NCBI GenBank assembly: GCA_031393885.1 | Contig: JANMWG010000132.1 | Location: forward strand, 1 to 55,062 | Direction of reading: 5' to 3' | From: Betaproteobacteria bacterium | GTDB lineage: Bacteria > Pseudomonadota > Gammaproteobacteria > Burkholderiales > Ga0077523 | Length of the DNA: 55,062 nt | Part shown: one piece after another, positions 1 through 55,062 of the stretch | Layout: each line of letters starts with the position of its first letter | Position numbering within the stretch: the stretch's first letter is position 1 | The notes under the pieces: model-generated | Seen by the model: the letters and a program-made list of their open reading frames with translations, nothing else | Databases searched by the model: none | What the model was told of the DNA's origin: nothing | Position numbers and translations under genes: made by a program

Positions 1-621
1 GAGCCCGACCAGCATCCAGAGACTCGGCCGGTTGGCGCGGGTGACCAGACCGAGGTCGTGGGTGTGCTTGAAGCCCCAGCCGTGACTGTGCCAGCCACCA
101 CCTTCATGATCGTGATCGTGGGTGTGTCCGTGATCGTGATCGTGATCATGACCATGCTCGTGCTCGTGATCGTGGGTGTGGCCCGGCGCGTGCGCATGGC
201 CATGGACGCTGCGCAAAGGACGCGACGCCAGCACGCCGGTGGGCATCGCCGCGGCGGCATAGCGCATGGTGCCGGCACCGCCGCGCACCGACGTCGGTTG
301 GCGCAACTGCGCCACCAGCGCCCGCTGCGTCCAGAGAGTCCACAGCCCGATCACCACCACCAGCAACCCGGTGGCGAGCGCGAGCCACGCTTCGAGGCGC
401 TGCGGCACCACGCCGGGTAACCCGAGCGAGGCGATCACGCCCACGGCAACGATGCCGCTCACATGCGACAACGTGACGAACATGCCGAGCACGACGGCAT
501 CCATCGGCCGCCCGCGCACCCCGACGATGTAGGCCGCGGCAATGGTCTTGCCGTGACCGGGCGTGGCAGCGTGAACGGCACCGAGCCAGAAGCTCGACGC
601 CAGATAGACCAACACCTCCAT
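1..621 (-). CDS. rcnA: Nickel/cobalt efflux transporter, RcnA/NicO family (3' end cut by window edge)
   Basis: Absent from the ORF track because it runs off the window. Reverse-complement translation from the ATG (cat at 619-621) gives MEVLVYLASSFWLGAVHAATPGHGKTIAAAYIVG..., which matches the E. coli RcnA motif GALHGLEPGHSKT. A His/Asp-rich loop follows: HGHAHAPGHTHDHEHEHGHDHDHDHGHTHDHDHEGGGWHSHGW. Confidence 0.7.
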   Translation of the reverse strand, partial: MEVLVYLASSFWLGAVHAATPGHGKTIAAAYIVGVRGRPMDAVVLGMFVTLSHVSGIVAVGVIASLGLPGVVPQRLEAWLALATGLLVVVIGLWTLWTQRALVAQLRQPTSVRGGAGTMRYAAAAMPTGVLASRPLRSVHGHAHAPGHTHDHEHEHGHDHDHDHGHTHDHDHEGGGWHSHGWGFKHTHDLGLVTRANRPSLWMLVGL

Positions 622-739
622 GATGCATTCCGGTTGCGCGATACTCGAGCCGTGGATTCTGCCGCATGGTGCCGCAGATTCCTATGGGCAACATCCAGCT
701 GATGGATGGCCGGTTTGGCCGGCAAGAGAGGAAACAGGC

Positions 740-1885
740 TTGAACTTCGATTTCGACGACACGCCCGACCCACGGGGTCAATGGCGCTACAAGTGGGACC
801 GGTTTCGCGACCGTGACGTGATTCCGATGTGGGTGGCCGACATGGATTTCCGGGCGCCACCACCGGTGCTGGACATCCTGCGCGAGCGCGTCGAGCACGG
901 GGTCTTCGGGTATCTCGATCCGGGCCCGGAACTGGTGGACACGCTCATCGAGCATCTCGCGCGCGAGTACGACTGGCACACGCAGCGCGAGTGGTTCGTG
1001 TGGCTACCGGGCCTGGTCTCGGGGCTGAACATCGTGTGCCGCGCCATCGGATCACCCGGCGATGCGGTGGTCACCGGGGTGCCGATCTATCCGCCGTTCC
1101 TGTCGGCGCCGCTGAACGCCGATCGCCGATTGCAGCGCGCGCCACTCGTGCAGGCCAACGACCGCTGGCAGTTCGATGCGGCCGCGCTCGACGGTGCCGT
1201 CGATGCCGGCACGCGGCTTTTCCTGCTGTGCAATCCGCACAATCCGGTTGGCCGCGCCTTCACCCGTGACGAGCTCGTGGCGCTCGCCGAGGTGTGCGAA
1301 CGCCGCGATCTCGTGATCTGCTCGGACGAGATCCACTGCGGCCTGCTGCTCGACGATGAGCAGCGCCACGTACCGATGGCGACACTGTCACCGGCGATCG
1401 AGCGGCGCACCATCACGCTGATGGCAGCGTCGAAAACCTTCAACCTGCCGGCGCTCGGCACTGCTTTCGCCGTGGTCCCCGACCCGGCTCTGCGCGACCG
1501 CATGCAGGCGGTGATGAAGGGTATCGTGCACCGCCCGTTCGGCCTGGGGATGTGGACCACGCTCGCCGCCTATCGTGACGGCGAACCCTGGCGTCGCGCG
1601 CTCATCGCCTATCTGCGCGGCAACCGCGATCTCGTAGCGGCGCGGGTGGCGCGCATGGCCGGGTTGTCGATGACCCCGGTGGAGGCAACCTATCTGGCGT
1701 GGATCGACTGTCGGGCGGCGCGGCTGGAGGACCCAAGGGGATTCTTCGAAGCAGCGGGCGTCGGCCTCTACGACGGCGCCGACTTCGGCACGCCGGGTTG
1801 GGTACGCCTCAATTTCGCGTGCAGTCGGGCGCTGCTCGACCAGGCCCTGACCCGCATGGAGGAGGCCATAACCCGCCGGCGGTGA
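740..1885 (+). CDS. PLP-dependent aminotransferase class I/II, MalY/PatB-type C-S lyase
   Basis: ORF 620-1885. The conserved family N-terminus (NFDFDDTPDPRG..KWDRF) begins at an in-frame TTG at 740, preceded by gagagga. The Lys motif context AASKTFN is present. The start is uncertain (620 or 740). Confidence 0.75.
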   Translation: MNFDFDDTPDPRGQWRYKWDRFRDRDVIPMWVADMDFRAPPPVLDILRERVEHGVFGYLDPGPELVDTLIEHLAREYDWHTQREWFVWLPGLVSGLNIVCRAIGSPGDAVVTGVPIYPPFLSAPLNADRRLQRAPLVQANDRWQFDAAALDGAVDAGTRLFLLCNPHNPVGRAFTRDELVALAEVCERRDLVICSDEIHCGLLLDDEQRHVPMATLSPAIERRTITLMAASKTFNLPALGTAFAVVPDPALRDRMQAVMKGIVHRPFGLGMWTTLAAYRDGEPWRRALIAYLRGNRDLVAARVARMAGLSMTPVEATYLAWIDCRAARLEDPRGFFEAAGVGLYDGADFGTPGWVRLNFACSRALLDQALTRMEEAITRRR

Positions 1886-1897
1886 CAGCAGCCGCGT

Positions 1898-4021
1898 TCA
1901 GAAGGAAGCGGAAACGGACACCCGGCCGCCGATCGATTCGACTGGGTGGAAGTGCACGTCATTGACGCCGGTCCGGGTACCAGCCGGGCCCTGGCAGGCG
2001 GGTGTGGCATTGGCACCGACCGTATCGCTGCGGATGCACGATGCGTAGAAATAGTCGACGTCGCTCGCCTTGCGATTGAACAGGTTGAAAATGTCGAGCC
2101 GCACCTGCCAGGTCTTGTCGACGCGGTAGCCCATGCGCAGATTGGTGAGGTTGGTGGAGTGCGAGCGCACCGAGTTATCCTCGATCAGGGGGCGCGGTCC
2201 GAAGTAGCGTTGCTGGACCGCGATGAACCATTTTTCGCCGGGATTCCAGGTGATGCCGAGCGACGCCACGCGCTGGATCGAGCCCGGAATGTTATCGCCA
2301 GCGGGATCGCTCTGGGTGAACCGCGCGCGCGACCACGCCAATTGCAGATCGACGAGCAGGCCCGCCGGTAGCATGTAGTGGTTGGTCCATTCGATGCCGC
2401 TGCGCTTGCTCGCGCGGCTGGGTTCCGTGGTGCCGGCATCACCGGTGAAGAGCAATTCGGAGTCGAGCCTCAGTTCCCAAAGGGCGAGCGAACTCTGAAG
2501 GTTAGGAATGATCTCGGTGCGCACACCGATCTCGGCGCCCTCGGACTTCACCAGCGGCGTCACCGGATCAGCCGGCAGCCCGGTCTTCGGATCGACCCGG
2601 ATCGTGGTGCCACGGGCATCGTTGCTGTGAAAACCACGGCCGAAGTTGGCGAAGTACTCGGTCTTCGTCCAGGGGCCGAAAACCAGGTTCAGCTTGGGCG
2701 AGAACACGTGGTCGCCCACCTTGCCCGAGTTGACCGCAAGACTCGAATTGACGTCGAACCGGTAGTAGTCGGCGCGGATGCCCGCGACGCTGCGGAACCA
2801 GCTCAGCCATTGGGTGGCGTTTTCGGCGTAGATCCCCAGGCTGCCCTCGCGAACCTTGTCGTCGCGGGTGGTCGAAAAACGGTTCTGAGCAACCGTGCTG
2901 AACAGCGCGACCTGATCGATATCGTCGAAGCGGCCTTGCAGGCCGATGCGGTTCAGCATGTCGAACGAGCCGATCTTGCCGACGAAGGTCACGCGCGGAT
3001 GAATGCCATAGACGGTGCGCCGGTCGGCCTGCTCGAACTGGTCGCCCTGCACCGGGTTGTCGAGAAAATAGGTGAAGTTGGAAAACAGGTTGAGGCTGTA
3101 GCGGATGGCATAGGCATCGATCTCGTAGCGGCCACCGTTGAAGTCGGCATAGCGCGACGCGGACAGCGAATAGCGCGACGAGCGTCCGCCGTCGGTGGGG
3201 TCGAGGGTACCGAAGCGCGAGATATCGCCGCGATCGACGGCCCGCTGCCCGATCTGGTCGGTGGAGTCCCACTTGCCGTCGTAGCCCATCAGCGTCACGT
3301 TGAATCCATTGGACTTGGATCCTTGCGACAGTTTCAGCACCCCGTTGAGCTTCTGGTAACCATTCGGATGGTCCCACGGGCCATCGTTGCCGACCGCCTC
3401 GAAGGCATACAGCAGGTGTCCGTCACCGACATCGGGGCTGCCGGCGATCAGCGCGCGCTTGTAGTTGAAGTTGCCCAGGGTCAGGGTGGCGTTGTTGGTG
3501 GGCAACGAATCGGCGTAGCGCAACCCCACCGAGCCGGCCGAGGCGAAATCGCCGTTCTCGGCAAAGTACGGCCCCTTGCGGTAATTGATGCCCGAGACCA
3601 GTTCCGGTATCAGGAACGACAGGTCGGCATAGCCTTGGCCATGCGCATGGGTCGGCATGTTGACCGGCATGCCGGCGAGATTGATGGCGAAATCGGTACC
3701 GTGATCGAGGTTGAACCCGCGCAGGAAATACTGGTTGGCCTTGCCGTCGCCGCTATGCTGCGTGATGATCACGCCAGGCACGAATTCGAGCACTTCACCG
3801 GGCCGCAACACCGGCCGGGTCTCGATGCGTTTGGCAGTCACGCTGCCCTCGCTGGCTGCGTCGGAGCTGCCGACAGCGGTGTCGTAATGGCCGAGCACGT
3901 CGACAGCGGGAGCATCGAGTTCGTGGCCGACGGCCATGCCCGACATCAGCCAGCCGGCGCCTGCCCCTGCGAGCAAGCCGGCTACCCGTCGATATCTCCC
4001 CATTGCGCTTCCCCTGGCCAT
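1898..4021 (-). CDS. TonB-dependent outer-membrane receptor
   Basis: 707 aa with an N-terminal signal peptide, plug-like EVLEFVPGVIITQHSGDGKANQYFLRGFNLDHGTDF, a long beta-barrel-like Gly/aromatic-rich body, and the canonical C-terminal ...VSVSASF ending in Phe. Divergent from nikR. Confidence 0.9.
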   Translation of the reverse strand: MARGSAMGRYRRVAGLLAGAGAGWLMSGMAVGHELDAPAVDVLGHYDTAVGSSDAASEGSVTAKRIETRPVLRPGEVLEFVPGVIITQHSGDGKANQYFLRGFNLDHGTDFAINLAGMPVNMPTHAHGQGYADLSFLIPELVSGINYRKGPYFAENGDFASAGSVGLRYADSLPTNNATLTLGNFNYKRALIAGSPDVGDGHLLYAFEAVGNDGPWDHPNGYQKLNGVLKLSQGSKSNGFNVTLMGYDGKWDSTDQIGQRAVDRGDISRFGTLDPTDGGRSSRYSLSASRYADFNGGRYEIDAYAIRYSLNLFSNFTYFLDNPVQGDQFEQADRRTVYGIHPRVTFVGKIGSFDMLNRIGLQGRFDDIDQVALFSTVAQNRFSTTRDDKVREGSLGIYAENATQWLSWFRSVAGIRADYYRFDVNSSLAVNSGKVGDHVFSPKLNLVFGPWTKTEYFANFGRGFHSNDARGTTIRVDPKTGLPADPVTPLVKSEGAEIGVRTEIIPNLQSSLALWELRLDSELLFTGDAGTTEPSRASKRSGIEWTNHYMLPAGLLVDLQLAWSRARFTQSDPAGDNIPGSIQRVASLGITWNPGEKWFIAVQQRYFGPRPLIEDNSVRSHSTNLTNLRMGYRVDKTWQVRLDIFNLFNRKASDVDYFYASCIRSDTVGANATPACQGPAGTRTGVNDVHFHPVESIGGRVSVSASF

Positions 4022-4072
4022 GGCGGTCGGGCAAATACGCTGTCATCGCAGCGCTGGTCGCACCGATCGCCG

Positions 4073-4103
4073 AATTAAGAACTGTTTCTCGTTTGTAAGA
4101 TAA
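4073..4103. promoter_or_regulatory. AT-rich candidate operator in the TBDR/nikR divergent intergenic region
   Basis: aattaagaactgtttctcgtttgtaagataa stands out in a GC-rich spacer. It shares TTCTCGTTT(G/A)(T/C)AAGA and GATAAC/AAGAAC hexamers with the Fur-like site at 8499-8525. No canonical NikR GTATGA-N16-TCATAC is present. Confidence 0.3.
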
Positions 4104-4205
4104 CCGCAGGCGTGCATGGTCGTCAACGCCGTCGGTGAGCGATTGCGGCGACTTGCTCCGCATCGGCTACCATCCGTGCTGCTGAAATTCCCGACGGGGC
4201 CGGCC

Positions 4206-4658
4206 ATGCAAAGAATCACCATCTCGCTCAGCGATTCGCTGGCGCAGGACTTCGACGACTGGATGCAGCGCCGCCAGTACGGCAACCGCTCGGAGGCGGT
4301 GCGTGACATGGTGCGTGCCACCCTCGAAGCCGACCGGCTGTCGGAACCCGACAACCAGTGGTGCGTGGCGTCGCTCTCCTACGTGTACAACCATCACGCG
4401 CGCGATCTGGCCGAGCGCCTCACGGCGCTCCAGCACGATCACCATGACCTGGTGCTGTCATCCATGCATGTCCATCTGGATCACGACAACTGCCTCGAAA
4501 CCGTGATGCTGCGTGGCCCGGTCAAGAACGTGCGTGGGTTTGCCGATGTGCTCATCGCCGAGTCGGGAGTGCGGCATGGGCGCATCAACGTGGTCCCGGT
4601 CGCGGTCGAGACCACGCACTACCGGCAGTTGCATGTCCACGCACATCCCCATACCTGA
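4206..4658 (+). CDS. nikR: Nickel-responsive transcriptional regulator NikR
   Basis: MQRITISLSDSLAQDFDDWMQRRQYGNRSEAVRDMVR...LSYVYNHHARDLAERLTALQHDHHDLVLSSMHVHLDHDNCLE...RGFADVLIAESGVRHG is collinear with E. coli NikR (ribbon-helix-helix plus His/Cys nickel site). The internal ATG at 4206 is chosen over the ORF-track start at 4116. Confidence 0.9.
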   Translation: MQRITISLSDSLAQDFDDWMQRRQYGNRSEAVRDMVRATLEADRLSEPDNQWCVASLSYVYNHHARDLAERLTALQHDHHDLVLSSMHVHLDHDNCLETVMLRGPVKNVRGFADVLIAESGVRHGRINVVPVAVETTHYRQLHVHAHPHT

Positions 4659-4676
4659 ACCCAGAGCCCTGAACCC

Positions 4677-5819
4677 ATGCCCCGGAATCCCCTGCTGTTC
4701 ACCCCGCTCGAGCTGCGCTCGGTGCAGTTGCGCAACCGCATCGTCATTTCGCCGATGTGCCAGTACTCGGCCATCGACGGTTTCGCCAATGACTGGCATT
4801 TCGCCCACCTCGCCCGCTTCGCCATGGGCGGCGCCGGCCTGGTCTTCACCGAGGCGGCAGCCGTGCAACGCGACGGCCGCATCACCCATGGCGACCTGGG
4901 CATCTGGTCCGACGCGCACGCCCAAGCGCTCGAACGCGTGACGGCATTCATCAAGTCACAGGGGGCGGTGCCGGCGATCCAGTTGGCACATGCGGGGCGC
5001 AAGGCGTCCATGCAACGGCCGTGGCATGGCAACGGCCCGCTCGATGCTTCCGACCGGGCACGCGGCGAGGAGGTCTGGACCGTGATGGCACCGAGCGCGA
5101 TCCCGATGGATACCGGCTGGCTGGTCCCGTCGGCAATGACCCTGGGCGACATCGAGGGCCTGAAACAGAGCTTTCGCGACGGCCTGGCACGCTCGCTCGC
5201 AGTCGGTTTCGAGGTCGCGGAAATCCATGGCGCGCATGGCTATCTGCTGCACGCGTTCCTGTCGCCGCTTTCCAACAAGCGTACCGACCACTACGGCGGC
5301 GACGCCGAGGGCCGCATGCGCCTCGCGCTCGAAATCGCGACCGATGCACGAGCCGCGTGGCCACGGGACAAGCCGCTCTTCTTCAGGGTGTCAGCGGTCG
5401 ACGGTGTCGACGGCGGCCTGACGATCGACGACACCATTGTGCTGGCCAGGCGGCTCAGGGCGATCGGCATCGACGTAATCGATTGCTCGTCGGGTGGATT
5501 GCTGGGCTCAGCGACCGCGGCGCGGGTCAAGCGGTTCGCCGGCTTCCAGGTGCCATACGCGGCGGCGATACGGCGCGATGCCGACGTGCCTACCATGGCG
5601 GTCGGACTGATCACCGAACCCGGACACGCCGAAGAGGTGCTGCGCAACGGCGAAGCCGATCTGATCGCGATTGGCCGCGAGGCGCTGCGCAATCCGAACT
5701 GGGCCCTGCATGCCGAAGAGGCATTGGGCTTGGACAACGAATACGCGTCGTGGCCGGTACAGGCCGGGTGGTGGCTCGACAAGCGCAAGAAGGCGATGGC
5801 GCCGAGCGAGCAGCGGTAG
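4677..5819 (+). CDS. NADH:flavin oxidoreductase, Old Yellow Enzyme family (YqjM/NamA-like)
   Basis: MPRNPLLFTPLELRSVQLRNRIVISPMCQYSA...HGAHGYLLHAFLSPLSNKRTDHYGG... are typical OYE motifs. Lies 18 nt downstream of nikR on the same strand. Confidence 0.85.
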   Translation: MPRNPLLFTPLELRSVQLRNRIVISPMCQYSAIDGFANDWHFAHLARFAMGGAGLVFTEAAAVQRDGRITHGDLGIWSDAHAQALERVTAFIKSQGAVPAIQLAHAGRKASMQRPWHGNGPLDASDRARGEEVWTVMAPSAIPMDTGWLVPSAMTLGDIEGLKQSFRDGLARSLAVGFEVAEIHGAHGYLLHAFLSPLSNKRTDHYGGDAEGRMRLALEIATDARAAWPRDKPLFFRVSAVDGVDGGLTIDDTIVLARRLRAIGIDVIDCSSGGLLGSATAARVKRFAGFQVPYAAAIRRDADVPTMAVGLITEPGHAEEVLRNGEADLIAIGREALRNPNWALHAEEALGLDNEYASWPVQAGWWLDKRKKAMAPSEQR

Positions 5820-5859
5820 GTTTCCGGAACCGAATCTTCGCGAGTAGAAGCGGAACGGC

Positions 5860-6834
5860 CTAGTTGGCGAGGGCGGCTTTCCTCAGCCGTACCTCGCGCT
5901 CGGCGATTTTTTCGCGAATTTTCGGCACCGCGGCGAGCGCTGCTCGTTCGCCTTCGAGAATGGCGAGGTTGCGGCTCTCGAAGCTGGTGGAGCCGATCTT
6001 GCGAATGCCCGGGCTGATGACGACATCGGCCGAGGGCAATTCGTGTGCGGCGAGCGAGCGACCCATGATATTGAAGGTCTGGAGCAGCACGCTCACGCTG
6101 TCGCTCACCACCGCCCACTGCGGGTCGCGCGAGATGTCGACCGCGATCACGATGTCGGCGCCGAGATCGCGCGCAGCCCGCACCGGCACCGGGCTCGTCA
6201 AGCCGCCGTCGACATACTCCCGACCGTTGATCATGACCGGCTGGAACACGCCGGGCACACTGCTCGACGCGCGTACCGCGAGCCCCGTGTTGCCGTAACG
6301 GAACACGACCTGTTCGCCGCTCAGCAGATCGGTGGCGACGATGCCGAGCGTGCGGCCGAGCTTGTCGATGGTCCGGTTCTGGACCGCCTTGTTGATGAAG
6401 TTCTGCAGCGATTCGCCACGGATGAAACCGCGGTTCGGCAGCACCCAGTCGCTGACCGACTTCTCGTCCTTGTCGAGCGCCATGCGCTGCAATTCGAAAC
6501 CGCTCACACCGCTCGCGTACAGAGCGCCGACGACGCTCCCGGCGCTGGCACCGACCACGATGTCGGGCCGAATGCCCTGGGTCTCGAGCATCTTGATCAC
6601 GCCCACATGGGCAAAGCCACGCGCCGCGCCACCACCGAGTGCGATCGCGAGTCGGGGCGGCGGAATCACCGGTGCCGGTCGCGGCGGCACGGGCAGCGGT
6701 GGCGGGACCACCACGATCGCGGGGAGATCGACCGCGGCGATGCCCAGATCGGGACACGGTTGGTGAGCGGAACACGCGTTGATGCCGATCACGGCGATGG
6801 CGATAACCGTGGTGCGAAACGGGTTCAGGCTCAT
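5860..6834 (-). CDS. Patatin-like phospholipase (RssA-like), probable lipoprotein
   Basis: Oxyanion motif GGGAARGFAHVGV, nucleophile motif GASAGSVVG and the DGG motif are present. MSLNPFRTTVIAIAVIGINAC is a signal/lipobox, so the internal ATG at 6834 is preferred. Confidence 0.85.
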   Translation of the reverse strand: MSLNPFRTTVIAIAVIGINACSAHQPCPDLGIAAVDLPAIVVVPPPLPVPPRPAPVIPPPRLAIALGGGAARGFAHVGVIKMLETQGIRPDIVVGASAGSVVGALYASGVSGFELQRMALDKDEKSVSDWVLPNRGFIRGESLQNFINKAVQNRTIDKLGRTLGIVATDLLSGEQVVFRYGNTGLAVRASSSVPGVFQPVMINGREYVDGGLTSPVPVRAARDLGADIVIAVDISRDPQWAVVSDSVSVLLQTFNIMGRSLAAHELPSADVVISPGIRKIGSTSFESRNLAILEGERAALAAVPKIREKIAEREVRLRKAALAN

Positions 6835-6901
6835 CGATTGGCACGACCGACCGGCGTGGGCTCGAAAACCTCGATCATGCCGCAAACCAGCGCGCACGCC
6901 T

Positions 6902-7002
6902 GAAATGACGCCCACCCCCAGACTGCGCTGCGCTGCGGCTTCCCCCAGGGGCGCAGCGTCCTCGGGGGACCCTCTGGGCGCTGCCCCTTCGCTCGTGAAT
7001 GA
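6902..7002. repeat. REP-like repeat, family R1, single copy
   Basis: gaaatgacgcccacccccagactgcgctgcgc...cccccaggggcgcagcgtcctcgggggaccc...gccccttcgct matches units at 13417-13772, 31649-31972 and 54758-55062. Confidence 0.85.
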
Positions 7003-7003
7003 C

Positions 7004-7029
7004 CGCGGGCCGCTTTTGGGCGGCCCGCG
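7004..7029 (-). terminator. GC hairpin downstream of bfr
   Basis: cgcgggccgc-ttttgg-gcggcccgcg forms a perfect 10-bp stem 25 nt after the bfr stop. There is no clear U-tract on the bfr strand. Confidence 0.45.
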
Positions 7030-7053
7030 TGACGTCTCCGGATCGGTCGAAGA

Positions 7054-7536
7054 TCAGGATGGGGAAGCGTCGCCCATCATGCTCTGCATGTAGTTCTGGA
7101 TGCCGATCTTGGTGATCAGATCGAGCTGGGTCTCGAGGTAGTCGATGTGCTCTTCTTCGCTGTCGAGAATGTAGGTGAACAGTTCGCGCGAGATGAAATC
7201 GCCAGCCGACTCACAGTGAACAATACCCGCCTTCAGGTCGGGATGGGCTTTCATCTCGAGTTGAAGGTCGCACTTGAGACATTCCTCGACATTCTCGCCG
7301 ATCAGGAGTTTGCCGAGTTCCTGCAGATTGGGAATCCCTTCCAGGAACAGGATGCGCTCGATCAGCTTGTCGGCGTGCTTCATCTCGTCGATCGATTCGT
7401 GGTATTCGTAATCGCCGAGTTTCTTCAACCCCCAGTTCTTGAACATCCGGGAGTGAAGAAAGTACTGGTTGATCGCCGTGAGTTCGTTCAACAGCACCTT
7501 GTTCAAATGCTGGATGACCTTCTTGTCGCCTTTCAT
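7054..7536 (-). CDS. bfr: Bacterioferritin
   Basis: [67 protein letters not shown] is a near-textbook Bfr N-terminus, including the ferroxidase ligands and the haem Met. Confidence 0.97.
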
Positions 7537-7728
7537 TGCGTGCTCCTTTGCGATGCATCGAGACTGCTCGCACGCATTCTATCGGGCTCGGCCGGTCAGA
7601 AGCTTCGGAGTTTCCAATGGACCGGAAGGAGGATGAGACGCGAAACAGGAATGGGATTCAGTGCGTGCTCGGCTGCTCTCGCGAACGCGGTCGCGTCGAA
7701 GGTAGAGCAACAAAAACCCGGCGGTACT

Positions 7729-7926
7729 TCAGGCGGCCGAGAACTGACCCTCGAACCGTTGCTCGGCCCTTGACTCGTCGAGCAACTCCTTGGCGTGAGG
7801 GGCACACCGACCGCAATTCGCCGCAACGCCAAGGCATTGCCGAAGCTGGCGCATGGACTTCACGCCATCACACACGGCTTCGCGAATCTGACGATCGGTC
7901 ACACCGTTGCACAAACAAACATACAT
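7729..7926 (-). CDS. bfd: Bacterioferritin-associated ferredoxin (2Fe-2S)
   Basis: MYVCLCNGVTDRQIREAV...CGRCAPHAKELL carries the CxC...CxxC Bfd signature. The internal ATG at 7926 is chosen. Confidence 0.9.
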   Translation of the reverse strand: MYVCLCNGVTDRQIREAVCDGVKSMRQLRQCLGVAANCGRCAPHAKELLDESRAEQRFEGQFSAA

Positions 7927-7977
7927 GCTGAGCTCTCCGGAGCGGACGACCGCCGCCATGACCAAAACTGTATAGGC

Positions 7978-7996
7978 AATGAGAATGATTGTCAAT
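7978..7996. promoter_or_regulatory. Fur-box-like site upstream of bfd
   Basis: aatgagaatgattgtcaat contains the inverted repeat TGAGAAT-g-ATTGTCA and resembles GATAATGATAATCATTATC. It lies about 50 nt upstream of the bfd start. Confidence 0.6.
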
Positions 7997-8086
7997 CGTG
8001 CAGGGAGACGTGGATCGGCAACGCCGATCCTCATCCGGGAACGTCCGATTTCGACCGGTCACCTTGTACGCCTGGTCTTCTGCGGC

Positions 8087-8425
8087 TCACTTTCCGCCCG
8101 CGGCTGCCGGGCAGTCGGCGCACTGCGGGCCGGCGGCGCCCGCAAGACACCGCGACAACTCGGTCTCGAGAGCGCTGGCGGATCGTCGGCATGCGACCAC
8201 GCGCACCCCGTCGGCCTGCGCCTGGGTCCGAAAACTCTTCATCACGTTGTGACCGATGAAATCGGTGAACAGGATCAGCAGATCGAGATTGCGCGGCAGC
8301 GCCGGGAGGCGCTTCTGGTGTGTCGCATTGCGGCCGCTGACATGGCCCGCGATCGTGATACCCAGCGCGGCGAGTCGTTCGGGGATGTTTCCCAACCGGT
8401 CGGCACCGACGAGCATCGCATTCAT
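8087..8425 (-). CDS. DUF2325-like small protein
   Basis: 112 aa. MNAMLVGADRLGNIPERL...GHVSGRN...LDLLILFTDFIGHNVMKSF...VVACRRSASALE fits my recollection of the DUF2325 pattern. The C-terminus has CADC. Confidence 0.6.
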   Translation of the reverse strand: MNAMLVGADRLGNIPERLAALGITIAGHVSGRNATHQKRLPALPRNLDLLILFTDFIGHNVMKSFRTQAQADGVRVVACRRSASALETELSRCLAGAAGPQCADCPAAAGGK

Positions 8426-8498
8426 GTGGCGTCCTTTGCACAGGCCTGCCCGGTGTCAGCGGAGACGATCTCCACCGGATGGGCCCACGAACAGGTAA

Positions 8499-8525
8499 CA
8501 AATGATAACGATTCTCGTTTACAAG
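8499..8525. promoter_or_regulatory. Fur-box-like site in the DUF2325 / FTR1 divergent region
   Basis: caaatgataacgattctcgtttacaag reads as GATAAC GATTCT CGTTTAC, approximating the three-hexamer Fur model. It is an AT-rich island in GC-rich DNA. Confidence 0.5.
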
Positions 8526-8672
8526 AACAAGCCCTGTTGACGACGGCCTACGGTTTGCCCGCGCGTGAACCCGAGCGGTTTCCCGGTCGAGAACTTCTCG
8601 CGTTGCCGATTGGTCGATATTCCGCTGACGAGTACCATTCCTGCCTCGCTACATATCGCTGAAAGCCGCTCG

Positions 8673-10592
8673 ATGACCTTGTCCATCCTCCGCCGCGCCG
8701 TTGCCTTGCTCATGCTCTGCTTCGCCGGCATGACTTCCGTTCACGCGGCGGAAGGTGGCCAGGCGATCCTGCACCTGCTCGACTACGTCGCGGCCGAGTA
8801 TCCTCAGTGGGTGAAGAACGGAACGGTGCTCAACGAAAACGAGTATGCGGAGCAGGTCGAGTTCTCCGAGAACGCCAAGACCCTGATCGCGAAGCTCGAC
8901 CCGAACCCCGATCGCGAGCGGCTGGTACAGCGGGCACAGGCGCTGGCCGCAGCAGTGCGGGACAAGCAGGACGGCGCGCAGGTCACTTCCCTGGCCAATA
9001 GTCTCGAGACCGCGCTGATCGGCGCGTACAAACTCGAGGTCTCACCACGCAAGGTTCCGGACCCCGTGATCGCCCCGGCTCTGTATACCTCCCGCTGCGC
9101 ATCGTGCCATGGGGCCGAAGGACGCGGCGATGGCCCTGCCGCCGCCGCGCTCGATCCGAAACCGTCCAATTTCCGCGATGCCGCACGCCAGGGGCGCCGC
9201 AGCGTATACAGCCTCTACAGCACGATCACGCTCGGTGTGGATGGAACCGCGATGGCGGCGCACGCCGATCTGTCCGATGAGCAGCGTTGGGCCCTGGCCT
9301 TCAAGGTGAGCAACCTGTTGTTCGAACCGGCGCTGGTCGTGGCAGGATCGAAATATTGGACGCAGGGCAAGGGGGGCGATGTATTCCGGAGTCTTGCGGA
9401 CGTCGTGCTCGCGACGCCTGCCGACACGACGGCAAGGCATGGAGAAGTGGGCACCGCTGTCCTGGCCTACCTGCGCGCCAACCCGGGCGCGGTACAGGCG
9501 GCAGCCACACCCCTGGACTACGCGATACGCACGCTCGGCGACAGTCTGACCGCCTACCGCGAGGGCGATGGCAAGGGGGCCTACGAACTGGCTGTCAGCG
9601 CCTATCTCGAAGGGTTCGAACTGGTCGAGGGCAGCCTCGAAGGCATCGAACACGGTCTCAAGGCGCGGGTCGAAGAAAAGATGATCGGCTTTCGCAACAC
9701 CATCAAGACCGGCGGTCCGGTGACCACGCTGGAAGCGCAGCATCGCGAGCTGATCGGCATTCTTTCCGATGCGAAGTCCCGGCTCGCCGGTGGCGAAGTG
9801 TCACCGCAGGCGCAGTTCGTTTCGTCGCTCGTGATAATCCTGCGCGAAGGTCTGGAGGCCATCCTGGTGCTGGCTGGCATGGCGGCCTTCCTGAAGCGCA
9901 CGGGTCGGGAGGGTGGCCTTCGCTATCTCCATGGTGGCTGGATCGCGGCCCTGGTGCTGGGGTTGGTCACCTGGTGGATCGCGACCGCCCTCATCGAAGT
10001 GAGCGGCGCGCAACGCGAGGTCACCGAAGGGGTGACAGCGCTCATTGCCTCGGCAATGCTGCTCTACGTCGGTTTCTGGCTTCATTCCAGGGTGTCGGGG
10101 CAACGCTGGAATGCCTTCATCAAGAGCCAGGTGACCGGCGCGCTGGGCAAGGGCACCCTGTGGGGACTCACGGCGATCTCGTTCCTGGCGGTGTACCGCG
10201 AAGTGTTCGAGACGGTACTGTTCTATCAGGCACTGATCGCCCAGGGCGGGGCGCTCCCGGTACTGGCCGGATTCGGGATCGGTTGCGTACTGCTGGTCGG
10301 GCTGGCGGTGCTCATCATCCGCTATAGCGCCAAACTGCCGCTCGGCGTGTTCTTCGGCGTCAGTTCCGTGCTGCTGGCCGCAATGGCCGTGATCTTCGCC
10401 GGTCAGGGCGTGGCCGCGCTGCAGGCTGCGGGACGCCTGCCGGCCGATCCGGTCAATGGTCCGACCCTGCCGCTGCTGGGCATCTATCCCAACGTCCAGG
10501 GATTGGTGCTGCAACTGGTGCTGGTCGTGTTCATCGTGGCCGCATACCTCTACACCACCAAACCGCAGCCCAAGCCGCCCAAGCCCGCATAG
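8673..10592 (+). CDS. Cytochrome c / FTR1-family iron permease fusion
   Basis: Signal peptide MTLSILRRAVALLMLCFAGMTSVHA, haem site CASCHGAEGRGDG, then a polytopic C-half with two REXXE motifs (ILREGLEAI and VYREVFETV) typical of FTR1/EfeU. Confidence 0.85.
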   Translation: MTLSILRRAVALLMLCFAGMTSVHAAEGGQAILHLLDYVAAEYPQWVKNGTVLNENEYAEQVEFSENAKTLIAKLDPNPDRERLVQRAQALAAAVRDKQDGAQVTSLANSLETALIGAYKLEVSPRKVPDPVIAPALYTSRCASCHGAEGRGDGPAAAALDPKPSNFRDAARQGRRSVYSLYSTITLGVDGTAMAAHADLSDEQRWALAFKVSNLLFEPALVVAGSKYWTQGKGGDVFRSLADVVLATPADTTARHGEVGTAVLAYLRANPGAVQAAATPLDYAIRTLGDSLTAYREGDGKGAYELAVSAYLEGFELVEGSLEGIEHGLKARVEEKMIGFRNTIKTGGPVTTLEAQHRELIGILSDAKSRLAGGEVSPQAQFVSSLVIILREGLEAILVLAGMAAFLKRTGREGGLRYLHGGWIAALVLGLVTWWIATALIEVSGAQREVTEGVTALIASAMLLYVGFWLHSRVSGQRWNAFIKSQVTGALGKGTLWGLTAISFLAVYREVFETVLFYQALIAQGGALPVLAGFGIGCVLLVGLAVLIIRYSAKLPLGVFFGVSSVLLAAMAVIFAGQGVAALQAAGRLPADPVNGPTLPLLGIYPNVQGLVLQLVLVVFIVAAYLYTTKPQPKPPKPA

Positions 10593-10775
10593 CGCGCTGC
10601 CGGCCGGCCGGTACCAGACTGTCGCCGGCCACAGATCGGGAGTTTTTCCCGATCCCACGGCGCTTCTTCTCCGTCAGACTCCCTGGTCAAGGCGTGGCGA
10701 CACACGCCAGAGCCCCGATCCGATCGGGCTGCCTGCTGGCATCGCCGCTGCCAGCCACCTTCAGGGAGAGAATCG

Positions 10776-13037
10776 ATGCATTGGATACAAACGTGGCGTA
10801 GCGCGCCGTTGATCGTTGTCGGGCTGGCACCGTTCTGCGCCCACGCCGACAACCCCGCCGCAGCGCTGGAGGCCCCGCAAGTCGAAGTCATCGGCACCAC
10901 CCCCCTGCCGGTGCTTGCCACTCCGCTTCGCAACGTCCCGTCCAACATCCAGTCGGTCACCGACAGGGATCTCGAAAAACGCCGCGCCGGCGACATCACC
11001 GAGTTCATGGAAACCAACCTCGGCTCGGTGAACCTCAACCAGGCCCAGGCCAATCCGTTCCAACCGGACGTCAATTTTCGCGGCCTGACCGCATCGCACC
11101 TGCTGGGACTGCCGCAGGGGTTGTCGGTGTTCTACGACGGCGTCCGCGTGAACGAGGCATTCGGCGATACCGTGAACTGGGATCTCATTCCGCAATCGGC
11201 GATCGCCAACATGACGCTGGTGCCAGGATCGAACCCGGTCTACGGACTCAATACGCTGGGCGGAGCGCTCGCGATTCAGACCAAGTCGGGTTTCACCTAC
11301 CCCGGCGTGTCGGCAAGCGTCTACGGTGGTTCGTTCGGTCGACAATCGGCGACGATCGAAGCCGGTGGCCACGGCGAGCGCATCGACTACTTCGTGACCG
11401 GCAACTATCTCGAGGAGAACGGTTGGCGTCAGTTCTCGCCGAGCCGGGTCGCGAACGTGTTCGGCAAAGTCGGCTATCAGAACGACCGTACCGACTTCGA
11501 TCTGTCATACACCGGCGCCAACAACTCGCTCCAGGGGACCCAGGCATTGCCGCTGTCGATGTTCGGTGATCGCACCCAGCCCTACACCTGGCCGGACAGC
11601 ACCGCCAACACACTCAATTTTCTCAACGCCAAGGGGAGTCACTTCTTCAACGACACGACGCTGCTAGCCGCCAACCTCTACTACCGCCAACTGGATCAGG
11701 ACACGTTCGCGAGCAACGTCAACGACAACTGCGCCGGCGGGTGCCCCCCGGGAGCGTTCCCGGCATCCAACGATTCCTCGACGATCCGCCAGAAGGGAAC
11801 AGGCAGCAGCGTGCAGTTGTCGCTGCTCGATGACCTGTTCGGCAAAGGCAACCAGTTCACCGTCGGCGCCACTGCCGATCTGGGCGACACCCGCTACCGC
11901 CAGTTCAACCAGGAAGCGGTGTTCACGCCAAGCCGCGGAACAGCCGGCGTCTCCCCTTTCGTGCTCGACACCGATGTGAAGACGACCAATCACTATTACG
12001 GCGTTTTCGTGACCGACACGCTCACCCTCAACCCGAAATGGTCGATGACAGCGTCCGGACGCTACAACGTCGCGCAGGTGAAGATCACCGACCAGTCCGG
12101 CACCAATCCAGCCCTGAATGGCGACCACAAATTCATCCGCTTCAATCCGGCTCTGGGATTCACCTACAACCCGACAGCAACGGCCACGACCTACGCCAAC
12201 TACAGCGAAGGCATGCGGGCGCCGACACCGGTGGAACTCACCTGCGCGGATCCCGCCGCGCCCTGTCGCCTGCCGAATGCCTTTCTGGCCGACCCACCGC
12301 TCAAGCCGGTGGTGAGCCGCACCTACGAGGTGGGGGCTCGCGGCAAGCTCCTGGGGTGGCTGGGCTGGAACGCCGCATTGTTTCGCACCGATCTGCGCGA
12401 CGACATCCAGTTCATTTCGACCCAGGGCGCGACCCTCAACTCAGGCTATTTCCAGAACGTCGGCGACACCCGCAGGCAGGGGGTGGAACTCGGGGCACGG
12501 GCACAACGCGGTGCTCTCACGCTTACCGCCAACTACACCTATCTGCGGGCCACGTTCGAAAGCGGTTTCCTGCTGAACAGCCCCAACAATTCATCGCGCG
12601 ACGCCAACGGCGACATCCGGGTGGCGCCAGGCAACCGCATCCCGGGCATGCCGGCGCATCTGCTCAAGCTACGCGCCGACTACGCGTTCTCCGAAGGATT
12701 CATCGTCGGCGGCAACGCGCTGCTCTCCACCGATCAGTTTGCCCGTGGCGACGAAAACAACCAGGACCAGACCGGCAAGGTTCCGGGATACGCCGTCGTC
12801 AATCTCGATGCGCGGTACCAGATCACGCCGCAGATTCAGGTATTCGGACGACTGCTCAACTTGTTCGACCGAAAGTACGAAACCTTCGGCATCCTCGGAT
12901 CGAATTTCTTTCAGGGCGGAGCATTCAACCCGGTGAACGCTGGACCGGAGCAGTTCCGGGCGGTTTCGGCGCCGCGTGCGTTCTATGTCGGCGTGCGCTA
13001 CGACTTCACCAAGCCTACCGCCTCCGGAGCGCAGTGA
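10776..13037 (+). CDS. TonB-dependent outer-membrane receptor
   Basis: 753 aa with a signal peptide, plug region (VEVIGTTPLP...NLGSVNLNQAQANPFQPDVNFRGL) and a barrel ending ...AFYVGVRYDF, followed by an atypical 9-aa tail TKPTASGAQ. Confidence 0.9.
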   Translation: MHWIQTWRSAPLIVVGLAPFCAHADNPAAALEAPQVEVIGTTPLPVLATPLRNVPSNIQSVTDRDLEKRRAGDITEFMETNLGSVNLNQAQANPFQPDVNFRGLTASHLLGLPQGLSVFYDGVRVNEAFGDTVNWDLIPQSAIANMTLVPGSNPVYGLNTLGGALAIQTKSGFTYPGVSASVYGGSFGRQSATIEAGGHGERIDYFVTGNYLEENGWRQFSPSRVANVFGKVGYQNDRTDFDLSYTGANNSLQGTQALPLSMFGDRTQPYTWPDSTANTLNFLNAKGSHFFNDTTLLAANLYYRQLDQDTFASNVNDNCAGGCPPGAFPASNDSSTIRQKGTGSSVQLSLLDDLFGKGNQFTVGATADLGDTRYRQFNQEAVFTPSRGTAGVSPFVLDTDVKTTNHYYGVFVTDTLTLNPKWSMTASGRYNVAQVKITDQSGTNPALNGDHKFIRFNPALGFTYNPTATATTYANYSEGMRAPTPVELTCADPAAPCRLPNAFLADPPLKPVVSRTYEVGARGKLLGWLGWNAALFRTDLRDDIQFISTQGATLNSGYFQNVGDTRRQGVELGARAQRGALTLTANYTYLRATFESGFLLNSPNNSSRDANGDIRVAPGNRIPGMPAHLLKLRADYAFSEGFIVGGNALLSTDQFARGDENNQDQTGKVPGYAVVNLDARYQITPQIQVFGRLLNLFDRKYETFGILGSNFFQGGAFNPVNAGPEQFRAVSAPRAFYVGVRYDFTKPTASGAQ

Positions 13038-13075
13038 GGCACGCAAGGAATTAACAAGATCGGAGCCCCAGACGC

Positions 13076-13103
13076 AAAAAAGCTGCGTTTCCGCAGCTTT
13101 TTT
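13076..13103. terminator. Bidirectional rho-independent terminator (TBDR and orphan pqqA converge on it)
   Basis: aaaaaagctgcg-tttc-cgcagctttttt has a 7-bp stem flanked by an A-tract and a T-tract, so it is usable on both strands. Confidence 0.8.
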
Positions 13104-13123
13104 GGTACTACCGAAAACCGGGA

Positions 13124-13195
13124 TTAGCGGTTTGCGATGTACATCGTGACTTCAAAGCCAAAACGCATTTCGGTATAGGCGGGCTTGGTCCACAT
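13124..13195 (-). CDS. pqqA: PQQ precursor peptide PqqA, second (orphan) copy
   Basis: The reverse complement reads ATG TGG ACC AAG CCC GCC TAT ACC GAA ATG CGT TTT GGC TTT GAA GTC ACG ATG TAC ATC GCA AAC CGC TAA, giving [23 protein letters not shown]. This is identical in protein sequence to the pqqA at 19067. AGGAG lies 7 nt upstream. Not in the ORF track because it is too short. Confidence 0.85.
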
Positions 13196-13379
13196 GGTGA
13201 GGCTCCTTGATGGGTTGATGAATCAAAACAACTCAAAACCACTGCTCGTGTTGCGGTACCGGAAGATACCCACCGCGTTTGCGGCTTGAACCCATTATCC
13301 GGATCCACACGCAGCGGACCATGGCAAAACGCTGAAAGCCTGGTCAGGATTTTCATTAGATTCCTCCGCCGCGTCGCAA

Positions 13380-13389
13380 CATGAATATC
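13380..13389 (-). promoter_or_regulatory. GATATTCATG motif about 190 nt upstream of orphan pqqA (shared with pqqA1)
   Basis: The same 10-mer occurs at 18875-18884, at nearly the same distance from the other pqqA start (-194 versus -192). Confidence 0.3.
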
Positions 13390-13416
13390 CTCTCGGGGTA
13401 GCAACCGAAGAGGCGC

Positions 13417-13772
13417 TCAGAAGCGGAGCGATGCCGAACGAAAGGAGCAGCTAAAAGCGAAGGGGCAGCGCCTACTGAACGAAGGGCACCTCTGAAGCGA
13501 AGGAGCCGCGCCCACAGGGTCCCTCAGGGACGGGGCGCCCCTCAAGGGAGAAGGCGGATCACAGCGATGCTGAACGAAGGGCGTCTCTGAAGCGAAGGGG
13601 CAGCGCCCACAGGGCCTCCCGAGGACGCTGCGCCCCCGGGGGGAAGGCGTAGCGCAGCCTGGGGGTGTGCCGAACGAAGGGAACCTCTGAAGCGAAGGGG
13701 CAGCGCCCACAGGCCCCCCCGAGGACGCTGCGCCCCCTCGAGGGGGAAGGCGTAGCGCAGCCTGGGGGTGGT
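13417..13772. repeat. REP-like repeat array, family R1, about 3.5 tandem units
   Basis: The unit gaacgaaggg..cctctgaagcgaaggggcagcgcccacagg..cccgaggacgctgcgccccctcgagggggaaggcgtagcgcagcctgggggtg is repeated head-to-tail. Each unit has the central palindrome CCCCCTCGAGGGGG. Confidence 0.9.
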
Positions 13773-13778
13773 CCACAC

Positions 13779-14426
13779 TCACGGCTCCATCAGTTTGTAC
13801 CGCATGGCGATGATCGCCAGTTCGGCGGAGTTCGAGGCGCCGAGCTTCTGCTTGATGTTGTACAGATGGGTTCCGATGGTTCGCGGGCTAAGCGACATCA
13901 CGTCCGCGATGTCGACCACCGACTGGCCACGGGCCAGCGCCAGGAACACCTTGAATTCCTTCTCCGACAGCATGTCGACCGGATTGCGTTCGCCGGTGAG
14001 CTGCTGGAGGGCCAGTTCATGTGCGATCGCGGGTTCGAGAAAGGTACGGCCCTGTTGGACCTGCCGGATCGCCTGGATCAATGCTTCGGCGGCGCTGCGC
14101 TTGGACAGGTACCCGAGGGCACCGGCCTTGAGCACCCGCCGCGCATGCATGGCGTCTTCATGCGCGGTCAGCACCAGCACTTTCATGTTCGGCGCGCGCG
14201 CCAGGATCCGCGACAAGGCCTCGAGCCCACCGATGCCCGGCATGGACAAATCGAGCACCAGGACATCGGGCTTGACCTCGGGCACCCGCCGGACCGCTTC
14301 CTCGCCGCTCTCGGCTTCCGCCACCACTTTGATATCGGCCGAAGCTTCCAGCAGCAGCCGGAAACCCATCCGCACCACGGCGTGATCGTCAGCCAGCATC
14401 ACGCGAATTTCAGCTCCCGGATTCAT
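13779..14426 (-). CDS. Response regulator, NarL/LuxR (FixJ) family
   Basis: Receiver domain (RVMLADDHAVVRMG...DVLVLDLSMPG) plus a C-terminal LuxR HTH (LSEKEFKVFLALARGQSVVDIADVMSLSPRTIGTHLYNIKQKLG). Confidence 0.9.
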   Translation of the reverse strand: MNPGAEIRVMLADDHAVVRMGFRLLLEASADIKVVAEAESGEEAVRRVPEVKPDVLVLDLSMPGIGGLEALSRILARAPNMKVLVLTAHEDAMHARRVLKAGALGYLSKRSAAEALIQAIRQVQQGRTFLEPAIAHELALQQLTGERNPVDMLSEKEFKVFLALARGQSVVDIADVMSLSPRTIGTHLYNIKQKLGASNSAELAIIAMRYKLMEP

Positions 14427-16189
14427 GCGCCCTGCTCCTGATCCAGCGATGCGGTTGCGCCATCTGCGCCCGCTTGCTCACCCAGCGGAATGCGCACCTT
14501 CACCGCGAGGCCGCCGCCGGGCACGGTATCGAGCGCGAACTCACCCTTCAGGGCTTCGACCCGCTCGCGCATGCCCATGATGCCGAAGCGCACCGAATCG
14601 GTACCGTCGCGCTCGGTGAGCCCACGTCCGTTGTCGCGCACCAGAACATCGAGGCAGCCTGTCTCTTGTCGGATCACGGAAATCTCGATCTGTGTTGCAT
14701 GGGCATGCTTGACCACATTGGTGAGGCACTCCTGGACGATGCGAAAGACGGTGATATTGACACGCTCGCCGAGTTCGTCGAGGTGACCCTCGAGATGCAC
14801 GCGGCAGGCGATCTCGGGATGCCGCTGCCCCCAGCTGCCGATGGCATCCTCGAGCGCTTCGCGCAGGCCGAGATGATCGAGCGCGCTGGGCCGCAACTGA
14901 CGGATGATGCCGTGAACCGAGTCGTACATGTGACTGGCGACCGACACGATGGTCTCGGCGCTGCGGTGGATGTCGCCACCGGAAGCCGCGGTTTTCTGCA
15001 CGATGACGGCGCCGATGGTCTTGATCGCGGTCACGCATTGGCCGAGTTCATCGTGCAACTCGCGGGCGATGGCGCGACGCTCCTCCTCCAGCCGGACCTG
15101 CGTGAGCTGGGTGAGTTTGCGATTCTGGGCAAGCTGCAGCTCGGCCTCGCGGGCACGCTTGGTTTCGGTGATGTCACGCATCGACAGGATCTCGCCGATC
15201 ACCTGATCAGTCACCGGATCGACCAGCGGCGACGCCGACAACGCGACCTCGACCAGCCGCCGGTCGCGCGTGAATCGCTGGGTCTCGACATGATCGATGC
15301 TACCGCGCTCCCGCACCAGCCGCGACCAGCCCTCCTGCTCGGCCGCGCGTTCCGGCGGCACCGTGAGGCTTGCCGGGTGGCCCACGATCTGCGAAACGTT
15401 CCAGCCGAACAGACGCTCGGCAGCCGGATTCCAGTACGTGATCAGGCCGTCCGGATCGACGATCACGATCGCATCGCCGGACTGCTCGGCGATGAGCGCC
15501 AGCCGCCGGTTCTCCGCATGCGATTGTTCCAGCTCAACGGCCATGCCGTTGAAGGTATGGCTGATGGCATCGAACTCGGGCAAGGCGAAGCCGGGAAGGC
15601 GGGCGTGGTATTCGCCGCGCTCCATGCGTTTCAACCCTTCCAGTACGATGCTCACCGGCCGCAGCGAGCGCCCGGTCAGGAAGAACACCAGAACGTTGAC
15701 GACCGCCAGGAACGCGACGATCACCACCAACACGCGCTTGGCATCTTCCCAGGCGTCCAGCACGGAGCGCGACGAATCGGTGGTCACCGTGACATTGCCA
15801 CCCTCCACCGCCAGATTCATCACCGGCAGCTCGGGCGCCACGAGCTTCGAGAACCATGGCGGCGCCGACACGCCGACCTTGTAGAGCGATGGCGGCGACG
15901 CATAGATCAGCTTGTCGTCGTGATCGAACAACCGGATGTCGTGCGCGCGCACCCGTCCGATCTCGCGCAACAAGCTGCGCAGGACGGCGTTGCCGTCCTC
16001 GCCGTCGCGCGCGATGAGCCGCGAGTCGTTGATGACCGCCGCCAGGAGCTGCAAGGTGATGCGATTGGCGCCCTCCATCTCCTCGCGGATGGAACGCCGC
16101 GTGTCGCCCAGTGCAAGCTGCAGCACCGCGAGCGTGAACACGCTGGTCAGGACCGTGATCAGCAGATTGATGCGAAACCGCAGGCTCAT
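14423..16189 (-). CDS. Sensor histidine kinase (two TM segments, HAMP, PAS, HisKA_3, HATPase)
   Basis: MSLRFRINLLITVLTSVFTLAVL is TM1, a second TM is VLVVIVAFLAVVNVLVFFL, PAS is IVIVDPDGLITYWNPAAERLFGW, the H-box is ARELHDELGQ and the ATPase motifs are VRDNGRGL / GIMGMRERV. The start ATG at 16189 overlaps the pip stop (ATGA), and the 3' end overlaps the RR start by 4 nt. Confidence 0.88.
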   Translation of the reverse strand: MSLRFRINLLITVLTSVFTLAVLQLALGDTRRSIREEMEGANRITLQLLAAVINDSRLIARDGEDGNAVLRSLLREIGRVRAHDIRLFDHDDKLIYASPPSLYKVGVSAPPWFSKLVAPELPVMNLAVEGGNVTVTTDSSRSVLDAWEDAKRVLVVIVAFLAVVNVLVFFLTGRSLRPVSIVLEGLKRMERGEYHARLPGFALPEFDAISHTFNGMAVELEQSHAENRRLALIAEQSGDAIVIVDPDGLITYWNPAAERLFGWNVSQIVGHPASLTVPPERAAEQEGWSRLVRERGSIDHVETQRFTRDRRLVEVALSASPLVDPVTDQVIGEILSMRDITETKRAREAELQLAQNRKLTQLTQVRLEEERRAIARELHDELGQCVTAIKTIGAVIVQKTAASGGDIHRSAETIVSVASHMYDSVHGIIRQLRPSALDHLGLREALEDAIGSWGQRHPEIACRVHLEGHLDELGERVNITVFRIVQECLTNVVKHAHATQIEISVIRQETGCLDVLVRDNGRGLTERDGTDSVRFGIMGMRERVEALKGEFALDTVPGGGLAVKVRIPLGEQAGADGATASLDQEQGA

Positions 16190-17166
16190 GCGAGCAGGGC
16201 AACCGTGCCGCGCGACACCAGTTGGTCGCGCAGGGAGTCGGCTGCCGCAACCAGGGCCGATTCGAGGTGGGGATGCGATGCCGCATGCTTGGCCGCGGCG
16301 ATCATCGACAACCGTGCCGAAGGCCAACGCCGGGCGACTTCGAACGCGGTGACCGGCGGACACACGAAATCCATGGCGCCTTGCAACAGGATGCCCGGCA
16401 GATGCGCGATCCGCGCCACGCCATCGAGCAATTCACCCGGCCGGAAAAAGCAGTCGTGCGTCAGATAGTGGACCTGCACCCGAGCACGGGCGAGCCCGGC
16501 ATCGTCGGCGACCGCGACCGTGGGCGATCCGGCAACGGGGGCTTCACCGATCGACATCACCACCGACTCGAAGGCGTTCCAGCGCGCCGCGGCCTGCACC
16601 TGGACAGTCGGATCGGGGTGGCGCAGGGCGGCGTCGTATGCCCGCACCAGTTGCGGCCAGGGAACGCCGGGCGTGGTTGCATACAACGCCTCCCGCGCAG
16701 CCGGTACGAACTGACGCAATCCATCGAAGTACCAGTCGAGTTCGCCGTGCGACGCGAGGAAGATCCCGCGCAGGATGAGATGGGTGACCCGATCAGGGTA
16801 GGTCTGGGCGTAGGCAAGCGCGAGGGTACTGCCCCACGATCCGCCGAACAGGACCCAGCGATCGACTCCCAGCAGCAGCCGCAATTGTTCGATATCGCCG
16901 ATCAGGTGGGCCGTGGTGTTGTTCGCCGTGCCCCCGGCGGGCGTGCTGCGCCCGCAACCGCGCTGGTCGAACAGCACGATACGGTAGAAGGCCGGGTCGA
17001 AGTAGCGACGGTGATCGGGCTTGGTGGAGCTGCCGGGGCCACCATGGAGAAACAGCACGGGGCGCCCCGCCGGATTGCCGCTCACCTCGAAGTAGATCCG
17101 GTGGCCACCGGTGGCGTCGAAGTGGCCGCTTCGATGCGGGTCTATCGCCGGGTAGAGGGCGCTCAT
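16186..17166 (-). CDS. pip: Prolyl aminopeptidase (proline iminopeptidase, alpha/beta hydrolase)
   Basis: MSALYPAIDPHRSGHFDATGGHRIYFEVSGNPAGRPVLFLHGGPGS...LFGGSWGSTLALAYAQTYP is the classic Pip signature with the GxSxG nucleophile. Confidence 0.9.
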   Translation of the reverse strand: MSALYPAIDPHRSGHFDATGGHRIYFEVSGNPAGRPVLFLHGGPGSSTKPDHRRYFDPAFYRIVLFDQRGCGRSTPAGGTANNTTAHLIGDIEQLRLLLGVDRWVLFGGSWGSTLALAYAQTYPDRVTHLILRGIFLASHGELDWYFDGLRQFVPAAREALYATTPGVPWPQLVRAYDAALRHPDPTVQVQAAARWNAFESVVMSIGEAPVAGSPTVAVADDAGLARARVQVHYLTHDCFFRPGELLDGVARIAHLPGILLQGAMDFVCPPVTAFEVARRWPSARLSMIAAAKHAASHPHLESALVAAADSLRDQLVSRGTVALLA

Positions 17167-17244
17167 GGATCCACCAGAGGCAATCCAAGCCAGGCAACTG
17201 CGTGATCGAAGCATCCCGATGGTTTCATGTGCGACAAGCCAGAT

Positions 17245-18807
17245 TCACTCGGTGAGGCGAAAGGTGATCGGTACCGTGACAGTAAGCTCTTGACCACGCA
17301 GTTCTTCGGGGAGCGGAGGCAACTGGCGAGCCCTCTTCACCATGGCCATTGCCTCTTGGTCGAGGATGTCGTGCCCGCTCGATTTCGCCACCGACACTTG
17401 CTTGACTTTCGCATCAGCGGTCATCAGAACCAGAACCTCGGTGGTACCGGTCCATCCAAGCGTGAGCGCCCGTTTCGGATAGTGCTGGTCCTTGCCGACC
17501 TCACGTGAAAATCTCAGTCCGTAACGCTCCAGCACCGCGTGATCGATCGTGGTCGGCTGAGGTGGACTCTGGATCGTGGGCTTGCCGGTTTGCGGGCGCA
17601 AGGCCGTTGGCGCGGCGGTCAGGGGAACCACCGCCGGTGCGGCCAGAGACGGCGCAACAACCGACGGCGGAGCGGCGACCGTGGCAGCGGAAGCAACTGG
17701 CGCCGACGGCACCAATGGCGCAACTACCGGCCTGGATGCAATCGGCCTCGGCGCCGCCGTCGTTGCCGAAACCACCGGTTGGGTCACGACCTGTGGCACG
17801 ACGGTCGGCGGCGCGACAGCCACCTGGGCGGCCGACGCCGTGGGCGCCGCCTCGACCAGGGGGGCCGGCCGGACAGCCTTCAGGTCGGGGCGCTGATCCG
17901 GGCGGACAGGTGCCGGCACGGCATCGGGATGCGCGGAAGGCGCCACCGGGATGACCGGGTCCAGCCGCGCTTCCACCTTGGCGCTCAGGGTGGGCACGGC
18001 CTTAAGCTGCGGTCGCGTGTCGGGGCGCAGGTCAGGCCTGACTTCGGGACGCGCTTCGACTCGCGGTTCAGGCCGGACCTGCGGCCTCAGGTCCGGCGCT
18101 GGCGCCGATGGTGCCGCGATCGGCGCTGGCGCTGCCACCCGTGGCGTGGGCAGCAACTGCGGTCGTGCCTCGGCCCGCAAGTCGGGCCTGATCTCGGGGC
18201 GAGCTTCGACCCGCGGTTCAGGCCTGATCTGTGGCCTCACGTCCTGTGGCGACGATGGCGCAACGATCGGCGCCGGCGCCGCCACCCGCGGTTCGGGCCG
18301 CAGTTCCGGGCGCAGGTCGGGCCGAAGCTGCGGCCTCACGTCGACCCGCGGCTCGGGCCGTACTTCGACCCGCGTTTCCGGCATCGGCACCGGCTTCGGT
18401 TCCGGTCGGGCTTGCAGCACGGGCGCCGACCTCGGTGGCGGCACGGGTTGCACGACCAGTGGCGGGGGTGCCGGCACCGGGACCGGTTTCGCAACCGCAT
18501 GCGGCACAACGGGTTTCGCGGGTTGCCGCGGTGCAACCTTGACCGGCGGCTTCACCTTCACCGGCGCCGGACGCCTGGGCGGCGGCTCAGGAATGGGCGG
18601 CGGCTCCCGCTTTGGCGGCGTGATCAGTTCGATCTCGAGCACCTTCGGCTCGGCCGCGGGGATGTGGCGCAGTTCCGGCAGGAACGCGACCACCAGGGCA
18701 TGAGCGACGACGGAGCACACGAGCGCGAACACGAACGAATGCTCGCGATACCAGGTTGCGAACGGACCTGGGGCCGCGGAAACTCGGGACAGGATTGCGG
18801 TCGACAT
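17245..18807 (-). CDS. tonB: TonB-family energy transducer with a greatly expanded Pro-rich repeat spacer
   Basis: N-terminal TM FVFALVCSVVAHALVVAFL. About 350 aa of P/R/E/V repeats follow (RPEPRVEARPE(I/V)RPDLR... recurring). The C-terminal TonB domain is YPKRALTLGWTGTTEVLVLM...VSVAKSSGHDILDQEAMAMVKRA..PLP......VTVPITFRL. Confidence 0.85.
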   Translation of the reverse strand: MSTAILSRVSAAPGPFATWYREHSFVFALVCSVVAHALVVAFLPELRHIPAAEPKVLEIELITPPKREPPPIPEPPPRRPAPVKVKPPVKVAPRQPAKPVVPHAVAKPVPVPAPPPLVVQPVPPPRSAPVLQARPEPKPVPMPETRVEVRPEPRVDVRPQLRPDLRPELRPEPRVAAPAPIVAPSSPQDVRPQIRPEPRVEARPEIRPDLRAEARPQLLPTPRVAAPAPIAAPSAPAPDLRPQVRPEPRVEARPEVRPDLRPDTRPQLKAVPTLSAKVEARLDPVIPVAPSAHPDAVPAPVRPDQRPDLKAVRPAPLVEAAPTASAAQVAVAPPTVVPQVVTQPVVSATTAAPRPIASRPVVAPLVPSAPVASAATVAAPPSVVAPSLAAPAVVPLTAAPTALRPQTGKPTIQSPPQPTTIDHAVLERYGLRFSREVGKDQHYPKRALTLGWTGTTEVLVLMTADAKVKQVSVAKSSGHDILDQEAMAMVKRARQLPPLPEELRGQELTVTVPITFRLTE

Positions 18808-18870
18808 CGAAGAAGCTTAGGAGGGAGCGCGGGGGGAGGCAATGACCGGATCAGGCCACTGCCGGGAATC

Positions 18871-18885
18871 TCATGATATTCATGA
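18871..18885 (+). promoter_or_regulatory. TCATGA-TAT-TCATGA motif upstream of pqqA1
   Basis: tcatgatattcatga holds two copies of the self-complementary hexamer TCATGA. It contains the GATATTCATG 10-mer shared with the orphan pqqA leader. Confidence 0.3.
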
Positions 18886-19066
18886 CATCACGTTGCTGAT
18901 TTTTCTGTGGAATCCACTGACGGCCTGCCAGACACTGGTATCCGAACTCAAAGGTGCAGTGCTTGGCCTGCCAGGAGCACATCGGGCAGAAGAAGCGCAA
19001 CCAGAAGTGTTCATCGGGGCGATGAAGTCATCGCCATCACCAAGACCTTAACATCCGGAGGTTAAT

Positions 19067-19138
19067 ATGTGGACCAAGCCCGCTTACACCGAAATGCGTT
19101 TCGGCTTTGAAGTCACGATGTACATCGCCAACCGCTGA
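19067..19138 (+). CDS. pqqA: PQQ precursor peptide PqqA
   Basis: ATGTGGACCAAGCCCGCTTACACCGAAATGCGTTTCGGCTTTGAAGTCACGATGTACATCGCCAACCGCTGA encodes [23 protein letters not shown], with the conserved E-x3-Y cross-link pair. GGAGG lies upstream. Compare Klebsiella [23 protein letters not shown]. Confidence 0.95.
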   Translation: MWTKPAYTEMRFGFEVTMYIANR

Positions 19139-19153
19139 TCATCGCGGCTGGTA

Positions 19154-19188
19154 ACGAAAGCCCCGACCCGTTCGGGGCTTTCGTTTTT
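19154..19188 (+). terminator. Intrinsic terminator/attenuator hairpin between pqqA and pqqB
   Basis: acgaaagccccga-cccgt-tcggggctttcgt followed by TTTT: a perfect 13-bp stem 16 nt after the pqqA stop. Confidence 0.8.
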
Positions 19189-19259
19189 CCTGGAGCGGTC
19201 TTGCCTGCCGGTCGGTGCGGCGACCGTGCAGTGAATTCGACCGACGAGGAAAAAGCAAC

Positions 19260-20174
19260 ATGCGTATTCGGGTTCTCGGATCGGCGGCGGGCGGCGGATT
19301 TCCCCAGTGGAACTGCAACTGCGCCAACTGCGATGGGGTACGCAAGGGCACCATGCGCACCCGGGCACGTACCCAGTCGTCGATAGCGGTCAGCGGCAAT
19401 GGCATCGACTGGGTGCTGTTCAACGCCTCGCCGGATCTGCTGACCCAGATTCAGGGCTTTCCAGCGCTGCAACCGGGGCGCGGCATCCGCGATACCGGCA
19501 TTCGCGCGGTGGTGCTGATGGACGGGCAGATCGATCACACCACCGGGCTGCTCATGCTGCGCGAAGGCAAGCCGCTCGAGATCTACTGCACCGACATGGT
19601 TCGGGAAGACATGACCACCGGCAACCCGCTGTTCAATATTCTCGGCCACTATTGCGGGGTCATCTGGCATCAGCTGCCGACGGCGCCCGGGTCCGGTTTC
19701 GAGGTGGTCGGCGCCGAACATCTGACATTCACCGCCATCGCGCTCAAGAGCAAGGCGCCGCCCTACTCGCCCCATCGCGACAACCCGCACGAGGGCGACA
19801 ACATCGGCATGCGCGTCACCGACACGCGCACCGGCAAGAGCCTGTTCTACGCGCCCGGTCTGGGCGAGATCGAACCGCACCTCGTGCCGCACCTCGCCGC
19901 TGCCGATGCGATCATGGTCGACGGCACCTTCTGGACCGATGACGAGATGGTGGCGCTCGGCGTCTCGAAAAAACGCGCCCGCGAGATCGGCCACCTGCCC
20001 CAGTCCGGGCCCGGTGGCATGATCGACGTGCTGACGCCGCTGCCGGCTTCACACAAAATCCTGATCCACATCAACAATACCAATCCCATCCTGGATGAAG
20101 ACTCCCCACAGCGTGCCGAGCTTGCAAAGCATGGTATCGAGGTGGCCTTCGACGGGATGGACTTCACGCTCTGA
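19260..20174 (+). CDS. pqqB: PQQ biosynthesis protein PqqB (MBL fold)
   Basis: [28 protein letters not shown]... is the canonical PqqB N-terminus. Operon position is after pqqA. Confidence 0.95.
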
Positions 20175-20185
20175 CGGAGACCGCC

Positions 20186-20905
20186 ATGGGTGCCGCCGAA
20201 CATCTGCCGTGGACTCGTGAGGAGTTCGAAGCCCGGATCCGCGCCAAGGGCGACCGCTACCATATTCACCACCCGTATCAGGTGGCGATGAATGCGGGGC
20301 GGCTGACGCGCGCACAGATCCAGGGCTGGGTGTGCAACCGCTTCTACTACCAGACCGCGATTCCGATCAAGGACGCCGCGGTCATGTCGAACATGCCGGA
20401 CCGCGAGCATCGCCGCCTGTGGATCCAGCGCATCCTCGATCATGACGGCACCGCCGGTGACGAAGGCGGAATCGAGGCGTGGCTAACGCTTGCGGATGCA
20501 GTCGGACTCGAGCGCGCGGAGGTCACCTCGTTGCGACACGTCCTGCCCGGCGTGCGCTTTGCAGTCGACGCGTACATCAACTTCGCCCGCACCCGCCCCT
20601 GGCAGGAAGCCGTCTGCTCGTCGCTGACCGAACTGTTCGCCCCCGAGATCCACAAAGAGCGCCTCGCCAACTGGCCGCAGCACTATCCGTGGATCGACAA
20701 GGCGGGCTACACCTACTTCCGCAAACGCCTGTCGGAAGCGCGCCGTGACGTGGACCATGGCTTGCGCGTCACGCTCGAACACTTCCGCAGCCGCGAGCAG
20801 CAGGAACGCGCGTGCGACATCGTCCAGTTCAAGCTCGACGTGCTGTGGACCATGTGCGACGCGATGATGGTCAACTACGGCATCGGCGACACCAGGATCG
20901 GATGA
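20186..20905 (+). CDS. pqqC: Pyrroloquinoline-quinone synthase PqqC
   Basis: [43 protein letters not shown] is the canonical PqqC sequence. Confidence 0.95.
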
Positions 20906-21207
20906 CGGTCATGGCGACCCCGACCCGTGTGGCCTTCGATCACGACGCACTCATCGAACTCGCCAAGTACTTCCGCTTTCAGTGGGAGCCGGTGCAGGAC
21001 TGCCATGTGCTTCTTTACCCGGAAGGCATGGTGAAGCTGCCGGGCAGCGCCGGCGAGATCATGAAGCGGGTCGACGGCAGTTGCAGCCTGAACGGGCTGG
21101 TCGCAGCACTGGCCACACAATTTCCCGGCGTCGACCTGCGCGCCGACGTGATCGACTTTCTCGAGGTGGCACATGGAAACGGCTGGATCCGCGAAACAAC
21201 CCGGTAA
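20902..21207 (+). CDS. pqqD: PQQ biosynthesis peptide chaperone PqqD
   Basis: [36 protein letters not shown] is the PqqD signature. The ATG overlaps the pqqC stop (ATGA). Confidence 0.9.
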
Positions 21208-22336
21208 CCCCCTCTGGCTGCTGGCGGAGATCACGTACAAGTGCCCGTTGCACTGCGTGTTCTGCTACAACCCGATCGATTACACGCAATACGGTCCTGA
21301 GCTGAACACCGACGAATGGCTGAAGGTGCTGCGGGAAGGGCGCGAACTCGGCGCCACCCAGCTCGGCTTCTCGGGTGGTGAGCCCCTGGTTCGCGACGAT
21401 CTCGAGATCCTCATCGCAGAGGCGCGCAATCTCGGCTACTACACCAACCTGATCACCTCGGGCGTCGGTCTCACCGAAAAGCGCATCGCCGCCTTCAAGG
21501 AAGGCGGACTGGACCACATCCAGCTTTCGTTCCAGGACTCGACGCGCGAAATGAACGACTGGCTGTCGAGCACCAAGACTTTCGAATTGAAGAAGCGCAC
21601 GGCCGAGTTGATCCAGAAATACGACTACCCCATGGTGCTCAATGTGGTCCTGCACCGGCACAACATCGACCACACCCAGCAGATCCTCGAACTGGCCGAA
21701 ACCCTGGGGGCTGAGTACGTCGAACTCGCGAACACGCAGTATTACGCCTGGGCCTTCGAGAATCGCGACCAGTTGTTGCCGAGCCGCGACCAGATCCTGC
21801 GCGCCGAAGACGCCACCAACCGGTTTCGCGAGAAGGTCGGCAACGCCATGAAGATCTACTTCGTGGTACCCGACTACCACGCGACCCGTCCAAAGGCCTG
21901 CATGAATGGGTGGGGTTCTCTGTTCGTGACAGTCACCGCCGACGGCATGGTACTGCCGTGTCACGAGGCCCGAATGCTGCCGGGCATCACGTTTCCCAAC
22001 TCGCGCGAGCATGATCTGCGCTGGATCTGGTACGACTCGCCCGCGTTCAACGCCTATCGTGGCGACGGGTGGATGAAAGATCTCTGCCGCACCTGTCCGG
22101 AAAAGGAAAAGGATTTCGGCGGCTGTCGCTGCCAGGCTTTCCTGCTGACCGGCGACGCGACCAATGCGGATCCGGTCTGCGACCTGTCACCGCACCATCA
22201 TCTGGTCGTCGAAGCAGTCGAAAAAGCGGATCGCCCCACGCTGCCCCAGAACGTGAAGCCGATCCTGTTTCGAGACGACCGCACGTCGCGCACCCTCACC
22301 GCCGCCAAGGACAAAACGACTGCACCGGTGAGCTGA
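21173..22336 (+). CDS. pqqE: Radical SAM/SPASM enzyme PqqE
   Basis: PLWLLAEITYKCPLHCVFCYNP contains the CxxxCxxC motif, and the C-terminal Cys-rich SPASM region is CRTCPEKEKDFGGCRCQAF. Overlaps pqqD by 35 nt. Confidence 0.95.
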   Translation: METAGSAKQPGNPLWLLAEITYKCPLHCVFCYNPIDYTQYGPELNTDEWLKVLREGRELGATQLGFSGGEPLVRDDLEILIAEARNLGYYTNLITSGVGLTEKRIAAFKEGGLDHIQLSFQDSTREMNDWLSSTKTFELKKRTAELIQKYDYPMVLNVVLHRHNIDHTQQILELAETLGAEYVELANTQYYAWAFENRDQLLPSRDQILRAEDATNRFREKVGNAMKIYFVVPDYHATRPKACMNGWGSLFVTVTADGMVLPCHEARMLPGITFPNSREHDLRWIWYDSPAFNAYRGDGWMKDLCRTCPEKEKDFGGCRCQAFLLTGDATNADPVCDLSPHHHLVVEAVEKADRPTLPQNVKPILFRDDRTSRTLTAAKDKTTAPVS

Positions 22337-22343
22337 ACCGAGG

Positions 22344-22380
22344 GCGGCGACGGCGGCACACGATCCCGCGCCGTCGCCGC
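22344..22380 (+). terminator. GC hairpin directly after pqqE
   Basis: gcggcgacggcg-N13-cgccgtcgccgc forms a perfect 12-bp stem 8 nt after the stop. No T-tract follows. Confidence 0.45.
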
Positions 22381-22384
22381 AGAT

Positions 22385-22543
22385 TCAGAAGCGAAGGGGC
22401 CCCATCCGCAGGGTGCCAGCGACCGGAGGCCGCTGTCGTTCGGCAGGCGACGGACAGTCCCTGTCCAGCCTCACTCCCGAGGAACGGGGTGCCCCCTGGG
22501 GGAAGGCAGAGAAGGCAGAGCGCAGCGCAGCCTGGGGAGGGCG
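22385..22543. repeat. REP-like repeat, degenerate R1/R2 hybrid
   Basis: cagaagcgaagggg...cggcaggcgacggacagtccctgtccagcctcac...gccccctgggggaagg...gcgcagcgcagcctgggg lies between the convergent pqqE and slyD. Confidence 0.75.
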
Positions 22544-22549
22544 TCTCCT

Positions 22550-23035
22550 TTAGTGATGATGGCCGCCCTCGCCGTGCACGTGGCCGTGACGCAACTCCTC
22601 GGCCGTCGCGACCCGTACGCCGGTAATGGTGCAGACAAAGCGCACCGATTTTCCTGCCTGGGGGTGGTTGCCGTCGACCACGATGGTTTCATCCGAGATA
22701 TCGGTCACGGCATAGACGATGGCGTGGTCGGTGCCTTCGGCGGCGCCCTCGAACTGCATACCGACGGTGACATTCTTGGGAAACAGGTTACGCGGCTCGA
22801 CCCGGACGAGCTCCTCGTCATATTCGCCGAACGCGTCATCGGCCGACAGTTCGACGATCAGCTTGTCGCCCATGGCCCTGCCCTGCAAAGCCTCTTCGAC
22901 GCGCGGAAAAATGCCGTCGTAGCCACCATGCAGATAGCTGATCGACTGGTCGGTCTTTTCGATCAGGCCACCATCGGCGTCGAGCATTTCGTAGTCGATC
23001 GATACGATCGTGTTCTTGAGCACCTGCTGGGTCAC
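22550..23035 (-). CDS. slyD: FKBP-type peptidyl-prolyl isomerase SlyD with short His-rich tail
   Basis: VTQQVLKNTIVSIDYEMLDADGGLIEKTDQSISYLHGGYDGIFPRVEEAL...NHPQAGKSVRFVCTITGVRVATAEELRHGHVHGEGGHHH. The GTG start at 23035 overlaps the bcp stop (GTGA). The 342-aa track ORF is an upstream read-through artefact. Confidence 0.88.
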   Translation of the reverse strand: MTQQVLKNTIVSIDYEMLDADGGLIEKTDQSISYLHGGYDGIFPRVEEALQGRAMGDKLIVELSADDAFGEYDEELVRVEPRNLFPKNVTVGMQFEGAAEGTDHAIVYAVTDISDETIVVDGNHPQAGKSVRFVCTITGVRVATAEELRHGHVHGEGGHHH

Positions 23036-23499
23036 GCGAGTTCCTTGAGGTAGGTGAGAATTTCCGCGGCATGGCCACGCGCGTTGACGCCGTACAGCAC
23101 GCGCACTAGCTTTCCGTCGCGGTCGATGACAAAGGTGGAACGCTGGATGCAGCGCCGCGTCCTGCCTTCGAATTCCTGGTCGCGGAGCACGCCGTACAGA
23201 GCGCAGACCTCGCCCTCGGTGTCGGAGAGAAGCTGGATGCTCAGGCCGTGCTTGTCGCGAAACGCGCCATGCGCCAGGCAATCGTCCATGCTCACCCCGA
23301 TCACGACCGCGCCGAGTTCGAGGAAGCGGTCTTCGAGCTCGCTGAAGTCGATGGCCTCGATGGTGCAACTCGGAGTGTCGTCGCGCGGATAGAAATAGAG
23401 CACCACGATATGCCGCCCCCGGAACGACGCGAGACTGACCATCTCCATCTCGGCGTCCGGCAGACTGAATTCGGGCGCGGGGTCTCCGACGTTCAGCAT
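23032..23499 (-). CDS. bcp: Thioredoxin-dependent peroxiredoxin Bcp
   Basis: MLNVGDPAPEFSLPD...HIVVLYFYPRDDTPSCTIEAIDFS carries the PxxxTxxC peroxidatic Cys motif. The internal ATG at 23499 is chosen. Confidence 0.9.
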   Translation of the reverse strand: MLNVGDPAPEFSLPDAEMEMVSLASFRGRHIVVLYFYPRDDTPSCTIEAIDFSELEDRFLELGAVVIGVSMDDCLAHGAFRDKHGLSIQLLSDTEGEVCALYGVLRDQEFEGRTRRCIQRSTFVIDRDGKLVRVLYGVNARGHAAEILTYLKELA

Positions 23500-23605
23500 C
23501 CAACTCTCCGCAGCGCATTCTCGTTTCGAGTGTAACCGAATTCTCCTGCCGCAAATCCATCGGCGTCCGCTGCCCCACGACGGGTCACAGCAATATAATC
23601 CGACC

Positions 23606-24727
23606 ATGCGCAACCCCCTGCTCGGCGGACTCGCGACCCGCACATTCCTGTCGCGCCATTGGCAGAAACAGGCACTGCTGGTGCGACAAGCCATCCCGCA
23701 CTTCGGTGGTGTCCTCGACTTCCGCGAGCTGATGGGTCTCGCCTGCTCCGATACGGTCGAGTCACGCTTGGTGGTTCGCGACGCACGACGCTGGACACTC
23801 AGGCACGGCCCCTTCGACCGCACCGACTTCCGGCGTCTGCCAGCCCGCAACTGGACGCTGCTGGTACAGGGTGTCAATCTGCACGACGACAGGGCGGCCG
23901 CGTTGCTGGCGCGCTTCGCGTTTCTTCCGCATGCCCGGCTCGATGACCTGATGGTGAGCTACGCGGTGCCGGGCGGCGGTGTCGGCCCGCATTTCGACGC
24001 TTACGACGTGTTCCTGCTGCAGGGGGAAGGCAAGCGCCGCTGGCGGATCGGCCGCCAGAACGACCTCGCCCTGGTGCCCGGAGCGCCACTGAAGATCCTG
24101 CGGCGCTTCCAACCCGAAGGCGAAGCGATCCTGCTGGGCGGCGACATGCTGTACCTGCCGCCGAGATTCGCTCATCACGGCGTGGCGGTCACCGAGTGCA
24201 CCACGTGGTCGATCGGCTATCGCGCACCGACCCACCAGGAGTTGGCATCCCGGTTTCTGTCCGATCTCGCCGAGCGGCTGGTGCTCCCGGGCCAGTATGC
24301 AGATCCGGACCTCGCCGCCACCGTTCACCCCGGCCGGATCGGCGGTGCACTGGTCGCCACGACCGAACGGCTGCTGGCGGGCATCCGCTGGCGGCGCCGC
24401 GACGTCACCGACTTTCTCGGACGCCATCTGACGGAACCGAAACCACAGGTCTTTTTCGACCCACCGCGACACGGCTCGACCGGCATCGTCGCCCGCATCC
24501 GCCGACAGGGCGCCAAGCTGGATCGGCGCAGTCTCATGCTCTACGCCGACCATGCCGTCTACCTGAACGGAGAGGAGTACCGTTTTCCGCGCGGCGTGCC
24601 GGCGCCACTGCGCGAACTCGCGGATCGACGCTGCCTTGCGGCCCAGGCCGTGCCTGCACCGATCGCGACGATGCTTTACGATTGGTGGGTGGCCGGGTTC
24701 ATCCGGTTGCCAGCCGCAGGGAGTTGA
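23606..24727 (+). CDS. roxA: JmjC/cupin ribosomal protein L16 arginine hydroxylase (YcfD/RoxA-like)
   Basis: 373 aa. FLSRHWQKQ..., NWTLLVQGVNLH..., DDLMVSYAVPGGGVGPHFDAYDVFLLQGEGKRRWRIG is collinear with E. coli YcfD (DDLMISFSVPGGGVGPHLDQYDVFIIQGTGRRRWRVG). Confidence 0.88.
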   Translation: MRNPLLGGLATRTFLSRHWQKQALLVRQAIPHFGGVLDFRELMGLACSDTVESRLVVRDARRWTLRHGPFDRTDFRRLPARNWTLLVQGVNLHDDRAAALLARFAFLPHARLDDLMVSYAVPGGGVGPHFDAYDVFLLQGEGKRRWRIGRQNDLALVPGAPLKILRRFQPEGEAILLGGDMLYLPPRFAHHGVAVTECTTWSIGYRAPTHQELASRFLSDLAERLVLPGQYADPDLAATVHPGRIGGALVATTERLLAGIRWRRRDVTDFLGRHLTEPKPQVFFDPPRHGSTGIVARIRRQGAKLDRRSLMLYADHAVYLNGEEYRFPRGVPAPLRELADRRCLAAQAVPAPIATMLYDWWVAGFIRLPAAGS

Positions 24728-24730
24728 ACC

Positions 24731-25393
24731 ATGGCCGAAATGAAACGTCCACCCCCAGGCTTCGCCTTCCCCCAGGGGGCCAGTGCCCCTGGCGAGGTGA
24801 GGCCGGACACAGACAGTCCCTGCGGACTGTCTGTGTCTGCCAAACGCCAGCGGACTCTGGCCGCTGGCGGCCCGGCGGGCACTGAGATCGACACCACTCC
24901 GCCTGAACCGGATCCGCAGCCGAACCTGCGACGGCTGGCGTCGCGTACCGAAATCGAACACGCGATCGACGAAGTCCTGTCCCGGGCTCATCGCCGGCTG
25001 GTGGTGTTTTCCAACCAGCTCGGCGCCGAATGGAACCGGGAATCGCGCGTCGATCCGGTGCGCCGGTTCTGTCTCGACAGCCGCCGTAACCAGATGCACA
25101 TCGTGTTGCACGATGCCGGCACCGCCTACCGGTCCTGCCCGCGGCTCCTGTCGCTCCTGCGCCAGTTCAGCCATGTGATCTCGGTCCAGGAAACGCTCCA
25201 TCACGCCAAGAACGTCTACGATCCGTTCGTGCTCGCCGATGATCGCCACTACCTGCACCGCTTTCATCACGATGGTGCAGCCGGATTGCTGGCGCTCGAT
25301 GATCCGGTCGGCGCGACCGTCCTGCGCGACCGCTTCGAGGAGTTGTGGGAGGCATCGGCGCCGGCCATTCCAGCGACCACGATCGGCCTGTAG
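24731..25393 (+). CDS. Hypothetical protein, possibly a degenerate PLD-like fold; true start unresolved (the first ~50 codons are repeat-derived)
   Basis: Downstream of the repeat the translation looks protein-like: TEIEHAIDEVLSRAHRRLVVFSNQL...MHIVLHDAG...LHHAKNVYDPFVLADDRHYLHRF. There is no ATG/GTG/TTG between 24886 and the VVF codons, and the only ATGs lie inside the repeat. Confidence 0.45.
   Translation: MAEMKRPPPGFAFPQGASAPGEVRPDTDSPCGLSVSAKRQRTLAAGGPAGTEIDTTPPEPDPQPNLRRLASRTEIEHAIDEVLSRAHRRLVVFSNQLGAEWNRESRVDPVRRFCLDSRRNQMHIVLHDAGTAYRSCPRLLSLLRQFSHVISVQETLHHAKNVYDPFVLADDRHYLHRFHHDGAAGLLALDDPVGATVLRDRFEELWEASAPAIPATTIGL
24733..24886 (+). repeat. Repeat family R2, left copy (R1-like head plus a structured 104-bp core at 24779-24882)
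   Basis: The core contains the perfect 14-bp hairpin gacacagacagtcc-ctgc-ggactgtctgtgtc. It differs at 3 of 104 positions from the reverse complement of 25823-25926. Confidence 0.9.
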
Positions 25394-25412
25394 ATTTCTC
25401 GATTCCAGAGTA

Positions 25413-25440
25413 GTTACAAATTGTAAATACCGGTTACAAT
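25413..25440 (+). promoter_or_regulatory. Sigma-70-like promoter with the palindrome TTACAAATTGTAA
   Basis: GTTACA, a 16-nt spacer, then TACAAT. AT-rich, about 95 nt upstream of the lipoprotein gene. Confidence 0.5.
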
Positions 25441-25534
25441 GGCAAGGTCGATTGCGGCTGGCTGGGCGTGGAACGCCCTTCAGGACGCAATCGCAGGTCT
25501 CCCCAATCAATCGAACACCCGTCAAGGAACAAAA

Positions 25535-25762
25535 ATGATCCGTTCGCTTCTCGTTGCTGCGCTCGTCGCCCTCGCCCTCGCCGCTTGCGGCAAGAAGGAA
25601 GAACCCGCACCCACCCCGGTGCCCGCGCCCGCTGCAGAAGTCGCCAAGCCGGCCGAAGCCGCGCCTGCTGCCCCGGCTCCTGCCGATGCCGCCAAGCCCG
25701 CTGATGCGGCTGCTCCCGCTGCGCCGGCTGCCGAAGAAAAGAAGCCCGCAGAAAAGAAGTAA
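25535..25762 (+). CDS. Small Ala/Pro-rich lipoprotein
   Basis: MIRSLLVAALVALALAACGKK is a signal peptide plus lipobox, followed by the low-complexity PAPAAEVAKPAEAAPAAPAPADAAKPADAAAPAAPAAEEKKPAEKK. RBS aaggaa upstream. Confidence 0.7.
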   Translation: MIRSLLVAALVALALAACGKKEEPAPTPVPAPAAEVAKPAEAAPAAPAPADAAKPADAAAPAAPAAEEKKPAEKK

Positions 25763-25789
25763 GCCTGTGGCGGCGCACGCCGCCTGGTG

Positions 25790-25820
25790 AAAAAGCCGGC
25801 TCTCGAGCCGGCTTTTTTTT
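25790..25820 (+). terminator. Rho-independent terminator
   Basis: aaaaagccggctctcgagccggctttttttt. Confidence 0.85.
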
Positions 25821-25968
25821 CGGTGCCCGCCGGGCCGCCAGCGGCCAGAGTCCGCTGGCGTTTGGCAGGCACAGACAGTCCGCAGGGACTGTCTGTGTCC
25901 GGCCTCACCTCGCCAAGGGCACCGGCCCCCTCGAGGGGGAAGGCGAAGCGCAGCCTGGGGGTGGTTTG
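25821..25968 (-). repeat. Repeat family R2, right copy (inverted relative to 24733-24886)
   Basis: The core 25823-25926 is the reverse complement of 24779-24882 with 3 mismatches. The R1-like head ...ccccctcgagggggaaggcgaagcgcagcctgggggtgg lies at the outer end. Confidence 0.9.
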
Positions 25969-25986
25969 ATTGTCGAGTCCAGTCGG

Positions 25987-26751
25987 TCAGCCTATGTCCC
26001 GCCAGGCAAGCCCTTCTGCCTGGTCGGCGACACCGACCCATTCGTCAGCGCAACCCAGTACCGAAGCGAGCGCCCGGCGGGCCAATTGCACGGTGTTGTT
26101 CTGTGCCGACAAATGGGCGGCAATCACATGCTGGAGGCGGCTGCGGTCGAGCGCCGCGAGTAACCGTCGCGCCGATTCGTTATCGAGATGCCCGAGGCGC
26201 CCGGCGATGCGTTGTTTGAGCGAGGCCGGATAGGCGCTGGCGCGAAGCAGGTCGAGATCGTGGTTGCACTCGAGCGCGAGGGCATCGCATCCCGACAGGG
26301 TGGCCTCGATGTGGGGTGTCGAACAGCCGGTATCGGTAAGCACGCCGAGCCTCCGCGCGCCGTCGCCGAACACGAACTGCGCGGGCTCACCGGCATCGTG
26401 CGGCACGGGATACGGGGTCAGGGCGACATCGCCGACGGCGAATGCCCGGTAGCCCTCGATGAATCGCACGTCGACGTGGTCGAACTTCGCACCACCATTG
26501 CGAAAGGTGCCGCGAGTGAGCCAGACGGGTAGTTGGTGTCGCCGCGCGAATCGCGCCACGCCGCCGATGTGATCGTCGTGTTCGTGAGTGACGATGACCG
26601 CGGACAGATCGGACGGGGCGAGATCGAGGCGGGCAAGCCGAGTGATGGTCTCGCTCAACGTGAACCCGCAATCGAGCAGTATCCGCGTCTGACCGACCTC
26701 GACGATCAGGCCGTTGCCCGCGCTGCCGCTACCGAGATAGGCGAATCGCAT
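25987..26751 (-). CDS. MBL-fold metallo-hydrolase (PhnP/YycJ-like)
   Basis: MRFAYLGSGSAGNGLIVEVGQTRILLDCG...VIVTHEHDDHIGG has the HxHxDH motif. Confidence 0.85.
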   Translation of the reverse strand: MRFAYLGSGSAGNGLIVEVGQTRILLDCGFTLSETITRLARLDLAPSDLSAVIVTHEHDDHIGGVARFARRHQLPVWLTRGTFRNGGAKFDHVDVRFIEGYRAFAVGDVALTPYPVPHDAGEPAQFVFGDGARRLGVLTDTGCSTPHIEATLSGCDALALECNHDLDLLRASAYPASLKQRIAGRLGHLDNESARRLLAALDRSRLQHVIAAHLSAQNNTVQLARRALASVLGCADEWVGVADQAEGLAWRDIG

Positions 26752-26794
26752 CGCGGATGTCCGGTCCGAACTGTCTTGCCGGCCTTGCCGTTCG

Positions 26795-27928
26795 CTACTG
26801 GAGCTGTTCGGCGAGCAACGCGAGAATGCGCTTGCCGGCGTCGCTGTTATCGACGGCGCCGGCCTTGTCGAGCACCTTCACTTCGGTACCGGCACCGAGC
26901 GCGGCGACCCGCACGCGAAACTGCTCCGGCCCCTTCTTGCCGGCCTCGTCGCTGCGCCAGAACGCCAGTTTCGACAGAATGCCGTTCGGCTTCGCCACGT
27001 CGGCGTCGGGATCCTGATAGCGGACGAAATAGATACCGTCGGCACGATTGCGGTCTTCCACCATGAAGCCGACGCGGTCCAGGGCAAGACCCACGCGGCG
27101 CCACGCGCGGTCGAATCCATCGTTGAGCTTGACCGTGGTGCCGGTCGTGGACTTCACGATGGCCGCCTGGGCCGGCGTCTTGTCGGCGTTGCGCACCAGT
27201 GCAACAGCGTCGGCCGGCGCCGCCACCCCGAACCGCAGTGCGAGCTTGCTCAGCATCAGCGCCTCGAGTTCGGGATCGGACGGACGCACCTGCCACTTGG
27301 TGTTGTTGTCGCGCTCCTTGTAATAGACCTCCGCCATGCCCTTGTGGCTGACGAACACTTCGGTCGTGCCCGGTTCGGCGCCACGTTCGAGCCGGGTGCG
27401 AAACCGGTCACGCTCGGGCAACGACGTGAGCACGTCGAGTTGCTTGTTGATGAAGCCCGTGATGCCGCCGATGGGCAGCTTCGCGCGGTTCTCGGCCCAG
27501 TCGGTTTCCATCAGGCCGATGCTGGCGTCCTCGGTCTTGATGAGGAATCCGTTTTCCTGCCAGAAGTCGCGGACCACGGGAAATATCTGCTCGGGCGTCG
27601 CCTTGACCACCAGCCATCGCTGGGTTCCGCCGCGTTCCACACGCACGCGTTCGAAGGTGGGCAGGACGCCCGACGAGACCGGCGCCGACGGCTTGTTGCC
27701 ACGCTGCTGATCGTATTGCGAGAACACGGCCGCGCTACCCGGCGTCGCCTCCGGCACCGAATACCGGTTGTTGTTGCCGGGCGCTGCGAGGTCCGGCGGA
27801 ATCTCGAGCGGTGGCAGCTTGCCAGCCGACTTGTAATCGATCTTCTTGCCTTCCAGGGCCCCGCTGCATCCCGCCAGCAACGCAGCCGACACGGTGATCG
27901 CGCAGCCGATGGTGCGCACGAATTTCAT
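26795..27928 (-). CDS. bamC: Outer-membrane protein assembly factor BamC (NlpB)
   Basis: MKFVRTIGCAITVSAALLAGCSG lipobox, then KIDYKSAGKLPPLEIPPDL, the conserved BamC N-terminal segment. Immediately downstream of dapA, as in E. coli. Confidence 0.85.
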   Translation of the reverse strand: MKFVRTIGCAITVSAALLAGCSGALEGKKIDYKSAGKLPPLEIPPDLAAPGNNNRYSVPEATPGSAAVFSQYDQQRGNKPSAPVSSGVLPTFERVRVERGGTQRWLVVKATPEQIFPVVRDFWQENGFLIKTEDASIGLMETDWAENRAKLPIGGITGFINKQLDVLTSLPERDRFRTRLERGAEPGTTEVFVSHKGMAEVYYKERDNNTKWQVRPSDPELEALMLSKLALRFGVAAPADAVALVRNADKTPAQAAIVKSTTGTTVKLNDGFDRAWRRVGLALDRVGFMVEDRNRADGIYFVRYQDPDADVAKPNGILSKLAFWRSDEAGKKGPEQFRVRVAALGAGTEVKVLDKAGAVDNSDAGKRILALLAEQLQ

Positions 27929-28034
27929 CGAACCTCTCTTGCGGCATCGATGCCGCGAAAATGTCTGAAGCGCGCCGATGCCCGCGTGGGCAACCAGCAC
28001 CGCCGGGATTCCGCCTTGAAATGAACCGACCCGC

Positions 28035-28928
28035 TCATACAGTCTGCGCTTCGCGAACGATACCTGCGGCATGCATGGCCGCGCGCAGCGTATCGTGATG
28101 CTGATGCGCGAGCGGCGTGAGCGGCAGCCGGATGCCGGGGCCGATGAGCCCCATCTCCCGCAGAACCCATTTTGCCGGGATCGGGTTGGCCTCGACGAAC
28201 AGATACCGATGCAGGTCGGCAAGCGTGTTGTTGATCTTGCAAGCCTGCCCGGCGTCACCGGCGAGCGCCGCGTCGCATAGCTCGCGCATGAGGCGTGGCG
28301 CGACATTCGCCGTCACCGAGATAACCCCGTTCGCGCCCAGCAGCATCAGGGCGAGGCCGGTGCCATCGTCACCGCTGTAGATCGCGAAACCCGGCGGTGC
28401 ACGCTTGATCAGATCGACGCCGCGCTCGATGTTGCCGGTCGCATCCTTGATGCCGACGATGTTGCGGACCCGCGCCAGCCGCAGCGTGGTGTCGTTGTGC
28501 AGATCGGCGACCGTGCGGCCGGGCACGTTGTAGAGAATCGTGGGGAGGTCGACCGACTCCGCGATGGCGCGGAAGTGCTGGTACAGACCCTCTTGCGAAG
28601 GCTTGTTGTAGTAGGGCACCACCGAGAGCGCCATCGCCGCGCCCGCGGCCTTCGCGAAGCGCTGCAGGGCGATCGCCTCACGGGTGGAATTGGCACCGGT
28701 GCCGGCGATCACCGGCACTCGTCCATCGACGTGGGCCACGGCGACCTTCACCAGTTCGCAATGCTCGTCGAAATCGACGGTGGGCGATTCGCCCGTGGTG
28801 CCCACGGCGACGATGCCATTGGTCCCGTTGCGGATGTGGAAATCGATAAGATGCCGCAATCCGTCGAAGTCGAGGCCGCCATCGTCATGCATCGGTGTCG
28901 CGATCGCGACCAAGCTACCCGTCAGCAT
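28035..28928 (-). CDS. dapA: 4-hydroxy-tetrahydrodipicolinate synthase
   Basis: [21 protein letters not shown]...[14 protein letters not shown]...[14 protein letters not shown]...[15 protein letters not shown] is canonical DapA. Confidence 0.95.
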
Positions 28929-28974
28929 GAAACTGCTCCCCGGCAAAGCGCCCGATTGTACCCGATGGGTCCGT

Positions 28975-29478
28975 TCATGGCGGCTTCACGGCGCAGATGC
29001 GCTGGATCATGGCCGGCCTGGGCAGATCGACTTCGCGCTCTTCGTAGGCGACCACCTCGAGGCGTCCGGCGATCACAGTCAGGAGTTCCCCCGGACGCAG
29101 GAGGAAATCCGGATTGGACGGGCGGCCGAAACGCTCGTTGCCGACGGCGAAGGTCTCGTAAACGAGTCGGCCGCCCGGCGCGACAGCGCCGAGCAGTTCA
29201 GGGAACAGGGAGCGATGCAGGTAATTGGCGACCACCACCAGCGCAAACCGGCGCCCCGCGAACGGCCAGGCGTCCTGCTCGAGATCCGCCAGCACGAACC
29301 TGATGCCAGGCGCGCCAGCCAGGGCCGCGGCAACCAGCGGATCACGATCGACCGCCGTGACCGTTGCACCGGCGCCCGCCAGAAAGCGTGCGTGCCGTCC
29401 CTGACCGCATGCCACATCGAGGACTTCAGCGCCGGCCCCGACCATTGCCTGTTCGACCACCCAGGCCGATGGCGCCAT
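28975..29478 (-). CDS. Class I SAM-dependent methyltransferase (start uncertain, may lie upstream)
   Basis: Motif [27 protein letters not shown]. Alternative in-frame TTG/GTG starts exist between 29479 and 29560. Confidence 0.7.
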
Positions 29479-29648
29479 CACCACCACGCCACCAGCGTCT
29501 TCGGGCAAGAGCGTCCGAGCGCCCGACGGGCATGCCGGCCGGCGCGCATCACGGGCCACCGCGTTGACAGCGTCGGGGGTGGGTGCTACATACCGTCGTA
29601 TGGTCAAGCGGCCGGTGGCCGCACAAGTTGTCAGGGGAGTGTGGCTGC

Positions 29649-30188
29649 ATGATTCGTATTTTGCTATCGATGCTCGCGCTTGTGGCCGTGACTCTGGTAG
29701 ACGGCTGCGCCCGCATGCACCAATTGATGACCAGGACGCCCGCCGCGACCGCCGCCGTGCTGCCGACCCGGGACAATACGGCACGCGGCGACATCCGGTT
29801 CGTCCAGCGCGATTCGGGCAAGGTACTGGTGTCGGGACGCATCACCGGATTGTCTCCCGGGTCGCATGGTTTCCACATCCATGAAAAGGGTAACTGCTCG
29901 GCGCCGGACGCCTCCAGTGCGGGCGGGCACTTCAATCCTTCCGGGTCCACCCATGGCGCGAACGGCGGCGGCGCCCGGCACGGGGGCGATCTCGGCAACA
30001 TCGTCGCGGGGCCCGATGGCATCGCCGATATCAACGTGGAAATCACCGGTATCTCCCTTGGCACCGCGCCCGATAGCGTGGTTGGTCGTTCCGTCGTGGT
30101 CCATGCCAAGGCCGACGATTTCACCACCCAGCCTTCGGGCAATGCCGGCAGCCGGGTCGGTTGCGGACTCATCAGCCGCAGCGAGTGA
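29649..30188 (+). CDS. sodC: Cu/Zn superoxide dismutase, lipoprotein form
   Basis: MIRILLSMLALVAVTLVDGC lipobox. GFHIHEKGNCS...AGGHFNP...HGGDLGN...VVHAKADD are the Cu/Zn ligand motifs. Confidence 0.92.
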   Translation: MIRILLSMLALVAVTLVDGCARMHQLMTRTPAATAAVLPTRDNTARGDIRFVQRDSGKVLVSGRITGLSPGSHGFHIHEKGNCSAPDASSAGGHFNPSGSTHGANGGGARHGGDLGNIVAGPDGIADINVEITGISLGTAPDSVVGRSVVVHAKADDFTTQPSGNAGSRVGCGLISRSE

Positions 30189-30227
30189 CAGCGAACTGCC
30201 CGGGGGTGCCCGCGTCGCGAGCTGCAC

Positions 30228-30929
30228 TTGATTCCCTGGCTCGAAGCTGACGATCCCTTCCCGCCGGTGCCGGCAGCGCTCGCCCGACCCAACGGCCTGC
30301 TCGCCGCGGGCGACGATCTGTCACCCGGGCGCGTTCTCGACGCGTACCGGCACGGCATCTTCCCCTGGTTCAACGACGGCGAACCGGTACTCTGGTGGAG
30401 TCCCGATCCGCGCATGGTCCTGTTTCCCGCGGAGTTACGCGTATCGCACTCGCTCGACAAGACCTTGCGCAACAGACCATTCGAGGTGCGCTTCGATTTC
30501 GGCTTTCGCGAAGTGATGCAGGCCTGCGGCGAACCGCGGGATGGCCAGGCGGGCACCTGGATCACCGGACGCATGCTCGAGGTCTACTGCGCCCTGCACC
30601 GCGATGGCTGGGCGCACAGCGTCGAGACCTGGATCGACGGCGAACTCGCCGGCGGGCTGTACGGCGTGGCCATCGGCACCATGTTCTTCGGCGAGTCGAT
30701 GTTCACGCGGGTGCGCGACGCCTCGAAGATCGCGTTCGTTCATCTGGTCCGCCACCTGAACCGCGCGGGGTTTCGGATGCTCGACTGCCAGATGGCCACC
30801 GATCACCTGGCATCGCTCGGCGCCCGCGAGATTCCGCGGGACGAGTTTTCGAGGCATCTCGCGGAGTTGGTAAACTCGTCCGTTGTGCCGTCGGCTTGGC
30901 ACACCGTCCCGACCCCTATCCGGCGATGA
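30228..30929 (+). CDS. aat: Leucyl/phenylalanyl-tRNA--protein transferase
   Basis: [28 protein letters not shown]...[13 protein letters not shown]...GESMF. TTG start. Confidence 0.92.
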
Positions 30930-31648
30930 CCCAACTCAACGACCTGCCGTTTTCGGTGTTGCAGTTCTATGCAACCGCACCGTACCCGTGCAGCTATCTT
31001 GCCGACCGCCTGGCGCGTTCGCAGGTCGCGACGCCGAGTCACGCCATCGATACCCACGTCTACAGCGAGCTGGTGCGCGCCGGATTCCGGCGCAGCGGCG
31101 CCTTCACTTATCGCCCCTACTGCGACAGCTGCCGTGCCTGCATCCCGGTGCGCATCGCCGTCGACGGGTTTCGCCCCGGCCGCTCGCAGCGCCGCGCATG
31201 GCAGCGCCATAAAGCGCTCGAATCGCGCATCCTCGATCTTAAATACAGCCCCGAGCACTACGCGCTGTATCTGCGCTACCAGTCGGCACGCCACTTCGGC
31301 GGCGGCATGGACCACGATTCGCGCGAGCAATACCGCCATTTCCTGCTGCAGAGCAATGTGCGCTCCAACCTGATCGAATTCCGCGACCAAGGCGTGTTGC
31401 GCATGGTCAGCATCGTCGACCGTCTCGAAGACGGGCTCTCATCGGTGTACACGTTCTTCGATCCGGACGAGACCGGCGCGAGCTACGGTACCTTCAATGT
31501 GTTGTGGCAGATCGAGCTGTGCCGCCAGTTCGGTCTGCCGCAGCTGTACCTCGGTTACTGGATCGCCGAAAGCCGCAAGATGGCCTACAAGATCAACTTC
31601 CAGCCGATGGAAGGCCTGGTCGACGGCCAGTGGCAGCCGTTGGCATGA
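30926..31648 (+). CDS. bpt: Arginyltransferase-family protein Bpt (aspartate/glutamate leucyltransferase)
   Basis: [23 protein letters not shown]...[25 protein letters not shown]. The ATG overlaps the aat stop (ATGA). Confidence 0.9.
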
Positions 31649-31972
31649 GATGAAACGTTTACCCCCAGGCTGCGCTGCGCTACGCCTTCCCCCAAGAAGG
31701 TCGCCTTGACCGCTTGCTCGCACAAGCTGCTGCGCATCCTCAATGCCATGGCACGCGCCCGCCAGCCTTGGAGCGACCAGTTCCATGGCCTCAGCGCTTG
31801 ACATGGAACACAGTTGCTCCAGGGGGCGCACCGTTCCTCGAGGGACCCTGTGGAGAGGGACACCCACCCCCAGGCTGCGCTGCGCTACGCCTTCCCCCTC
31901 CAGGGGGCGCCCCGTTCCTCGGGGGACCCTGTGGACGGGGCCCCTTCGCTTCTGAAGTCCCTTCGTTCAGCA
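31649..31972. repeat. REP-like repeats, family R1, two units; the first is interrupted at its central palindrome
   Basis: Unit 2 (about 31862-31972) is intact: ...ccttccccctccagggggcgcc.... Unit 1 reads ...ccttccccca[126 bp]agggggcgcacc.... Confidence 0.85.
31697..31801 (+). pseudogene. 3'-terminal remnant of an IS110/IS1111-family transposase gene inside a REP unit
   Basis: The in-frame translation KVALTACSHKLLRILNAMARARQPWSDQFHGLSA* matches the conserved IS110-family C-terminus (..KVAL.AC.RKLL.ILNAM....PW). The whole insert spans 31695-31820. Confidence 0.55.
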
Positions 31973-31979
31973 CCAAGCC

Positions 31980-32783
31980 ATGATCGGGACCGCAATGGAC
32001 ACCGGAGCCGTATCGCTCGAACGCCGCGACGCCGTGCTGTTGATCGGCCTCGACCGCGTGCCCAAGCGCAATGCCTTCGACCTGCCGATGTACGCCGCGC
32101 TCGCGAGCGCGCTCGGCACACTCGAACACGACCCCGGGCTGCGCTGCGGCGTGCTGTTCGCGCATGGCGAGCACTTCACCGGTGGCATCGACCTGCCCCA
32201 ATGGATACCGCACTTCCACGAGGGCCGTACCCCGCCGCTGCCCGACGACGGGCTCGATCCGCTCGGACTGGATGCGGCACGCACGCGATCCAAGCCGCTG
32301 GTGATGGCTGTGCAGGGTTACTGCTACACCATCGGCATCGAACTGCTGCTCGCCGCGGACATCCGCGTCGCCGCCGACACCAGTCGGTTCGCGCAGATCG
32401 AGGTCAAGCGTGGCATCTATCCGATCGGTGGCGCCACGGTACGGTTCGTCGCCGAAGCCGGCTGGGGCAACGCCATGCGCTGGCTGTTGACCGGCGACGA
32501 GTTCGATGCGGCGGAGGCACTGCGCATCGGCTTGGTACAACAGGTCGTTCCGGCTGGCGCGCAACTCGGCACTGCTGTCGCCATTGCCGACGGCATTGCC
32601 CGCCAGGCGCCGCTGGCGATCCGTGCCAGCCTGCTCGCCGCGCGCCATGCGGTGGAGCTCGGACAACGCGCCGCGATCGAGCGCCTGCTGCCCGATCTGC
32701 GGGCGCTGCTGGATACCGATGACGCGCGCGAAGGCCTCGCCGCATTTCGCGAACGCCGCGAGGGGCGATTCACTGGACGTTAG
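31980..32783 (+). CDS. Enoyl-CoA hydratase/isomerase (crotonase) family protein
   Basis: [17 protein letters not shown]...[10 protein letters not shown]...[27 protein letters not shown]...[10 protein letters not shown]. Confidence 0.85.
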
Positions 32784-32787
32784 CGCG

Positions 32788-33810
32788 CTGTATCGGGCCC
32801 TGCAGCCGCTGCTCTTCCGGCTCGACGGCGAACGCTCGCACGACCTCGCGCTGCGTCTCCTGGACACGGCGAGTGCACTGCGTCTGACGCGCCCGCCGAC
32901 CCCCTGGCCCGGTGCCGCGACACGGCTGATGGGCATCGATTTTCCCAATCCGGTCGGGCTCGCCGCCGGCCTCGACAAGAACGGCGCGCACCTGGATGCA
33001 CTGGCCGGCTTCGGCTTCGGCTTCATCGAGATCGGCACCGTCACCCCGCGCCCTCAGCCTGGCAACCCGCGGCCGCGAATGTTCCGCCTGCCGCCCGCAC
33101 GGGCGCTGATCAACCGTCTCGGCTTCAACAACGCCGGGGTTGATGCCTTGCTCGCCAACGTGGCCGCGAGCCGCTATCGCGGCGTGCTCGGCATCAACAT
33201 CGGCAAGAACGCCGACACCCCGATCGAGCGCGCCGCCGACGATTACCGGCTGTGCCTGCGTAAGGTGCATGCCATTGCGCACTACGTGACCGTCAACATC
33301 TCGTCGCCCAACACCCGCGACCTGCGACAGTTGCAGCAGGGCGATGCGCTGGATCGCCTGCTCGCGAGCATCATGAAAGAGCGCTATCGGCTGGAGCAGG
33401 AACATCGGCGGCGGGTACCGATCGCGGTCAAGCTCGCCCCCGATCTCGACCAAGCCGCCATCGCCGCCGCCGCCGCCACCCTGCTAAGACACGAGGTCGA
33501 CGCCGTGATCGCCACCAACACCACGATCGCCCGCGATGGCGTTGCCGGATTGCCCGGCGCCGACGAGGCTGGCGGCCTGTCCGGTGCGCCGTTGAAGACC
33601 CGCGCGACGAGCGTGCTTCGCTCCCTGCATGCAGCGCTGGGCGAGCGCATCCCGCTGATCGGTGTGGGCGGTATCCTCGACGCCACCGACGCGGCAGAAA
33701 AACTCGCCGCCGGTGCCCGGCTGGTGCAGGTCTACACCGGGCTCATCTATCGGGGACCGGATCTCGTGCGCGAACTCGTCACTGCGATGACGCCCGGGAG
33801 CCAGAGCTGA
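32788..33810 (+). CDS. pyrD: Dihydroorotate dehydrogenase (quinone), class 2; start codon non-canonical or unresolved
   Basis: (L)[19 protein letters not shown]...[19 protein letters not shown]...[23 protein letters not shown]...NISSPNT is collinear with E. coli PyrD starting [21 protein letters not shown]. At the aligned start position there is only CTG (32788 or 32773). Confidence 0.85.
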
Positions 33811-33853
33811 CCCGTTCGCTATAATTCGCGGCTGTCCCTGACCGTCTGATCGC

Positions 33854-36800
33854 ATGACCACCCTCGCCGCCGAAACACTTCGACTCGCCTTCGATTGCAC
33901 TTTTCCGGATCTGTACGACACCACCGGTCTTGAACGCCTCGACCGGGTATTTCTGGAACAACTGGCGCGCGTCGATCCGGCGCTTGCCTTCCGCATCGCT
34001 GAAGCGCGACTCGAACCCGACGCCCTCGACCGCAAGGAAGAGGCTGCTCTGCTGCTGGAAGCAGGCCCACATCTCGAAGACTTCCTGGCGCAGTTGTTCG
34101 GCATCGAGACGGCGGCCGGCGCCCTGGCCGAACGGCATCACGCGCTGGCTCCGGTATATGCGGTCAAGCGGTTGTTCGTCCAGCGCAAGGCCATGAACCG
34201 TATCAAGCCCGATGCAGCCGCCCTGCTCGACCCCGCGACGGTGGAGCGGGACCTCGCGAGTGCCATGGGCATGGCCTTCAGTGAACTCGAGTTCTCGCGC
34301 AGCGTGACCCGATGGCAGCAGGACGAGCCGGTGCATGCCACCGCCCTCGATGCCGCCATGCGTTACGCGGCCTGGGCGGCGCACACGCCGGAAGGCCAGG
34401 CCCGCCATGCATCGGGGGTGCTGTTCAAGGCCCCGCGCAAGCTCGATTTCCAGCGCCTGGTGCCGGTCGAGACGCTTGGCGATGGCGGCATCACGGTGCA
34501 CAGCCTGTCGCATCTGCGTCGTCGCAACGGCTTCGCCCTGACCGACGCCGGCACCGATCTCAACGGCGCGCTCGACCAAGCCAACTACTGCATCTGGTGT
34601 CACGAACAGGGCAAGGATTCGTGCTCGCACGGCCTCACCGAGAAAGCTCCCGCGCAAGGCTTTCGCAAGTCCACCTTCGGCGTGCCCCTGGCCGGCTGTC
34701 CGCTGGAGGAGCGTATCTCCGAATTCCACAAGCTCAAGACCGAGGGCTTGCCGCTCGCCGCATTGGCCATGATCGTGGTCGACAACCCGATGGTGGCCGC
34801 GACCGGCCACCGCATCTGCAATGACTGCATGAAGTCCTGCATCTACCAGAAGCAGGATCCGGTCAACATCCCCGAGGTCGAGACGCGCACGCTGAAGGAC
34901 GTTCTCGAGCTGCCGTGGGGCTTCGAGATCTATTCGCTGCTCACGCGCTGGAATCCACTGAACCTCCGGCGCCCGACACCGTGCCGCGACACCGGCCGCA
35001 AGGTCCTGGTGGTCGGCATGGGGCCGGCCGGCTTCACGCTCGCCCATCACCTGATGAACGATGGCCACGCTATCGTCGGCATCGACGGTCTGAAGATCGA
35101 ACCCCTTCCTGCCGCGCTTTCCGGCGTCGGCACCAGCGGCGAACGCACCGGCTTCGAACCGGTGCGCAACGTCAATGCGCTGCGCGAGCCGCTCGACGAC
35201 CGCATCATGGCCGGCTTCGGCGGCGTCGCCGAATACGGCATCACCGTGCGCTGGGACAAGAACTTCCTCAAGCTCATTCGGCTGCTGCTGGAACGACGCT
35301 CGGCGTTCGCGCTCTTCGGCGGCGTGCGCTTCGGCGGCACCCTCACGCTCGACGACGCCTTCGCGGCGGGGTTCGATCACGTCGCGATGTGCGCCGGTGC
35401 CGGCCGTCCGACCATCCTCGACCTGCCCAACGGCCTGGCGCGGGGCGTCCGCACCGCATCCGACTTCCTGATGGCCCTGCAACTGACCGGCGCCGCGCGG
35501 ACCGATTCGGTGGCCAACATGCAGTTGCGCCTGCCGGTGGTGGTGATCGGCGGCGGACTCACCGCCATCGATACCGCGACCGAATCACTCGCCTACTACC
35601 CGCTTCAGGTGGAGAAGTTTCTGCGACGCTACGAGATCCTGTGTGCCGAGCGCGGCGTCGGCGCCGTGCGCAAGGCGTGGACCGAAGAAGAGACCACCAT
35701 CGCCGAGGAATTCATCGGCCATGCGCGCGCCATTCGCGAGGAGCGAGCGGCGGCGGTCACGCACGGCCGCGCGGCACGGGTCATCGAGCTGCTGCAAGGC
35801 TGGGGCGGCGTCACCGTCGCTTATCGCAAGCGCATGATCGACAGCCCCAGCTACACGCTCAATCACGAAGAAATCGAGAAAGCCCTCGAGGAAGGCATCC
35901 GGTTCGCGGAGAACCTGACGCCGGTCGCCGTCGAGATCGACACGTTCGGTCATGCCACCGCCCTGCTGGTCGAAAGCCGCCAGACTGCCGCCGACGGCGG
36001 CAGCACGACCACGACGACGGCGCTGCCGGCACGCGCCATCCTGGTTGCCGCCGGCACCCAGCCGAATACGGTGGCGGGACGAGAAGACCCGGCACACTTC
36101 ACCATCGCCGGTCGCTACTTCCAGGCCGTCGACGAAGACGGCCGGCCGGTCACCCCCGAACGCAGCGCCAAGCCCAAAGTGCCGCAGGTGCTGCTGTCGA
36201 AACACGCGGACGGGCGGGCCGTGAGTTTCTTCGGCGATCTCCATCCTTCGTTTGCCGGCAACGTCGTCAAGGCCATGGGCAGCGCCAAGCTCGGCTATCC
36301 CGTTGTCAGTCGCGCTCTCGCCGCCACCGCGCCGGTGTCGGCACTGTCGACAGCGGAATTCTTCTCTGGACTCGATGCCGACCTGCGCGCCACCGTGCAC
36401 CAAGTCGTGCGTCTCACGCCCAACATCATCGAGATCGTGCTGCATGCGCCCCGGGCGGCGCGCAGCTTCCAGCCCGGCCAGTTCTACCGCCTGCAGAACT
36501 TCGAGTCGCTGGCGCCGGTGTCGGATGCGACCCGTCTGGCGATGGAAGGCCTGGCGCTCACCGGCGCCTGGGTCGACCGCGATCGTGGCCTGGTGTCGAC
36601 CATCGTGCTCGAGATGGGCGGCTCATCCGATCTTTGTGCCCTGCTGCAGCCCGGCGAACCGGTCGTGTTGATGGGCCCGACCGGTACACCCACGGAAACG
36701 CCCGGCGGCGAAACCGTCGCGCTGGTGGGCGGCGGGCTGGGTAACGCGGTGCTGTTCTCCATCGGCCAGGCGCTGCGGCAAGCGGGATCCAGGGTGCTGT

Positions 36801-37363
36801 ATTTCGCCGGCTACAAGAAGTTGATCGACCGCTACAAGATCGAGGAGATCGAGGCCGCGGCCGACGTCGTCGTCTGGTGCTCCGACGAGGCCCCCGGCTT
36901 CGTTCCCGGACGCCCGCAGGACCTGCGTTTCGTGGGTAACATCGTGCAGGCGATGCGCAGCTACGCTGCGGGCGAACTCGGGTCGCAGCCCATCGCGCTC
37001 GCCGAGTGCGACCGCGTGATCGCCATCGGATCCGATCGGATGATGGCGGCTGTCGGGGCTGCCCGCCATGGCGTCCTGCAACCGCACCTGAAACCGCATC
37101 ACTTCGCGATCGGGTCGATCAACTCGCCGATGCAATGCATGATGAAGGAGATCTGCGCCCAGTGCCTGCAGCCTCAGATCGATCCCGCCACCGGCGAACG
37201 CAGCTACGTGTTCTCCTGCTTCAACCAGGACCAGCCGCTGGATCGGGTCGACTTTCCCGCATTGGCGCAGCGCCTGGGCCAGAACTCGATCCAGGAAAAG
37301 CTCACCGCCCAGTGGATCGACCATTGCCTGATCCGCCTGCAGAAGCGCGCCGCGGTGGCATAG
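33854..37363 (+). CDS. Large fused flavoprotein: unknown N-domain, GltD/NfnB-like Fe-S/FAD/NAD(P)H module, and PyrK/NfnA-like FNR module with a 2Fe-2S site
   Basis: 1169 aa. Cys-rich segments [26 protein letters not shown] and ICNDCMKSC. Rossmann motifs [17 protein letters not shown] and [14 protein letters not shown]. The C-terminal FNR-like region ends [10 protein letters not shown]...FSCFNQDQP (C-x5-C-x2-C...C, as in PyrK). Confidence 0.75.
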
Positions 37364-37371
37364 CCGCACCC

Positions 37372-38046
37372 ATGCGCTCAGCACTCGCCGATGCCATCGA
37401 CGCGCTGCTGCCGCAGACGCAGTGTCGCAAATGCGGATTCGATGGCTGCGCGCCGTACGCCGAGGCGATCGCCACGGGCAGCGCCGGCATCGACCGGTGC
37501 CCGCCGGGGGGGCAACATGGCATCGACCAACTGGCGACCCTGCTCAGTGCCGACTCGATGCCGCTCGATCTTGCCCGCGGCACTGCGGGGGTGTCGGAAC
37601 TCGCCCTCATCGACGAATCGCTGTGCATCGGCTGCACGCTATGCGTCCAGGCCTGCCCGGTCGATGCGATCGTCGGAGCGGCTGGACGCATGCATACGGT
37701 CATGCTGGAGGATTGCAGTGGATGCGGCCTGTGCGTTGCCCCTTGTCCGGTCGACTGCATAGCCATGGTGCCGATATCGGCCCTCGCGCCGGCCCATGAC
37801 GTGACGCCGAGACCGGAAGCGGCGCTGCCAGCACTCGCGGCGCATTGGCGATCTCGCCACGAAACGAGGGGACGGCGGCTCTCGGATGAACGCTTGGCGC
37901 GTGAGGTGCGACTCGCCGAACGCGCGGCCGGCGCTCGACTTCCCGACGCTGGCCAGGCAGCAGCGGCACAGCGTAGATCGGCCGTTGCGGCCGCTCTGGC
38001 GCGCGCCCGTGAGCGCCGTGCGGCAAATGTCGGGCGGCACGATTGA
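37372..38046 (+). CDS. rnfB: RnfB/RsxB-like ferredoxin (N-terminal Cys cluster plus 2x[4Fe-4S])
   Basis: [22 protein letters not shown]...IDRCPPGG, then [16 protein letters not shown] and [16 protein letters not shown]. Followed by nth, as in rsx/rnf loci, but no other rnf genes are present. Confidence 0.8.
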
Positions 38047-38732
38047 ATCCATCGAAACGGGCCGAGATCTTCCGGCGGTTGCGCGAAGCAAATCCGCACC
38101 CGACCACCGAACTTGCCTACGCCAGCGCGTTCGAGCTGTTGGTCGCGGTCGTGCTCTCCGCACAGGCCACCGATCGCAGCGTCAACCTGGCAACCGCAAA
38201 GCTGTTTCCGATGGCCAATACGCCGGCCGCGATCCTGGCGCTCGGACCTGACGCGCTGGAACAGATGATCCGGACCATCGGCCTGTACCGCACCAAGGCG
38301 CGCAACGTGATCGCGCTGTGTCGGCAACTGATCGACCTGAACGGCGGCGAGGTGCCGCGCGAGCGTGCGGCGCTGGAAGCGTTGCCGGGGGTGGGGCGCA
38401 AGACCGCCAATGTCGTCCTCAACACCGCGTTCGGCGAACCCACGATGGCGGTCGACACCCACATCTTCCGCCTGGCCAACCGGATCAATCTCGCGCCCGG
38501 GAAAAATGTAGCCGAGGTCGAGCGCAAGCTTCTGAAGTTCGTACCCGACGAGTTTCTGCAGGATGCCCACCACTGGCTGATCCTGCACGGACGTTACGTG
38601 TGCACGGCAAGATCACCCGCCTGCACCACGTGCATCATCGCGGACCTGTGCGAGTATCGGCACAAGACAACCGAGACGCCGACTGCGGAGGCCGGCGCGG
38701 GTTCGTCCAGGGCTCGTCCTCGCGCCCTTTGA
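38043..38732 (+). CDS. nth: Endonuclease III
   Basis: [31 protein letters not shown]...[14 protein letters not shown]...DTHIFR...[28 protein letters not shown] contains the HhH motif and the 4Fe-4S Cys motif. The TTG start overlaps the rnfB stop. Confidence 0.95.
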
Positions 38733-39163
38733 TGTTCACACCGTCGCGTGATCAGGCGCGCGCATTCCTGACCGATACGTGGCGCAAGAGCCAGGCCGGC
38801 GAGCCACTGTCGGCGCTGGAACGCATGGTGATGGGCATTCTCGTGCTGCATCCCGAATATCACCCGATCATCGAACGCCCGGAAGCATTCGCGGATCGCG
38901 ATTTTCGCCCGGCGTCGGGCGTGATGAACCCGTTCCTGCATCTGCAGCTGCACCTCGCGGTCGAGGAGCAGTTGTCGATCGATCAGCCGTTCGGGATCAG
39001 GCAGGCCTTCGAATCCCTGCGTGCACGGCTGGGTGACGACCATGCCGCCCGCCACGCGGTACTCGAATGCCTGGGGGAAGTGCTGTGGCAAGGTCAGCGC
39101 ACCGGCACCGGTCCCGATACGGAACTCTATCTGGGGCTGTTGCGCGACCGCCTGAAGCAGTAG
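38732..39163 (+). CDS. DUF1841-like protein
   Basis: [19 protein letters not shown]...HPEYHPII...MNPFLHLQLHLAVEEQL...HAARHAVLECLGEVLW fits my recollection of DUF1841. The ATG overlaps the nth stop. Confidence 0.65.
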   Translation: MFTPSRDQARAFLTDTWRKSQAGEPLSALERMVMGILVLHPEYHPIIERPEAFADRDFRPASGVMNPFLHLQLHLAVEEQLSIDQPFGIRQAFESLRARLGDDHAARHAVLECLGEVLWQGQRTGTGPDTELYLGLLRDRLKQ

Positions 39164-39193
39164 GGCACCGCCGGGGCGCCCCGAATCCGACTC

Positions 39194-39535
39194 TCAATAC
39201 TTGAGATGCAGACCTTCCTGGTGCGAGACGTAGGCGGCGATGTCGGCGATGTCCTGCTTCGAGAGGGCAGCCGCCATGGCATTCATGATCACGTTGATGC
39301 GCTTCTTGCTCTTGTAGGCGGCAAGGGTGTGCTTGATGTAGTCCTCGTGCTGACCCGCCAGCAGCGGATAGTCGGGCGTGATCGGCTTCGCCCCCTGCTC
39401 CCCGTGACACGCCTTGCAGGTTTCGAACTTGGTCTGCCCGGCGACCGGGTCACCACCCGCGATCGCCTGACCGCAGCCCCATCCGAATGACGCCATTGCA
39501 CTAGCCACGATAGCGACGCGAATTCGTTTGTTCAT
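39194..39535 (-). CDS. Monohaem c-type cytochrome (class I, c4-half-like)
   Basis: MNKRIRVAIVASAMASFGWG signal peptide, CKACHG haem site, and a distal Met region NVIMNAMA. Confidence 0.85.
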   Translation of the reverse strand: MNKRIRVAIVASAMASFGWGCGQAIAGGDPVAGQTKFETCKACHGEQGAKPITPDYPLLAGQHEDYIKHTLAAYKSKKRINVIMNAMAAALSKQDIADIAAYVSHQEGLHLKY

Positions 39536-39567
39536 GCTGTTTTCCTGCCTGGAATCCGGGGCGCCCA

Positions 39568-39897
39568 TCACTTGGGCGCGGACGAGTAATAGGCGGCCAG
39601 ATCGGCCATGTCCTGCTCGGACAGAGAGGCGGCGATGCTGCGCATCGACGGATGCTGTCGGTCTCCGGTCTTGTAGGCCTTGAGCGCCGCGACGATGTAG
39701 CCGGCATTCTGGCCGCCAAGCCTGGGGACCGAATAAACCTCGGGGTAGGCCGTCCGGAAGCCTTCGATGCCGTGACAGCCCTGGCACATCTGGGTTTTCT
39801 TGCTGCCCGCCGCCGCATCGCCTGCCGCCCAAACCGGCGCTGCCGTCGTCATGCAAATGCCCAGAGCCAGAAAGCTTGCGCCTAACTTCTTGATCAT
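39568..39897 (-). CDS. Monohaem c-type cytochrome (class I, c4-half-like)
   Basis: MIKKLGASFLALGICMTTAAPVWA signal peptide, CQGCHG haem site, and HPSMRSIA distal Met. Confidence 0.85.
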   Translation of the reverse strand: MIKKLGASFLALGICMTTAAPVWAAGDAAAGSKKTQMCQGCHGIEGFRTAYPEVYSVPRLGGQNAGYIVAALKAYKTGDRQHPSMRSIAASLSEQDMADLAAYYSSAPK

Positions 39898-39991
39898 GAT
39901 TATTTGGTGCCCCACAACGGGTTGTGTAAATCCCCTGAATTATCCGGGATACCACGGGGCACGGTCAACGCCCGAAATCAGGTGTCTGGCC

Positions 39992-40825
39992 TCAGCCTCC
40001 GGGCAGGGGAACACCTTCGATGATCACGGCCTTGTGGACATACCGCTTGTCGTGGGTGTCTTCCACGGTCGCCTCGAGCGCCCCTTCCTTCTCGGGAATG
40101 AAGTAGAACCGGAAGCTTGGATTGTCGGAGATGGAGAAATCGACATCGGCATCCATGACCGGCCGGCCGGCGTAGGTGACCGATACGTGGCGCACGAACT
40201 GGGGCACCTTGCTCGAATCGAAGTCCGACGCCATCGCCGATTCGTTGGGATGCCGGATCATGAGCTGCACCAGGGCAGGCTTGCTGGCTTCCACCGTTTC
40301 ATCGGCAAACCGGAACTTCATGGTGCCGACGAGATTCTCCGGCATGCGGTTCTTGTCGGCCGGCGCCGAGCAACCACCCGCCGCCTTGACCCACTTCGAC
40401 GACATGAACAACTCGCCATCGCTGGTCTCGGCGATCGCGCGCACGAAGCTGAAATCCTCGAATCGCAGGCGGGTTTCGATCTGCGCGCGCCCGCTCTCCG
40501 GGGTGAACCGGAAAATGCCGGCCACCGGCGAGGGATTGCGCTCGACGATAAGATAGACGTTTTTGATGTGGCGGCCGCTCGACTGGTCGATCTGCGCCTT
40601 GACCGACACCGGCACCGTGGAGGCGTCATCGGCCCGGGTGTTCAGATACATCCGGATCACATCCTTACCGTCGCGGATTTCCTTGTTGCCGAACATCATC
40701 TGCCGGATCGGCGGCCAGTACTGGCTCTGCGCGGGATCGGGCTCGGCCTTTTCGTTGGCGCCCGCGAGCAACGGCAGCGCCACCATGGCCACAGCCGCTA
40801 CGACGAATCTGACGAACGACCGCAT
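39992..40825 (-). CDS. Periplasmic SoxY-SoxZ fusion protein (quinoprotein-dehydrogenase-associated SoxYZ-like carrier type)
   Basis: Signal peptide MRSFVRFVVAAVAMVALPLLAGA. SoxY-like half ...ASTVPVSVKAQ...NPSPVAGIFRF...VRAIAETSDGELF...VKAAGGCSAP. SoxZ-like half ...LVQLMIRHPNESAM...VPQFVRHVSVTYAGRPVMDADVDFSISDNPSFRFYF. Confidence 0.75.
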   Translation of the reverse strand: MRSFVRFVVAAVAMVALPLLAGANEKAEPDPAQSQYWPPIRQMMFGNKEIRDGKDVIRMYLNTRADDASTVPVSVKAQIDQSSGRHIKNVYLIVERNPSPVAGIFRFTPESGRAQIETRLRFEDFSFVRAIAETSDGELFMSSKWVKAAGGCSAPADKNRMPENLVGTMKFRFADETVEASKPALVQLMIRHPNESAMASDFDSSKVPQFVRHVSVTYAGRPVMDADVDFSISDNPSFRFYFIPEKEGALEATVEDTHDKRYVHKAVIIEGVPLPGG

Positions 40826-40889
40826 CCTCACTCTCCCTGCAAGAATCTGGAACCCGGATGATAAGGCCTTATGCCCGGCACCCATAACC

Positions 40890-41831
40890 TTATTCCTCCC
40901 ACTCCAGTTCCGCGTAGGCCGCGGTCACGTTGCGGCGGTGAAACCGATCGAACGCGGCCCATCTGGATGCCTCCGACAGGCCCACGGTGTCGACCGCCTC
41001 CTCGATCGTCCGCCGCGCCTTGATCGCCGCACGCGTCTCACGCACGATCAGTTGCAGGTACTCCCGCTGGGGTTTCAACGCCTCGGGCCAGGGCAATGCG
41101 GTGCGCCCATGGCCGGGCACGAACTGGCGCGCCTCGATGCCGGCAAGCTGGTCGATCACGCGGATGAAGCCGGTGATGGTGCCATCCACCACCGGCGTGT
41201 GCTCGGCAAACAACAGATCGCCCAGCCACAGGGTGCCGGTCACCGGATCGAACACGGTCAGGTCGTTGTCGGTGTGCGCCGGTGGCCACGCATGAAGCAA
41301 GAGGGTACGGCCACCGAGATCGAGGGCGATTTCGTCCTTGACCAGCAATGTCGGCGGCACGACATCGCTGCCCGCCGCGAGGTCGCCGAGGTCGCGCTCG
41401 AGCGAGTTCAGGTACGGCCGCGCGCGCTGGCCCAGTGCCCGCGGAAGATTCTGGTGCCCCACGACGGTCGCGTTGTCCTGCCGAAAGGCCGCGGCACCGA
41501 AGAAATGATCGGGATGGGTATGGGTGATGATCACGTAGCACACCGGCTTGTCCGTGATCCGCCGCAGCGCCGCGCGCAGGGCCTGTCCGACCCGGAGCGA
41601 TCCGCCGGGATCGACCACGGCGACGCACCGCTCGCCGATGATGAAGCCGATGTTGGCCTGATCCCCCACGTTATCCGGCGTGCGATCGTCGAGGCTGCCG
41701 CGATGCACGTGATTGCCCGGTGCCACTTCTTCCACGGTGAAGCCGTCGAGCGGATCGGTCTCGGCCCGCGCTGAGGAAAAACCGACCACGAGAAGCATCG
41801 ACAACGCTATGGCGGCAGGATGACGTCGCAT
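40890..41831 (-). CDS. Periplasmic MBL-fold metallohydrolase (intact HxHxDH)
   Basis: Signal peptide MRRHPAAIALSMLLVVGFSSARA. VVDPGG...VIITHTHPDHFFG...HAWPPAHTDNDL...VPGHG. Confidence 0.85.
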   Translation of the reverse strand: MRRHPAAIALSMLLVVGFSSARAETDPLDGFTVEEVAPGNHVHRGSLDDRTPDNVGDQANIGFIIGERCVAVVDPGGSLRVGQALRAALRRITDKPVCYVIITHTHPDHFFGAAAFRQDNATVVGHQNLPRALGQRARPYLNSLERDLGDLAAGSDVVPPTLLVKDEIALDLGGRTLLLHAWPPAHTDNDLTVFDPVTGTLWLGDLLFAEHTPVVDGTITGFIRVIDQLAGIEARQFVPGHGRTALPWPEALKPQREYLQLIVRETRAAIKARRTIEEAVDTVGLSEASRWAAFDRFHRRNVTAAYAELEWEE

Positions 41832-41877
41832 GGGATAGGGGTCACGAACAAGACCCGGTATCCTAACCCGGTCCCGC

Positions 41878-41905
41878 CATTCCCCATTCCTCATTCCTCA
41901 TTCCT
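41878..41905. repeat. Heptanucleotide tandem repeat CATTCC(C/T) x4 in a divergent promoter region
   Basis: cattccc cattcct cattcct cattcct lies between the starts of the two MBL genes (41831 and 41962/41989). Confidence 0.85.
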
Positions 41906-41961
41906 TATGGTGATCGCATCGCGCGGTCGCCTGCGCCCCCCGTACCGCGAGCCTTGTCCGC

Positions 41962-42918
41962 ATGCCGTCCCGACCGTTGAGTTACCCGATGCTGCCGCGA
42001 GTGCTGGCAGCGCTATTTCTGCTGATGACCCTGACCTGCGCCGACGCCGATCCGCTCATGCCGGTCGAGGTTGCCCCCGGGGTGTACGCCTTCATCGCCG
42101 ACCTCGGCGAAGTCGCCCCCGGGAACGCCGGGCGGGTCGGCAACAGCGGCTTCGTCGTGGGCGCCACCGGCATCGCCGTCATCGACACCGGTGTCTCCCT
42201 CGAGCACGGTCGGGCCCTGCTCGCCGCGATCCGGCGGGTCAGCGGCCAGCCCGTGACCACCGTCATCATCACTCATCCGGTTCAGGAGTTCCTGTTCGGC
42301 AACGCCGCGTTCGAAGCTACCGGCGCACGGTTCATCACTCACCGGAAGAGCATCGACGTGATGCGACAGCGCTGCGACCATTGCCTCGACAACCTCCGCC
42401 TGATCCTGGGGCAGGAAGCCATGGCCGGGACCCGGCTGCTGATTCCGTCGCAGGCCATCGAGGGTGACCGCGAACGCATCGACATCGGCGGTCGGATGCT
42501 CGAGCTGTTGCACCCGGGTTGGGCGGCGACCCCGGGCGACCTGATGGTTCTGGACTCGATGACCGGTACGCTGTTCGCCGGTGGCGTGGTGTCGATCGAC
42601 CGCATCCCGGAGCTGCGCGACGCCGACTTCGGCGGCTGGGTGCGGGCCCTGGAACAACTGCCGCTGACCGGCGCGGGCGTGGTCATACCAGGTCACGGAC
42701 CACCGGTCCCGATCGGACAGGCGCGGGCCACGCTCGACTACCTGATGGCGCTCGACCTGCGGATGCGCAAGCTGTTCGACAGCGGCATCGGCCTGATGGA
42801 CGCCATCGAGGCGGCCGCAGTCCCCGCATTCGCCGACTGGGCGGGCTACCCGACCATCCACCGCAAGAACGCACTCGAACGCTACCTCCAGCTCGAACTC
42901 GACGAACTCGGCCGCTAA
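41962..42918 (+). CDS. Periplasmic MBL-fold paralogue with a degenerate metal motif
   Basis: Signal peptide ...MLPRVLAALFLLMTLTCADA. Collinear with 40890-41831 (VIDTG..., ...PGHG), but the HxHxDH position reads THPVQEF. The start is 41962 or 41989. Confidence 0.8.
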   Translation: MPSRPLSYPMLPRVLAALFLLMTLTCADADPLMPVEVAPGVYAFIADLGEVAPGNAGRVGNSGFVVGATGIAVIDTGVSLEHGRALLAAIRRVSGQPVTTVIITHPVQEFLFGNAAFEATGARFITHRKSIDVMRQRCDHCLDNLRLILGQEAMAGTRLLIPSQAIEGDRERIDIGGRMLELLHPGWAATPGDLMVLDSMTGTLFAGGVVSIDRIPELRDADFGGWVRALEQLPLTGAGVVIPGHGPPVPIGQARATLDYLMALDLRMRKLFDSGIGLMDAIEAAAVPAFADWAGYPTIHRKNALERYLQLELDELGR

Positions 42919-42990
42919 AACGACAACGCCGCGCCTGCACCTATAATCGCGATCGTTCGATCGATCGTTGCAACCTTTCGGGATCCTCTC

Positions 42991-43566
42991 ATGGCAAATC
43001 GCCTGTCCAAGATTTACACCCGTACCGGCGACGACGGCACCACCGGGCTGGGCGATGGATCGCGGGTGTCGAAAGACAGCCTGCGGGTCGAAGCGATGGG
43101 CGACGTGGACGAACTCAACAGCACCGTCGGTGTGCTGCTGACCGAGACGCTCGATCCGGCAGTGAATCTGTTGCTGGTCTCGATCCAGCACGATCTGTTC
43201 GACCTCGGCGGCGAACTCAGCATCCCGGGCTATGTCGCCATCCAGGAATCGCACGTGATCGCCCTGGAGCGCGCGCTCGACACCTACAATGCCGCGCTGC
43301 CCCCGCTGAAGGAATTCATCCTGCCCGGGGGCAGCCGGGCCGCGGCGCTGTGTCACATCTCGCGCACGGTGTGTCGCCGCGCGGAGCGCCGGATCGTGAG
43401 CCTCGCCGACGCCGAAACGATCTCGCCCCTGTGTCAGCAGTACCTGAACCGGCTTTCCGACCTGATGTTCGTGCTGTCGCGCACCGTGAACCGTGCCGCC
43501 GGGCGCGACGACGTCCTCTGGCGCCGCGACCGCGGCGCCGCATCCGAAAGCCCCCGCGAACCGTAA
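42991..43566 (+). CDS. ATP:cob(I)alamin adenosyltransferase, PduO type
   Basis: MANRLSKIYTRTGDDGTTGLGDGSRVSKDSLRVEAMGDVDELNS is the canonical PduO-type N-terminus. Confidence 0.9.
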   Translation: MANRLSKIYTRTGDDGTTGLGDGSRVSKDSLRVEAMGDVDELNSTVGVLLTETLDPAVNLLLVSIQHDLFDLGGELSIPGYVAIQESHVIALERALDTYNAALPPLKEFILPGGSRAAALCHISRTVCRRAERRIVSLADAETISPLCQQYLNRLSDLMFVLSRTVNRAAGRDDVLWRRDRGAASESPREP

Positions 43567-43584
43567 CTCACACAGAATCCCATC

Positions 43585-44145
43585 ATGAGCGTCTCGGACA
43601 ATATCGATGATCTGATGGCTCGTTGCGTGCTGCACGACCAGCGGGCCTTCCAGGAATTGTATCGGCGCACCTCCGGACGGCTACTGGCCGTGGCCATGCG
43701 CATCGTGCGCCGCCGCGACTGGGCCGAGGACGTTCTTCAGGAAAGCTTCGTGAACATCTGGAATCACGTACCGGAATACAGTCGGGTCAAGAGCGCGCCG
43801 ATGACGTGGATGACCGCGATCGTCCGCAATCGGGCACTCGACTGGGTCCGGCGCCCTAAGCACGAAACGTCGAGCGACGACCTCGATGAAATGATCGCCA
43901 ACTGGGAAGATGGCGCTGCCGGCCCGCCCGAGCGGCTGCAGATGGCCGGTGATCGCGTGCAACTCGATGAATGCCTCGGCCGCCTGTCCGGCCAGCAGCG
44001 CCAGTCGATCGCGCTGGCCTACTACCACGGGCTGTCGCACAGCGAGCTTGCCAGCCACATGGACCAGCCGCTCGGCACCATCAAGACCTGGATTCGGCGC
44101 GGCCTGGAAAAGCTGCGTGGTTGTCTCGAGTCGGCGGGGGTCTGA
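43585..44145 (+). CDS. ECF (sigma-70 family group 4) RNA polymerase sigma factor
   Basis: Region 2 DWAEDVLQESFVNIWN and region 4 LSGQQRQSIALAYYHGLSHSELASHMDQPLGTIKTWIRRGLEKLR. Confidence 0.9.
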   Translation: MSVSDNIDDLMARCVLHDQRAFQELYRRTSGRLLAVAMRIVRRRDWAEDVLQESFVNIWNHVPEYSRVKSAPMTWMTAIVRNRALDWVRRPKHETSSDDLDEMIANWEDGAAGPPERLQMAGDRVQLDECLGRLSGQQRQSIALAYYHGLSHSELASHMDQPLGTIKTWIRRGLEKLRGCLESAGV

Positions 44146-44147
44146 CG

Positions 44148-44861
44148 ATGCGCCTGAACAATCGTCACGCGAAGTCGATGCTGGCCGCGGAGTACGTGCT
44201 CGGCACGCTGCATGGAAAGGCCCGCGACCGCTTAGAACTCTGGCTGCGCACCGATCCGGAGTTGAGGCTGGAAGTGAATGCCTGGCAGGAACACCTCATG
44301 CCGCTCGCCACCTCGTTGCCGGAGCATGTTCCCCACGAACGCGTATGGCGAAGCATCGAGGCAAGGATCAACCCCGCCGCACCGGCGTCGAGCGGATGGC
44401 TGGCCAGCCTTGCCTTCTGGCGCTGGTCGTCGGCATTGTCGGCAGCAGCCGCAGCGGTACTGTTCGGTTTCATTGCCTTGTCTCCGAAAGACCAGATATT
44501 CATGCCCGCCAACGGCATGGTCGTGGTCATGGCCGACGACAAGGCAGACCCGCATGTGACCGTGGCATGGTCACCTGACTCGAGGGCGAAGCCCAAGCTG
44601 CGTGTCCGCGTCATGGGCCATGCGGAGATGGCCCCCGGGACCGCCTGGGAGTTGTGGATGCTGCCGGGCGGCGACCAGCCACCGAAATCCTGTGGCCTGA
44701 TCACGACCCACGACACGCAGTACGTCGAGATCCCGGTCGAAATGCTGCAACGCCTGTCCAAGGCTGCGGGTATGGCCATGAGCGTCGAACCCGCGGGGGG
44801 CTCGCCGACCGGGGCACCGACCGGCCCCGTTCTCTACTCGGGCAAGGCGGTCAGCATCTGA
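44148..44861 (+). CDS. Anti-sigma factor (RskA-like: N-terminal anti-sigma domain, one TM, periplasmic C-domain)
   Basis: Begins 2 nt after the sigma gene. AAEYVLGTLHGKARDRLE, TM LAFWRWSSALSAAAAAVLFGFIAL, C-terminal ...WELWMLPGG..P.S.G.... Confidence 0.75.
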   Translation: MRLNNRHAKSMLAAEYVLGTLHGKARDRLELWLRTDPELRLEVNAWQEHLMPLATSLPEHVPHERVWRSIEARINPAAPASSGWLASLAFWRWSSALSAAAAAVLFGFIALSPKDQIFMPANGMVVVMADDKADPHVTVAWSPDSRAKPKLRVRVMGHAEMAPGTAWELWMLPGGDQPPKSCGLITTHDTQYVEIPVEMLQRLSKAAGMAMSVEPAGGSPTGAPTGPVLYSGKAVSI

Positions 44862-44898
44862 CCGGCACGATCGGCGGCAGCATCGCTGCCGCCCGCGA

Positions 44899-45489
44899 CT
44901 ACCGTTCCATGTAGCGCAGCAGGCTCGAGCTGGTCTGGCGCAACCGGGCCGACAGCAGCGTCACGAGCTTGATGAGGATCTTCGCGCCGAGGCTGGGCTC
45001 CTCGAGAATGATGCGCACCATCGCGTCGCGCGACAGCACGGCGAAGAGCGTGAGTTCCTGGGCGGTGCAGGTGGCGAACCTGGGCTCGCCGTCGATCATC
45101 GACATCTCGCCCAGCGTTGCGCCCGCACCGACCGAGGTCATCGGCTGCATCGACGCGTTGCGGTCTTTCTTCATGATCTCGACGCGGCCGCGCACGATCA
45201 GCATCATGTAGTCGTCGATATCGCCTTCACGAATGATGGTCTGACCGGGCTGGGCGCGGTACACCTGCATCGCGCCGGCCAGCAGCCGGATGTCGCTGCG
45301 GGTGAAGTCGGAGAAGAACTTCGAGTGGCCGATCATCTCGAAAATCTGTTCCTCGACGTCGGTACCCACGCCGAGGTTCTCGAGCGTCTTGAGCGCCCAG
45401 TTCTGCGCCGCCGCGTGCGGCGGGTTGTCGTCGCCAGCGGCCACCAGTTCGGGCTCGAGTTCGTTCGAATCGGTCTCCACCCCTGGCAT
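44899..45489 (-). CDS. Cyclic-nucleotide-binding domain protein (no DNA-binding domain)
   Basis: FFSDFTRSDIRLLAGAMQVYRAQPGQTIIREGDIDDYMMLIVRGRVEI...LGEMSMIDGEPRFATCTA is a cNMP-binding fold. The N-terminus is acidic. Confidence 0.8.
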   Translation of the reverse strand: MPGVETDSNELEPELVAAGDDNPPHAAAQNWALKTLENLGVGTDVEEQIFEMIGHSKFFSDFTRSDIRLLAGAMQVYRAQPGQTIIREGDIDDYMMLIVRGRVEIMKKDRNASMQPMTSVGAGATLGEMSMIDGEPRFATCTAQELTLFAVLSRDAMVRIILEEPSLGAKILIKLVTLLSARLRQTSSSLLRYMER

Positions 45490-45543
45490 TCTGACCTCGC
45501 GGCTATTTCAATCGATCACAGGCGAATCATCACACGCCAGGGC

Positions 45544-47001
45544 TCAGGCGGTACCGCCAACCGTCAGCCCGTCGATGCGCAGCGTCGGCTGGCCCACCCC
45601 GACCGGGACACTCTGCCCATCCTTGCCGCAGGTGCCCACGCCGGGATCGAGACACATGTCGTTGCCGATCATCGACACCTGCTTGAGGATCTCGGGGCCG
45701 TTGCCGATCAGGGTCGCGCCTTTCACCGGTTGGGTCACCACGCCATCTTCGATCAGATAAGCCTCGGCGGTACTGAACACGAACTTGCCGCTGACGATGT
45801 CGACCTGCCCGCCGCCGAAGTTGGCGGCGTAGAGGCCGCGCTTCACCGAGCGCAGGATCTCCTGCGGATCGCGGTCGCCATTGAGCATGTAGGTATTGGT
45901 CATGCGCGGCATCGGAATGTGCGCATACGACTCGCGCCTGCCGTTGCCTGTGACCGGAACGCCCATCAGGCGCGCATTCATGGAATCCTGCAGATAGCCA
46001 CGCAGCACACCGTCCTCGATCAGGGTCGTGCATTGCGTGGGGTTGCCCTCGTCGTCGACATTGAGCGACCCGCGCCGCTGCGCGATGGTGCCGTCGTCGA
46101 CCACCGTGATGCCGGGAGCGGCAACGCGTTCGCCGACGCGGCCACTGAAGGCGGAGCTGCCCTTGCGGTTGAAGTCTCCCTCCAGGCCATGGCCGATCGC
46201 CTCGTGCAGGAGGATGCCGGGCCAGCCCGGCCCCAGCACCACGGTCATGGTTCCAGCCGGCGCCGGCTTCGCGGCGAGATTGGTCACTGCCTGGTGGACT
46301 GCCCGCTGCGCGTAGTCGCGCAGGCGCTCATCGGTGAACCAGTCGTACTCGAAGCGTCCGCCGCCGCCGGCCGACCCCTGCTCGCGTCGTCCGCCCTCCT
46401 CGGCAATCACCTGCAACGACAGCCGCACCAGAGGCCGGACATCGGCGGCCATCAATCCGTCGCTGCGTGCCACCATCACCACTTCGTATTCCCCGGCCAG
46501 CCCGGCGATCACCTGGGTGACCCGCGGATCGGCGGCACGGGCATAGCGCTCGAGGCGTTCCAGCAAGGCGACCTTGTCGGTGTCGGCAAGGCTCACCAGC
46601 GGATCGACGCCGCGGTACAGATCGCGCGCGACACCGCGTTGCGGGGCGGCGGCGACACCGCTGCCACCCTGCCCGGCAATGGCGCGGGTTGCACGCGCCG
46701 CGGATTCGAGCGCGCCCAGGCTGATGTCGTCAGAGTAGGCAAACGCGGTTTTTTCGCCACTCAGGACCCGCACGCCAACACCCTGGTCGATAGAGAAGCT
46801 GCCTGACTTGACCTGGCCTTCTTCGAGGCTCCAGCCCTCGCTGCGGGTGTACTGGAAATACAGATCGGCATAGTCGGCGGCACGGGTCATGATGCTGCCG
46901 AACACCCGCGCCAGACTGCCATGGTCGAGCTGGTAGGGCGCCAGCAGCATCGACTCGGCAATGGCCAGCGAGGTATCAGGGGCGCGAAGGGTTTCGATCA
47001 T
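45544..47001 (-). CDS. tldD: Metalloprotease TldD
   Basis: [38 protein letters not shown]...[11 protein letters not shown]... is canonical TldD with the HExxxH-like motif. Confidence 0.93.
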
Positions 47002-47089
47002 GGGGTAGTTTCGTGGATTGGACTGCAGTTGGGAAACAGTGCTCGCGACAGGCGCGGGAGCGGCGGAATGTCTGCCATGGCGGCGCGAA

Positions 47090-47956
47090 TCAGGCCGCCG
47101 GGACCAGCGTTCGGTGCGCGAGCGCCGGCAGGCTGTCGCGCATGCGTCTACGGAAGCTGGGGTCGACCGTGGCGATCACAACGCCCGGCGACTTGTCGCG
47201 ACAGGCGAGCACGGTACCCCACGGATCGATCACCATGCTGTGGCCATGGGTCTCGCGGCCGCTGGGATGCACGCCGCCCTGGGCAGGAGCGACCACATAG
47301 GCGAGGTTTTCGATGGCACGCGCCCGGAGCAGGGTTTCCCAGTGCGCCTTGCCGGTGGTTGACGTGAACGCCGACGGCACCAGGATGATGTCGACCTCTC
47401 CCATTGCCCGATACAGCTCGGGAAACCGTACGTCGTAGCAAACCGAAAGACCGAGACGCCCGAAAGGTGAATCGACGGTGCGCACGGTCTGCCCCGCGAC
47501 AATGGTGCGGGCTTCGCTGAATTTCTCGCCGGCCAGATCGAGGCCGAACAGGTGGATCTTGTCGTAGCGCATGACTCGCGCCCCGCCATCGTCGTAGACG
47601 AGCAGGCTGTTGAACACCCGACCCGGATCGGGCGACCGCAGCGGGACGGAGCCACCCACCAGCCAGACCTTGTGCTCGCGCGCGGTCGCCGCCAGGAATG
47701 CCTGGATCGGACCGGCGCCATCGGCTTCTGCCACCGCCAGCTTGTCGGTATCGCGCAACCCCATGATCCCGAAGTATTCGGGCAGCGCGATGAGCTTCGC
47801 GCCGGCCGCAGCCGCCTCGGCCACCAGACGCCCGGCGGCGACCAGATTGACCGCGACGTCCGGCCCGGAAACGGTCTGGATCGCGCCGACCAGGAAGCGA
47901 GCGCCGACGACGTCCGGGGCGAAGGTATCCGCCACTGCTCGGGGATCATTCGGCAC
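47090..47956 (-). CDS. Carbon-nitrogen hydrolase family protein (Nit/omega-amidase-like)
   Basis: The E-K-C triad contexts are IALPEYF, YDKIHLF and [12 protein letters not shown]. Confidence 0.88.
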
Positions 47957-47987
47957 GATCCGGGCCGCTGGTTTTCATGGACGCAGT

Positions 47988-50900
47988 TTAGCGCCGACCG
48001 GACGGCTCCGGTGCCGCAGTCGCCCGCAGAACCTTCCGGACCACCGGATCCTCCCATTTGCCGGTGACGCGGTATTCGAAGGCGGCCAGATTGTCGATCG
48101 GGTTGCTCAGTGCGCGACCGAGGATCAGCGCCGCCAGACCGGCAATCGGATTGACGATGGCGGTGCCCACCGCGATGCTGTCGCTGATCGACGGGATCAC
48201 CTTGACCTCGAGATCCTGGGTTTCCGCCCCGAGGTCCACCTGGCCCTTCATGCTCACGCGTGCGCTCGAGCCGATCATCTTCATGTCGGCGGTGCGCATC
48301 ACGCCGCCGCCGATATCGAACTTGCCGCCGATCTGATCGAAGGCGAAACCCTGACTGAAAATGTCATGAAAATCGAGCGAGATGCGGCGCGGCAGCGACT
48401 GCAGGCTGATGACTCCGAGCAACTTGGCGATCCCCGGTTCGGCGCGCGTGAACTGCCCCTTGCGTGCATCCAGCGTCAGTTTCCCGGCAAGGCTGGGGTA
48501 ATCGATGGCATAGGGCGAGCCCGCCCAGGACACCTTGCCCTCGAGACTTGCCTTGCCTCCTTTCACGCCTTCCGGCAGTTTGAGGCGCCGGAACAAACCG
48601 CCGATGTCGTCCACCTGCAGGCGCACGTCGAACTGGCTCAACGGCTGTCCGCCGGCCAGTCGCCAGCTTCCCAGTGCCGACAGATGGCCCTCGGGGGCTT
48701 TCAGATCGAGCTGGTCGAGCTGCCAGATCGCCCCCACCGGCCGCGCGACGAGCTTGAGCGCCCCGAGGTCGCGTGCGCCGAGATGGAAGCTGTCGGCAGT
48801 CACATCGAAGGCCGGCAGATCGCGACCACCGATGGGCTCGATCGGACTGGTCGCCGCGGCATCCGCGGCCTCGGGGATGTGCAGACGGCTCAGGTGAGCG
48901 GTCAGCACGCCGGCACCACCGCTGCGCCAGTCGATATCCCCGGCGACCTGGCGGCTGCCGATCGCTCCGTTCCACAAGTCGCCATGGTGCTCGGCACGCA
49001 AGGTGACCTGGTCGATCTCGCGGCCGAACACTTCGACCGCATTTGCCTTCAGGTCGAATCCCAGGATCGGCGTTGCCGTCTCGTCGGCATCGCCACGATG
49101 GGCCGCCAGCACATCGAACCAGGCATCGACATCGATGCGGTCGAGCACCCCGGTCAACCGGATGCCGTTCTGTTCCGGCAGCACCGCCTCGGTATCGATG
49201 GCGACAGCGCCACGGCGCACCTGGATGCCGGCCCCGTTGTCCCCCAGCAGCAGGGTCGCGTTGAGCATCTTGCCGACGCTGATCTGCACGAGCTGATCGG
49301 CACCCCGCGGGCGGCGCACCAGATGCAGCGGACGGATTTCGGCGGCGGCCTTGCCCAGCGGCGCGGGCAGATTGACCGCCAAGCCGGCCAGCGAACTGTC
49401 GACGACCACTTCGACCTTGCCCTTGCGGGCGGTGATCGATGCCTTCCAGTCCGCCTCGCCGTCGACCACACCAAGCCACGTCGATGCGACTTGGCGGCGC
49501 ACACGAGCCATATTGATCCGCCCGCCAGCGGTGACGGTCGTGATACCCCGCTCCGACAGCACGTCGAAGTGCACCGGATTGTCGAGGATCGTCGCGGTGG
49601 CGCCACGCACCCGCGCGCCGCCGTCGCTGAACTCCAGCAGCGCATTGACGCCGCTCAGGGTCGGGATCTCGTCGTCGGACTGGATGCGGTTGTCGATGAA
49701 GCGGTAAGTCCCGGAGATGGAAGAGTCGGCGGCGTGGTTCAGGGGCACCACCAGGTCGAGCGCGAGCCGGCCGTTGCCCTGCGCGGTACGACCCCGCGAC
49801 GCCCCGCCGATCATCTCGCGCAGCGGGCTTTCCTCGATGAAGCGGAAGAACTCCTGGGTGGGGCCATCGGCGCTGCCGCTGACGCGAAGCCCAGGATCGT
49901 GGCTGGAGAGATCGGGAATGGCCACCTTGGTCTTTCGCAGCGCGGCGCCGAGCACGCGGCCATCGGCCTGCGCGTCCATGCGGTTGCCACGAAAGGTGAG
50001 CGTCCCGGCGATGTCGTCGATCGCGGGCCAGCCCGGCGCATAGGCGATGCGCACCTTGCGCACCGGCACGACGACTTCGAAGATGCCGTTCGAACCGGCA
50101 TCCTCGAACGGAAACCCGGCCAGGTTGCCGCGCAGGCGCAGACGCACGTCGCGCGCCTCGCCGGCCTCGAGCGACGCCTTGAGCCACGCGCGCGTCTCCG
50201 GCCCCAGGATTCTCGGCAGATAGTGCGGCACGCTGGTGACGCCGGCCCGGGTCAGAACGGCGGTCAGGTCGATCACGCCGGCGGTCTCGGGCACCGATTG
50301 CCAGGTACCGCTTGCACTGCCCTCGAGATCGGCATTGGCGAAACGCAGGCGATTCAGCGACACCACCGCCCGCCCGGATTGCAGCGACCATTCGACGCGG
50401 CCGGCCAGGCTGCCGAACGCCAACGGATCGATCATGACGTGCGGCACCGCCAGCGTCACGGGTGTCTCCTCGAGATCGAGGGCCCCGCCACGCTGGTCGG
50501 CCTGGAGATGCCCGGTCAGCCCGCGGAACCCTGGTACCTGGCCCGATGGCTGCGCCGCCAGACCGACGAAGCGCGCCGAGACCGAATACTTCGGCGTCGT
50601 GCCCGCGGTCCAGTCGAGCGCCAGCTTCTCGATGCGCCCCTCCGGTCGCGTCGCCATCAGCAGCGTGCGAGCGGCCTCGTCGAGCGGCATGACGCTCGCA
50701 ATCGCCATGAGCGGCGCGATGTCGAGCGTGTCGGCTTCGACTTCCAACCGATCGATGCCATCGGTCTTCGGGCGGGCGTGGACACGCACCAGGGCGGTCG
50801 TCGCCCGCATGGCCCGACCGTCCGCGAGCCGCAGTGACACCCGGCGGGCACCGAAGGCATGGCCATCGGCGAGGCTGCCATACGTGAGCCGCCCCTGAAG

Positions 50901-51929
50901 CGCCGCCAATTCGAGCGGCGCCACACCCGCCACACCCGCCACACCCGCCACACCCGCGGCCGTCAGGCCCGCGACCCTGACGTCGGCGGTCGCCTGCTGC
51001 ACCCGGCCATCCGCCAGGTCGGCCCACGCCTCGACATCGGTCAATCCGGAACGCACGGCGAACGGGAGATCGACCCATTGGCTCAGCGCTCCCAGGTCGA
51101 CCAGTTCAGCCCGCAGGTAGAGCCGGCCGCGCAGCCCCGGTGCGTCGGCCTGGCCACGGCGCCGCAGTTCGCCGCGCAGGTCGATCGGCGCGCCGAGCGC
51201 TGTTGGCGGCACAACGCGGACCCCGAAACGATGGAACCGCAGGCCGTTGTCCAGACGCAGATCGACATGTCCGAGCACCAATGGCGGCGCAGCGCGCGCC
51301 TCATCGATCCAGGTCACCTCGGCGTCGTGAACCTCGACCAGCGACTGATGCAGCACCCAATCGCCGAATCCGCCCTGATCGGCGTTGTCGTCGAGACGAA
51401 AACCTCCGACCGAAACATGCCCCGCACGATCACGCCGGACGGTCAGCGCCGGGGCCTCGACCGAGAGCTGGTGCAAGCGCAAGCCGAACAGCATCACCGA
51501 GCGCCAGGCCAGCACGGCGTGCGCCCGCCCGAGTTCGAGGGCCGGCCGATCCTGCCGGTCGAACACGACGATGCCGGACAAGGACAGGCTCGGCCGATAG
51601 CCGCTCCATTCGCCCTCGATGCGGGCAATGGTGATGTGCTGCCCGGCCGCATCGGAGACCGTGTGTTCGACCCAGGGCCGGTAGCGGTCGATATCCGGCA
51701 ATACGTAGTAGCGGAGCGTCAGCACCCCGACGGCAAGGACGGCTCCGCCGATCAGCACCAGCCGGGTCAATGCCCGATATACCCACAGCGAGGCGTGCGG
51801 TACAGCGTGGATATGATGAGGTCGGAACAAGCGGACGGCAGTGGCCGAAGTGCGGGTGGAAGGAAGCCGACGCCATACAATCGAAGGTGCGTCGCGGCAG
51901 GTCCGGGCAACCGGGGGGGTACGCTCCAC
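47988..51929 (-). CDS. yhdP: YhdP-family (AsmA-like, DUF3971) giant envelope protein; start codon uncertain
   Basis: About 1300 aa with an N-terminal TM LTRLVLIGGAVLAVGVLTL, long beta-rich repeats, and a C-terminal ...EYRVTGKWEDPVV typical of YhdP. Sits in the tldD-nit-yhdP context. Confidence 0.85.
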   Translation of the reverse strand: MERTPPVARTCRDAPSIVWRRLPSTRTSATAVRLFRPHHIHAVPHASLWVYRALTRLVLIGGAVLAVGVLTLRYYVLPDIDRYRPWVEHTVSDAAGQHITIARIEGEWSGYRPSLSLSGIVVFDRQDRPALELGRAHAVLAWRSVMLFGLRLHQLSVEAPALTVRRDRAGHVSVGGFRLDDNADQGGFGDWVLHQSLVEVHDAEVTWIDEARAAPPLVLGHVDLRLDNGLRFHRFGVRVVPPTALGAPIDLRGELRRRGQADAPGLRGRLYLRAELVDLGALSQWVDLPFAVRSGLTDVEAWADLADGRVQQATADVRVAGLTAAGVAGVAGVAGVAPLELAALQGRLTYGSLADGHAFGARRVSLRLADGRAMRATTALVRVHARPKTDGIDRLEVEADTLDIAPLMAIASVMPLDEAARTLLMATRPEGRIEKLALDWTAGTTPKYSVSARFVGLAAQPSGQVPGFRGLTGHLQADQRGGALDLEETPVTLAVPHVMIDPLAFGSLAGRVEWSLQSGRAVVSLNRLRFANADLEGSASGTWQSVPETAGVIDLTAVLTRAGVTSVPHYLPRILGPETRAWLKASLEAGEARDVRLRLRGNLAGFPFEDAGSNGIFEVVVPVRKVRIAYAPGWPAIDDIAGTLTFRGNRMDAQADGRVLGAALRKTKVAIPDLSSHDPGLRVSGSADGPTQEFFRFIEESPLREMIGGASRGRTAQGNGRLALDLVVPLNHAADSSISGTYRFIDNRIQSDDEIPTLSGVNALLEFSDGGARVRGATATILDNPVHFDVLSERGITTVTAGGRINMARVRRQVASTWLGVVDGEADWKASITARKGKVEVVVDSSLAGLAVNLPAPLGKAAAEIRPLHLVRRPRGADQLVQISVGKMLNATLLLGDNGAGIQVRRGAVAIDTEAVLPEQNGIRLTGVLDRIDVDAWFDVLAAHRGDADETATPILGFDLKANAVEVFGREIDQVTLRAEHHGDLWNGAIGSRQVAGDIDWRSGGAGVLTAHLSRLHIPEAADAAATSPIEPIGGRDLPAFDVTADSFHLGARDLGALKLVARPVGAIWQLDQLDLKAPEGHLSALGSWRLAGGQPLSQFDVRLQVDDIGGLFRRLKLPEGVKGGKASLEGKVSWAGSPYAIDYPSLAGKLTLDARKGQFTRAEPGIAKLLGVISLQSLPRRISLDFHDIFSQGFAFDQIGGKFDIGGGVMRTADMKMIGSSARVSMKGQVDLGAETQDLEVKVIPSISDSIAVGTAIVNPIAGLAALILGRALSNPIDNLAAFEYRVTGKWEDPVVRKVLRATAAPEPSGRR
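50921..50956. repeat. In-frame 9-bp tandem repeat (ccacacccg x4) inside yhdP
   Basis: Encodes AGVAGVAGVAGV on the minus strand (protein context LTAAGVAGVAGVAGVAPLE). Confidence 0.9.
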
Positions 51930-51987
51930 CCGATCGGGGATCGGCCAGAAGTGAGACCGACAACCGGAATCGACACAAGTTTACCCC

Positions 51988-54738
51988 GTGACACCGACGT
52001 TTCCATCCGAGATGACCACCCAAAGCGCCCTCGGCGGGCTGCAGCCCGGCGCTGACCGCTCACCCGACGCGGGCGAGATGCTCGCGCACGCCGCGCGCTC
52101 ATCGCGCTACGCACGACGGCTGCTGGCCCGGGACCCGGAGCTGATCGATCCAGCCGATCTGGAGCTGCGGATCGCGCGCATCGACATGGCCGCTGCGCTC
52201 GACGCAGCCGACACTATCGACGAGCCGGGCCTGTGGCGAGCTTTGCGCCGCTTGCGCGCACGCACGATGCTGCACCTGATCGCGCGCGACCTGGCCGGTG
52301 CGGCGCCGCTATCGGAGGTCACCGGCACGATGTCCGATCTGGCGGAAGTCTGCATCGGCTTCGCCCTCGGCTGGCTCGACCGGCGCCTTGCCACCGTTCA
52401 CGGTGAACCGCTGCACGCCGATGGTCGCCGACCGCGGCTCATCGTGGTCGCGATGGGCAAGCTCGGCGGGCGCGAACTCAACGTGTCGTCCGACATCGAC
52501 CTCGTGTTCGTCCATCCGGAAGGCCTTGATACGACGGGCCCACGACCACTGTCGTGCCACGAGTACTTCGCCCGGCTCGGGCGCAAGCTGGTGGCGGCCT
52601 TGAACGACATCACCGAAGACGGTTTCGTGTTCCGGGTCGACATGCGCCTGCGCCCCTATGGCGACAGCGGTCCGCTGGTGTGCAGTCTCGACACCCTCGA
52701 AAGCTACCTGACCGTGCAGGGCCGTGCCTGGGAGCGCTATGCCTGGGTGAAGGGGCGCGCGCTCACCGGTGACCGCCACGACGAACTCGCTGCGATCGTG
52801 ACGCCCTTCGTCTATCGGCGTCACCTCGACTTCAGCGCCATCCAGTCGATGCGCGAGCTGCACGCCCAGGTGCGGGCGGAAGTCCTGCGCCGCGACAGCA
52901 TCGACAACATCAAGCTCGGCCCCGGCGGCATCCGCGAGATCGAATTCACCGCCCAGGTGTTCCAGCTGATCCGCGGCGGCCACGATCCGGCGCTGCGGGT
53001 CCGGCCGACGCTGGGCGCACTGGAGGTGATCGGCGAGCGCGGGCTGATGCCCCGACCGGTGCTGGCGAAGCTCATGGCGGCCTACGATTTCCTGCGCCGC
53101 CTCGAGCACCGACTGCAGTATCTCGACGACCAGCAGACCCAGAGCCTGCCGACCGGCGAAGCCGACCGCGAAACCGTGGCGCACGACATGGGCGCCACCG
53201 ACCATGCGGCGCTGATGACGGCTCTCCACGGTCACCGGACCATCGTCGCCGACGCCTTCAACAGCCTGTTCGCCGGGTCGCCTGCGCCGGCCGAGGGCGA
53301 GGTCGATCCCCTCGATATGGTTGTGCTGGCGACGGCCGACGATGCCGAAGCGACGGCCCAGATCGGCACCCTCGGCTTCGCTGATCCTGCCCGCGCATTG
53401 GGCCGGATCGCGACCCTGCGCGCCAGCGCCCGCTTTCGGCGCATGTCGGCGTCGGGGCAGACGCGCTTCGATCGGTTGCTGCCACGCCTGCTGCGCGCCG
53501 CTGCGGCCGGTACACCGCCCGACACGACGTTCGAGCGCCTGCTCGACATCGTCGAAACCATCGGACGGCGTGAATCCTATCTCGCCCTGCTGCTGGAGTT
53601 TCCACGCGCCCTGACCGCCCTCGCCGAGCTGGTATCGCTATCCGCATGGGCCTGTTCCTACCTGGCGAGACAGCCGATGCTGCTCGACGAACTGATCGAC
53701 CCGAACCAGCAGGCCGAGCCCGACTGGGCGGCACTGGCAGGCGCGCTTCGCGCCGACCTCGCCACCGCGGACGACAACACCGAGCGCCAGATGGACCTGC
53801 TGCGCCACTTCAAGCATGGCCAGACCTTCCGCCTGCTGGTGCTGGACCTCGCCGGCGCTTTGTCGCTCGAGCGCCTCTCCGACCACCTGAGCGATCTCGC
53901 CGCAGTCGTTCTCGATAACGTACTGACCACCACCTGGCGACATCTGCGTACCCGGCATCGCGATCAGCCCTGCTTCGCGATCATCGGCTACGGCAAGCTC
54001 GGTGGCCGCGAGCTGGGCTACGAGAGCGATCTCGACATCATCTTCCTGCACGACGACGACGCGGCGGACGCGTCCGAGAACTATGCCCGTCTGGCGCAGC
54101 GCATCAACACCTGGCTCACCAGCCTGACACCGGCCGGCGTGCTCTACGAAACCGATCTGCGCCTGCGGCCGGATGGCGCCAGCGGCCTGCTGGTGAGCCG
54201 CGTCGACGCGTTTGCCGAATACCAGCACCGCAATGCCTGGGTATGGGAACACCAGGCGCTGACCAGGGCGCGATTCGTGGTCGGCGATGCGGCGATCGGC
54301 GCGCGTTTCGAAGCGCTGCGACGGGACATCCTGTGCCTGGAACGCGACCCGATGACCCTGCGGCGCGAGGTCGACGCCATGCGTACCCGCATGCGCGTCG
54401 AGCACCCGTCGCGTCCGGATTCGTTCGACCTCAAGCTCGACCCGGGCGGTATCGTCGACGTCGAGTTCGCCGTGCAGTTCCTGGTGCTGGCGCATGCGCA
54501 CCGCCATCCGGCGCTGATCGAGAACCGTGGCAACATCATGCTGCTGGCACAGGCCGAAGCGCTAGGGCTGCTGGCCCCGGGCGTGGGCAGCGGCGCTGCC
54601 GATGCCTATCGCGATTACCGCCGCCTGCAGCACAAGCTGCGACTCGGCGGCGAGCGCGAGCCACGCGTCGGCGCCGGCGAGTTGCAGGTTCAGCGCGCCG
54701 CCGTCGAACGCCTGTGGACCGCCGTCATGACTCCCTGA
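51988..54738 (+). CDS. glnE: Bifunctional glutamine synthetase adenylyltransferase/adenylyl-removing enzyme
   Basis: 916 aa with two nucleotidyltransferase modules (GKLGGRELNVSSDIDLVF and GKLGGRELGYESDLDIIFLH). The GTG start at 51988 is tentative. Confidence 0.93.
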   Translation: MTPTFPSEMTTQSALGGLQPGADRSPDAGEMLAHAARSSRYARRLLARDPELIDPADLELRIARIDMAAALDAADTIDEPGLWRALRRLRARTMLHLIARDLAGAAPLSEVTGTMSDLAEVCIGFALGWLDRRLATVHGEPLHADGRRPRLIVVAMGKLGGRELNVSSDIDLVFVHPEGLDTTGPRPLSCHEYFARLGRKLVAALNDITEDGFVFRVDMRLRPYGDSGPLVCSLDTLESYLTVQGRAWERYAWVKGRALTGDRHDELAAIVTPFVYRRHLDFSAIQSMRELHAQVRAEVLRRDSIDNIKLGPGGIREIEFTAQVFQLIRGGHDPALRVRPTLGALEVIGERGLMPRPVLAKLMAAYDFLRRLEHRLQYLDDQQTQSLPTGEADRETVAHDMGATDHAALMTALHGHRTIVADAFNSLFAGSPAPAEGEVDPLDMVVLATADDAEATAQIGTLGFADPARALGRIATLRASARFRRMSASGQTRFDRLLPRLLRAAAAGTPPDTTFERLLDIVETIGRRESYLALLLEFPRALTALAELVSLSAWACSYLARQPMLLDELIDPNQQAEPDWAALAGALRADLATADDNTERQMDLLRHFKHGQTFRLLVLDLAGALSLERLSDHLSDLAAVVLDNVLTTTWRHLRTRHRDQPCFAIIGYGKLGGRELGYESDLDIIFLHDDDAADASENYARLAQRINTWLTSLTPAGVLYETDLRLRPDGASGLLVSRVDAFAEYQHRNAWVWEHQALTRARFVVGDAAIGARFEALRRDILCLERDPMTLRREVDAMRTRMRVEHPSRPDSFDLKLDPGGIVDVEFAVQFLVLAHAHRHPALIENRGNIMLLAQAEALGLLAPGVGSGAADAYRDYRRLQHKLRLGGEREPRVGAGELQVQRAAVERLWTAVMTP

Positions 54739-54757
54739 GCGAACCACTTTTGACGTG

Positions 54758-55062
54758 GGAAGCGACTGGAGGGGGCAGTCTCAGAAGCGGAGGGGCAGTT
54801 CGCGCCGGGCCGCCAAGCGAACTGCTCCCCCGCAACGGTGAACGAAGGGTTCCTGCGAAGCGGAGGGGCAGCGCCCACAGGGTCCCCCGAGGACGCTGCG
54901 CCCCCTCGAGGGGGAAGGCGAAGCGCAGCGCAGCCTGGGGGTGGGCGTCACCTCCCCACAGGGTCCCCCGAGGACGCTGCGCCCCCTCGAGGGGGACGGC
55001 GACGCGCAGCGCAGACTGGGGGTGGGCGTCACCTCCCCGCAGGGTACCCAGAGGAATGTTGC
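54758..55062. repeat. REP-like repeat array, family R1, about 2.5 units, running to the window edge
   Basis: ...cccacagggtcccccgaggacgctgcgccccctcgagggggaaggcgaagcgcagcgcagcctgggggtgggcgtcacc... is repeated. Confidence 0.9.

Follow-up and report, generated by a model that had tools for sequence, protein, structure and literature searches.

Why should a bacterium with a complete pqq operon keep a second pqqA gene some 6 kb away, on the opposite strand, for the very same peptide? The question is raised by the 55,062-nucleotide stretch of DNA analysed here as a whole (hereafter the window), and it includes three narrower ones: whether the second copy is a real gene, how old its place in the genome is, and what controls it. 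The two pqqA genes and the features needed for judging them are the following.

13124–13195, minus strand: pqqA2, the 23-codon gene of the PQQ precursor peptide, with a TAA stop and Glu15-X3-Tyr19 kept (TIGR02107 match, synteny)
13203–13208, minus strand: Shine–Dalgarno sequence AAGGAG, 7 nt 5' of the pqqA2 ATG (read from the sequence)
19067–19138, plus strand: pqqA1, the operon copy, with a peptide identical to that of pqqA2 and a TGA stop (translation, TIGR02107)
19261–22336, plus strand: pqqB, pqqC, pqqD and pqqE, a complete biosynthetic set 3' of pqqA1, all above the equivalog cut-offs

Both open reading frames, with their identical proteins, lie where a preceding sequence-only reading had placed them, and the ribosome-binding site which it ascribed to pqqA2 is found in AAGGAG; a purine-rich GGAG/GGAA block occupies the equivalent spot upstream of pqqA2 in relatives, according to the upstream alignment. 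The PqqA peptide scores 50.1 bits on NCBIfam TIGR02107 (cut-off 20), and a six-frame scan of the whole assembly (546 contigs, 4.69 Mb, 96% completeness; the window is its contig C228) gave exactly two pqqA genes above this cut-off, both at 47.6 bits. The 23-residue peptide, ...FGFE15VTMY19IANR, has Glu15 and Tyr19, the Glu-X3-Tyr pair from which PQQ is built. The biosynthetic genes score 426 bits on TIGR02108, 359 on TIGR02111, 107 on the PqqD model NF002535 and 516 on TIGR02109.

The gene pqqA2 thus belongs to the PqqA family by its profile match, its Glu-X3-Tyr pair, the presence of pqqBCDE in the genome, its start codon, ribosome-binding site and stop codon, and its conserved position. Within the family, it fits the orphan or multicopy class, being located outside the operon, 6 kb off and on the opposite strand, with a predicted promoter-like block and a terminator of its own. 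Judged from sequence, pqqA2 is a genuine, intact second PQQ precursor gene maintained by selection. By itself such a gene is ordinary, since further pqqA copies have been described and it is within reach of annotation pipelines. It had been described as unannotated, which holds for the ORF track only and fails overall, as the exact peptide is already recorded in NCBI nr.

The place of pqqA2 was followed in relatives, as the sequence-only reading had proposed. In a scan of 40 relatives, pqqA was found in all 24 genomes of the same genus, usually as a pair 5–6 kb apart on opposite strands, and some genomes carry a tandem extra pqqA on one side or the other. Seventeen regions were compared gene by gene, 16 of them from within the genus and the remaining one from a different family of the same order. 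All 17 have the same divergent order, pqqB-pqqA1 facing away from tonB-pip-kinase-regulator-pqqA2, and in every one of them pqqA2 lies on the strand of the regulator gene, 130–230 nt past its stop codon. Beyond the genus, the order was sampled evenly with 151 genomes, and in nine families a pqqA occurs 100–250 nt 3' of the regulator orthologue.

Alignment of the regulator with public loci groups the window with uncultured Burkholderiales/Betaproteobacteria MAGs. A module with one pqqA, pqqB-pqqA-(tonB)-pip-kinase-regulator, is present in Pseudohongiella, Panacagrimonas, a Rhodocyclaceae MAG and Ferrovum, and the module with two pqqA genes occurs in a set of Burkholderiales MAGs. By this comparison of gene order, the pqqA2 arrangement is old, fixed in the genus and kept in at least nine families of the order. 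A recent duplication of pqqA2 is ruled out by the synteny, and the position conserved in the genus and in nine families means that the gene is neither recent nor decaying.

The same conclusion had been drawn before from the two coding sequences alone. Pairwise alignment reproduced the reported 5 differences in 72 nucleotides (GCC/GCT, TAT/TAC, TTT/TTC, GCA/GCC and TAA/TGA), that is, four synonymous third positions plus the second base of the stop codon, and when 130–250 nt of flank are added on each side the similarity stops at the ORF borders. This pattern had been taken to indicate purifying selection on the peptide and to speak against a recent or decaying duplicate. Synteny and the peptide core RFGFEVTMY, which is invariant across pqqA2 orthologues (amino-acid changes within the genus fall mostly at positions 3 and 6), bear the conclusion out; the argument from four synonymous differences is weak, since these sites are constrained. 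At third positions of codons for identical amino acids, identity between species is 0.83 for pqqA1, 0.76 for pqqA2 and 0.55 for the neighbouring regulator gene. In six species whose regulator genes are 0.47–0.81 identical at such positions, pqqA is identical or nearly so at both loci, with at most one third-position difference. As the synonymous sites of pqqA are themselves constrained, four synonymous differences understate the age of the copies.

Selection is probably not the only process that keeps the two peptides alike. The paralogues co-vary within genomes (both MWNKPE..., both MWTKPA..., both ending ...IYNR, or both starting MAW...), and an old split between Ser in the first copy and Thr in the second persists in several members of the genus and in the outgroup family. 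Within genomes, differences between pqqA1 and pqqA2 are bimodal, 0–2 or 5–8 of 69 nt. In the lineage of the window, five sites of pqqA1 have the base typical of pqqA2, whereas the sister species retain the pqqA1-type base there. Purifying selection alone is insufficient as the cause of peptide identity, given the bimodal differences and the pqqA2-type states in pqqA1. Purifying selection with occasional gene conversion would be the simplest reading, and with only 69 nt to compare it is suggestive only.

That pqqA2 might be a silent or decaying duplicate with no role is, on this evidence, scarcely credible. Its operator is degenerate in this genome (see below), and pqqA has been reported, in work cited in PMC11317620 and as summarised there, to be dispensable in M. 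extorquens AM1, where the orphan copies were left unexamined. Against this, the ORF, ribosome-binding site, core motif and terminator of pqqA2 are all intact, and the same place across the genus and nine families, together with the invariant peptide core, contradicts decay.

The 6 kb between the two copies hold genes which bear on the question of control, and a REP-like array; the convergent receptor gene next to pqqA2 is listed with them.

13779–14426, minus strand: NarL/LuxR-type response regulator, receiver plus GerE helix-turn-helix (Pfam Response_reg, GerE), the proposed binder of the palindrome
14423–16363, minus strand: sensor histidine kinase, HAMP-PAS-HisKA_3-HATPase (Pfam), syntenic in all relatives
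16186–17214, minus strand: pip, prolyl aminopeptidase (S33 alpha/beta hydrolase), 288 bits on TIGR01249 against a cut-off of 259.75
17245–18807, minus strand: long TonB-family protein (Pfam TonB_C), opening the minus-strand cluster, in divergent orientation to pqqA1
10776–13037, convergent with pqqA2: TonB-dependent receptor gene
13417–13772, no strand assigned: REP-like array of 3–4 units of ~100 bp with internal repeats, separating the regulator gene from the promoter region of pqqA2

The Pfam and NCBIfam domains agree with the earlier statement that tonB, pip and a NarL-type two-component pair separate the copies. In most loci, across several orders, pip lies between pqqA1 and the kinase gene, and tonB is present in the genus and in many relatives and missing from several loci with a single pqqA. 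The regulator stays under the thresholds of the NCBIfam models which it matches (UvrY/GacA, 195 bits against 280; ErdR, 64 bits against 390).

The TonB-dependent receptor gene, which shares the terminator of pqqA2, was considered as a functional partner and rejected: it adjoins pqqA2 in the nearest relative only, and the flank differs elsewhere. On the PqqU model the receptor scores 114 bits against a cut-off of 1200. The REP-like array is likewise, as far as the compared sequences indicate, species-specific and outside the conserved design. The nearest relative has a single REP-like unit between the regulator gene and pqqA2, and further REP-like copies lie at intergenic sites of the window, at ~6942–6993, 25925–25965, 31674–31973 and 54839–55010.

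Alignment of the upstream regions of all copies revealed a 17-bp palindrome, CTCATGA-N3-TCATGAG, upstream of both pqqA1 and pqqA2. Most of the 37 pqqA upstream regions have it in perfect form, and its spacer is always A/T. From its end to the ATG there are 177–246 nt at pqqA1 and 102–162 nt at the first pqqA2, and at both genes a hexamer with conserved A2 and T6 starts 44–45 nt 3' of it. In the window these elements are as follows.

18870–18886, plus strand: PAL1, CTCATGATATTCATGAC, one arm mismatch; located in the divergent promoter region (distance to the tonB start 63 nt, to the pqqA1 ATG 180 nt)
18931–18936, plus strand: -10-like hexamer GACACT of the predicted pqqA1 promoter, ~44–45 nt past PAL1 (GACACT/GAGACT in relatives)
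13343–13359, minus strand: PAL2, CTAATGAAAATCCTGAC, three arm mismatches; ends 147 nt before the pqqA2 ATG and aligns with the perfect palindromes of relatives
13294–13299, minus strand: -10-like hexamer GATAAT of the predicted pqqA2 promoter, starting 44 nt past PAL2 and ~98 nt before the ATG
13076–13103, both strands: bidirectional intrinsic terminator A6-GCTGCG-TTTC-CGCAGC-T6, common to pqqA2 and the convergent TonB-dependent receptor gene
19153–19185, plus strand: hairpin and T run between pqqA1 and pqqB, terminator or attenuator, -23.9 kcal/mol, with the stem GAAAGCCCCG...CGGGGCTTTC conserved in relatives

Another candidate for the shared element of pqqA2, the 10-mer GATATTCATG at 13380–13389, was dropped because the nearest relative reads GCAGTTCATG there; the orthologous element is the one at 13343–13359. 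PAL2 occurs in the nearest relative in an identical degenerate form, and in these two genomes the control of pqqA2 may be weakened or altered by the three arm mismatches.

In the -10-like box of pqqA2, A2 and T6 are kept in all 18 genomes at a fixed spacing from the palindrome (GAGAAT, GACAAT, TAGACT and similar). The -35 region is poor at both pqqA genes, as is expected of an activator-dependent promoter. The leader of pqqA2 had been put at about 200 nt; the conserved hexamer ~98 nt before the ATG predicts a shorter one, of ~90 nt.

At the other end of the gene, the bidirectional terminator which had been proposed for pqqA2 and the receptor gene is clear on folding. The hairpin A6-GCUGCG-GAAA-CGCAGC-U6 (13076–13103) lies between the receptor stop at 13037 and the pqqA2 stop at 13124, and the 76-nt stretch folds at -27.6 kcal/mol (z = -3.4 against shuffles). 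A consensus promoter and terminator scan of 12900–14000 returned neither a sigma-70 promoter nor a terminator. It probably missed the hairpin because the A and T runs take part in the stem, and since the terminator is clear on folding we give little weight to this negative scan. In nearly all relatives terminators stand 3' of both pqqA1 and pqqA2, the one after the last pqqA2 copy being a GC-rich hairpin with a U tract. An Rfam search of the leaders and intergenic regions gave no family, the best matches (E 0.1 and 0.38) being far under the gathering scores.

These elements bear on the possibility that pqqA2 lacks its own promoter and is transcribed simply as the terminal gene of the tonB-pip-kinase-regulator unit. 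Its position on the regulator's strand, ~130–230 nt away in most relatives, would allow this, but all relatives have the conserved palindrome and -10-like block in the stretch that separates the two genes, and in this genome the hairpin-rich REP array of ~350 nt intervenes as well. We regard such read-through as very improbable.

The palindrome is almost private to the pqqA genes. PAL1 is the only match with at most one mismatch in the whole assembly. A complete 5.3-Mb genome of the genus has two such matches, both of them the pqqA sites, and another relative likewise has two; two further genomes have one extra site each, one of these upstream of a DUF1800 gene, so that the count is 2–3 sites per relative genome. 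The element therefore has the traits of an operator: it is an inverted repeat that precedes its targets, keeps a constant spacing to the promoter and seldom occurs in the rest of the genome. It is found before pqqA also in the single-copy loci of Pseudohongiella, Panacagrimonas, Rhodocyclaceae and Ferrovum, where pqqA lies beside pip-kinase-regulator. In Methylobacillus it precedes pqqA, and the kinase-regulator pair is present but unlinked, among unrelated genes; in Methylophilus sp. 42 it is located upstream of pqqB.

The same palindrome at the same spacing before both pqqA genes argues for co-regulation. From the distance between the copies and the genes lying between them, the sequence-only reading had suggested the reverse, a separate regulation of precursor supply, and the common 17-bp palindrome with its equal -10 spacing speaks against this suggestion. 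In its full form it holds that pqqA2 answers signals other than those of pqqA1 and provides an independently controlled precursor pool. There are grounds for it: the copies have distinct promoter regions and terminators, the sequences between palindrome and -10 box differ, and with three mismatches in PAL2 against one in PAL1 the affinities could differ. Elsewhere, pqqA copies are expressed very unequally in Methylovorus and related strains (PMC9851590), and the orphan copies of M. extorquens AM1 respond to lanthanides, which most other pqq biosynthesis genes do not (PMC11317620). Nevertheless, in essentially all relatives a palindrome at equal spacing precedes the two copies and is almost absent from the rest of the genome, a pattern characteristic of one regulator acting on both, and we hold separate regulation to be quite unlikely. 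For this species it keeps some probability, owing to the degenerate PAL2 and the REP array, because of which the coupling of pqqA2 to the regulator may be looser here than in most of the relatives.

Which protein reads the palindrome? The neighbouring NarL/LuxR-type regulator was followed in the 151 sampled genomes by scoring 20 regulator candidates per genome. Orthologues have at least 55% identity, mostly above 61%, and are set apart by a clear gap from paralogues, at 49% or less. On this definition, the orthologue was detected among the candidates scored in 40 of the 47 genomes bearing pqqA and in none of the 104 lacking it (raw counts, which ignore kinship). In most families it lies within a few kb of pqqA, and in at least 20 sampled genomes the palindrome stands 100–250 nt upstream of a pqqA. 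One genome with pqqA has a perfect palindrome and no regulator orthologue among the 20 candidates scored out of 59, so that an orthologue there may have escaped detection.

The palindrome might instead be bound by a transcription factor encoded elsewhere, with the two-component system controlling other things, e.g., tonB-pip or uptake. Binding by the regulator is, after all, deduced from linkage only; in Methylophilaceae the kinase-regulator pair is not located beside pqq, and some genomes, e.g., those of family f3, have the regulator orthologue and no recognisable palindrome at up to one mismatch. We nonetheless consider this explanation unlikely, because it accounts poorly for the co-occurrence counts just given and for the fact that the regulator adjoins pqqA and the palindrome in many families and at least three orders. 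The shape of the site points the same way: dimeric GerE/LuxR-type helix-turn-helix domains (NarL/FixJ family) suit a 7-3-7 inverted repeat. Judging by co-occurrence, adjacency across orders and repeat shape, the adjacent NarL/LuxR-type regulator is most likely the reader of the palindrome.

Taken together, the probable explanation of the locus is that pqqA2 is functional and that the two-component system activates both pqqA genes via the palindrome, raising the precursor without the enzymes. Under this explanation, pqqA2 would be a monocistronic unit consisting of an operator, a promoter, a leader of ~90 nt, a ribosome-binding site, 23 codons and an intrinsic terminator, placed where the tonB-pip-kinase-regulator cluster, divergent from pqqA1BCDE, ends. 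The PAS kinase would phosphorylate the NarL/LuxR-type regulator, which would bind the palindrome as a dimer and activate both pqqA promoters together. PAL1 may have the operon of the regulator itself under its control as well, since it is located between the divergent promoters. Part of the transcription started at the pqqA1 promoter would continue into pqqBCDE. The binder of the palindrome, the sign of the regulation, the transcription starts and the dosage rationale are what we infer from the genomes compared.

The dosage rationale is the following. One PqqA peptide is consumed for each PQQ made, while PqqB–E are catalytic. Since the peptide is spent and the enzymes turn over, a second, terminator-bounded pqqA would raise the amount of precursor and not of enzyme. 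A plausible reason for a high precursor demand is given by the PQQ alcohol-dehydrogenase genes of this genome, of which three exceed the TIGR03075 cut-off, with six more near-full-length matches below it.

A broader proposal, which we put forward tentatively and hold to be slightly more open to doubt than to belief, is that the kinase, the regulator and the palindrome form a dedicated, undescribed PQQ-precursor regulon. It would extend over several gammaproteobacterial lineages and over the Burkholderiales as defined by GTDB, Methylophilaceae included, its targets would be essentially pqqA and its own operon, and pqqA2 would be its built-in second output. The linked prolyl aminopeptidase could then be the missing PqqA-processing peptidase where a linked pqqF is absent.

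Because PQQ synthesis uses up the peptide, the supply of precursor is important to PQQ-dependent metabolism and to the industrial production of PQQ. To this subject the locus adds a testable design, i.e., a small, near-private operator common to both precursor genes, together with a sensor-regulator pair which in our sample is restricted to genomes with pqqA. Methylobacillus is cultivable and has the palindrome before pqqA, so that the regulatory idea is genetically testable there. What deserves further work is less the extra gene, which is ordinary, than the conserved palindrome with its link to a two-component system restricted to pqq. The open-access literature searched contains no description of a pqqA operator, regulator or arrangement of such kind, and within this literature the operator-regulator link appears to be undescribed. 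According to a 2023 paper on PQQ production, it is unclear by which molecular mechanism PQQ biosynthesis is regulated (PMC9851590).

Extra pqqA copies in some methylotrophs, to which the sequence-only reading had referred, are indeed on record. Methylorubrum extorquens AM1 has the orphan genes pqqA2 and pqqA3, which respond on their own to lanthanide availability (PMC11317620). Methylovorus sp. MP688 has five pqqA genes, and PqqA supply was found to be rate-determining in it according to Ge et al. 2015 (PMID 23828377), as cited in PMC11317620. In the methanol-utilising PQQ producer FJNU-6/FJNU-A26, five copies are expressed very unequally (PMC9851590). The copy in the window resembles the methylotroph orphans in being an extra, stand-alone precursor gene away from pqqBCDE, for which its own transcription is predicted here. 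It differs from them in its fixed and conserved address, directly 3' of a two-component regulator gene, 6 kb from pqqA1 and on the opposite strand, and in sharing a defined palindrome with the operon copy.

As regards the regulator, in Pseudomonas putida pqq transcription is driven by the LuxR-type activator AgmR (PMC12997753). The system of the window is like AgmR (PedR1/ErbR) and PedS2-PedR2 (ExaDE/EraSR) of Pseudomonas in combining a NarL/LuxR-class regulator with a HisKA_3-type kinase partner (PMC12997753), a likeness of class that makes the relation a candidate one. In Pseudomonas, however, the system lies in the ped cluster with one pqqA, whereas in the window the two pqqA genes flank the pair along with pip and tonB.

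In other bacteria, a hairpin between pqqA and pqqB acts as an attenuator, giving more pqqA than pqqBCDE transcript. The locus under study is similar in having a conserved GC-rich hairpin with a T run after pqqA1 (19153–19185), which would likewise yield more precursor than enzyme. Unlike the route based on the hairpin only, pqqA2 would reach the precursor excess by means of a whole extra transcription unit.

The two PQQ precursor genes, pqqA1 in the pqq operon and pqqA2 as the second copy, each show an identical or near-identical sequence across six species. Between species, the synonymous conservation of third positions among the loci of relatives L034-L050 reaches 0.83 in pqqA1 and 0.76 in pqqA2. 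The adjacent regulator gene, at 0.55, is far less conserved at such positions. This comparison points to a constraint acting at the nucleotide level, which could stem from the codon usage of a strongly expressed mini-gene, from mRNA structure or from conversion.

In one relative from the same genus (G004, contig C79; L049:3400-3700), the stop codon of pqqA1 is gone, with TGC standing in place of the TGA or TAA found in the others, and the frame runs on as a stretch of 31 residues and beyond. The pqqA2 gene of this genome is intact. Either the missing stop is a sequencing error, or pqqA2 may be the sole normal precursor gene there.

Three features of the window lie in or beside the tonB-pip-kinase-regulator cluster that separates the two pqqA genes:

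18870-18886: PAL1, the pqqA1 copy of the palindrome with consensus CTCATGA-N3-TCATGAG; the divergent tonB-family gene starts 63 nt downstream of it, at 18807
16186-17214: prolyl aminopeptidase gene (S33), matching TIGR01249 above its cut-off, with an equivalent gene in the loci of relatives L034-L100
13417-13772: array of 3-4 REP-like units, each about 100 bp long, flanked by the regulator gene on one side and the promoter region of pqqA2 on the other

Since PAL1 is only 63 nt from the divergent gene, the tonB-pip-kinase-regulator operon could be autoregulated through this putative site. The prolyl aminopeptidase gene is nearly constant in the pqqA-kinase-regulator module across several orders (the window and L034-L100), and on this linkage its product is a candidate PqqA-processing or PQQ-related peptidase. 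The REP-like array is represented by one unit at the same place in the nearest relative. Further copies of the family are scattered in the window (approximately 6942-6993, 25925-25965, 31674-31973 and 54839-55010).

In the genome of the window (G000), the PQQ-dependent alcohol dehydrogenase family TIGR03075 is matched over nearly its full length nine times, on contigs C115, C499, C313, C56, C379, C269, C495, C349 and C441; three of these matches exceed the curated cut-off. This quinoprotein complement is large relative to a 4.7-Mb genome.

Two relatives carry the palindrome at a third site outside the pqq region (L051:3869-3885 on G015:C25, and G027:C29:14485-14501). The G015 copy is perfect, with a DUF1800 gene about 120 nt downstream, and may point to an extra regulon member. 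The same palindrome stands about 110-135 nt ahead of pqqA in Methylobacillus (L134, L135, L139). In Methylophilus sp. 42 (L136) it precedes pqqB by about 190 nt, and the interval contains no recognisable pqqA. The kinase-regulator orthologues of these Methylophilaceae show 60-65% identity and are located amid unrelated genes.

Follow-up and report, generated by a model that had tools for sequence, protein, structure and literature searches.

A catalogued single-chain iron-sulfur flavoprotein with NfnB/GltD-like and NfnA/PyrK-like modules, encoded directly ahead of a soluble RnfB-like ferredoxin in a betaproteobacterium

The window analysed here is the whole 55,062-nucleotide stretch of contig JANMWG010000132.1, from a Betaproteobacteria bacterium. 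It contains an ORF for a protein of 1169 amino acids, hereafter the large protein, that lies between a dihydroorotate dehydrogenase gene and a gene for an RnfB-like ferredoxin (Table 1). The genes found within 6 kb of the ORF are pyrD, the RnfB-like gene, nth and a DUF1841 gene, with no GltB gene among them. (Note that the homology of pyrD begins at a GCG codon and that the nearest in-frame ATG is at 32719.) The spacing downstream is operon-like: the RnfB-like gene starts 8 nt past the stop codon of the large gene, on the same strand, and the first 4 nt of nth overlap the end of the RnfB-like gene. We predict that, in this clade, the three genes are probably co-transcribed. A scan of positions 32300-39400 returned no promoter-like sites and two terminator-like sites, both of them within the large ORF, where shuffled sequences predict more (2.9).

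Table 1. Coordinates of the genes, domains and predicted cofactor sites at the locus (positions in the window).
Feature	Position	Strand	Evidence
pyrD, quinone-dependent (class 2) dihydroorotate dehydrogenase	32785..33810	+	NF003646, 514.4 bits vs cut-off 457; Pfam DHO_dh
RP005/PRK06567-type single-chain Fe-S flavoprotein, 1169 aa	33854..37363, stop codon included	+	ATG start, profiles, homologues, fold
RP005_N domain, residues 1-191, all-helical	33854..34426	+	PF27156 on 100%-identical cluster; fold model, helices 17-184
NfnB/GltD-like module, residues 192-826	34427..36331	+	5jfc_L structural alignment, profiles, motifs
Seven invariant Cys, predicted ligands of two [4Fe-4S] clusters: C246, C249, C257, C282, C322, C325, C329	34589..34840	+	50-member alignment
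NfnA/PyrK-like FNR-type module, residues 846-1169	36389..37360	+	profiles, 5jca_S fold match, motifs
All-Cys [2Fe-2S] motif C1095-x5-C1101-x2-C1104-x17-C1122	37136..37219	+	Cys in 50/50 sequences
Soluble RnfB-like ferredoxin, 224 aa	37372..38046	+	ATG start; TIGR01944, PF04060, 8ahx_B
nth, endonuclease III	38043..38732	+	TIGR01083, 274.5 bits vs cut-off 211.7

The large protein has three parts, namely an all-helical N-terminal domain, an NfnB/GltD-like module and an NfnA/PyrK-like module. Sequence, profile and fold comparisons concur on the arrangement put forward in a preliminary description of this DNA, a B-then-A fusion behind an extra N-terminal domain. Domain searches returned models of the GltD/Nfn and PyrK/NfnA types: Pfam placed Pyr_redox_2 at residues 383-764 and Fer4_20 at 280-344 (24.9 bits, slightly below its cut-off of 25.8), and residues from about 850 to 1015 matched the NCBIfam models PRK06222 (NfnA/SudB-like) and PRK00054 (PyrK). 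The predicted fold of the entire chain has a pLDDT of 93.6 and a pTM of 0.94. An assembly or frameshift artefact as the source of the fusion is ruled out by thousands of homologues of the same length and by uninterrupted matches in other genomes. In particular, all 120 homologues listed are 1165-1201 aa long with coverage of 98-100%, and the gene is present in 52 of 151 sampled genomes of the same order, with no internal stop in the match region in any of the 52. Family members are commonly about 1100-1200 aa long and collinear over their full length; most of the 150 representatives listed match in a single stretch from residue 8 or so to about 1160, and an alignment of 50 sequences agrees with this. 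Within the RP005/PRK06567-type family, in which the fusion is real but usual, the ORF is an intact and unexceptional member.

That family is already catalogued, as NCBIfam NF005128/PRK06567 and as Pfam PF27156 (RP005_N), and the NfnB-NfnA fusion does not represent a new architecture. NF005128, which describes the 'GltD-UbiB chimera' and has the same three-part architecture, was by far the best profile match (E 7e-233, 775.7 bits). Compared with this model of 1031 positions the large protein is about 140 aa longer, and its score lies below the equivalog cut-off of 1072 bits, which neither the genomes of the phylum sample nor the 14 control genomes reached. By NCBI's criterion the large protein is thus no equivalog of the rickettsial protein but a relative of it from the Betaproteobacteria. 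(The 'GltD-UbiB chimera' has been described as a signature of Rickettsiales (PMC3641634).) An excerpt of the review by Liang et al. 2019 (PMC6405883) describes 'Pattern C' Nfn homologues, uncharacterised B-then-A fusions from Actinobacteria and Proteobacteria, as single genes with a C-terminal a-FAD/NAD/[2Fe2S] part, in which they resemble the large protein; they differ from it in being about 200 aa longer than 750-aa fusions. Against NCBIfam PRK12779, grouped here with Pattern C, the large protein scores only 82 bits, compared with a cut-off of 1519. All 8000 of the 8000 scored candidates were homologues, and full-length matches extend down to 35% identity. The family is large (4423 representative clusters at E<=0.001) and catalogued, yet our text searches of the literature found no biochemical, genetic or functional study of any member. 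The gene was found in 29 of 301 genomes of the phylum sample and in none of 14 model genomes, and the latter may explain why the family is uncharacterised. Of 12 longer members scanned, 11 carried no extra Pfam domain and one carried an inserted DUF559.

The preliminary description had left the N-terminal domain unassigned and put it at about 250 aa. It is indeed an extra domain, but a smaller one: the NfnB-like fold starts at residue 192 in the structural alignment, which leaves about 190 aa, made up of helices and a hairpin. The domain can now be assigned to RP005_N. PF27156.1 is precomputed for the 100%-identical protein cluster, as it is for each of the 120 homologues listed, and PF27156 is also the best Atlas match (0.94) for residues 1-240. 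The domain is strongly conserved, with D30, R52, R222 and R224 invariant in 61 sequences. With the domain as query, Foldseek returned no solved structural relative (best E 1.4), and the best VIA-align match (Z 6.0, to 66 residues of a sigma-factor helix bundle) is below a meaningful level for helical models. Matches in shorter proteins numbered 645 (188-632 aa, many labelled 'partial'), and no stable split form of the domain was visible among them.

The NfnB/GltD-like module comprises an Fe-S domain, an FAD-type Rossmann motif at residues 388-393, an NADPH-type Rossmann motif at 566-571 and a strand carrying Y657-R658, and it has a helical insertion of about 70 aa at around 569-650. In an alignment of 50 members, with identity down to 33%, the seven predicted cluster ligands are invariant, as are H250 and D255 among them and E343 shortly 3' of the segment that encodes them; four of the seven (C282, C322, C325 and C329) align with cysteines of Xfn and NfnI-L in an alignment of PDB sequences. 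The glycines of G388-x-G390-P-A-G393 are also invariant, as are G566 and G568 of the second Rossmann motif (G567 is found in 45 of 50), and Y657 and R658 are conserved. The central Cys clusters and the two Rossmann motifs first noted in this single sequence are therefore kept across the family. When the NfnI large subunit (5jfc_L) was superposed on model residues 193-824, 440 of 463 residues aligned with a Z of 28.7 and an rmsd of 2.6, at an identity of 27%. By sequence the module is nearer to Nfn/Sud than to GltD (TIGR01316, 87 bits, vs TIGR01317, 53 bits; in PDB comparisons, E 1e-11 for Xfn/NfnI-L vs 1.3e-8 for GltD). The fold, the seven cysteines, both Rossmann motifs and Y657/R658 are features of the NfnB type, and we predict from them that the module probably binds two [4Fe-4S] clusters, FAD and NADPH.

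The C-terminal module is of the ferredoxin-NADP-reductase-like type that had been proposed, although at about 320 aa it is longer than the 280 aa or so first given for it. It carries the motifs M-G-P-x-G (940-944) and GGGLGNA (959-965), a [2Fe-2S] subdomain and a C-terminal helix, and it matches the NfnI small subunit (5jca_S) with a TMt of 0.91 and an rmsd of 2.3. By sequence this module, too, is nearer to Nfn/Sud (PRK06222, 57.9 bits) than to PyrK (PRK00054, 35.8 bits), and the PDB comparisons gave an E of 3e-12 for 4ylf_A vs 2.7e-3 for PyrK. Note that the NAD(P)H glycine motif is poorly kept among the 50 members (G959 in 38, G960 in 32, G961 in 29); because this motif varies across the family, the second nucleotide site may not be general. 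The C-x5-C-x2-C...C motif at the end of the module is invariant. PyrK uses a four-Cys motif of this type. From these features, the probable cofactors of the module are FAD, NAD(P)H and an all-Cys [2Fe-2S] cluster.

In the excerpt of PMC6405883 the conserved motif of NfnA is given as DGTGMCGxCRx10CV, with an Asp ligand that lifts the cluster potential to +80 mV. The Asp(Cys)3 motif is absent from the large protein, and the first ligand is instead a Cys in 50 of 50 sequences. To describe the large protein as a fused NfnAB is thus to describe its shape rather than a mechanism. These considerations bear on whether the large protein is a true single-chain Nfn. Every Nfn cofactor site has a counterpart in this protein (the sites for two [4Fe-4S] clusters, two flavins, two nucleotides and the [2Fe-2S] cluster), the folds of both subunits of NfnAB/NfnI (P. 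furiosus 5jfc/5jca; T. maritima 4ylf) and Xfn (5vj7) are matched, and the high pTM of the model points to a fixed arrangement of the modules. However, besides the exchange of the Asp ligand, identity to NfnI-L is low in the structural alignment, between 12 and 21 of the 50 members have a degenerate second nucleotide motif, and the N-terminal domain and the helical insertion have no Nfn counterpart. We consider it unlikely that the large protein is a true Nfn. The gene arrangement also differs, in that the large protein is a single B-then-A chain, whereas the excerpt of PMC6405883 gives nfnA followed by nfnB as the conserved Nfn order. By the titles of its records, the RP005-type family occurs in Nitrosomonas, Gallionella, Reyranella, Bryobacteraceae and similar taxa rather than in strict anaerobes.

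Another reading is that the large protein is an electron-input module for a partner or substrate other than a ferredoxin, as GltD is for GltB and as the N-terminal half of dihydropyrimidine dehydrogenase (DPD) is within its own chain, with RP005_N as the docking or substrate domain. On fold alone there is little to choose between GltD (7mfm_I, Z 27.8) and NfnI-L over residues 192-826, and DPD follows at a Z of about 23; the strong conservation of the N-terminal domain is consistent with such a role, and the genome encodes NIR_SIR-type reductases with no CysJ above the cut-off. The GltD profiles scored far below their cut-offs (TIGR01317, 53 vs 447.7; TIGR01318, 50.3 vs 482.95), and the large protein has neither a large-subunit nor a catalytic domain. 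With regard to sulfite reductase as the partner, CysJ lies above the cut-off in only 9 of the 151 genomes of the order, 7 of these 9 also carry the large gene, and 97 genomes have neither, so that the two genes do not show a complementary pattern and a role of the large protein as a CysJ replacement finds no support in this order. No sulfite reductase occurs among the 35 annotated recurrent neighbour clusters, and a sequence search for the N-terminal domain in proteins longer than 2046 aa found no longer fused form (weak evidence). On balance a non-ferredoxin partner appears improbable. (A separate GltD-like gene, C423, lies elsewhere in the genome.)

The position of pyrD, 43 nt upstream and on the same strand, raises the idea that the large protein works together with PyrD, like PyrK in the class 1B enzymes. 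The profile score in Table 1 bears out the earlier assignment of this pyrD to the quinone-dependent class, and is at odds with such a role, as are the PyrK models (PRK00054.1-4), which score far under their cut-off (35.8 vs 314). Among 80 related public loci, pyrD lies near the large gene in only five (upstream in loci L010-L013, and beside the gene but in the opposite orientation in locus L074). The adjacency is local, lineage-specific synteny with no functional link, and the idea of a PyrD partner, to which we give almost no credence, is close to refuted.

The downstream gene does encode an RnfB-like protein, as first described, but the term polyferredoxin says too much for a protein with a single PF04060 Fe-S domain and a single 2x[4Fe-4S] domain. 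It scored 190.1 bits against TIGR01944 (cut-off 68.7), from model position 34, and matched RnfB of the Rnf complex (8ahx_B) with an E of 4e-29 over chain residues 36-159. It thus shares with RnfB both kinds of Fe-S domain, the TIGR01944 match and linkage to nth, but, with matches that begin at these positions, it lacks the N-terminal membrane anchor and instead ends in a basic C-terminal tail of about 90 aa that terminates in a conserved helix. Consistent with the earlier statement that no other rnf genes accompany it, PF02508 (RnfA/E) had no match in the 96.49%-complete genome, and PF03116 (RnfD family) had one marginal match on another contig (27.9 bits vs 27.7).

The RnfB-like protein had been proposed as a possible partner, a proposal that the distribution of the two genes weakens. 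A soluble RnfB-like gene is present in 141 of the 151 genomes of the order, 93 of which lack the large gene, and 4 carriers of the large gene have no RnfB-like match. In 112 genomes of this sample the RnfB-like gene and nth are no more than 10 kb apart, which looks like what is left of an rnfABCDGE-nth arrangement (rnfA-B-...-E-nth operons are present in the sample, for example in G029, contig 8). The RnfB-like gene belongs mainly with nth, in an rnfB-nth unit that occurs with or without the large gene. It directly follows the large gene, with the order never reversed, in 15 of 52 carriers, which belong to six GTDB families; among the 80 public loci it is directly downstream in five and 1.6 kb downstream in a sixth, and the loci where the two genes adjoin directly group together in a single clade of the protein tree (SH-aLRT 93). 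This confinement to one clade means that the adjacency may have a single origin, and the link to RnfB is lineage-specific.

These data also bear on whether the large protein exists specifically to reduce the soluble RnfB-like ferredoxin and makes up, in the cytoplasm, for the membrane part of Rnf that was lost, with the pair serving the role of RnfB beside nth. The close spacing on one strand fits this idea, and none of the 15 genomes with the two genes directly adjacent encodes RnfA/E. Furthermore, by genome counts the large gene is commoner in the absence of PF02508 (43 of 95 vs 9 of 56 genomes; odds ratio 0.23) and is found in 35 of 75 genomes with a tail-bearing RnfB-like protein, compared with 10 of 53 with a core-only form. 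The negative association with RnfA/E nevertheless fades when GTDB families are counted (10/17/20/14, odds ratio 0.41, p 0.12), many genomes have the RnfB-like gene, including its tail-bearing form (40 of 75), without the large gene, and outside this one clade the family has no RnfB-like neighbour. Prediction of a complex between residues 1-830 of the large protein and 1-165 of the RnfB-like protein, both supplied as alignments, gave scores of 0.32, 0.00 and 0.00 in its runs, which weigh on neither side of the question of binding. We regard a dedicated RnfB reductase as quite unlikely.

What remains most economical is the part of the preliminary description that proposed a single-chain NAD(P)H/ferredoxin-linked enzyme. 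The most likely function is electron transfer of the NAD(P)H:ferredoxin type. The enzyme would exchange electrons between pyridine nucleotides and a one-electron carrier of low potential, most likely a ferredoxin, by way of FAD and the two putative [4Fe-4S] clusters, while the [2Fe-2S]/FAD module would offer electrons another point of entry or exit. In cells whose NADPH pool is reduced it would in this way use NADPH to produce reduced ferredoxin, and the RnfB-like protein may be one acceptor in this clade. We place moderate confidence in the account as a whole, that is, in an intact RP005/PRK06567-type enzyme of pyridine-nucleotide/ferredoxin-type electron transfer, with a clade-bound link to RnfB and with pyrD as synteny. 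A bolder proposal, which we rate as very unlikely, is that in betaproteobacterial lineages that have lost the Rnf membrane subunits but retain a soluble RnfB-nth unit the enzyme is a cytoplasmic, ion-gradient-free replacement for Rnf that reduces the RnfB-like ferredoxin by an Nfn-like splitting of NADPH electrons, with NAD+ as the high-potential sink, and that, more generally, it supplies the low-potential ferredoxin whose source has been missing in many aerobic Proteobacteria, among them the Rickettsiales. If NADPH-driven reduction of ferredoxin is true, it would explain the supply of low-potential electrons in many aerobic bacteria; if bifurcation is true, flavin-based bifurcation would reach well beyond anaerobes.

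More than 3 kb of sequence is available on the upstream side of the large gene in 58 of the 80 public loci, and on the downstream side in 57. Most neighbourhoods among the 80 are unrelated to ferredoxin, which counts against a ferredoxin-linked role, and include genes for branched-chain ABC transporters (up to 20 loci), SDR proteins (14) and DHDPS-like proteins (11). In support of such a role, four of the 80 loci have a 7Fe FdxA-type ferredoxin gene (DUF3470) on the same strand, 23-118 nt ahead of the large gene, and two unrelated types of ferredoxin gene, RnfB-like and FdxA-type, thus directly adjoin the large gene in different lineages.

The large open reading frame, which begins with ATG and stays open for 1169 codons, encodes a protein with the architecture of a known, catalogued family. 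By far its best NCBIfam match was NF005128/PRK06567 (E 7e-233; 775.7 bits, below the equivalog cut-off of 1072), a model titled [quoted passage not shown], and the protein cluster identical to it carries the precomputed domain PF27156, named RP005_N in the Atlas. For the central part, TIGR01316 (87 bits) scored above the GltD models (53 and 50 bits), and by sequence comparison with solved structures the large subunit of Xfn/NfnI (E 1e-11) came ahead of GltD (1.3e-8). Similarly, over the last 320 residues the NfnA/SudB-like model PRK06222 (57.9 bits) outscored the PyrK models (35.8 bits), and the C-terminal part matched Thermotoga maritima NfnA (3e-12) and the Pyrococcus furiosus NfnI small subunit (2.3e-10) better than PyrK (2.7e-3). 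Because domain, profile and structure-sequence matches all agree with it, the preliminary description of this frame as a GltD/NfnB-like module fused to a PyrK/NfnA-like module was correct.

Features of the fusion protein, its neighbours and related loci
Feature	Location	Strand	Remark
Fused Nfn-like gene	33854-37363	+	1169 aa
RP005_N (PF27156)	residues 1-191
NfnB/GltD-like module	residues 192-826
Fer4_20 Fe-S domain	residues 280-344		Pfam, 24.9 bits against a cut-off of 25.8
Pyr_redox_2	residues 383-764		Pfam
NfnA/PyrK-like module	residues 846-1169
Glycine-rich motif GGGLGNA	residues 959-965		C-terminal module
aat and arginyl-transferase-like gene	30228-31648		upstream of the fusion gene
TATAAT hexamer	33820-33825		28 nt ahead of the ATG
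RnfB-like gene	37372-38046	+	224 aa
nth (endonuclease III)	38043-38732	+
Possible RnfD-like frame, contig C532 of the window's genome (G000)	L004:1024-2058	+	344 aa
Ferredoxin-CysJ/FNR-like frame, contig C48 of G000	C48:24301-25431		455 aa
fdxA to nth in a related locus	L056:5560-12468

An AlphaFold2 model of the whole chain, with an alignment of 50 full-length family members (A1; 33-69% identity to our protein) as input, had a mean pLDDT of 93.6 and a pTM of 0.94. Foldseek ranked the large subunit of NfnI first (5jfc_L; E 1.5e-22, TMt 0.82) and matched the C-terminal end best to the small subunit of NfnI (5jca_S; TMt 0.91, rmsd 2.3). In VIA-align, 440 of the 463 residues of 5jfc_L fell on residues 193-824 of the model (Z 28.7, rmsd 2.6, 27% identity), with GltD (7mfm_I) at Z 27.8 and DPD at about 23; since GltD lies within one Z unit of 5jfc_L, the fold alone cannot tell Nfn from GltD. 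Insertions, including helices at about residues 569-650, account for some 190 of the 635 residues that the NfnB/GltD-like span has in the model. The N-terminal 191 residues, modelled separately from 61 sequences (pLDDT 87.9), are all helical, and no solved relative was found for them (best Foldseek E 1.4; best VIA Z 6.0 over 66 residues).

Invariant in A1 are C246, C249, H250, D255, C257, C282, C322, C325 and C329, of which C282, C322, C325 and C329 align on cysteines of the Xfn/NfnI large subunit. Also invariant are the FAD Rossmann motif G388-x-G390-P391-x-G393, a second Rossmann motif (G566, G568, L569, D573, A575 and E577), Y657 (followed by R658 in 48/50) and the C-terminal C1095, C1101, C1104 and C1122. 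According to the available text of PMC6405883, the conserved cluster motif of NfnA is DGTGMCGxCRx10CV, in which the Asp ligand brings the potential up to +80 mV. In contrast, the first [2Fe-2S] ligand is Cys in all 50 family sequences; the analogy to Nfn fails at one defining feature, the Asp ligand. A second departure from Nfn concerns the nucleotide site of the C-terminal module, whose glycine-rich motif our protein keeps intact. Across A1, these NAD(P)H-motif glycines vary while the [2Fe-2S] cysteines do not: the three glycines (query residues 959-963) are kept in 38/50, 32/50 and 29/50 sequences, counts to which alignment error may contribute. The second nucleotide site may have been lost in part of the family.

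The mechanism of the protein is most likely NAD(P)H-driven ferredoxin reduction through FAD and two [4Fe-4S] clusters. Electrons from NAD(P)H would pass to FAD, then to the two [4Fe-4S] clusters and on to ferredoxin, and the [2Fe-2S]/FAD module would form a second redox port, which may be coupled to the first by bifurcation. The predicted cofactor content is 2 FAD, two [4Fe-4S] clusters and one [2Fe-2S] cluster. The build given in the preliminary description was right, and its general chemistry, an NAD(P)H/ferredoxin-linked electron-transfer enzyme, is probably right.

Its homologues show the fusion to be real and old. All 8000 of the 8000 candidates scored in a word-indexed search with the protein were homologues, and the 120 listed were of 1165-1201 aa, with 71-100% identity and 98-100% query coverage. 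When 50%-identity representatives were searched exhaustively with HMMER, 4423 proteins matched at E<=0.001 and 1243 at E<=1e-30, and among the matches listed, full-length single-stretch alignments extended down to 35% identity. In a sample of 151 genomes of the same GTDB order, the gene was present in 52 (31 of 96 genera), with no match containing an internal stop. (The sample includes one genome flagged as unpublished, G026, which raises each order tally by one; no claim depends solely on it.) NF005128 was matched at E<=1e-100 in 29 of 301 genomes of a phylum sample and in none of 14 model control genomes. In one family member of 1079 aa (P0183), a DUF559 endonuclease-like domain occupies residues 173-275, within the N-terminal region; it is probably an inserted mobile or restriction-related gene.

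Our search of the literature on PRK06567, RP005, aerobic NfnA-NfnB fusions, sulfite reductase, and RnfB with nth found no functional study of the family. The text available from PMC6405883 describes fused Nfn homologues whose properties it calls uncharacterised, among them a "Pattern C" with the NfnA-like part C-terminal. Just one aerobe is named there as having an Nfn homologue; the survey of that paper, which was set at 40-90% identity to Clostridium kluyveri NfnAB, evidently left the RP005/PRK06567 family uncounted. In an excerpt of PMC3641634, PRK06567 is listed as a chimera of GltD and UbiB that occurs in almost all Rickettsiales genomes.

The preliminary description had offered the RnfB-like ferredoxin, which opens 8 nt past the stop of the large frame, as a possible partner. 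This soluble protein matched TIGR01944 (190.1 bits against 68.7) only from model position 34 onwards, and its alignment with subunit B of the Rnf structure 8ahx (E 4e-29) spans residues 36-159 of the latter; it therefore lacks the membrane anchor. Its tail is basic and ends in a conserved helix, for which 25 sequences give the consensus RKxAAIxAAxERARARR. We searched the 151 genomes for the fusion protein, the RnfB-like protein, nth, CysJ and RnfA/E. In favour of a partnership, the fusion gene lies immediately 5' of rnfB in 15 of its 52 carriers, and 1.4 kb away in one more, these cases belonging to six GTDB families (f1, f4, f11, f29, f42 and f45). Against it, the RnfB-like gene is found in 141 of the 151 genomes, and 93 of those 141 are without the fusion gene; moreover, four carriers gave no RnfB-like match. 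Among 80 public loci of close relatives, RnfB is directly 3' of the fusion gene in five (L010-L013 and L084), and at L056 it lies 1.6 kb 3', with a PHB depolymerase gene between. In a 76-protein tree, which left out five of the 80 loci because the match was shorter than 900 aa or contained a stop, the directly adjoining loci form one clade (SH-aLRT 93) with L056 elsewhere, so their adjacency can be a single inherited event. A partnership with RnfB is therefore a lineage-specific possibility, and one we consider rather unlikely.

The steadier neighbour of rnfB is nth, whose start overlaps the RnfB-like stop by 4 nt in the window; a DUF1841 gene comes next. In 112 genomes of the order sample, rnfB and nth share a strand and are no more than 10 kb apart, with rnfB upstream in 109; they adjoin directly (<=300 nt) in 58 and are spaced 1.5-10 kb apart in 46. 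Where RnfA/E are present the layout is rnfA-B-...-E-nth, and where they are absent rnfB abuts nth. Because rnfA and rnfE flank the rnfB-nth gap in examples such as contig 8 of G029, the stand-alone pair looks like a remnant of an rnfA-B-...-E-nth operon. The fusion gene is rarer in genomes with RnfA/E (both, 9; fusion gene only, 43; RnfA/E only, 47; neither, 52; odds ratio 0.23); collapsed to GTDB families the counts are 10/17/20/14 (odds ratio 0.41, p 0.12), and this negative association is a lead rather than a result. No RnfA/E family gene was found in the window's genome (96.49% complete). A marginal NQR2_RnfD_RnfE match there (27.9 bits against a cut-off of 27.7) is to a frame that may encode a stand-alone RnfD-like membrane protein.

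On its 5' side in the window, the fusion gene is preceded by transferase genes of the aat and ate types, a gene for an enoyl-CoA hydratase, and pyrD, whose stop lies 43 nt away. This pyrD is quinone-dependent (NF003646, 514 bits, cut-off 457) and lies near the fusion gene in 5/80 related loci; its adjacency is incidental. A two-hexamer consensus scan found no full promoter near the large frame; an exact TATAAT hexamer lies within the gap after pyrD. The flanks of the 80 loci, in which all ORFs were clustered, extend more than 3 kb upstream in 58 and downstream in 57, and the neighbours that recur most often encode parts of ABC branched-chain transporters (up to 20 loci), an SDR (in 14) and a DHDPS-like protein (in 11). 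In four loci (L039, L056, L067 and L086), a gene for a 7Fe FdxA-type ferredoxin (DUF3470) precedes the fusion gene on the same strand at a distance of 23-118 nt. Among the evidence from gene context, a ferredoxin-linked function is best supported by the presence of two unrelated ferredoxin types as immediate neighbours in different branches; loci with either type adjoining are together a minority. At L056, both types flank the gene, the order being fdxA, fusion gene, PHB depolymerase gene, rnfB-like gene and nth. The genes for the leucyl/phenylalanyl-tRNA-protein transferase (aat) and the arginyl-transferase-like protein (ATE_N/ATE_C) adjoin each other in the window, and an ATE-type gene is found near the fusion gene in 6/80 loci.

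We also considered whether the protein substitutes for CysJ in delivering electrons to sulfite reductase. The window's genome fits this idea on the surface, having NIR_SIR reductases and no CysJ above cut-off. In the order sample, however, CysJ was above cut-off in only nine genomes, seven of which also carry the fusion gene; 45 carriers are without CysJ and 97 genomes have neither, and these counts therefore do not form a replacement pattern. As excerpted, the preprint 10.1101/072470 proposes DUF2849, not the PRK06567/RP005 family, as electron source for CysI. Elsewhere in the window's genome, a frame on contig C48 joins a 4Fe-4S ferredoxin domain to a C-terminal part resembling CysJ/FNR (91.8 bits against positions 383-572 of TIGR01931) and could be another soluble ferredoxin-reductase fusion.

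Follow-up and report, generated by a model that had tools for sequence, protein, structure and literature searches.

The stretch of DNA analysed here (55,062 nucleotides, "the window") encodes a fused SoxY-SoxZ carrier, two MBL-fold proteins (MBL1 and MBL2) and two monohaem cytochromes c (cytA and cytB) side by side (Table 1). All five open reading frames of a preliminary description of this DNA are present, and their products have N-termini that resemble signal peptides when judged by eye, in agreement with the periplasmic location proposed for them. MBL1 precedes the carrier gene on the same strand, with 64 nt between them. The CATTCCT heptamer array in the region between MBL1 and MBL2 is common to the window and a single orthologous locus (L001). 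The pqqABCDE genes and an additional pqqA are also encoded, as described previously. Pfam searches of 38 ORFs together with tblastn identified no PQQ dehydrogenase, xoxG, xoxJ or sox gene in the window, which encodes no candidate carrier-loading enzyme (SoxAX-like or rhodanese) either. A CXXCW protein, an xoxG-type cytochrome, an xoxJ-type binding protein and two small accessory proteins were likewise not found nearby.

Table 1 Features of the locus and of the pqq genes in the window.
Feature	Position	Strand	Remarks
Second pqqA	13124-13195		Identical to the first
pqqA	19067-19138		Followed by pqqB, pqqC, pqqD and pqqE to 22336
cytB	39194-39535	-	Second monohaem c4-domain-type cytochrome c; Pfam Cytochrom_C
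cytA	39568-39897	-	Monohaem c4-domain-type cytochrome c; Pfam Cytochrom_C
Promoter-like element	39939-39968	-	TTGACC-18-GATAAT in the carrier-cytA spacer; consensus scan, 10/12 matches
Carrier	39992-40825	-	Fused SoxY-SoxZ, 277 aa with signal peptide; TIGR04557, Pfam SoxY and SoxZ
GGC motif	40370-40378	-	G150 G151 C152, predicted adduct-carrying Cys; translation confirmed
MBL1	40890-41831	-	Intact SoxH-like binuclear metallohydrolase, 313 aa; TIGR04559
HTHPDH motif	41505-41522	-	In MBL1
MBL1/MBL2 control region	41832-41961		Divergent; four tandem CATTCCT heptamers
CATTCCT heptamers (4x)	41878-41905		Sequence reading and TRF
MBL2	41962-42918	+	Divergent MBL-fold paralogue, 318 aa; degenerate metal site, invariant CxHC
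HPVQEF	42274-42291	+	MBL2 counterpart of HxHxDH; translation confirmed
CDHC	42373-42384	+	CxHC of MBL2; translation confirmed

The carrier and the two MBL-fold proteins

The SoxY and SoxZ halves previously read from the carrier sequence were recovered by Pfam at residues 42–152 (110.6 bits) and 178–265 (72.2 bits), respectively. The protein scores 217.4 bits against the NCBIfam model TIGR04557 (cut-off 140) and falls below the cut-offs of SoxY_true and SoxZ_true. The gene as called in the database begins at 40885 and encodes 297 aa, while homologues have 277–280 aa. An AF2 model (pLDDT 82) consists of two beta-sandwich domains, matching the folds of SoxY (2ox5_B, TMt 0.83) and SoxZ (2oxg_E, TMt 0.87). 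The GGC motif begins a low-confidence loop (residues 147–168) between the SoxY-like and SoxZ-like domains, with a pLDDT of 58 at residues 151–160; the model thus places Cys152 on a flexible inter-domain loop. This internal motif aligns with the GGC of the solved SoxY 4uwq_B. The cysteine, predicted to be conserved, is present in 109 of 111 carrier representatives sharing 50% identity or less, and the first glycine is found in all of them.

MBL1 matches TIGR04559 (SoxH_rel_PQQ_2) with 387 bits against a cut-off of 280. The family assignments of the preliminary description, including its NCBIfam names, are correct. Its HTHPDH motif is intact, as reported, and the equivalents of all seven metal ligands (H116, H118, D120, H121, H196, D221 and H263) are invariant in 37/37 orthologues; on this basis MBL1 is likely to be active as a metallohydrolase. 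The GloB model gives a weak N-terminal match, and the closest solved structures by sequence are 8d2z and Chd (6uxu) rather than glyoxalase II.

The description of two MBL hydrolases holds for MBL1, with its complete site, but not for MBL2, where HPVQEF replaces the canonical motif. Five of the seven ligands are lost (H118 to V/M/I, D120 to E, H121 to F, H196 to S/A and D221 to G/S), and a sixth is only partly kept among orthologues. MBL2 was rejected as a second hydrolase because this metal site is destroyed. It reaches neither NCBIfam cut-off (207 against 280 and 189 against 300), and Pfam Lactamase_B covers only residues 58–106. The AF2 model has a pLDDT of 94 and its top Foldseek matches are MBL proteins, so MBL2, likely to be inactive given its ligand losses, still folds confidently as an MBL. 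A CxxC motif is present in 33/33 MBL2 orthologues, in contrast to 0/37 MBL1-type proteins, and C138 and C141 are invariant across 72 homologues. In the model this CxHC sits within helix 128–149, which by sequence alignment (with the register off by one residue) corresponds to the helix bearing the inter-subunit Zn ligands of Chd. No redox cofactor motif is present in the carrier, MBL1 or MBL2.

Conservation of the locus and its relatives

Orthologous loci were identified in 31 genomes, with carrier identities of 61–95% and all three of the MBL2, MBL1 and carrier ORFs intact. The MBL2-MBL1-carrier trio is kept in 31/31 loci, as far as the contigs reach, and is surrounded by housekeeping genes in this clade of uncultured Burkholderiales. 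Values of dN/dS range from 0.13 to 0.47 for the trio and from 0.13 to 0.27 for the carrier, where purifying selection equals that acting on nth or tldD in strength. The conservation of the trio is more than chance. None of the 31 syntenic genomes has a PQQ dehydrogenase or sox gene within 10 kb.

The cytochromes behave differently. Both contain CxxCH and have cytochrome c4 domains as their best PDB matches (6q2u, E 2e-24 for cytB and 2e-21 for cytA); cytA also matches c-552 and c-554. They are missing from 2/31 orthologous loci (cytB is gone from L015 and L024) and doubled in five (cytB is duplicated in L012, L014, L020, L025 and L028). The convergent DUF1841/cytB/cytA arrangement is also present in Ralstonia solanacearum (L041) without a carrier or MBL gene, the cytA orthologue there being 64% identical. 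Since the cytochromes vary and occur independently while the trio is constant, the functional unit appears to comprise MBL2, MBL1 and the carrier. Among the 27 carrier-cytA spacers from L001-L030 that could be aligned with the window, being those of loci with both genes, most keep GTTGACC-N17-nAnAAT at fixed spacing while the flanks diverge. This conserved, consensus-based promoter-like element argues for transcription of the cytochromes separately from the carrier, although some read-through into cytA may occur. We judge cytA and cytB to be c4-type respiratory cytochromes, probably unrelated housekeeping neighbours outside the module.

Outside the clade, xoxF, encoding an XoxF-type PQQ dehydrogenase, lies within 10 kb of the module in seven of nine related loci. 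The lack of an adjacent PQQ dehydrogenase or sox gene is indeed unusual for the family, as had been suggested. Neighbours of these modules are xoxF, xoxG, xoxJ, H4MPT and glutathione-formaldehyde genes, not sulfur genes: the Azospirillum pair lies inside an H4MPT/fae formaldehyde cluster, and in Ruegeria, fghA and a GSH-formaldehyde dehydrogenase gene adjoin xoxF5. All three module genes are present in Caballeronia and in L033, and MBL2 is absent from alphaproteobacterial modules. In a Thiotrichaceae MAG (L032), a TIGR04557-type carrier adjoins a soxC-type sulfane/sulfite dehydrogenase gene and a cytochrome.

A candidate thiol-carrier module

Our leading but tentative proposal is that the carrier, MBL1 and MBL2 form a thiol-carrier module without the cytochromes. 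A group would be joined covalently to Cys152, and MBL1 would hydrolyse the adduct, restoring the free thiol. SoxB regenerates the SoxY thiol by hydrolysis, and MBL1 could act on the carrier much as SoxB does on SoxY, or as proposed for SoxH in soxCDYZH clusters. Release of a covalent adduct from the carrier cysteine by a glyoxalase-II-like MBL, as first envisaged, is plausible, with a sulfur species an equally possible adduct. To our knowledge, every characterised SoxY carries sulfur, and our favoured adduct would be a persulfide or S-sulfonate, with a carbonyl (thiohemiacetal or thioester) as second choice. The soxC-type gene beside the L032 carrier, the SoxH-like MBLs encoded next to soxYZ in Campylobacterota and the rhodanese-like CXXCW protein of canonical clusters also point to sulfur. 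MBL2 would be a subunit without catalytic function, partnering MBL1 or docking the carrier. The MBL2 CxHC might form a structural metal site between subunits, like His143/Asp146 of Chd, or a redox-active dithiol that, in the manner of the thioredoxin SoxS, releases the carrier from a blocking disulfide. In the Burkholderiales clade, the module would act with no dedicated gene cluster for a PQQ dehydrogenase nearby. The minimal RB-TnSeq phenotypes of the Pseudomonas putida homologues (PMC12997753) and the absence of a carrier-loading enzyme from the window count against this proposal.

A carbonyl cargo is the basis of an alternative that we consider unlikely overall. Here the carrier cysteine would capture formaldehyde or acetaldehyde in the periplasm to give a thiohemiacetal, which a remote PQQ dehydrogenase would oxidise to a thioester; MBL1, as a glyoxalase-II-like thioesterase, would then free the acid, with MBL2 as adaptor. 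Such a route would resemble the glutathione/formaldehyde pathway, but in the periplasm and tethered to a protein. The xoxF, H4MPT and formaldehyde neighbourhoods are no less compatible with a carbonyl or PQQ-related function than with sulfur, and many hosts of the module are not sulfur oxidisers (PMC11237559). The pqqABCDE genes of the window and the GloB match of MBL1 also point this way; against it stand the missing dehydrogenase, both in the window and within 10 kb at all 31 orthologous loci, the closest solved relatives of MBL1, the sulfur cargo of characterised SoxY proteins and the soxC linkage in L032. PQQ enzymes could instead be served by a periplasmic thiol-disulfide relay of the carrier cysteine and the MBL2 CxHC, an idea raised for PP_2666/2677/2678 in a review of the ped system (PMC12997753). 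Such a relay, which seems to us quite improbable, would introduce the vicinal Cys-Cys disulfide into PQQ dehydrogenases, restore it, or protect PQQ against nucleophilic sulfur species, with MBL1 removing dead-end adducts. The confinement of the invariant CxHC to MBL2-type proteins is consistent with it, and canonical clusters hold further Cys-rich secreted proteins (a rhodanese-like CXXCW protein and a 4-Cys protein of ~115 aa) and a thioredoxin-family gene. However, alphaproteobacterial modules lack MBL2, so the CxHC is inessential to the core function of the family; its mid-helix location at the Chd structural Zn position is unusual for a redox-active pair, Pseudomonas aeruginosa ExaA has the vicinal disulfide without such genes, and the Burkholderiales clade has no linked target dehydrogenase.

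It is very improbable that all five genes form one module whose carrier-bound substrate is oxidised with electrons leaving through cytA and cytB, as the preliminary description proposed. The genes are adjacent with short spacers and four share a strand, c4-like domains serve as electron acceptors in sulfur enzymes (TsdBA 5lo9 and flavocytochrome c, for example), and the L032 carrier has a cytochrome beside soxC. The variation of the cytochromes, their occurrence in Ralstonia without the trio and their own promoter-like element nevertheless speak against a five-gene unit, as does the absence of c4-like cytochromes after canonical modules in other taxa. The electron route also lacks a local donor: no oxidoreductase able to reduce cytA or cytB is encoded at the locus, and the trio has no redox cofactor motif. 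That the trio is a non-functional remnant of a lost xoxF cluster is scarcely credible. The missing xoxF, xoxG, xoxJ and two accessory secreted proteins could suggest decay, as could three changes at family-conserved carrier positions in the Burkholderiales clade (P62N, D95E and G197A), but the conservation data largely rule this reading out: intact ORFs in 31 genomes, the dN/dS values and retention of all catalytic and carrier motifs.

Comparison with known systems

The cytochromes resemble cytochrome c4, c-552 and c-554 in having a class I domain with CxxCH plus Met, but each haem domain has a gene of its own, where that family has a single dihaem protein. Both are unrelated to the XoxG/cL-type partners of PQQ dehydrogenases (no tblastn match). 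Chd (6uxu) and the uncharacterised Burkholderia cenocepacia MBL 8d2z are the closest solved structures to MBL1, by sequence, and to MBL2, by Foldseek (TMq 0.70–0.77). A C-terminal helical extension is common to MBL1 and MBL2 and these structures, and Chd dimerises via a Zn whose ligands, an i/i+3 pair, lie on the helix that holds the CxHC in MBL2. Identity is, however, only 22–23%, and Chd has a mononuclear catalytic Zn and a small aromatic substrate, whereas MBL2 lacks the catalytic ligands.

Canonical SoxYZ with SoxB, the system of thiosulfate oxidation, shares the SoxY and SoxZ folds, the aligned GGC and the logic of a carrier plus a regenerating metallohydrolase. In the window the subunits are fused, so the carrier cysteine is internal (GGCSAP) rather than C-terminal (GGCGG), the hydrolase has an MBL fold, and soxAX, soxB and soxCD are absent. 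SoxH, an MBL-fold protein of sox clusters such as soxCDYZH of Campylobacterota, is likewise periplasmic and repeatedly encoded beside a SoxY/Z carrier, while MBL1 falls in the PQQ-context subfamily. In Campylobacterota, genes for SoxH-like MBLs repeatedly neighbour soxYZ, and release of sulfate from SoxY has been proposed as the function of their products (PMC10045233; PMC11237559).

Examples of the TIGR04557/TIGR04559 module include Pseudomonas putida PP_2677/PP_2678 beside pedH, Methylobacterium extorquens META1p1703-1705 and the SoxYZ-S2/S4 clades of lucinid symbionts; the P. putida homologues had minimal phenotypes in RB-TnSeq (PMC12997753). The window shares the MBL-then-carrier order, the GGCSAP loop and periplasmic-looking products with this module, which normally lies beside PQQ/lanthanide alcohol dehydrogenases, and differs in lacking the dehydrogenase, the xoxG and xoxJ types, the CXXCW protein and the accessory proteins. 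The closest annotated relatives (carrier identity 44%) are the clusters of Azoarcus sp. KH32C (pAZKH) and Caballeronia sp. M1242, ordered xoxF-xoxG-xoxJ-hyp1-hyp2-MBL-carrier-MBL2-like. Their MBL2-type proteins are also degenerate and carry CxxC (ISHGLPEF/CAIC and ITHQAPEF/CSIC, respectively). Their trio is co-directional and overlapping, immediately downstream of xoxFGJ (in KH32C the genes overlap or abut at 7970-8929, 8920-9753 and 9754-10707), whereas the window has MBL2 in divergent orientation and no xoxFGJ, hyp1 or hyp2. The trio of the window is a detached betaproteobacterial version of this computationally known, biochemically uncharacterised module.

A SoxY-SoxZ fusion carrier and two unequal MBL-fold proteins

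The carrier is a single polypeptide with a SoxY-like N-terminal and a SoxZ-like C-terminal domain, as judged from Pfam and an AlphaFold2 (AF2) model; the database gene call is a 297-aa form (P0001). The reading of its two halves in the preliminary description was upheld by Pfam, which recovered SoxY (110.6 bits, residues 42-152) and SoxZ (72.2 bits, residues 178-265). In NCBIfam HMM searches, the protein matched TIGR04557 over profile positions 1-225 of 226 (217.4 bits, cut-off 140, E 1.5e-64) and fell below the cut-offs for SoxY (TIGR04488, 71.7 vs 125 bits) and SoxZ (TIGR04490, 50 vs 76). The protein encoded upstream on that strand, MBL1, with 64 nt between the end of its gene and the start of the carrier gene, scored 387.2 bits against TIGR04559, “quinoprotein relay system zinc metallohydrolase 2” (cut-off 280). 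The family names given for the two proteins in the preliminary description are correct.

The GGC cysteine, singled out earlier as the swinging-arm residue, proved to be strongly conserved. When the carrier was searched exhaustively with HMMER against 1.84 billion cluster representatives, 1489 relatives scored E <=0.001, and 110 full-length representatives (<=50% identity) from the best 150 of these matches were aligned with the query. The first glycine is present in 111/111 sequences, and the second glycine and Cys152 each in 109/111, with a loop consensus of VKA[SA]GGCSAP in this alignment; Cys152 is also invariant in 59 close homologues. The motif aligns with the GGC of the solved Thermus SoxY structure 4uwq_B. 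In the AF2 model (pLDDT 82) two beta-sandwich domains, which match Paracoccus SoxY (TMt 0.83) and SoxZ (TMt 0.87) on superposition, are joined by a 20-residue linker modelled with low confidence (residues 147-168), with the motif at its beginning. Given this conservation, alignment, linker position and superposition, a SoxY swinging-arm cysteine turned internal by fusion is a fair description of the carrier. A Foldseek search with the whole two-domain model gave RbmA and a transglutaminase among its top matches, which we rejected as non-specific tandem-Ig similarity; the matches of the single domains to SoxY and SoxZ are the ones that carry meaning.

Coordinates of features in the window and in related loci
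Feature	Sequence	Position	Strand	Details
FTR1-cytochrome ORF	window	8565-10592	+	cytochrome c domain and FTR1 iron permease domain
TonB-dependent receptor gene	window	10776-13037		convergent with orphan pqqA
pqqA, orphan copy	window	13124-13195	-	identical to the operon copy
pqqA-B-C-D-E	window	19067-22336
pqqA, operon copy	window	19067-19138	+	directly ahead of pqqB
cytB	window	39194-39535	-	ORF, 113 aa
cytA	window	39568-39897	-	ORF, 109 aa
Carrier	window	39992-40825	-	ORF, 277 aa
Carrier codons 62, 95, 197	window	~40235-40642		replaced in the clade
Carrier GGC codons	window	40370-40378
MBL1	window	40890-41831	-	ORF, 313 aa
CATTCCT, four tandem copies	window	41878-41905		divergent MBL1/MBL2 spacer
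MBL2	window	41962-42918	+	ORF, 318 aa, divergent
MBL2 HPVQEF	window	42274-42291		HxHxDH position
MBL2 CDHC	window	42373-42384		CxxC motif
ECF sigma and RskA-type anti-sigma	window	43585-44861	+	after MBL2 and cobO
Carrier-soxC locus	L032	5169-8357		Thiotrichaceae MAG CAJJDJ010000139.1
Pair of extra secreted proteins	L035	6904-7985		pair also in L033, L034, L036-L039
Pair of extra secreted proteins	L040	9739-10796

The second MBL-fold protein, MBL2, lies below both NCBIfam cut-offs (TIGR04558, 189.0 vs 300; TIGR04559, 206.7 vs 280), as does its Azoarcus orthologue (145 vs 300 and 181 vs 280), which NCBI labels only “MBL fold metallo-hydrolase”. We aligned 37 MBL1-type and 33 MBL2-type sequences, taken from the window, the 31 orthologous loci and annotated plasmids. 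The preliminary description had spoken of two MBL-fold hydrolases, a view that the alignment does not sustain: all seven ligands are present in every MBL1-type sequence, and most are replaced in the MBL2 type. With HPVQEF in place of the metal motif and substitutions at H118, D120, H121, H196 and D221, MBL2 was rejected as a competent MBL hydrolase. From its sequence, it is best read as a pseudo-enzyme.

Metal-ligand positions and CxxC motif in the two MBL types
Position	MBL1 type	MBL2 type
H116	H 37/37	H 32/33
H118	H 37/37	V/M/I
D120	D 37/37	E
H121	H 37/37	F
H196	H 37/37	S/A
D221	D 37/37	G/S
H263	H 37/37	H 22/33
CxxC	0/37	33/33, mostly CxHC

The two cysteines of this motif, C138 and C141, are invariant in 72 database homologues. 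The MBL2 model (pLDDT 94) has a confident MBL fold with a C-terminal helical extension and most resembles an uncharacterised Burkholderia MBL (8d2z) and the chlorothalonil dehalogenase Chd (6uxu, TMq 0.77). CxHC falls midway along a long helix (residues 128-149). The homologous helix of Chd carries His143 and Asp146, which, contributed by each monomer, bind a structural zinc at the dimer interface (PMC12784990); the alignment puts these residues one position off C138 and C141. The MBL2 cysteines could form a metal site between subunits or, alternatively, act as a redox pair. A haem-binding site was rejected because the motif reads CDHCL and not CxxCH.

A conserved trio and its cytochrome neighbours

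The window is one complete 55,062-bp contig from an uncultured Burkholderiales MAG. The earlier observation that no sox gene or PQQ dehydrogenase adjoins the carrier extends to the full 55 kb, since neither was found among its 38 Pfam-annotated ORFs; tblastn with XoxF, XoxG and XoxJ likewise gave no match in the window or the 31 orthologous loci (for the dehydrogenase, within 10 kb in L001-L031). Housekeeping genes surround the five-gene stretch: to one side lie pyrD, nth, DUF1841 and the genes of a glutamate-synthase-like flavoprotein and an rnfB-like ferredoxin, and to the other tldD, yhdP and genes for a cobalamin adenosyltransferase of the PduO type, a cNMP-binding protein and an ECF sigma/anti-sigma pair. 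The window also holds pqqABCDE, which implies that the organism makes PQQ. The second, orphan pqqA lies 6 kb off this operon. Elsewhere in the window, the FTR1-cytochrome ORF has iron-related surroundings: bacterioferritin, DUF2325, two TonB-dependent receptors and a NikR-like regulator.

This synteny is common to 31 species-level genomes, with carrier identities of 61-95%, and MBL2-MBL1-carrier is kept in all 31 orthologous loci wherever the contig reaches. Against seven of these loci, and with dS near saturation, dN/dS was 0.13-0.27 for the carrier, 0.21-0.31 for MBL1 and 0.33-0.47 for MBL2, compared with 0.15-0.18 for nth. The constancy of the trio in 31 genomes and these ratios indicate that it is functional and not a relic. 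Three carrier residues that are 93-96% conserved across the family, P62, D95 and G197, are replaced by N, E and A, and the replacements are fixed within the clade; they may mark functional divergence of the orphan variant.

Of the relatives, only the closest (L001) also has the CATTCCT array between MBL1 and MBL2, which could be either a regulator-binding array or slippage-prone DNA. Searching the full window against Rfam gave no match to an RNA family, and in particular none to a cobalamin riboswitch before the adenosyltransferase gene beside MBL2. We considered the ECF sigma/anti-sigma pair as part of the module core and rejected it; it is missing from four syntenic loci (L006, L007, L009 and L011) and so is probably not tied to the module.

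The preliminary description had treated the cytochrome genes, the carrier and both MBL genes as one periplasmic module. All five proteins do start with a Sec signal-peptide-like sequence, as judged by eye, so that part stands. Both cytochromes belong to Pfam Cytochrom_C with one CxxCH each, and are class I proteins of the c4-domain type (best PDB matches cytochrome c4 6q2u, c-552 and c-554). True cytochrome c4 is dihaem; here clear c4 domain homology is distributed as one haem domain per gene, and the two genes behave as a split pair, found also in Ralstonia. Among orthologous loci that reach far enough, there are two cytochromes in 21, four in five and none in two (L015 and L024) while the trio is constant. 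Ralstonia solanacearum MolK2 has this convergent arrangement too, near rnfB and nth: DUF1841(+), cytB(-) and cytA(-, 64% identical). The next genes there encode MoxR and VWA proteins, and the locus has neither a carrier nor an MBL. The 95-nt carrier-cytA spacer holds a promoter-like element, TTGACC-18-GATAAT; most of the 27 aligned orthologous spacers keep GTTGACC and, at a constant distance from it, a -10-like box, while the flanks diverge. A minus-strand terminator scan of the MBL1, carrier and cytA intervals found none, so the case for separate cytochrome transcription rests on this element and not on a terminator. We judge cytA and cytB to be neighbours of the trio, not members of the module.

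The proposed route for electrons to leave, through these cytochromes, is not supported either: the trio proteins contain no redox cofactor able to reduce a cytochrome. Nor are cytA and cytB related to acceptors of the xoxG type; tblastn with the Azoarcus and Phyllobacterium xoxG-type cytochromes gave no window match at E <=1e-5, and neither protein matched an NCBIfam methanol-related cytochrome. Five loci (L012, L014, L020, L025 and L028) have a second cytA-like/cytB-like pair between cytB and DUF1841, at ~11.7-12.2 kb in each and with 36-55% identity, which may be a fused dihaem c4. This duplication implies that the cytochrome block expands and contracts independently of the trio.

Carrier modules in other taxa

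Relatives of the carrier occur on 146 plasmid or chromid records. The PQQ-dehydrogenase context implied by the family name holds for 7/9 loci outside the clade, where such an enzyme lies within 10 kb, and fails throughout the window and, within 10 kb, in L001-L031. In Azoarcus KH32C the order is xoxF-type dehydrogenase, cytochrome c, XoxJ-like binding protein, two hypotheticals, MBL (TIGR04559), carrier and MBL2-like protein, the last three genes overlapping or abutting. Phyllobacterium, Sinorhizobium and Ruegeria have the MBL and carrier beside xoxF5-xoxG-xoxJ, a CXXCW protein and pqq genes, and the Azospirillum pair is embedded in an H4MPT/fae cluster. Outside the clade, the MBL2 type is confined to betaproteobacterial examples (Azoarcus, Caballeronia and L033); alphaproteobacterial modules lack it.

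The canonical xoxF-linked modules encode two further conserved secreted proteins beside the carrier, of ~115 aa and ~230 aa, the smaller with four conserved cysteines (C-terminal pattern DYPT..GC...C.C...C). Neither matches a Pfam family and both are missing from the window. A different setting is seen in L032, where a fused carrier passing TIGR04557 (220 bits) adjoins a soxC-type sulfite/sulfane dehydrogenase (TIGR04555, 583 vs 420 bits) and a c-type cytochrome, with no MBL or PQQ enzyme in the locus. Members of this “quinoprotein-associated” family can thus occur in a sulfur-oxidation context.

Possible chemistry and comparison with known systems

We propose that a group would be attached covalently to Cys152 and that MBL1 would hydrolyse it off the carrier, regenerating the free thiol, with MBL2 acting as a non-catalytic partner. 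For the nature of this group we lean, tentatively, towards a sulfur species, since to our knowledge every characterised SoxY carries sulfur. The same lean draws on the coupling of the L032 carrier to soxC, on the rhodanese-like CXXCW protein of canonical clusters and on the SoxH-like MBLs that recur beside soxYZ and have been proposed to release sulfate from SoxY (PMC10045233; PMC11237559). A literature search for SoxH as a metallo-beta-lactamase with thiosulfate returned no match.

That Cys152 instead holds a carbonyl, as a thiohemiacetal converted to a thioester and then hydrolysed, seems rather unlikely to us; XoxF, H4MPT and glutathione-formaldehyde neighbourhoods in other taxa speak for such an adduct, but in the window it would depend on a dehydrogenase whose gene is remote. 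A review of the ped cluster has suggested that the role is a thiol-redox one, in the maturation or protection of quinoproteins, and also reports minimal phenotypes for the P. putida homologues in RB-TnSeq under lanthanide-free conditions (PMC12997753). The lack of MBL2 in alphaproteobacterial modules makes this role less likely as the core function. Returning to the hydrolytic scheme, its most far-reaching version would make the trio a self-contained periplasmic “protein-thiol detoxification cycle”, in which Cys152 scavenges sulfite/persulfide or aldehydes such as formaldehyde, MBL1 regenerates the thiol and the CxHC protein MBL2 is an obligatory regulatory or redox partner. We regard this as improbable; if true, the orphan context in this widespread uncultured Burkholderiales clade would show the function of the family to be independent of a dedicated PQQ dehydrogenase, overturning the assumption in its database name.

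NCBIfam already has a name for the family and a few papers mention it, and standard annotation would label the carrier and MBL1 automatically. A search on the family names found a review and passing mentions, and no biochemical study of any member. Taken alone, the window trio is a variant, in context, of a family that can be annotated automatically, a moderate surprise to specialists. What is new is that the trio stands as an orphan among housekeeping genes throughout a large uncultured clade, that the unit comprises three genes and excludes the cytochromes, and that a CxHC pseudo-MBL, without a name in any database family, is recognised as its third component. The SoxYZ-like carrier and SoxH-like hydrolase are recurrent, conserved and wholly uncharacterised companions of lanthanide/PQQ alcohol dehydrogenases (XoxF, PedH), and what they do is a recognised gap in methylotrophy and ped-cluster biology. 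Functional models must fit a minimal conserved unit of three genes and not five, a CxHC pseudo-enzyme, and persistence under purifying selection away from dehydrogenase clusters. Cultured Azoarcus and Caballeronia strains with the trio are natural experimental systems.

In canonical thiosulfate-oxidising Sox systems, soxAXB(CD) neighbours are expected, whereas the window has no sox genes; and where canonical SoxY ends in a C-terminal GGCGG, the carrier has its cysteine inside the chain, with SAP and then the SoxZ domain after it.
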